Shown piece by piece: positions 1 through 20,000 of a stretch of 20,000 nt of DNA. Position 1 is the first letter of the stretch. Each line of letters starts with the position of its first letter. Source of the DNA: Candidatus Zhuqueibacterota bacterium (GTDB taxonomy: Bacteria > BS750m-G25); the NCBI GenBank assembly GCA_016783505.1, contig JADHWK010000007.1, positions 49,122-69,121 on the forward strand. The letters are read 5' to 3'. The position numbers and the translations under genes are program-made. The notes beneath the pieces are model-generated. The model saw only the letters and a program-made list of their open reading frames with translations. It searched no databases and had not been told where the DNA came from.

Positions 1-909
1 CCCCATATTACCCCTCCAGAGGATATTAAAGCCAAGCTAACCGCCTTACCCAATATGAAAGCTGTGTTGTGGGATGTGTACGGAACGTTAATGGCGGTAG
101 ATACCGGGGATTTGGGGGAAACCCTGAAGCTGAAGCACAAGTTAATTCAGGCGTTTGAATTAACAATCCAAGAGTTTAACCTTAAGGACACCCTTCTAAA
201 GCTTACCGAGAATCCGGCGGAATATCTTTTAAACCGGTATGTCCGGTTGATAGAGGAGGATCATCAGCGGGAGAGGGAAAGGGGAGTCCAGTTCCCCGAG
301 GTGAAGATCGAAGCCATCTGGCAAGGGATTATTCGGGAGTTACAGACGGCGGGATATACCTATGATGGGGCGGCCTACGGGCCCCTGCCGGATTTTTCCA
401 TAAAGATGGCCTACTTCTTCGATTACGTATTCCATGGTAAACGGTTTTACCCCGGAGTAAAAGAAACCCTGATCTCTCTCAAAAACCGTGGCCATAAGCA
501 GGGGTTGATCTCCAACGCCCAGTTTTATACCCCCATTCAACTCGATCGCCTGCTTGCTGCCGGGACCTCCGATAAAGAGGCTGGCTTCCGTTTTCTATTC
601 GACCGAGAATTAATCTGTTTTTCCTACCTGTTGGGGGTAGCCAAACCGAACCCCCTCATCTTTGAGAAGGCCGCCCTCACCCTCAGGAAATACAATATTG
701 ACCCAGTGGAGACGGCTTATGTGGGCAATGATGTGTTCAATGACCTTTTGCCCGCCCATAAGCAGGGGTTTAAAACGGTCCTCTTCGCCGGGGATGGAAC
801 GACCCTGAAGTTACGGAAGGACCATCCCTCGTGCCGGGATTTTATCCCGGATGCGATCATCAACAAAATTCCCCAAATTAAAGAGATTTTGGTTTTTTCC
901 GGACTTTAG
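1..909 (+). CDS. HAD-superfamily phosphatase, candidate (mannosyl)glucosyl-3-phosphoglycerate phosphatase (MggB-like); probably 5'-truncated by the window
   Basis: HAD motifs WDVYGTL, ISNAQ, KPNP and YVGNDVFND. The frame is open from base 1 (PHITPPEDIKAKLTALPNMKAV...), so the real start is probably upstream of ATG 55. Substrate inferred from gene context. Confidence 0.85.
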   Translation, partial: PHITPPEDIKAKLTALPNMKAVLWDVYGTLMAVDTGDLGETLKLKHKLIQAFELTIQEFNLKDTLLKLTENPAEYLLNRYVRLIEEDHQRERERGVQFPEVKIEAIWQGIIRELQTAGYTYDGAAYGPLPDFSIKMAYFFDYVFHGKRFYPGVKETLISLKNRGHKQGLISNAQFYTPIQLDRLLAAGTSDKEAGFRFLFDRELICFSYLLGVAKPNPLIFEKAALTLRKYNIDPVETAYVGNDVFNDLLPAHKQGFKTVLFAGDGTTLKLRKDHPSCRDFIPDAIINKIPQIKEILVFSGL

Positions 910-929
910 TGGATAGAAATCAATTCCTG

Positions 930-950
930 TCAGTCAGGCGCCTGACTGAT
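930..950. repeat. Perfect 20-bp palindrome TCAGTCAGGCGCCTGACTGA (left island boundary; possible terminator or REP-like element)
   Basis: 930-949 is its own reverse complement, lies 20 nt after the HAD stop and is followed by a T-rich tract. A degenerate copy is at 8130-8150. Confidence 0.75.
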
Positions 951-1071
951 CCTATTTTTCCTTTAGTAATTCCAATGAATTGGAATGGGCAATCCAAATT
1001 TAGAAGATTTCTCTTGATTTTTAGTAAATTTTATGTGATATTTAGTGATAGAAAAAGGGGGACACAAAGCG

Positions 1072-1899
1072 TTGAAAACAATTTATAGCATTGTCAACGT
1101 TCTGCTATTTTGTGGAACAACCCTTGCTGATATCATTCATGTTCCTGGCGATCAACTCACGATTCAAGCCGGGATTGATTCCGCTGCTGTAGGTGATACC
1201 GTGTTGGTGGATACGGGGCGGTATGTGGAACACATCAACTTTAATGGTAATGATATAGTTATCGGGTCACTGTTTCTGATTACTGGCGATACTTCCTACA
1301 TTACTCAGACGGTGATTGATGGAGATAGTAGTGGAAGTGTGGTGACGTTTGAGAATGGTGAAGATTCCACAGCGGTGTTAAGTGGTTTTACCATTACCAA
1401 TGGACAAGGTGGAGGCTCTTGGCCACATTACACTGCTGGTGGAATTACATGTAAATATTCTTCCAGCCCAAGTTTGGTGAATGTAACGGTGAGTGGGAAT
1501 ACGACATTTTGAGAAATGTCTGGAAGTGGAACTGGCGGTGAGATTATCTGCTAGGCTAATTCCAATCCCACATTGACCAATGTGATCATTATCAGGAATT
1601 ATGCTAATTACGGTGGCGGGATTTTATGTTGGAATAACTCCGGTCTGAGTTTGGTGAATACCATTCTCTGGAACGATTCGCCGCAGGAAATTTGTTTCAG
1701 CGAACAGGCTGCTTCGAATTCTATTACCATTGCCTATTCTGATGTGCAGGGCGGTGAAGCAGGAGTTGTGACTAACAACAACGGCACCGTGAACTGGCTG
1801 GAAGGGAATATTGATGCCGATCCCCTGTTTGCAGATCCTGATAATGGCGATTTTCACCTTCAAGAAGGCTCCCCTTGCATTTTAGATAAAAGGAGATAA
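1072..1899 (+). pseudogene. Secreted right-handed parallel beta-helix repeat protein, pseudogene
   Basis: ORFs 1045-1512 and 1573-1899 share one frame, separated by in-frame TGA (1510-1512) and TAG (1552-1554). TTG 1072 follows a GGGGGA RBS and starts a signal peptide. Motifs IHVPGDQLTIQAGID, GGGI.C...S.P.L.N repeats and GNIDADPLF..DFHLQEGSPCI; the C-terminus is cut off right after SPCI. Confidence 0.85.
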
Positions 1900-1903
1900 T
1901 AAT

Positions 1904-2470
1904 ATGTCATCTGATAAGCTTCAAGCAATCATTTCTGAATATCAAATGTTGAGAGAAGAGATCCAGCGGAGATCTACAGATCAGATGCATTGTGTTGTAG
2001 CTTCTGTTCTCTCAATCGGAGTTTTAATATCTCTCATTGCACAAAATCCCACTAAATATTCACCCGTTCTTATTGTAATTCCATGGATTTTAGCGGTTTT
2101 TGGAATAATTTGGTTGGATTGTAACTGCAGTATTTTCTTGCTAGGACAATATATAAGAGATGAAATTGAAGGGAAAAAATTACCTGCATTGTTGGAATCT
2201 TCTGAGATTAACTGGATAGGATGGCAACATTATATTTATAAAAAACGTGAAAAGTGGAAATTTCCATCATATATCGTATTTATTTTGCCATTCTTCTATT
2301 TTGTTATACCTTCCATCGTTTGTGTAATTGCTTATATAATTCTACGCTTATATGGTATTATTACGATGCCAAAAACAATTGAATGGTGCTTTTTAGCAAT
2401 TGGCATAATCTTTATTATAATATTATTATATAGTTGGTACAAATCATATGAAACCACAAAGGGAAGATAA
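1904..2470 (+). CDS. Hypothetical ~4-TM membrane protein (probable integron cassette gene)
   Basis: AGGAGA RBS; N-terminal EYQMLREEI followed by four hydrophobic segments; AT-rich; followed by an attC-like site. Confidence 0.7.
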   Translation: MSSDKLQAIISEYQMLREEIQRRSTDQMHCVVASVLSIGVLISLIAQNPTKYSPVLIVIPWILAVFGIIWLDCNCSIFLLGQYIRDEIEGKKLPALLESSEINWIGWQHYIYKKREKWKFPSYIVFILPFFYFVIPSIVCVIAYIILRLYGIITMPKTIEWCFLAIGIIFIIILLYSWYKSYETTKGR

Positions 2471-2533
2471 AATAAAAAAGGTGATATAGAACAAATAGAG
2501 AGTTATGTCAAATGAGAGCAGCACGGCACAGGC

Positions 2534-2612
2534 GCATGACACAGCATAAAAGGTTCGTGCCTGATGGCAGTCACCTAAATTTTTGCTTCGTAAAAACTTC
2601 TTTTATGCTGGA
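2534..2612 (+). other. attC-like site 1, left part (interrupted by the IS; remainder at 4078-4088)
   Basis: Degenerate R'' GCATGAC (2534-2540); perfect arms CAGCATAAAAG (2542-2552) and CTTTTATGCTG (2600-2610); internal hairpin. Removing the IS joins it to AAAC-TTTTTAC, a degenerate R'. Same layout as the site at 7546-7625. Confidence 0.7.
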
Positions 2613-2626
2613 TCTATAAAAAGGTA

Positions 2627-2944
2627 AAAGTCAAGAGAAAAAAATCCCTCTACGCCCTGCCCGTAGGGTCATGGAATTAGTGTCATCTCGAAATTAGTCG
2701 GGATAGGGCTCTGAAACAAAGCAAAGATTTCCGGCTCTTTGATAATCTTTTCAGGGGGAATGCTGCGAACAGATTGGGTTTTGCCAAGTCGACTGACCGT
2801 ATATGTTACGAAGGGGTGTCATTCCCGCTTGCGCAGGATGACCATCAATCTATTCAACCTGCCGGAACGGTCTTGGGAACTAAACGGTTATCGTATGTAT
2901 ACGGTCGGCCCGAACCCGATAATAAACGTTAGAACGTGCCTCTT
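2627..2944 (-). ncRNA. Putative bridge RNA/seekRNA region of the IS1111 element
   Basis: ~320-nt non-coding right end, the location known for IS1111 guide RNAs. Contains hairpins and guide-like motifs matching the target (2924-2931) and the donor junction (2847-2853, 2800-2804). RNA ends unknown. Confidence 0.6.
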
Positions 2945-4001
2945 TCAGCCGTTATTCGCGCTGTTGTTCGTGATCCAGGCCGGCTTGATTTTAGTTCCCC
3001 GATACAGTTCATTGTTTCGCAGCATAAAGTACACGGCCTTAGCTAGTTTTCTGGCAGTGGCCACAATAGCCTTGCCGTGTCCTTTAGTGGCCTTTTTATA
3101 CTCGTAATAGGCCTTCAGTCCCGGATCTTTTCGAATGGCAACGAGGGCAGCCTCAATAAATGCCGTTCTCAGATACTTATTGGACTGTTTATTGATTTTT
3201 CCTTGATAGAGCTTATCTGCTGATCCCCGGGTGTTGACAGCCAATCCGGCGTATCGGAGAAGGCTCAATTCGTGGGAATCGATGGACCTTTACAATCTCG
3301 GCGATGATTGTCGAAGCATGTACTACTCCAACCCCGTCAATCGAGTTCAGAAGCGGATAGAAGGGGTGGTTAAGGATACGGTTTTTGATCATCTCATAGA
3401 GTTCGTCGATGAAAATGGAGAAGGTCTCGATGAGGTTAAGCTGCTTGGCGATGATCTTTCTGATGGGCTCGGGGAAATTCTGAGCTTCGATCCAGCGGAT
3501 ACCCTTGGAACCGAACACATATTTGTAGAGTCCTTGAAAATTGTACTTATCCAAGTAGGCACGGATGGTGTTTTTGAGGCTGGTGCGTAGGGTCACTAGC
3601 CGATATCGCTGGCGGTTGAGTTCCCGGAGGTGCCGGTACCAAATGTCAGGCACGTAACAGGTTGCAACCATTCCGGCTCTTGAAAGTTGAGCCAGCATAG
3701 CCGAGTCGTACTTGTCATTCTTAGCATGAACCGTTGCAATGGCTCGATTTAGAAAGGGGTTAGCCATTGTGAAGGGGATTCTCTTGAGATTGAGATAATC
3801 AGCGAGCCAGAAGTAGTTTCGAGTAGCCTCGAAGGTCACATGGATGGGTTCAGCGAAGGAATCGAATAAGACATCCAGTTCCTCGGGCCGATTGGGGATC
3901 TGATGGGTTCCCAGTTTTTTGCCGTCAGAATCGACTACAGAAAGAACAGAGTTCTTTTTGTGCAGATCCAGACCGATTTGATATTGAATTGAAGAATCCA
4001 T
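2945..4001 (-). pseudogene. IS110-family transposase/recombinase, frameshifted
   Basis: ATG 4001 with GGAGGT RBS (4011-4006). DEDD residues in GLDLHK, FEAT and KNDKYD. The C-terminal domain (RYAGL..RGSADK..GKINKQSNKYLR..KAIVATARKL) is in another frame, with the shift near 3265 (ATTGAGCCTT on the - strand). About 352 aa if repaired. Confidence 0.9.
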
Positions 4002-4128
4002 GTTGACCTCCTTTTGAGACTTGAGTTTATAACTAAGATACAAAATATTCTCTTTCGAGACTACCTTTTTATAATATAAACTTTTTACGACATTCATAAA
4101 TAGAAAACCCAAGGGGGGTGAGAGGATC

Positions 4129-6327
4129 ATGAAAAGGTTATTAATCGTTTCAAACAGGTTGCCAATTACTGTCGAAAAAAGGAAGGGTAATTTACTTTTT
4201 CGGCAGAGCACAGGAGGCCTGGCTACGGGACTAAGGTCATTCTATAGATCATATGACAGCATATGGATAGGATGGTCTGGAATTACATTAGATAAAATTA
4301 GTACCGAAGAAAAGAAGAGTATTGAAACAAAACTGATGTCTGAGTTTAACTGTTACCCGATTTTTCTCTCGCAAAATAACATTGAAAAGCACTACCATGG
4401 TTTTTGCAACAAAACTATCTGGCCCCTTTTCCACAGTTTCACCCAATATGCAGTTTACGAAAAGGGTTTATGGGAGTCTTACAGGCAGGCAAATAAACTT
4501 TTTTTTGATGCAATTATAGAAAAATCTGAGCCAGATGATATTATCTGGATACATGATTATCATTTAATGCTTCTTCCCAAACTTTTAAGAGAAAAATTAT
4601 CGAATGCTTCAATAGGTTTTTTCCTCCATATACCCTTCCCAACCTTTGAAATATTTCGCCTACTTCCATGGCGTAAGGAAATTTTAGAAGGACTCTTAGG
4701 AGCAGATGTTATAGGTTTTCACACCTATGATTATGCACGACATTTCCTCAGTAGTGTGCAGCGTTTGTTAGGATACGAATACAGTTGGGGTCAAATTACT
4801 GCCTATGATCGTATAATAAATACAGATGTATTTCCAATGGGAATAGACTATCAACTATTTTCAAAAGCTGCTCAGGATCCAGGAGTACAAAAAGAGGTGA
4901 CGAAGTTTCGTAAAAAACTTAGCGATCGTAAAATAATTTTATCAATAGACCGCCTAGACTATACAAAAGGGATACCCCAACGCTTAGAGGTTTTCGACAA
5001 CTTTTTGAAAAAAAACCCAGAGTATAAGGAGAAGGTGAGTCTTATTTTGGTTGCAGTTCCTTCACGCACACAGGTAGAACATTATAAGTTACTGAAAAAA
5101 CAGGTAGATGAACTTATCGGCAAGATTAATGGAGAACATGGAACGATTGGGTGGGTTCCCGTCCTGTATCTCTACCGCTCTCTACCCTTTTCCAGCCTTG
5201 CTGCTTTGTACAGTATTGCTGATATTGCCATTGTCACCCCTCTAAGAGATGGTATGAATCTCATAGCAAAAGAATATATCGCAACTAAGGCAGATGGAAA
5301 AGGGGTCTTGATATTAAGTGAAATGGCTGGAGCATCAAATGAGTTGGGTGAGGCAATCATAGTAAACCCTAACAACAGCAATGAGATGCTAGAGGCATTA
5401 GAAAAAGCCCTGATGATGCCGGAAAAGAAACAGATAGAACACAATAAGCCAATGCAAGAACGCCTCAAACGGTATAGTGTGGTGAGATGGGCAGAAGAGT
5501 TTATAGATAGATTGCTATACACCAAAAAACTTCAGAGTGAGATGTATACGAAGATGCTAACTTATGAAGTCAGATGGAAATTGGTTAGCGATTATCGTAA
5601 AAGCAAGAGGCGGCTTTTACTATTTGATTATGATGGAACTCTTGTCCCTTTTTTTGGTAAACCTGAAGAGGCAAAACCCAGCAATGAGATTTTAAAATTA
5701 CTCAAAAAACTCGCTGAAGATCAAAAAAATGAAGTGGTTCTCATAAGTGGACGTGACAAAGATACTTTAGAATCTTGGTTTGGCAACTTAAATCTGAGTC
5801 TTGTGGCTGAATATGGTGTGTGGCTAAAAGAATCTGTCCGTCCGCCAGGCGGGAAAGAGTGGGAATTAATAGAACCCCTGACTTCCGATTGGAAGGAAAA
5901 GATACGACCAATCCTTGAACTGCATGTAGATAGAACCCCTGGTTCTTTTATTGAAGAGAAAAATTTTTCCCTTGCCTGGCACTATCGAAAAGCCGATCTA
6001 GGATTAAGTTTAATGAGGGCAAGGGAGTTAATGGATAATCTCATAAATCTCACAGCCAATCTTAACCTTGAGGTTCTGGAGGGGAACAAAGTAATTGAAG
6101 TAAAGAATGCTGGTATAAACAAGAGCCGGGTTACGTTAAGATGGATTTCAAAGAAAAGTTGGGACTTTATCTTGGCGGTCGGTGACGATTGGACTGATGA
6201 AGATATTTTTGCTGTGTTACCGGATGAAGCTTATTCATTAAAAGTTGGTTTAACCCCTACGAAGGCAAAGTTCAATCTTAATTCAGTAATGGATGTAAGA
6301 TTATTACTAAAAGATCTGGGGAGGTGA
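4129..6327 (+). CDS. otsAB: Bifunctional trehalose-6-phosphate synthase/phosphatase (OtsA-OtsB fusion, TPSP)
   Basis: GT20 motifs SNRLP, HDYHL, FFLHIPFP, DRLDYTKG and DGMNLIAKEY; C-terminal HAD domain DYDGTL, ISGR, WHYR and GDDWTDED. Confidence 0.95.
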   Translation: MKRLLIVSNRLPITVEKRKGNLLFRQSTGGLATGLRSFYRSYDSIWIGWSGITLDKISTEEKKSIETKLMSEFNCYPIFLSQNNIEKHYHGFCNKTIWPLFHSFTQYAVYEKGLWESYRQANKLFFDAIIEKSEPDDIIWIHDYHLMLLPKLLREKLSNASIGFFLHIPFPTFEIFRLLPWRKEILEGLLGADVIGFHTYDYARHFLSSVQRLLGYEYSWGQITAYDRIINTDVFPMGIDYQLFSKAAQDPGVQKEVTKFRKKLSDRKIILSIDRLDYTKGIPQRLEVFDNFLKKNPEYKEKVSLILVAVPSRTQVEHYKLLKKQVDELIGKINGEHGTIGWVPVLYLYRSLPFSSLAALYSIADIAIVTPLRDGMNLIAKEYIATKADGKGVLILSEMAGASNELGEAIIVNPNNSNEMLEALEKALMMPEKKQIEHNKPMQERLKRYSVVRWAEEFIDRLLYTKKLQSEMYTKMLTYEVRWKLVSDYRKSKRRLLLFDYDGTLVPFFGKPEEAKPSNEILKLLKKLAEDQKNEVVLISGRDKDTLESWFGNLNLSLVAEYGVWLKESVRPPGGKEWELIEPLTSDWKEKIRPILELHVDRTPGSFIEEKNFSLAWHYRKADLGLSLMRARELMDNLINLTANLNLEVLEGNKVIEVKNAGINKSRVTLRWISKKSWDFILAVGDDWTDEDIFAVLPDEAYSLKVGLTPTKAKFNLNSVMDVRLLLKDLGR

Positions 6328-6331
6328 CAAA

Positions 6332-7540
6332 ATGCATAGTTTGGAAGATTATTATGAAATTGTAGGTGATAGGGTTATATCTGAGATACACAAGAGGGCG
6401 AGAAGGCTTTTTGGAAAGCATATATTACACGTTAATTCTACATATCAGGGCGGCGGTGTTGCCGAAATGCTGGCATCCCTTGTGCCTCTCATGAATGACG
6501 TAGGGATTGACACCGGCTGGAGAATATTCCATGGAAACCCTGATTTTTTTACAATCACCAAAAAATTTCACAACGCACTTCAGGGCGATAAGATTAATTT
6601 GTCCGAGATAAAAAAACGCTTGTATTTCCTGGCCAATGAAGATTTTTCTGTCTATACACACTTAGATCACGATTATATAATCATCCACGATCCACAACCC
6701 CTACCTTTAATAAAATATTATAAGAAAGGTCAGCCATGGATTTGGCGGTGCCATGTAGATTTATCGCATCCCAATAAAGAACTATGGGAATTTCTTACAA
6801 GGTTCATTCTTAAGTATGACATGATTATTATTTCAAACGAAAAATATAAGAGAGAAGGCCTACCGGTAGAACAAAGGATTATTTATCCTGTTATCGATCC
6901 TCTATCTCCTAAAAATATGGAAATATCCGACACAACGATTTCAAAATATCTTAAAAAGTTTGGTGTTCCTACAGATAAACCGATCATAACTCAGATATCG
7001 AGATTTGATAAGTGGAAAGATCCGGTAGGTGTAACAGAAGCATTTAAAATTGTTAAGAAACATGTAGATTGTAGATTAGTATTATGTGGAAGTATGGCCA
7101 CCGATGACCCAGAAGGCTACCAGATTTATGAGAAGGTAAAAAGAAAGGTTGAAAAATTTATTGCCAATAACGATGTAATTCTTATAACTACCGAGAACAA
7201 CATTCTTGTAAACGCTTTACAGCGCAGTTCTGCAGTAATAATACAAAAGTCTATAAGGGAGGGCTTCGGGCTTACGGTAACTGAGGCGCTTTGGAAGGCA
7301 AGACCTGTCGTGGCTTCAAATGTAGGGGGGATTCCTCTTCAAATAAAGGATGGAGAAAATGGATTTTTGCTTGATCCTTACAACACAAAAGGTTTTGCTC
7401 AGATGATTGTTCAAATATTGCAAAATCCCAGACTGGCAGAGAAGATGGGTAAAGAAGGTAAGGAAATTGTCAGGAAAGAATTTCTCATAACAAGGCTTTT
7501 GTCAGACTATTTAGATTTATTTAATGATATGGAAAAATGA
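6332..7540 (+). CDS. treT: Trehalose glycosyltransferring synthase TreT-like (GT4)
   Basis: HVNSTYQGGGVAEML, TKKFHNALQG, IHDPQP, WRCHVD, QISRFDKWKDP and QKSIREGFGLTVTEALWK. Starts 4 nt after the otsAB stop with a GGAGG RBS. Confidence 0.85.
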   Translation: MHSLEDYYEIVGDRVISEIHKRARRLFGKHILHVNSTYQGGGVAEMLASLVPLMNDVGIDTGWRIFHGNPDFFTITKKFHNALQGDKINLSEIKKRLYFLANEDFSVYTHLDHDYIIIHDPQPLPLIKYYKKGQPWIWRCHVDLSHPNKELWEFLTRFILKYDMIIISNEKYKREGLPVEQRIIYPVIDPLSPKNMEISDTTISKYLKKFGVPTDKPIITQISRFDKWKDPVGVTEAFKIVKKHVDCRLVLCGSMATDDPEGYQIYEKVKRKVEKFIANNDVILITTENNILVNALQRSSAVIIQKSIREGFGLTVTEALWKARPVVASNVGGIPLQIKDGENGFLLDPYNTKGFAQMIVQILQNPRLAEKMGKEGKEIVRKEFLITRLLSDYLDLFNDMEK

Positions 7541-7545
7541 ACGAC

Positions 7546-7625
7546 GTATAACAGTGGATAAGAGAGGAATCAAAGATTTCTCTAAATTGTCTTCTCTAAC
7601 CTCTTTTATTCACAACCCGTTATAT
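7546..7625 (+). other. attC-like site 2 (80 bp, apparently intact)
   Basis: R'' GTATAAC (7546-7552) 5 nt after the treT stop; arms GTGGATAAGAGAGG (7554-7567) and CCTCTTTTATTCAC (7600-7613), 12/14 complementary; R' GTTATAT (7619-7625). Confidence 0.78.
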
Positions 7626-7673
7626 GAAATTGCGGTTCTTTAAATGCTTTTCAAAGGTAGTGGGGTTAAATAA

Positions 7674-7973
7674 GTAGAAGAGGCAAGCAAGAAATTTATG
7701 ATATTTTACTCCCACCTCTCTTCTACTGTTTATACCAGTGTAAAGGACAGCGGTGTCCTATTAACTATACGTTATCTTTATGAGCCTCGACGTCGTCGTA
7801 GCACCGAATAGGCAATCTGGGAAGATATTTTACAAGAGTTCTCCAAAGGTGCAGATATAGATTTCGCATATCCTACACAACGGTTCTATAATAATCGACT
7901 CGAGGTAAAGGCTGGGATTAGACCTTTCTCCGGGGAAGAGAATACAAAAACATCCGGAAATAAGCCAAAGTAG
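7674..7973 (+). pseudogene. mscS: MscS small mechanosensitive channel, C-terminal remnant (absent from ORF track)
   Basis: Manual translation: VEEASKKFMIFYSHLSSTVYTSVKDSGVLLTIRYLYEPRRRRSTE*AIWEDILQEFSKGADIDFAYPTQRFYNN... It has the MscS-type IDFAYPTQ C-terminus, an internal TAG at 7809-7811 and no N-terminal/TM region. Confidence 0.8.
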
Positions 7974-7979
7974 CTCACA

Positions 7980-7986
7980 ATATAAC
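7980..7986 (+). other. Orphan attC R''-like box ATATAAC
   Basis: 6 nt after the mscS stop and the exact reverse complement of GTTATAT (7619-7625). No downstream arms recognisable. Confidence 0.45.
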
Positions 7987-8129
7987 TGTTAAGACGTCAG
8001 TCTTTTATAAAATCCTAAGGATTAAATCCAACGGATTAAACTGAAAAAATGAGAGGCATTCAGTCATTTTGAAAATACACCCACTACTAGTTTGTGCTAC
8101 AGTAGATGAAAACAATGGATTTATGTTAT

Positions 8130-8173
8130 TCGGTCAGGCGCCCGATTGATTTCGATATTCGAATTTCGGATTT
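8130..8173. repeat. Degenerate copy of the 930-950 palindrome plus short heptamer tandem repeat (right island boundary)
   Basis: TCGGTCAGGCGCCCGATTGAT vs TCAGTCAGGCGCCTGACTGAT: 18/21 identical, all differences transitions. Overlapping heptamers ATTTCGA-TATTCGA-ATTTCGG-ATTT at 8149-8173. Confidence 0.65.
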
Positions 8174-8233
8174 ACTTATGATTACCACAAAAACCCTGAA
8201 AGAGGGGAAATTTTAACCTAATGTCCTGAGCCA

Positions 8234-9985
8234 ATGAGCCGTTCAAGGATTCTTCACTTTGGGATCTGGCACTATCACCTGAAACCGGGGGGGGTGCGGA
8301 CCGTCATCGAGAACACCCTAAAGGCGCTGACCTACCTAAATGATTACCACGGGGTGTCCGTGGAAATTTTCAGCGGGGATGACAGGGGAGTAGAATTCGA
8401 TAAGGATAGGGTGGAAGAAGGATCGAGGTCGGGGCTCTCCATCACCGTCAGGACCATCCGTATTCCTGAATTGAGTTATTCTGACCGCCTCTACGAAAGC
8501 AGGGGACAACTTAAGGCCACCGCCAAGGGAATAAGGGATACTATGATAAGGAGTATGTCCCTGAATCACTGTGACCAGGATAATCCCTATATTTTAAACT
8601 CCCATAATCTGGCCCTGGGAAAGAACCCTGCCGCCTCCTGGGCGTTGAAATTATTGGCGGAATGGGCTTTAGTCCATAAAAAACCCCTTTGGGTCCTTAA
8701 TCAGGTCCATGATTTTGCCGAAAATAACCGCCCCGACCGCCTTCGGGTGCTGCAAAATTGTACGGGAACCAGGGATAATCGGTTTGCCGCCGGACTGATC
8801 TATCCCAACCTGCCCGGGGTGCTTTACGCCGTTCTTACCAGGGCTGACCGGGATAATCTAATCCAGGTGGGACTGGACCCCCAAAGGCTTTTCGTCCTTC
8901 CTAATTCAATAAATATTCTGCCTTTTGAAAGTGGGCTTTCCCAGACGGAACTGGAAGTTAAAGGGGAACTCCTCCGCCGAATAAGCCGTTATGCCAGAGA
9001 ACAGGACTTTGTCTTCGATCCAGAATCCCCCATTTTGCTCTCCCCCATGAAGATCATGCGCAGAAAAAACTCCCTGGAATCGGTGTTGATTTTAATCCTC
9101 CTGAACGCCCTGGGAGAAGGATATCAGTTGCTGTTGTCTCTGGGCGCTCAGTCACCCCATGACTTAAAATACGGAAATCACTTAAAGCAATTCATTAGGA
9201 AATATCGGTTGCCGATAACGGTTGGATTCGGGGACGAATTTATTCTGTCTGGCAAGCAGAGACTGGTGAGGAACGGCCGCATCCTTCAATTTTCCCTGTT
9301 TGACCTTTACGCAATTTCCACGGGTGTGATTACCACTTCGATTATGGAAGGATTCGGGCTGGGTTTTCTGGAGGGCTGGCTGTTGGGTCTTCCGGTGGTG
9401 GGCCGCAGGATCCCGGGGGTCATCGAGGAATTTGAGCGGGCCGGTTTGGATTTCGGTCATCTTTACGATAGGGTGGAGGTTAGGGTTGAATGGCTCGATG
9501 GGGGGCTTGCTGGGCTGATAGAGATATTTCGCCTGAAATTAAACAAGCAGCGGCGGCAGCAGGGCCTGGCCCCGTTAATCCCGGCTGAGATTGAGAGGAG
9601 ATTCCGGGCGAGAAAGATATTTATTTCAGCGGGGAGGAAATGCATTGACTTTACTGAATTGGATCCCCCCAAGCAGTTGGCACTTATGGCAAAGATTATG
9701 AAAAATAGGAGGCTTTTGGACGAATTGTTGTATCTGAACCAAAAGATTAAATCTATACCAGAGCTCGTGGGCGGCGGCTCAAGAAAGTTGATAAAAAGAA
9801 ATCGAGAGGCTATAGTTAAAAATTACTCAACCCGAGCAAAAGCGAATAGGTTAAAGCAGATTATTCGCCAGGGTAATAAATTGTACCGAGAACCTATGGA
9901 AGCCAGGCAGGCACAAAAGGAAATTTCCAACCGGGGGCTCATCGAAAAATACCTTTCTGTTGAGCAAATAAACCTTTTATATTAA
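8234..9985 (+). CDS. GT4-like glycosyltransferase, candidate mannosylglucosyl-3-phosphoglycerate synthase (MggA-like)
   Basis: HYHLKPGGVRTVI, HNLALGKN, HDFAE, RRKN and TTSIMEGFGLGFLEGW (E-x7-E GT-B motif); directly upstream of gpgS. Confidence 0.75.
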   Translation: MSRSRILHFGIWHYHLKPGGVRTVIENTLKALTYLNDYHGVSVEIFSGDDRGVEFDKDRVEEGSRSGLSITVRTIRIPELSYSDRLYESRGQLKATAKGIRDTMIRSMSLNHCDQDNPYILNSHNLALGKNPAASWALKLLAEWALVHKKPLWVLNQVHDFAENNRPDRLRVLQNCTGTRDNRFAAGLIYPNLPGVLYAVLTRADRDNLIQVGLDPQRLFVLPNSINILPFESGLSQTELEVKGELLRRISRYAREQDFVFDPESPILLSPMKIMRRKNSLESVLILILLNALGEGYQLLLSLGAQSPHDLKYGNHLKQFIRKYRLPITVGFGDEFILSGKQRLVRNGRILQFSLFDLYAISTGVITTSIMEGFGLGFLEGWLLGLPVVGRRIPGVIEEFERAGLDFGHLYDRVEVRVEWLDGGLAGLIEIFRLKLNKQRRQQGLAPLIPAEIERRFRARKIFISAGRKCIDFTELDPPKQLALMAKIMKNRRLLDELLYLNQKIKSIPELVGGGSRKLIKRNREAIVKNYSTRAKANRLKQIIRQGNKLYREPMEARQAQKEISNRGLIEKYLSVEQINLLY

Positions 9986-9999
9986 CAGGAGATACCTAA

Positions 10000-11223
10000 A
10001 TGGGTGATTTCTATCAACACGGGGTGGTGGCCACCCTGCATCGGTTGGGCAGGCAGAAGTTGGAGGAATTGGAGAAAAAGCTGATGAAACTTTCCGAGCG
10101 CCGTGCTATAGTCCTGATTCTTCCGATCATCCCAAGGGATCTTGAGGCTGAGCCGTTTATGAAGATCGTCGAGGAATTAAGAGGGGCTAATTATCTCCAT
10201 GAGATTGTGATTGCCCTGGGGAGGACGACCCAAAAGGAGCATTTTATTGAAGCCAAGAAGAAAGTTTCGGATTTGCCCCAGAAGGTCACTATTCTCTGGA
10301 CCAGCGGGTCGAGGCTGGATGATCTCTATCACCTCCTAAAGATTAACCACTTAGAAGTGGGACCCGATGGGAAGGGACGGTCTACCTGGGTGGCTTACGG
10401 CTACGTTCTGTCTAAAGATGAATGCGGTATAATCGTCCAACATGACTGCGACATCGTGAATTACAACAGGGAGCTTTTGGCCCGGCTTTGCTATCCGCTG
10501 GTTAACCAGGACCTGGATTTCAAGTTTTGCAAGGGTTATTATCCCCGGGTCACCGACCGCTTTTACGGAAGGGTTACCCGGCTATTTGTTACCCCTTTGA
10601 TCAGGTCATTGATGAAGATGGTTGGATACCATCCGTTTTTAGTTTACTTGGATAACTTCCGTTATCCCCTCTCCGGGGAGTTCTCAATGACCGTAGATCT
10701 GGCCCGCACCAACCGGGTGCCCGGGGACTGGGGGTTGGAAATCGGAACATTGGCGGAAATTTATCGCAACTGCCATCTGAAGCGGGTCTGTCAGGTTGAT
10801 CTCGCCGATACCTATGAGCATAAACATCAGCCCCTGTCTAATCATGACCCGAGCAAAGGATTGATGAAGATGAGCATTGACATAGGGAAGGTCTTTTTCC
10901 GAACCCTCAGTAGCGAGGGTGTGATATTTACCGATGAATTCTTTAAAAACCTGACCGCCGCTTTCCTGCGCACGGCTCAGGACACCCTGAAGCAATACGA
11001 GGCCGATGCCGCCATCAATGGGCTCTATTTCGACCGGCATCAGGAAGGGCAGGCGGTAGAAACCTTTACTAGAAGTATCCAGTTCGCCAGTGAGGAATTT
11101 TTAAAGGACCCGCTAGGGGTGCCCCAGATCCCCAACTGGAGCCGGGTAATATCGGCGATTCCTGAGATTTTATACCTTCTGGCAGATGCCGTAGAAGAGG
11201 ATAGTAGGAAAATCAGAGCGTGA
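10000..11223 (+). CDS. gpgS: Glucosyl-3-phosphoglycerate synthase (~400-aa type)
   Basis: MGDFYQHGVVATLH, GKGRSTW, HDCDI, FCKGYY, GRVTRLFVTPL, FRYPLSGEF, DWGLEIG and YEHKHQ; AGGAG RBS. Confidence 0.85.
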   Translation: MGDFYQHGVVATLHRLGRQKLEELEKKLMKLSERRAIVLILPIIPRDLEAEPFMKIVEELRGANYLHEIVIALGRTTQKEHFIEAKKKVSDLPQKVTILWTSGSRLDDLYHLLKINHLEVGPDGKGRSTWVAYGYVLSKDECGIIVQHDCDIVNYNRELLARLCYPLVNQDLDFKFCKGYYPRVTDRFYGRVTRLFVTPLIRSLMKMVGYHPFLVYLDNFRYPLSGEFSMTVDLARTNRVPGDWGLEIGTLAEIYRNCHLKRVCQVDLADTYEHKHQPLSNHDPSKGLMKMSIDIGKVFFRTLSSEGVIFTDEFFKNLTAAFLRTAQDTLKQYEADAAINGLYFDRHQEGQAVETFTRSIQFASEEFLKDPLGVPQIPNWSRVISAIPEILYLLADAVEEDSRKIRA

Positions 11224-11235
11224 GGAGGAAAAACG

Positions 11236-12477
11236 ATGGAACAATCTGCCCTTAAGAAAGCAGACTGGGAAGCGATTGAAAGGCTTGGTCGGGCTGACCT
11301 GCTGGTGGGTATCCCCAGCTTTAACAATGCCGCCACCATCGGGCATGTGGTGGTGGCGGCGGTCGGGGGACTTGCCCGCTATTTCCCCAATCGGAAGGGG
11401 ATCATTATCAACTCCGATGGGGGTTCTACAGATGGCACCCAGGGAGTCTTTCAGGGTGTTCCAATACAGATCGGACTTAAGTCTCATACCTTGACTTACC
11501 AGGGTATACCGGGGAAAGGAACCGCCTTCAAAGCTTTGTTCGAGATCGGGATGAGGCTGGGGGTAAAAGCCGTGGTGGTGGTGGATTCAGATTTAAGGAG
11601 TATTACCCCAGAATGGATCCAGAAGATGGGCTCCCCGGTGCTGGAGGGGGGATATGGGTTGGTGACACCCCTCTATTCCCGGCATAAATACGACGGAACC
11701 ATTACCAACGCCATCGCCTACCCCTTGACCCGGGCCTTATACGGCCTCCGGGTGCGCCAGCCCATCGGGGGGGATTTCGGTTTATCATCCGAATTGGTGG
11801 GACGACTGCTGGAGATGGATGTCTGGGATACCGATGTGGCCCGTTTCGGCATTGACATCTTCCTGACAACTACAGCCATCTACATGGGGATAAAAATAGG
11901 TCAGGCCCCTTTAGGGGCCAAAATTCACGACGTCAAGGACCCGGCGGCGACCCTGGGACCCATGTTCCGCCAGGTGGTGGGCACCCTGTTCGGGTTAATG
12001 AAGACTTATCAAGGGCGTTGGCCTGAAATCACCGGAAGCACACCAGTTGACCTACTGGGGTCGGTAGAAGAGGCCGAGCCAGAACCTGTAAAAGTGACCC
12101 TTCCGGCCCTGACAAAGAATTTCCGGGATGGCTTCGGGGATCATTTCCCCTTCTACCAGGAGTTTATTTCCCCCGAAATCCTGAAGGAATTGGAAAAACT
12201 GCGAGCCTCCCCCGAGGATCTCTTCCATTTCCCCGCTTCCCTCTGGGCCAAAATAGTCTATGAATTTGCGGTGGCCTACAATCAGGGTTGCCATCCACCG
12301 ACCCAGGTGGTGGACGCCCTGACCCCCTTATATTTTGGCCGCACTGCCTCTTTTGTAATGGAAACCCGGGAACTGTCCACCCAGGAAGCGGAGAGGGTAA
12401 TCGAAAATGTGGCGGAGCAATTTGAAAAGGAAAAGAAATATTTAATTAAAAGATGGTCGCAGAGGATTAAAAAATGA
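11236..12477 (+). CDS. Glucosylglycerate synthase-like GT2 glycosyltransferase (Ggs-like)
   Basis: VGIPSFNNAATI, DGGSTDGT, YQGIPGKG, VDSDLRSITPEW, YSRHKYDGTITN, RQPIGGDFG and VARFGIDI; GGAGG RBS; located between gpgS and glycerate kinase. Confidence 0.75.
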   Translation: MEQSALKKADWEAIERLGRADLLVGIPSFNNAATIGHVVVAAVGGLARYFPNRKGIIINSDGGSTDGTQGVFQGVPIQIGLKSHTLTYQGIPGKGTAFKALFEIGMRLGVKAVVVVDSDLRSITPEWIQKMGSPVLEGGYGLVTPLYSRHKYDGTITNAIAYPLTRALYGLRVRQPIGGDFGLSSELVGRLLEMDVWDTDVARFGIDIFLTTTAIYMGIKIGQAPLGAKIHDVKDPAATLGPMFRQVVGTLFGLMKTYQGRWPEITGSTPVDLLGSVEEAEPEPVKVTLPALTKNFRDGFGDHFPFYQEFISPEILKELEKLRASPEDLFHFPASLWAKIVYEFAVAYNQGCHPPTQVVDALTPLYFGRTASFVMETRELSTQEAERVIENVAEQFEKEKKYLIKRWSQRIKK

Positions 12478-13613
12478 AGATTGTGGTGGCTCCCAATGCC
12501 TTTAAAGAGAGCCTGACCGCCCTTGAAGCGGCCAATTTTATCGAAGAGGGGATTAAAAGGGTTTTTCCTGAATGTGAGGTGGTAAAAGTCCCCATGGCCG
12601 ACGGGGGGGATGGGACGGCCGCGGCTTTAGTAGGGGCTACGGGGGGACGGATTCTCGCAGAAGAGGTAAATGGTCCCCTTGGGGAGAAGGTGAAGGCAGA
12701 TTATGGTCTACTGGGGGATGGGGAAACGGCGGTGGTGGAGATGGCGGCGGCCTCGGGACTGAGGCTAATTCCTTCCAAAAAAAGAAACCCTTTGATAACT
12801 ACCACCTACGGGACCGGTGAACTTATTAAAGCATGCCTGGGTCAGGGGGCCAAAAAGGTAATTGTGGGCATCGGGGGGAGCGCCACCGTGGACGGGGGAG
12901 CCGGGATGGCCCAGGCCTTAGGAGCCAGACTGTTGGACCGAGACGGAAAGCAAATTCCCTTCGGGGGCGGCGGGTTGGGTCAATTGGATCACATTGATGT
13001 AAGCGGAATGGACGAACGAATAAATCAGATTGAGTGCCTCGTTGCCAGCGATGTAGATAATCCCCTTACTGGCCCTTCGGGGGCAGCGGCGGTCTACGGA
13101 CCCCAGAAGGGGGCTACACAGGAGGAAGTGGTTCAATTGGATAGGAATTTATCCCATTACGCTGATGTAATCAGACGGGATTTGGGAATTAATGTCAAGG
13201 ATGTCCCCGGGGCTGGGGCCGCCGGGGGGCTGGGGGCGGGTCTCTTAGCCTTTTTTGGGGCCCAGCTTAAGTCAGGCATCGAGATCGTCATCCAAGCCTC
13301 GGGTCTTAAAGAAAAGCTTCAGGGGGCGGACCTTATCATCACGGGCGAGGGAAAAATTGACTCCCAGACCGCCCACGGGAAGGCGGTGGCCGGGGTGGCC
13401 AAGCTGGCGAAAAGAGAAAGGGTCCCCGTCGTTGCGGTGGGGGGGAGCCTCACGGAAGATGCCAGGGCCGTTCACCCCATCGGGGTGGATGCCCTCTTCA
13501 GCACGATTCCCCGTCCTGTTTCTCTTGATCGAGCCATGGAAAGAGCAGGCCCATTCTTAGCCGATGCCGTAGAAGAAATTATGCGATTATGGGTGTGTTG
13601 CCGAAAATCATAG
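12474..13613 (+). CDS. glxK: Glycerate kinase (GlxK/GarK family)
   Basis: MKIVVAPNAFKESL, PMADGGDGT, EMAAASGL, GIGGSATVDGG, YGPQKGA, GAGAAGGLG and TGEGKID; ATGA overlap with the upstream gene. Confidence 0.93.
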   Translation: MKIVVAPNAFKESLTALEAANFIEEGIKRVFPECEVVKVPMADGGDGTAAALVGATGGRILAEEVNGPLGEKVKADYGLLGDGETAVVEMAAASGLRLIPSKKRNPLITTTYGTGELIKACLGQGAKKVIVGIGGSATVDGGAGMAQALGARLLDRDGKQIPFGGGGLGQLDHIDVSGMDERINQIECLVASDVDNPLTGPSGAAAVYGPQKGATQEEVVQLDRNLSHYADVIRRDLGINVKDVPGAGAAGGLGAGLLAFFGAQLKSGIEIVIQASGLKEKLQGADLIITGEGKIDSQTAHGKAVAGVAKLAKRERVPVVAVGGSLTEDARAVHPIGVDALFSTIPRPVSLDRAMERAGPFLADAVEEIMRLWVCCRKS

Positions 13614-13750
13614 GAGAAAAGGTCACCACCGGAGAAAGGAAGACGGCGGAGTAAGCCCTTCATGGCTGTGAAACCAGGATTCATCAGGTCACGGGCCTGA
13701 AGGCATTATTCCCGAGGGGTTACAAAATTTTAAATGGGGAGCAATTAGAA

Positions 13751-15259
13751 ATGAAAGGGAAACTGCATCTAGCGATCGGCCATTATTCCATAGGTTATCG
13801 GGACGGAGTTAACACCGTATTGGTCCGCACGGTGCGGGGCCTGAAGGATATTGACCCCTCCCTAAAGATCACCGTGTTCGGAAAGCCCAGCCCGTTGATC
13901 GAGTCCTTCCTTCCCTGGGATAGGGGGAAGCTGGATTATGTGGGGATGGAGGAGTTGGATACCCATCACACCATGCCGGGACTGGGAGGGATGGGGATCG
14001 AGGAACAGGACGCCCATGATTATGTCTGGCTGGGCACCAAGATCGCCAAGAAGTTCGGGAAATTGTTTGCGGATGTGGATGTAGTAATAATGGAAAACCT
14101 GTCCATCGGGGTGCACCCGGCGGTCACCTACGCCTTCTTCCTGACGGCCATGGACAATTATAACCGCTCCACCACCCGGAGGTTCATCTCCCGGGTTCAC
14201 GATTTCGCCCAGCAGCGGCCCCGGAATTTCCAGAACATGAAGAAGTTTCATGATTATCGTTTCGGTTATGTCCCCGACTGGCATGAAGTTCTCTATCCTA
14301 ATATGCCCAACGTGGACTACATCTCCATCAACACAGCTGATATGGATCGCCTGCTGGATCACGGGATCGACCGAGACCGTATCTCTTATATTCCCAACTG
14401 CATTGACGATTCCCTGCTGGTGCCCGATGATAAAGGTCAAGAACTGCGGCGGTTACTCCAGAACAAAGAAGGCATTGAAGAGGATACCTGTCTCATCTTC
14501 TATCCGGTGCGGTGCATTCCCCGCAAGAACGTGGAGGAGGCCATTTTTATCACCATGCTGCTGAACAATTTGACAAAGATGGATTTTTATAAGTCGAAAT
14601 ATAATCTGATGCCTAAATATCACCTCCTGGTCAGTCTGGAAGCAACCACCGGTGATGAGAAGAAGTATACCGATACCCTGAAGGATTTCGTTAAAAAGCA
14701 TCGCCTTCCGGTTACCATTGGTCTTGGGGATTGGGTGGCCCTGAAGAGGGAATATGATATTGTCGACGGGGAGAGACGCCTGACAAAGTTCGGGGTGGCC
14801 GACGCCTACGCCATGGCTGATGTGGTCATCACCACCAGCTATCTGGAGGGTTTTGGTTTTGTTTTTATCGAGCCCTGGGTATTGGACAGATGTGTTATTG
14901 GTAGAAATATTCCCCAGGTCACCCCTGACTTCCAGCGGGCCGGAATGCATTTAGATCACTTCTACACCGTTCTCAGGGTGGACGGAAGAGATTTTAAAGA
15001 GTTGGGGATGGACCAGGGACCCAATAAGGCTCTACAGGTTCGCTTGGCTGAGATTTTAAAGCTGGGTAGTCAAGATTATGTCGAAAAAATCATGGCCCAA
15101 AATGTGGTCCCATTGAAAGGAACCCTGAGGATCATGCATACCAATAAAGGCGTTTCGGTGCGGAAGACCAATAAAAAGGTAGTCATGGATAACTATTCCC
15201 AAAGTAGGATTTCTGAACAGGTGTATCGGGTCATCCGGGGATGGGAGGGGGAAAAATGA
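13751..15259 (+). CDS. Second GT4-like glycosyltransferase, paralog of 8234-9985
   Basis: HYSIGYRDGVNTV, HDFAQQRP, YPN, PVRCIPRKN and TTSYLEGFGFVFIEPW; same motif order as 8234-9985. Confidence 0.8.
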   Translation: MKGKLHLAIGHYSIGYRDGVNTVLVRTVRGLKDIDPSLKITVFGKPSPLIESFLPWDRGKLDYVGMEELDTHHTMPGLGGMGIEEQDAHDYVWLGTKIAKKFGKLFADVDVVIMENLSIGVHPAVTYAFFLTAMDNYNRSTTRRFISRVHDFAQQRPRNFQNMKKFHDYRFGYVPDWHEVLYPNMPNVDYISINTADMDRLLDHGIDRDRISYIPNCIDDSLLVPDDKGQELRRLLQNKEGIEEDTCLIFYPVRCIPRKNVEEAIFITMLLNNLTKMDFYKSKYNLMPKYHLLVSLEATTGDEKKYTDTLKDFVKKHRLPVTIGLGDWVALKREYDIVDGERRLTKFGVADAYAMADVVITTSYLEGFGFVFIEPWVLDRCVIGRNIPQVTPDFQRAGMHLDHFYTVLRVDGRDFKELGMDQGPNKALQVRLAEILKLGSQDYVEKIMAQNVVPLKGTLRIMHTNKGVSVRKTNKKVVMDNYSQSRISEQVYRVIRGWEGEK

Positions 15260-15340
15260 TAGGATAGCGGTGAAGGATAGATGACTGGATGAACGGAATG
15301 ATGGATTAGTGTAGTAATGGATTAAACCGGAGTAGGAAAT

Positions 15341-15970
15341 TTGACTGACATTTCCTCCTTCAAGGTAATAGGGCTGGATCTGGCTGGAGTGGAGACTCGA
15401 CCCACGGGTTTTTGTCTGCTCGAAGACCATCAAGTGAAAACATCCCTGTTGGGGACTGACAGGGAGATCTTGGACACTATTGATGAAGGGGCTGGGGTCA
15501 TCTCCATTGATGCTCCCCTTTCGTTGCCGGCCGGGCGCTGCTGTCTGCGGGATACCTGTTCCTGTGCCGGGGAAAATCATTTTCGCCAGTGCGATCTGGA
15601 ACTTCGTAGGATGAGGATTAAATTTTTCCCCATTACCTTGGGTCCCATGCGAAAGTTGACCGAGCGGGGACTCCGATTAAAACAGGGGTTGAATGAGCGG
15701 GGCTTCGATGTCATTGAGACATTTCCCGGTGCCGCTCAGGACCTATGGGGTATTCCTAGGCAAAAGAATCCCGAAGGGTTGAGGGAGGGGTTGAGAAAAT
15801 TTGGACTGACCGGGGATATTGAGAATGAGGACCTCTCCTGCCATGAGTTGGACGCTATTACCTGTGCACTGGTTGGGGATGATTATCTGAAAAATAGATT
15901 CATCGGTATTGGAGATGAAGGGGAAGGGCTAATTATCCTGCCTTCTACCTTAAAAGTCAAGGGAAAGTAA
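15341..15970 (+). CDS. DUF429 family protein (predicted RNase H-fold nuclease)
   Basis: GLDLAG, IDAPLSLP, RQCD, IETFPG and HELDAITCA; TTG start. Confidence 0.75.
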   Translation: MTDISSFKVIGLDLAGVETRPTGFCLLEDHQVKTSLLGTDREILDTIDEGAGVISIDAPLSLPAGRCCLRDTCSCAGENHFRQCDLELRRMRIKFFPITLGPMRKLTERGLRLKQGLNERGFDVIETFPGAAQDLWGIPRQKNPEGLREGLRKFGLTGDIENEDLSCHELDAITCALVGDDYLKNRFIGIGDEGEGLIILPSTLKVKGK

Positions 15971-15994
15971 GGGTTATTCTTTTGGTGACATAAA

Positions 15995-16933
15995 ATGGAA
16001 GACGAGAATTATTATAAGGTAATCATCATCGGTTCCGGCCCGGCTGGTATCACCGCCGCTATCTACACCGCCCGGGCGGATCTGGCCCCCCTGGTCTTTG
16101 AGGGCAGTCAGCCCGGGGGACAGTTAACAATTACCACAGATGTGGATAATTTCCCCGGTTTCCCAGAGGGCATTCTGGGGCCAAAACTGATGGAGGAGAT
16201 GAAGAAACAGGCCCAGCGGTTCGGGGCCCAGTTTTTATTTCAATCCGTTAGTTCAGTGGATTTATCCAAAAGGCCCTTTTCGGTTTTATCCGATGACCAT
16301 ACCTATTGGGCCCAGGCGTTGATAATCGCTTCCGGGGCCTCGGCCCGGATGCTGGGTCTGGAGGCGGAAAAGCGGCTGATGGGCCACGGTATCTCGGCCT
16401 GTGCCACCTGCGACGGGTTCTTTTTCCGGGACAAAGGGGTAATCATAGTGGGGGGCGGGGATGCGGCTTTGGAGGAGGCGATTTTCCTGACCAAATTTGC
16501 CCGTAAGGTGACTGTGATTCATCGCCGGGATCAACTCCGGGCCTCCAAGATTATGCAAGCGAAAGTAGTTCAAAACGACAAAATTAATTTTCTCTGGGAT
16601 TCGGTATTGGTGGATATATTGGGAAAGCCCGACCAGAAGGGGGTGGTGGGTGTTAAAGTCAGGAATGTGAAAACCGGGAAGATTTTCAAGAAGCTCATTG
16701 ACGGCGTCTTCTATGCCATCGGGCATGAACCCAATACAAAATTGTTTGAAGGACAATTAGAGTTGGATCAAAAAGGATATATTGTCACCCATGATGGGAC
16801 GGCCACCTCAATCCCAGGCGTATTTGCCTGTGGGGATGTCCAGGACTTCCGGTATCGGCAGGCCATCACCGCCGCCGGGTCGGGCTGTATGGCCGCCCTG
16901 GATACGGAAAGGTTTTTAGAAGCAGAAAAATAA
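15995..16933 (+). CDS. trxB: Thioredoxin-disulfide reductase
   Basis: GSGPAG, GGQLTITTDVDNFPGF, SACATCDG, GGGDAALEEA, HRRD and GDVQD..YRQAITAAGSG. Confidence 0.97.
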   Translation: MEDENYYKVIIIGSGPAGITAAIYTARADLAPLVFEGSQPGGQLTITTDVDNFPGFPEGILGPKLMEEMKKQAQRFGAQFLFQSVSSVDLSKRPFSVLSDDHTYWAQALIIASGASARMLGLEAEKRLMGHGISACATCDGFFFRDKGVIIVGGGDAALEEAIFLTKFARKVTVIHRRDQLRASKIMQAKVVQNDKINFLWDSVLVDILGKPDQKGVVGVKVRNVKTGKIFKKLIDGVFYAIGHEPNTKLFEGQLELDQKGYIVTHDGTATSIPGVFACGDVQDFRYRQAITAAGSGCMAALDTERFLEAEK

Positions 16934-16945
16934 GTGTTTTAGCCA

Positions 16946-17761
16946 ATGCCCGAACTTCCAGAGGTAGAGACGATTACCAGGCAACTGCGATCCTTCGTGT
17001 CTGGGAAGAAAATAGATTCCATAACTGTATTAAGACCCTCCGTTCTACCCAAAGAGACCCCATCAACATTTTCAGCCCGGTTAAGGGGAAGGCGCATTAG
17101 AAAGGTAGGGCGTCGGGGAAAGTATCTCATCTTTTGTCTGGACGGGTATAAGTTGATCGTCCACTTGAGAATGACGGGAAAATTCTTAAGTTACCATACG
17201 CGGCCTCGGGAGAATGCCCATCTACGCATCCTCTTCGGATTTAATGATGGAAGTTGGCTTGCATATCATGATCAGCGAGCCCTGGGTACCCTGTTTACCG
17301 TTCAAGATAAAGAAGTCGTTTCTGAATTGGATAAATTGGGCGTGGAACCGTTTAGCCCTTCTTTTACCCCCAACTTTCTTTATCAAATGACCCGGCAAAG
17401 TCGTCAGCCGCTCAAGGAATTTTTGCTCAACCAAAACCGGGTGGTCGGTCTCGGCAATATTTACGCCTCGGAAGTTCTTTATGATTGCGGCATGCATCCG
17501 GAAAGGGGGGCCGAATCCCTGAGCCGGGACGAAGTGAAAAGGCTGACGGCCAGCATTAAGGGAATTCTCAGGCAGGCGGTGGAGGCCAACGGTACCAGCC
17601 TCTCTAACTACCGGGATCTGCTGGATCAAACCGGGAATTTTCAGACGTCACTAAAGGTATATGGCCGTGAAGGGGAAAGATGCGAAAGGTGCGGAACTGA
17701 AATAAAACGCATAAAACAAAAGGGAAGAAGTAGTTACTTCTGCCCCCAATGTCAAAGGTGA
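16946..17761 (+). CDS. mutM: Formamidopyrimidine-DNA glycosylase/AP lyase
   Basis: MPELPEVE, RRGKYL, HLRMTG, GLGNIYASE and C-terminal zinc finger CERC...CPQCQ. Confidence 0.97.
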   Translation: MPELPEVETITRQLRSFVSGKKIDSITVLRPSVLPKETPSTFSARLRGRRIRKVGRRGKYLIFCLDGYKLIVHLRMTGKFLSYHTRPRENAHLRILFGFNDGSWLAYHDQRALGTLFTVQDKEVVSELDKLGVEPFSPSFTPNFLYQMTRQSRQPLKEFLLNQNRVVGLGNIYASEVLYDCGMHPERGAESLSRDEVKRLTASIKGILRQAVEANGTSLSNYRDLLDQTGNFQTSLKVYGREGERCERCGTEIKRIKQKGRSSYFCPQCQR

Positions 17762-17775
17762 AAGGAGGTGCTATT

Positions 17776-17883
17776 ATGGCGGTGTTTAAATGCAGTAAAT
17801 GTGGATTTGAGAAAGAAACCCGGTGTAAACCCCGGAAATGTCCCCAATGCGGTGCATCCGACAGCTTTACCAAAAAAGGATAA
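17776..17883 (+). CDS. 35-aa RCKP-type rubredoxin-like/zinc-ribbon peptide (absent from ORF track)
   Basis: MAVFKCSKCGFEKETRCKPRKCPQCGASDSFTKKG*; two CxxCG knuckles plus RCKP; AGGAGG RBS at 17763-17768; followed by a terminator. Confidence 0.88.
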   Translation: MAVFKCSKCGFEKETRCKPRKCPQCGASDSFTKKG

Positions 17884-17906
17884 TTCTCATCCTGTAATCT
17901 TTTTTC

Positions 17907-17934
17907 AAAACCGGCCTCTGAGGCTGGTTTTTTT
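17907..17934 (+). terminator. Rho-independent terminator
   Basis: AAAA-CCGGCCTC-T-GAGGCTGG-TTTTTTT: GC-rich hairpin followed by T7. Confidence 0.85.
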
Positions 17935-17935
17935 A

Positions 17936-17964
17936 TTGACAAAATAGAATTTATTTGATATATT
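17936..17964 (+). promoter_or_regulatory. Sigma70 promoter for the YbbR-like gene and tsaD
   Basis: TTGACA (17936-17941), 17-bp spacer, TGn-TATATT (17959-17964). Confidence 0.75.
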
Positions 17965-17974
17965 GATGGATGTA

Positions 17975-18928
17975 ATGAAGATACAAAAGGTTTTAATAAG
18001 ATTTTTCACCGAAGACATGGCCTTAAAGGTCGGGCTCCTGCTTCTGGCCTCCTTTGTGTGGTTTTTTGTGGTGACAAACCTGGAGTATGAATACGCCTTC
18101 AGTATTCCCATCTCAATTGAAAACCTGAAAGAAGGAAAGATACTGGTCAAGGAGGTGCCCCAAAATGCCCAGGTTCTTTTTAGGGGCAACGGGAGAAACC
18201 TTCTCACTTTAAGATATCTTTCCGATGTGAAATTAAGGCTTGATCTTAAAACCATAAACTGGTATTACGATTTCATCCTTAAAAATCGCTATGTAGAACT
18301 TCCCAGGGGAATGGATGTGAAGGTGGTGGAGGTTATCGAGCCGGACACGGTGACCATCAGTTTGGATGATTTACTGGAAAAAGAGGTCCCCGTTCTGCCC
18401 CAGGTTTCCTGTAAACTTAAGGCCGGATATGTTCAGGTTGGGGAAGTGCGATGTGATCCCCCTAAAATAAGGATTTCCGGACCCCGGAGTCTGGTGGCTC
18501 AGATTAATGGGGTAAGGTCCATCGAGAGTAAATATTTTGACGCGTACGTTGATATTCGGGACCGGTTGCAACTGGAGCCCTTCAGCAGCCCGTCAATTTC
18601 CCGTGACCGTGACTATGTAACGGTTATCGTGGATGTTCAGAAATTGGGGGAGCACTGGTTGGAAAAGGTTCCCGTACGGGTGGTGAATGTTCCTAAATCC
18701 CTTACAGTGATAGTGGAACCTCCGGAGTTTGATTCAATGTTAGTGCGGGGTGGGGTGGATGAGATCATGAAGCTATCCCCTGAGAAAGTAGTAGCGACCA
18801 TTAATTTCGGCCGGAACTGGCGACCAGAGAAGGAGAATTATTCACCATTGATCAGCCTCCCTGAGGGGATTGAGGTCGTTTCCTTCGACCCCCCTACTTT
18901 TGTGTTAATCGTCAGAAAGTCGAGATAA
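17975..18928 (+). CDS. YbbR/CdaR-like domain protein
   Basis: N-terminal TM (LKVGLLLLASFVWFFV) and repeated YbbR-like beta domains (KEVPV.P, P..I.ISGP.S.V). ATG 17975 chosen because TTG 17963 and ATG 17966 overlap or abut the promoter -10. Confidence 0.8.
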   Translation: MKIQKVLIRFFTEDMALKVGLLLLASFVWFFVVTNLEYEYAFSIPISIENLKEGKILVKEVPQNAQVLFRGNGRNLLTLRYLSDVKLRLDLKTINWYYDFILKNRYVELPRGMDVKVVEVIEPDTVTISLDDLLEKEVPVLPQVSCKLKAGYVQVGEVRCDPPKIRISGPRSLVAQINGVRSIESKYFDAYVDIRDRLQLEPFSSPSISRDRDYVTVIVDVQKLGEHWLEKVPVRVVNVPKSLTVIVEPPEFDSMLVRGGVDEIMKLSPEKVVATINFGRNWRPEKENYSPLISLPEGIEVVSFDPPTFVLIVRKSR

Positions 18929-18990
18929 CCGAAATAATACAGAGAAGAGTTCTTAAAGCCGGGAAAAGTCCTGAGAATTTACGGATAACG

Positions 18991-19983
18991 ATGGTGGTAT
19001 TGGGCATAGAGACCTCTTGCGACGACACCGCCGTGGGGGTGGTGGAGGATGGGGTGGTGCTCTCCGATATTACCTCCACCCAACTGGTCCATCAGAAATA
19101 CGGGGGAGTAGTACCTGAGCTGGCCTCCCGGGCCCACGATCGACTTCTAATACCCGTCATTAAAGAGGCCCTGCGGGGGGCGGAGATAGAAAAGACAGGG
19201 ATAGACGGGGTGGCGGTGACGGTGGGACCCGGTCTGGTGGGGGCCCTGTTGGTGGGCCTGAATGTGGCTAAGGGGTTGGCCCAATCTTTAGATCTCCCAT
19301 TAATTGGGATAAATCATTTAGAGGGTCATATCTCATCGGCCTTTCTCAGCCATAAAACACTTAAAACCCCCTTTATTGCCCTAATCGTTTCGGGGGGACA
19401 TACCGAGTTGATATATGTTGAGGATTTCGGTTCTTACCGGGGGTTGGGTCAGACCCGTGACGATGCCGCCGGTGAGGCTTTTGATAAGGTGGCCAAATTG
19501 TTGGGGCTTGGCTTCCCCGGGGGACCGGCCATTGATGGGGTGGCCCGCACTGGTGACCCCGGAGCGGTGCGGTTTCCCCGGGCCCGCTTGGGACAGAGCC
19601 TTGACTTCAGCTTCAGCGGCCTTAAGACAGCGGTGCGAAATTACCTTATGGGTGAGGTTAAGCTAACCCCCCAGGGGATCGCTGACATCGCCGCTTCTTT
19701 TCAGGAGGCGGTGGTAGACGTGTTGGTCAGCAAGGTCGAAAGGGCCGCCGACCGCTTGAGCGTACACCGGGTGGTGGTGGTGGGGGGGGTGGCGGCCAAC
19801 CAGAGACTGCGTCAACGGCTTAAACAGAATGGATCCTTAGGGGAGGTTGAGGTTTATATCCCGGAGGAGAGGTTCTGCACCGACAATGGGGCCATGATCG
19901 CCTGGGCTGGATGGATGCGACTTAAACGGGGGGAACGTTCAGGCCTTGATCTTGAGGCGGATCCCAGTTTGGGATTGGCATAA
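18991..19983 (+). CDS. tsaD: tRNA N6-adenosine threonylcarbamoyltransferase TsaD
   Basis: LGIETSCDDT, GGVVPELASRAH, NHLEGH, DDAAGEAFDK, FSFSGLKT and CTDNGAMIA. Confidence 0.97.
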   Translation: MVVLGIETSCDDTAVGVVEDGVVLSDITSTQLVHQKYGGVVPELASRAHDRLLIPVIKEALRGAEIEKTGIDGVAVTVGPGLVGALLVGLNVAKGLAQSLDLPLIGINHLEGHISSAFLSHKTLKTPFIALIVSGGHTELIYVEDFGSYRGLGQTRDDAAGEAFDKVAKLLGLGFPGGPAIDGVARTGDPGAVRFPRARLGQSLDFSFSGLKTAVRNYLMGEVKLTPQGIADIAASFQEAVVDVLVSKVERAADRLSVHRVVVVGGVAANQRLRQRLKQNGSLGEVEVYIPEERFCTDNGAMIAWAGWMRLKRGERSGLDLEADPSLGLA

Positions 19984-20000
19984 ATTATAGATTGAAGTTA

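Follow-up and report, generated by a model that had tools for sequence, protein, structure and literature searches.

Within the window, by which we mean the whole 20,000-nucleotide stretch of DNA analysed here, an insertion sequence (IS) of the IS1111 type abuts an attC-like palindrome, which raises the question of whether the long non-coding 3′ end of the element encodes a guide RNA and what such an RNA would read at the target. The original prediction, made from the letters alone, was a bridge/seekRNA programmed against the attC core, possibly against the attC in its folded form. From the comparison with homologous loci described below, we consider the 3′ region to be an ordinary IS1111-type bridge/seekRNA of ~165 nt with two loops, directed by AACGT-TT (rough probability, 0.85). 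Features and coordinates are collected in Table 1.

Table 1 Features of the IS, its encoded RNA, and its flanks (all on the minus strand)
Feature	Position	Remark
IS1111-type insertion sequence	2613-4079	counted with the TT copy at the left junction (4079-4078)
Left junction: left target AAAAGT (4085-4080; homologues TAACGT), then TT (4079-4078)	4078-4090	degenerate GTT-box end in gene (+) sense
Left subterminal inverted repeat, TATAAAAAGGTA in IS sense	4062-4073	12 nt, 100% complementary to 2615-2626
Transposase N-terminal frame, DEDD/RuvC-like domain	3216-4001	PF01548 match and translation
Transposase C-terminal frame, Transposase_20	2945-3268	PF02371 match and translation
Helix Ha1 5′ strand, closing module 1 (target-binding loop)	2968-2981	within transposase frame; covariation
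Right target guide strand, CAACAGCGCGAA	2955-2966	last two bases face the junction dinucleotide; position equivalent to the L011 guide
Helix Hb1 5′ strand, TAACG	2950-2954	alignment pairs 48-52 with 83-87
Module 1 apical loop	2937-2949	holds the transposase stop codon (2947-2945); sequence and alignment
Helix Hb1 3′ strand, CGTTC	2932-2936	covariation
Left target guide strand, TAACGT + TT + ATTA	2920-2931	includes TAACGTTT; conservation and junction identity
Helix Ha1 3′ strand	2907-2919	covariation
Helix Ha2 5′ strand, GACCG, module 2 (donor-binding loop)	2902-2906	covariation
Right donor guide strand by position, TATACATACGA	2891-2901	modest complementarity to left end
Helix Hb2 5′ strand, TAACC	2886-2890	alignment pairs 133-137 with 164-168
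Helix Hb2 3′ strand, GGTTG	2855-2859	covariation
Left donor guide strand, AATAGA + TT + GA	2845-2854	includes ATAGATT; equals right IS terminus ATAGA plus TT
Helix Ha2 3′ strand, TGGTC	2840-2844	covariation; 3-nt overlap with GTCAT hairpin arm
Third hairpin, CCTGC-GCAA-GCGGG core, sequence GTCATCCTGCGCAAGCGGGAATGAC	2818-2842	read at coordinates
Distal conserved segment, TATACGGTC	2795-2803	9 nt, 100% complementary to 2906-2898
TTGACT, -35 half of putative junction promoter formed on joining of ends	2629-2634	kept in homologues
Right subterminal inverted repeat	2615-2626	12-nt partner of 4062-4073
Right junction TC (2612-2611) and attC-like palindrome body	2531-2612	3′ of ORF 1904-2470; nhmmer match C27:51652-51735

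The IS1111-type element and its target sites

The IS in the window, whose ends were set by comparison with 12 homologous loci, is a decayed IS1111-family element with a frameshifted transposase gene. The family assignment follows from the DEDD_Tnp_IS110 (PF01548, E = 3.9e-24) and Transposase_20 (PF02371, E = 3.7e-11) domains found in Pfam, from the perfect 12-bp subterminal repeats, and from the long 3′ non-coding end. The repeats are inset from both ends as in the IS1111 group (7–17 bp) and are both changed compensatorily in one homologue (L002), and the non-coding ends, 333 nt 3′ of the transposase stop codon (TGA) versus about 75 nt 5′ of the start, have the layout of the group. The two Pfam domains fall in different frames because of the frameshift; the C-terminal frame departs from that of the N-terminal part at about 3255-3268, and related copies in other metagenomes have an insertion of one or two bases at 3258-3263. 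A single copy of the IS was found in the source MAG (one DNA match; the MAG is 59.9% complete), there was no DNA match in 60 further genomes that are related at domain level only, and plasmid-borne relatives (2763 plasmid records with a match) show transposase identities of 36% or less, with no record named ISKpn4 or ISPa21 identified among them. Joining of the two ends would place the TTGACT of the right end 17 nt, as counted by hand, from a TATATT of the left end in the preferred register, following the junction-promoter logic described for IS1111 elements (PMC11187229).

The target sites of the lineage are attC-like palindromes, and insertion takes place near their 3′ end, in the spacer beside the GTT box. 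An attC is an imperfect palindrome lying between inverse-core and core boxes with the consensus RYYYAAC ... GTTRRRY. Both boxes are present in the modelled empty sites (GCCTAAC...GTTAGGC in L006, GCTTAAC...GTTAGGC in L004, GTATAAC...GTTAGTT in L003, and GGCAGCTAAC...GTTAGCTGCC in L007), the GTT box of the window site being degenerate (TTTTTAC). Uninterrupted sites in other metagenomes read GG-AAAC-GTTAGGC on the plus strand, and box ends of the forms ...AAAC-GTTAGGC, GTTATCC, and GTTAAAC were seen there. The arms of the window palindrome (2542-2552 and 2600-2610) are 11 nt long and 100% complementary, and uninterrupted copies of this repeat, found at other places in the MAG, read TAACGTTTCC in the IS sense. 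The nine repeat copies are spread over 8 contigs (two on C53), and eight lie just 3′ of an opposite-strand ORF; in L010, three sites spaced 500–700 bp apart each follow a minus-strand ORF on its 3′ side. Thus, the attC-like nature of the flank postulated in the original prediction is real, whereas the folded attC as the target is unsupported, as described below. A search of the MAG for an integron integrase (TIGR02249) gave a best match of 86.7 bits against a cut-off of 265, which does not establish its absence from the host because of the 59.9% completeness. The metagenome search yielded no contig joined across the IS, no empty site at the window locus, and no circle junction.

Fold of the RNA encoded by the 3′ end

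The alignment of the RNA region comprised 11 rows, namely ten homologues and the window copy, and revealed a two-module fold with 38 pairs in four helices. In this fold, 92.3% of the cells are paired (24–42% in slid controls), compensatory changes on both sides occur in 26 of the 38 pairs, and none of 500 shuffles reached any of the observed measures, although these shuffle controls overstate the significance because there are only 11 sequences, several of them close kin. Two helices of module 2 were found unaided by RNAalifold, and both modules were recovered in the minimum free energy (MFE) fold of L011; the folding energies of single sequences were unremarkable (z = -0.89, -1.56, and -2.79). 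No Rfam family was found for the RNA, the search at E ≤ 1 giving one chance snoRNA match elsewhere in the window. The covarying two-module fold bears out the view that the 3′ end of the IS encodes an IS1111-type bridge/seekRNA, whose expression and binding by the transposase are presumed. The evidence places the start of the RNA inside the 3′ coding end of the transposase gene.

Module 1 is closed by the long helix Ha1, in which 11 of the 13 pairs are changed on both sides and 90.8% of the cells are paired; in the window row, 12/13 pairs are retained, and the helix is also present in the MFE fold. A separate small hairpin following the left target guide and preceding module 2, considered initially, was rejected, as its sequence is the 3′ strand of Ha1. 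The inner helix Hb1 has a G-C swap in the window row and a change from A-U to G-C in L002, and the apical loop of module 1 contains, in the homologues, a variable hairpin with compensatory changes of its own (pairs 53-57 with 77-81). In module 2, the closing helix Ha2 is 96.4% paired, with UA in seven rows and CG in four at one pair, and its value was reached by 0/500 shuffles, while Hb2 shows AU, GC, and UA in five, four, and two rows at one pair and CG and UA in nine and two rows at another.

Downstream of module 2, the GTCAT/ATGAC hairpin of the original prediction is present as GTCATCCTGCGCAAGCGGGAATGAC at 2842-2818; its 5′ arm overlaps Ha2, the helix closing the donor loop. The hairpin probably marks the 3′ end of a long form of the RNA, about 165 nt from 2981. 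A hairpin of other sequence was noticed, judged by eye only, at the same place in the homologues. The distal segment TATACGGTC can form an alternative outer helix with 2906-2898, for which 84.6% of the cells are paired versus 16–40% in slid controls, the observed value being reached by 33 of 500 shuffles. This alternative helix competes with Ha2.

Guide strands and target recognition

All six motifs of the original prediction are present on the minus strand exactly at the positions given there, including TAACGTTT (2931-2924), ATAAC (2891-2887), ATAGATT (2853-2847), and ATATA (2804-2800). When the 333-nt non-coding end was put through 5000 mononucleotide shuffles, the chance of at least one occurrence was 0.006 for TAACGTTT and 0.026 for ATAGATT, and 0.31 and 0.34 for ATAAC and ATATA, respectively; the last two are, by themselves, at the level of chance. 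In the homologues, both left guides are kept: AACGTTTA is invariant in all 11 aligned rows, and ATAGATT is found in ten, L004 having ATACATT. Moreover, the left flank and junction read AACGTTT, identical to the left target guide, in 9 of 10 homologous loci. The assignments of TAACGTTT as the left target guide and ATAGATT as the left donor guide, and of the GTT/AAC end of attC-like sites as the target, are thus upheld by conservation and by identity to the junctions. The proposed TT core also holds, both left guides ending in a common TT. Two other positions of the core, namely AT and the leading TT of GTTT, were considered in turn and abandoned in favor of the second and third T of GTTT, on the basis of the uninterrupted sites and a register test on loop 2.

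ATAAC and ATATA are not kept as guides. ATATA lies mostly inside the distal segment that pairs with 2906-2898, and its position is not conserved. ATAAC consists of base 2891 and the first four bases of the Hb2 5′ strand and covaries with GGTTG. The loop map had to be redrawn: because each loop in this family has its right (top-strand) guide 5′ of its left (bottom-strand) guide, the right target guide is located upstream, at 2955-2966, inside the transposase frame.

The right target guide was compared with the flanks. That of L011 is the exact reverse complement of its own adjacent right flank (11/11), the highest pairing among 119 non-cognate guide-flank pairs being 8 and their mean 3.96; the cognate mean is barely above the latter. 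Pairing with the adjacent flank amounts to 8/11 in L012 and to 9 in L002 when G-U pairs are counted, is partial in L003, L007, and L009 (6/11 in L009), and is classed as weak or absent in six of the 11 scored sites, namely those of L009, the window (3 Watson-Crick pairs of 11), L004, L006, and L008 (2 each), and L010 (none). The adjacent register is the best match anywhere in the site for L011 (1/500 shuffles) and L002 (38/500). For the window, L009, and L004, the match over the whole site on both strands is at chance level, equalled by 181, 64, and 499 of 500 shuffles, and no distant or opposite-strand match rises above chance in these three or in L006, L010, and L008. A C in the first junction position is seen only together with a right guide ending in G (4/4 cases). 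A same-sense likeness of the window guide to the right flank (CAGC...AA), seen by eye, was discarded for its wrong polarity.

The right donor guide is assigned tentatively, by its position in loop 2 and by complementarity to the left end. Its best register (offset 2) gives a mean of 5.09 Watson-Crick pairs of 8 over the 11 rows, versus 2.3–3.9 in the others; individual rows have 4–6 pairs in this register, with four in the window copy, and a conserved C stands opposite an A beside the core. When the variable 5′ strand of loop 2 was compared by eye with the target flanks instead, six-base matches appeared in L002 and L004 only, in no consistent register.

From these assignments, the following mechanism may be proposed. 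An RNA of two stem-loop modules, each with one internal loop, would be encoded by the 3′ end of the transposase gene together with the adjoining ~130 nt of non-coding sequence. Loop 1 would bind the target, its 5′ strand (2955-2966) pairing with the right flank (top strand) and its 3′ strand, TAACGT-TT (2931-2924), with the left flank (bottom strand). Loop 2 would bind the joined IS ends through a 3′ strand, ATAGA-TT, that matches the right terminus and a 5′ strand that matches the left terminus imperfectly. The TT common to both left guides, at loop positions 7-8, would be the exchange point, in what is presumably its exact register. With the left target guide fixed on AACGT-TT, which corresponds to the spacer plus the GTT box in gene sense, the lineage would therefore enter the site at its 3′ end, in antisense orientation to the gene upstream, whereas the right target guide would vary with the lineage and, where it matches, read the adjacent linear duplex. 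The window copy itself, which matches its own flanks at 4/6 positions on the left and 3/11 on the right, is most likely trapped and inactive.

Two other accounts of the 3′ region appear improbable in view of the fold and the guides. According to the original prediction, ATAAC (2891-2887) is the right target guide and reads an R′′ box that lies some distance away in an attC folded into a hairpin. The motif indeed lies at this place, the window site is a hairpin-forming palindrome, and the adjacent flank in the window is matched by no guide. However, the ATAAC strand belongs to the donor module rather than the target module, has a chance probability of 0.31, and changes among the homologues from TAACC to TAGCC, TATCC, or TAGCT along with its pairing partner (GGCTG, GGATG, or AGCTG). 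In addition, the actual right guide pairs best, in the exact register, with the adjacent linear flank in L011 (11/11) and L002, and that of the window, L009, and L004 is at chance level anywhere in the site. As the folded-attC inference rested on ATAAC being a guide, it falls with it, and we regard this account as scarcely credible. It is also very unlikely that the conserved 3′ region represents a regulatory element, or sites on the DNA for the transposase, instead of a guide RNA; conservation alone would fit, but the compensatory changes in 26/38 pairs indicate a folded single strand and not a protein-binding duplex, and it would be left unexplained why the loop strands are identical to both junctions in a strand-specific manner.

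A further possibility accepts the bridge RNA and supposes that some attC families are captured by the left guide alone, with the help of a protein contact or of a feature of the palindrome such as a cruciform or hairpin, so that the right guide would be dispensable. The IS copies of the window, L009, and L004, whose RNAs differ, occupy the same position in one attC family (arm CAGCATA...) and have no right-guide pairing beyond the junction bases, and a ~96% relative of the window IS in another metagenome also abuts a CAGCATA-type repeat. Moreover, with respect to the gene upstream, the IS-sense strand corresponds to the bottom strand of the site, and in integrons the bottom strand of attC is the one that folds for recombination. 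Nevertheless, the analysis gave no positive indication that structure is recognized, and survivorship accounts for the pattern equally well: mismatched copies persist as single assembled copies, and that of the window is broken. Copies at mismatched sites cannot excise, since circle formation needs flank recognition in ISEc11 (PMC11187229). For IS621, about 4 bp on the right side are sufficient (PMC11208160). We consider capture by the left guide alone unlikely and prefer the ordinary two-loop bridge/seekRNA with a left and a right target guide.

Comparison with known RNA-guided systems

Bridge RNAs or seekRNAs of IS1111 elements, including attC-directed ones, have already been described (Siddiquee et al. 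2024, PMC11187229; Durrant et al. 2024, PMC11208160). RNA-guided reading of folded DNA would have been new, but that claim does not survive. The present analysis adds a loop-by-loop guide map for an environmental IS1111 lineage, in which a fixed left guide combined with lineage-specific right guides provides a natural data set on how much right-side pairing these recombinases need.

The element resembles ISEc11 and ISPa11 in its DEDD transposase, subterminal repeats, long 3′ non-coding end, and predicted promoter split across the two ends, and its RNA resembles the seekRNAs of the IS1111 group in having the top-strand match 5′ of the bottom-strand match (PMC11187229). The predicted sizes, 75 nt for module 1 from helix end to helix end and about 165 nt for the whole RNA, are near those published for the short (82–96 nt) and long (148–172 nt) forms (PMC11187229; PMC13604230 Table 1). 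Unlike those of ISEc11 and ISPa11, the RNA predicted here would begin in the coding region, with the stop codon in the apical loop of module 1. The bridge RNA of IS621 likewise has two internal loops with two guides each, directed to opposite strands around a shared dinucleotide core (PMC11208158); in the present RNA, by contrast, the order of the guides in each loop is reversed, the RNA lies 3′ and not 5′ of the gene, the core is TT instead of CT, and the subterminal repeats are long.

Group IIC-attC introns, which use a DNA stem-loop as part of their target, are the nearest known case to the folded-attC proposal, but they are ribozyme-based retroelements with unrelated protein and RNA. They are RNA-guided and insert into attC antisense to the cassettes (PMC3001079). 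The IS1111-attC group (ISKpn4, ISPst6, ISPa25, and ISPa21) is seekRNA-guided and also inserts antisense to the cassettes, at a fixed point of attC (PMC11187229; PMC3001079), with published targets of the form ...TTGAA*CGAATTGTTAG in the IS sense (PMC13604230 Table 1). The comparison of the ISKpn4 group with the present IS was made through these published targets; two Klebsiella plasmid matches inspected for ISKpn4 were neither of them in an attC site. The arrangement typical of that group, TTGAA*CG...GTTAG in the IS sense near the 5′ end of attC, is not found here. Members of the group enter the 5′ (R′′) end of attC, at the border of the spacer and L′′, with the box 3′ of the IS, whereas the target of the IS described here is ..TAACGT-TT-arm at the 3′ (R′) end; the GTT box is one to two bases away and lies 5′ of the IS. 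Such an insertion parts the GTT box from the remaining site and is expected to disable it. The environmental lineage thus aims at the opposite end of attC-like sites from that used by the clinical ISKpn4/ISPa21 group.

Covariation and predicted RNA fold of the IS 3' end

The element on the - strand of the window belongs to the IS110 family (Table). A genome scan for homologous copies gave the loci L002 (transposase 65% identical and intact) and L003, and a metagenome scan with a three-protein alignment gave L004–L014. The 3' end was present in 11 of the 13 loci (all except L013 and L014); L008, whose IS is that of L007, was left out of the alignments. Alignments A4 and A5 hold the window and ten homologues.

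RNAalifold, unaided, returned two covarying helices, GACYG/YRGTC and TA[A/G/T]CC/GG[T/C/A]TG, and a parallel upstream module, starting inside the transposase 3' end, was spotted by eye. The full structure was tested on A5 as four stacked helices, each module's apical hairpin being counted with the helix below it. Its 38 pairs were formed in 92.3% of cells, against 24–42% with the partners slid by 1–3 columns, and 26 of them changed on both sides; no shuffle of 500 reached any of five measures, a control that overstates significance because several sequences are close kin. What carries the case for the fold is the drop in pairing when partners are slid, together with the diversity of pair types. 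In the window row, the six helix segments formed 12/13, 4/5, 3/5, 5/5, 5/5 and 3/5 pairs. Single-sequence folding energies were unremarkable (z = -0.89, -1.56 and -2.79), and the MFE fold of L011 recovered both modules, that of the window module 1.

A competing pairing for module 2 is an outer helix of TATACGGTC (2803–2795) with GACCGTATA (2906–2898), which was 84.6% paired across homologues (16–40% when slid), with both-side change in only one pair, and was matched by 33 of 500 shuffles. The inner helix Ha2, 96.4% paired and equalled by none of 500 shuffles, is better supported. Formation of the conserved outer helix would shut the donor loop and third hairpin inside it and make the initial bases of the right donor guide strand inaccessible, possibly as a conformational switch. 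Overall, we conclude that the predicted RNA is real and ordinary.

The original prediction had read six motifs here as parts of a guide RNA programmed against the attC core, possibly in its folded form, and all six are indeed present where it placed them. Two, TAACGTTT and ATAGATT, are unlikely by chance in the shuffled non-coding end (P = 0.006 and 0.026) and are the left target and left donor guides, respectively. ATAAC and ATATA are not unlikely (0.31 and 0.34). ATAAC is not a guide: its first base ends the 5' strand of loop 2, its other four begin Hb2, and it covaries with its partner (at two pairs, AU:5 GC:4 UA:2 and CG:9 UA:2, respectively). ATATA lies in the TATACGGTC segment of the outer helix. 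What was taken for a small hairpin corresponds to the 3' strand of helix Ha1. The GTCAT hairpin is real, with a hairpin of other sequence at its position in homologues; it is located past the donor loop, its GTC overlapping Ha2.

The transposase ORF is ~40 codons longer in L003, L005, L006, L007, L010 and L012 than in L002, and these extended ORFs terminate in or near the module 1 apical hairpin, so that the closing helix and right target guide are coding sequence. The window resembles them; the L002 stop codon lies earlier. Compared with L002 and close relatives in metagenome runs X6 and X7, the window has 17 extra nt in the module 2 apical region (2862–2878). The 3' end of L004 (L004:2571–2693) is much shorter and lacks the stretch that follows the donor loop; its right inverted repeat is altered (GATTTTCATAGA) and its left donor guide mismatched (ATACATT).

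Coordinates of the RNA segments, the IS and its neighbours, and the attC-like sites (window positions unless a locus or contig is named)
Feature	Position	Strand	Remark
Ha1 (module 1, target-binding loop)	2981–2968 with 2919–2907	-	
Right target guide strand	2966–2955	-	
Hb1 (module 1)	2954–2950 with 2936–2932	-	
Module 1 apical loop	2949–2937	-	Stop codon inside
Left target guide strand	2931–2920	-	
Ha2 (module 2, donor-binding loop)	2906–2902 with 2844–2840	-	
Right donor guide strand	2901–2891	-	
Hb2 (module 2)	2890–2886 with 2859–2855	-	
Left donor guide strand	2854–2845	-	
Third hairpin	2842–2818	-	
DEDD_Tnp_IS110 domain	4001–3216	-	Pfam domain match and translation
Transposase_20 domain	3268–2948	-	Pfam domain match; frame differs from DEDD_Tnp_IS110 domain
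Transposase stop codon	2947–2945	-	Followed by 333 nt non-coding
Subterminal inverted repeats	4073–4062 and 2626–2615	-	12 bp, perfect
Neighbour ORF, unannotated	1904–2470	+	
Neighbour trehalose-6-phosphate synthase/phosphatase fusion	4129–6327	+	
attC-like sites, L010	661–790, 2898–2960, 3520–3665		
Repeat copies	C15:5800–5900, C19:28822–28887, C29:6345–6446, C36:51339–51423		
Repeat copies	C53:8412–8494 and 9861–9965, C82:6526–6620, C84:34636–34734; window 2531–2614		

Guide matches and register of the core

The strand immediately 5' to Hb1 in L011 is reverse-complementary at every position (11/11) to the right flank next to it; 119 non-cognate guide–flank pairs reached a maximum of 8 and a mean of 3.96. 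The corresponding matches were 8/11 in L012, 9 in L002 (three G-T pairs counted), 7 in L003 (one G-T pair counted), 6 each in L007 and L009, 3/11 Watson-Crick pairs in the window, 2 Watson-Crick pairs each in L004, L006 and L008 (3, 3 and 4 including G-T), and none in L010. Every junction that starts with C (4/4 cases) has a right target guide ending in G. A whole-site search of both strands placed the best match in the adjacent register in L011 and L002 (equalled by 1 and 38 of 500 shuffles), and gave nothing above chance in the window (181/500), L009 (64/500), L004 (499/500), L006 (198/500), L010 (300/500) or L008 (376/500). Thus, where the right target guide finds a match at all, it is in the neighbouring linear duplex, and no distant element is matched. 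The right-guide readings are unsupported, and so is the folded-attC inference that depends on them; full-text searches combining attC with bridge or seek RNA yielded no report of folded-attC recognition.

Both left guides, counted from GGTTG, carry TT at loop positions 7–8 (AAACGT-TT and AATAGA-TT). The left junction is AACGTTT in nine of ten homologous loci (L002, L003, L004, L006, L007, L008, L010, L011 and L013; L007 and L008 have a flank in common), the tenth, L005, having CATCGTTT; the window has AAAAGTTT. The right end reads ATAGA and then TT (6 of 12), CT (3), TC, CC or GT. The proposed TT core holds in the register in which ACGT closes the left target and ATATT opens the left IS end. 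This register is favoured by uninterrupted sites in the same genome (contigs C36, C53 and C84: TAACGTTTCC), by the pairing of the loop-2 5' strand with the left end (mean 5.09/8 Watson-Crick pairs at this offset vs 2.3–3.9 elsewhere), and by spacing, since the right-end TTGACT would fall 17 nt from TATATT once the ends are joined, as counted by hand. Its weakness is imperfect donor pairing, a conserved C standing opposite A beside the core.

Target sites and state of the window copy

When modelled, the empty sites fold into long imperfect palindromes with complementary boxes at their ends (GGCAGCTAAC...GTTAGCTGCC in L007, GCCTAAC...GTTAGGC in L006), which fit the attC inverse-core/core consensus. 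L010 has three such sites, spaced 500–700 bp apart and each located 3' to a minus-strand ORF, with the IS in the middle one, and these form a cassette-like array. About 38 nt of the interrupted site's body are left before the next ORF, and the third site holds an unoccupied TATAACGT-GT sequence. L007 and L008 carry one IS with left flanks identical over >130 nt and differing right flanks (site bodies); only in L007 does the right flank end in a box complementary to that left flank, and L008 resembles the product of recombination between two IS copies.

The window site is a member of a repeat family with 8–9 further copies on eight contigs of the MAG, dispersed and not in one array; of nine examined, eight are found immediately 3' to an ORF encoded opposite to the IS sense. 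The repeat is a structured palindrome of ~85–105 nt, with variable outer arms, AAC/GTT boxes at its ends and a conserved inner part (AAG-hairpin-TTTGGGT). It is highly multi-copy in other metagenomes, where the + strand goes on GG-AAAC-GTTAGGC, GTTATCC, GTTAAAC and similar, and a ~96% relative of the window IS has GTTAGGC at its left flank. Therefore, in gene sense, the IS is antisense to the gene and sits within the spacer that separates the last arm from the 3'-end GTT box of the site. No integron integrase scored above the family cut-off in the MAG (best 86.7 bits vs 265); 'attC-like' is the safe term for its sites. Tyrosine-recombinase fragments at C82:11931–12194 and C44:2911–3190 score 60–86 bits on the integron-integrase model, well under the cut-off; the former shares its contig with a repeat copy and lies ~600 bp from the contig end.

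The window IS is a single copy in the MAG (59.9% complete), and 60 other genomes, which are related at domain level only, gave no match to it. Its transposase gene is frameshifted, relatives from other metagenomes having one or two additional bases at 3258–3263. The left flank matches the left guide at 4/6 positions, the right flank hardly matches the right guide, and the GTT box is degenerate. Given that ISEc11 excision requires flank recognition (PMC11187229), the window copy is most simply a trapped relic. A trehalose synthesis cluster adjoins it at 4129–7540; it comprises an OtsA-OtsB fusion of 732 aa and, after it, a TreT-type trehalose synthase of 402 aa.

Comparison with known guide RNAs and attC-targeting elements

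The predicted RNA measures 75 nt between the closing-helix ends of module 1 and ~165 nt as a whole; published IS1111 seekRNAs have a short form of 82–96 nt and a long form of 148–172 nt (PMC13604230 Table 1; PMC11187229). In the predicted RNA, the top-strand guide lies 5' of the bottom-strand guide, as in IS1111 elements (PMC11187229), whereas the order is reversed in IS621 (PMC11208158). Among IS1111 elements, ISKpn4, ISPst6 and ISPa25 target attC and have demonstrated seekRNAs (PMC11187229); in IS sense, their targets read TTGAA*CGAATTGTTAG (PMC13604230) and are positioned close to the attC 5' end, in antisense orientation (PMC3001079). The window lineage, with a transposase ≤36% identical to any plasmid-borne relative, occupies instead the opposite end of the site. 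It would work like the ISKpn4/ISPst6/ISPa25 group, though without that group's defining insertion point.
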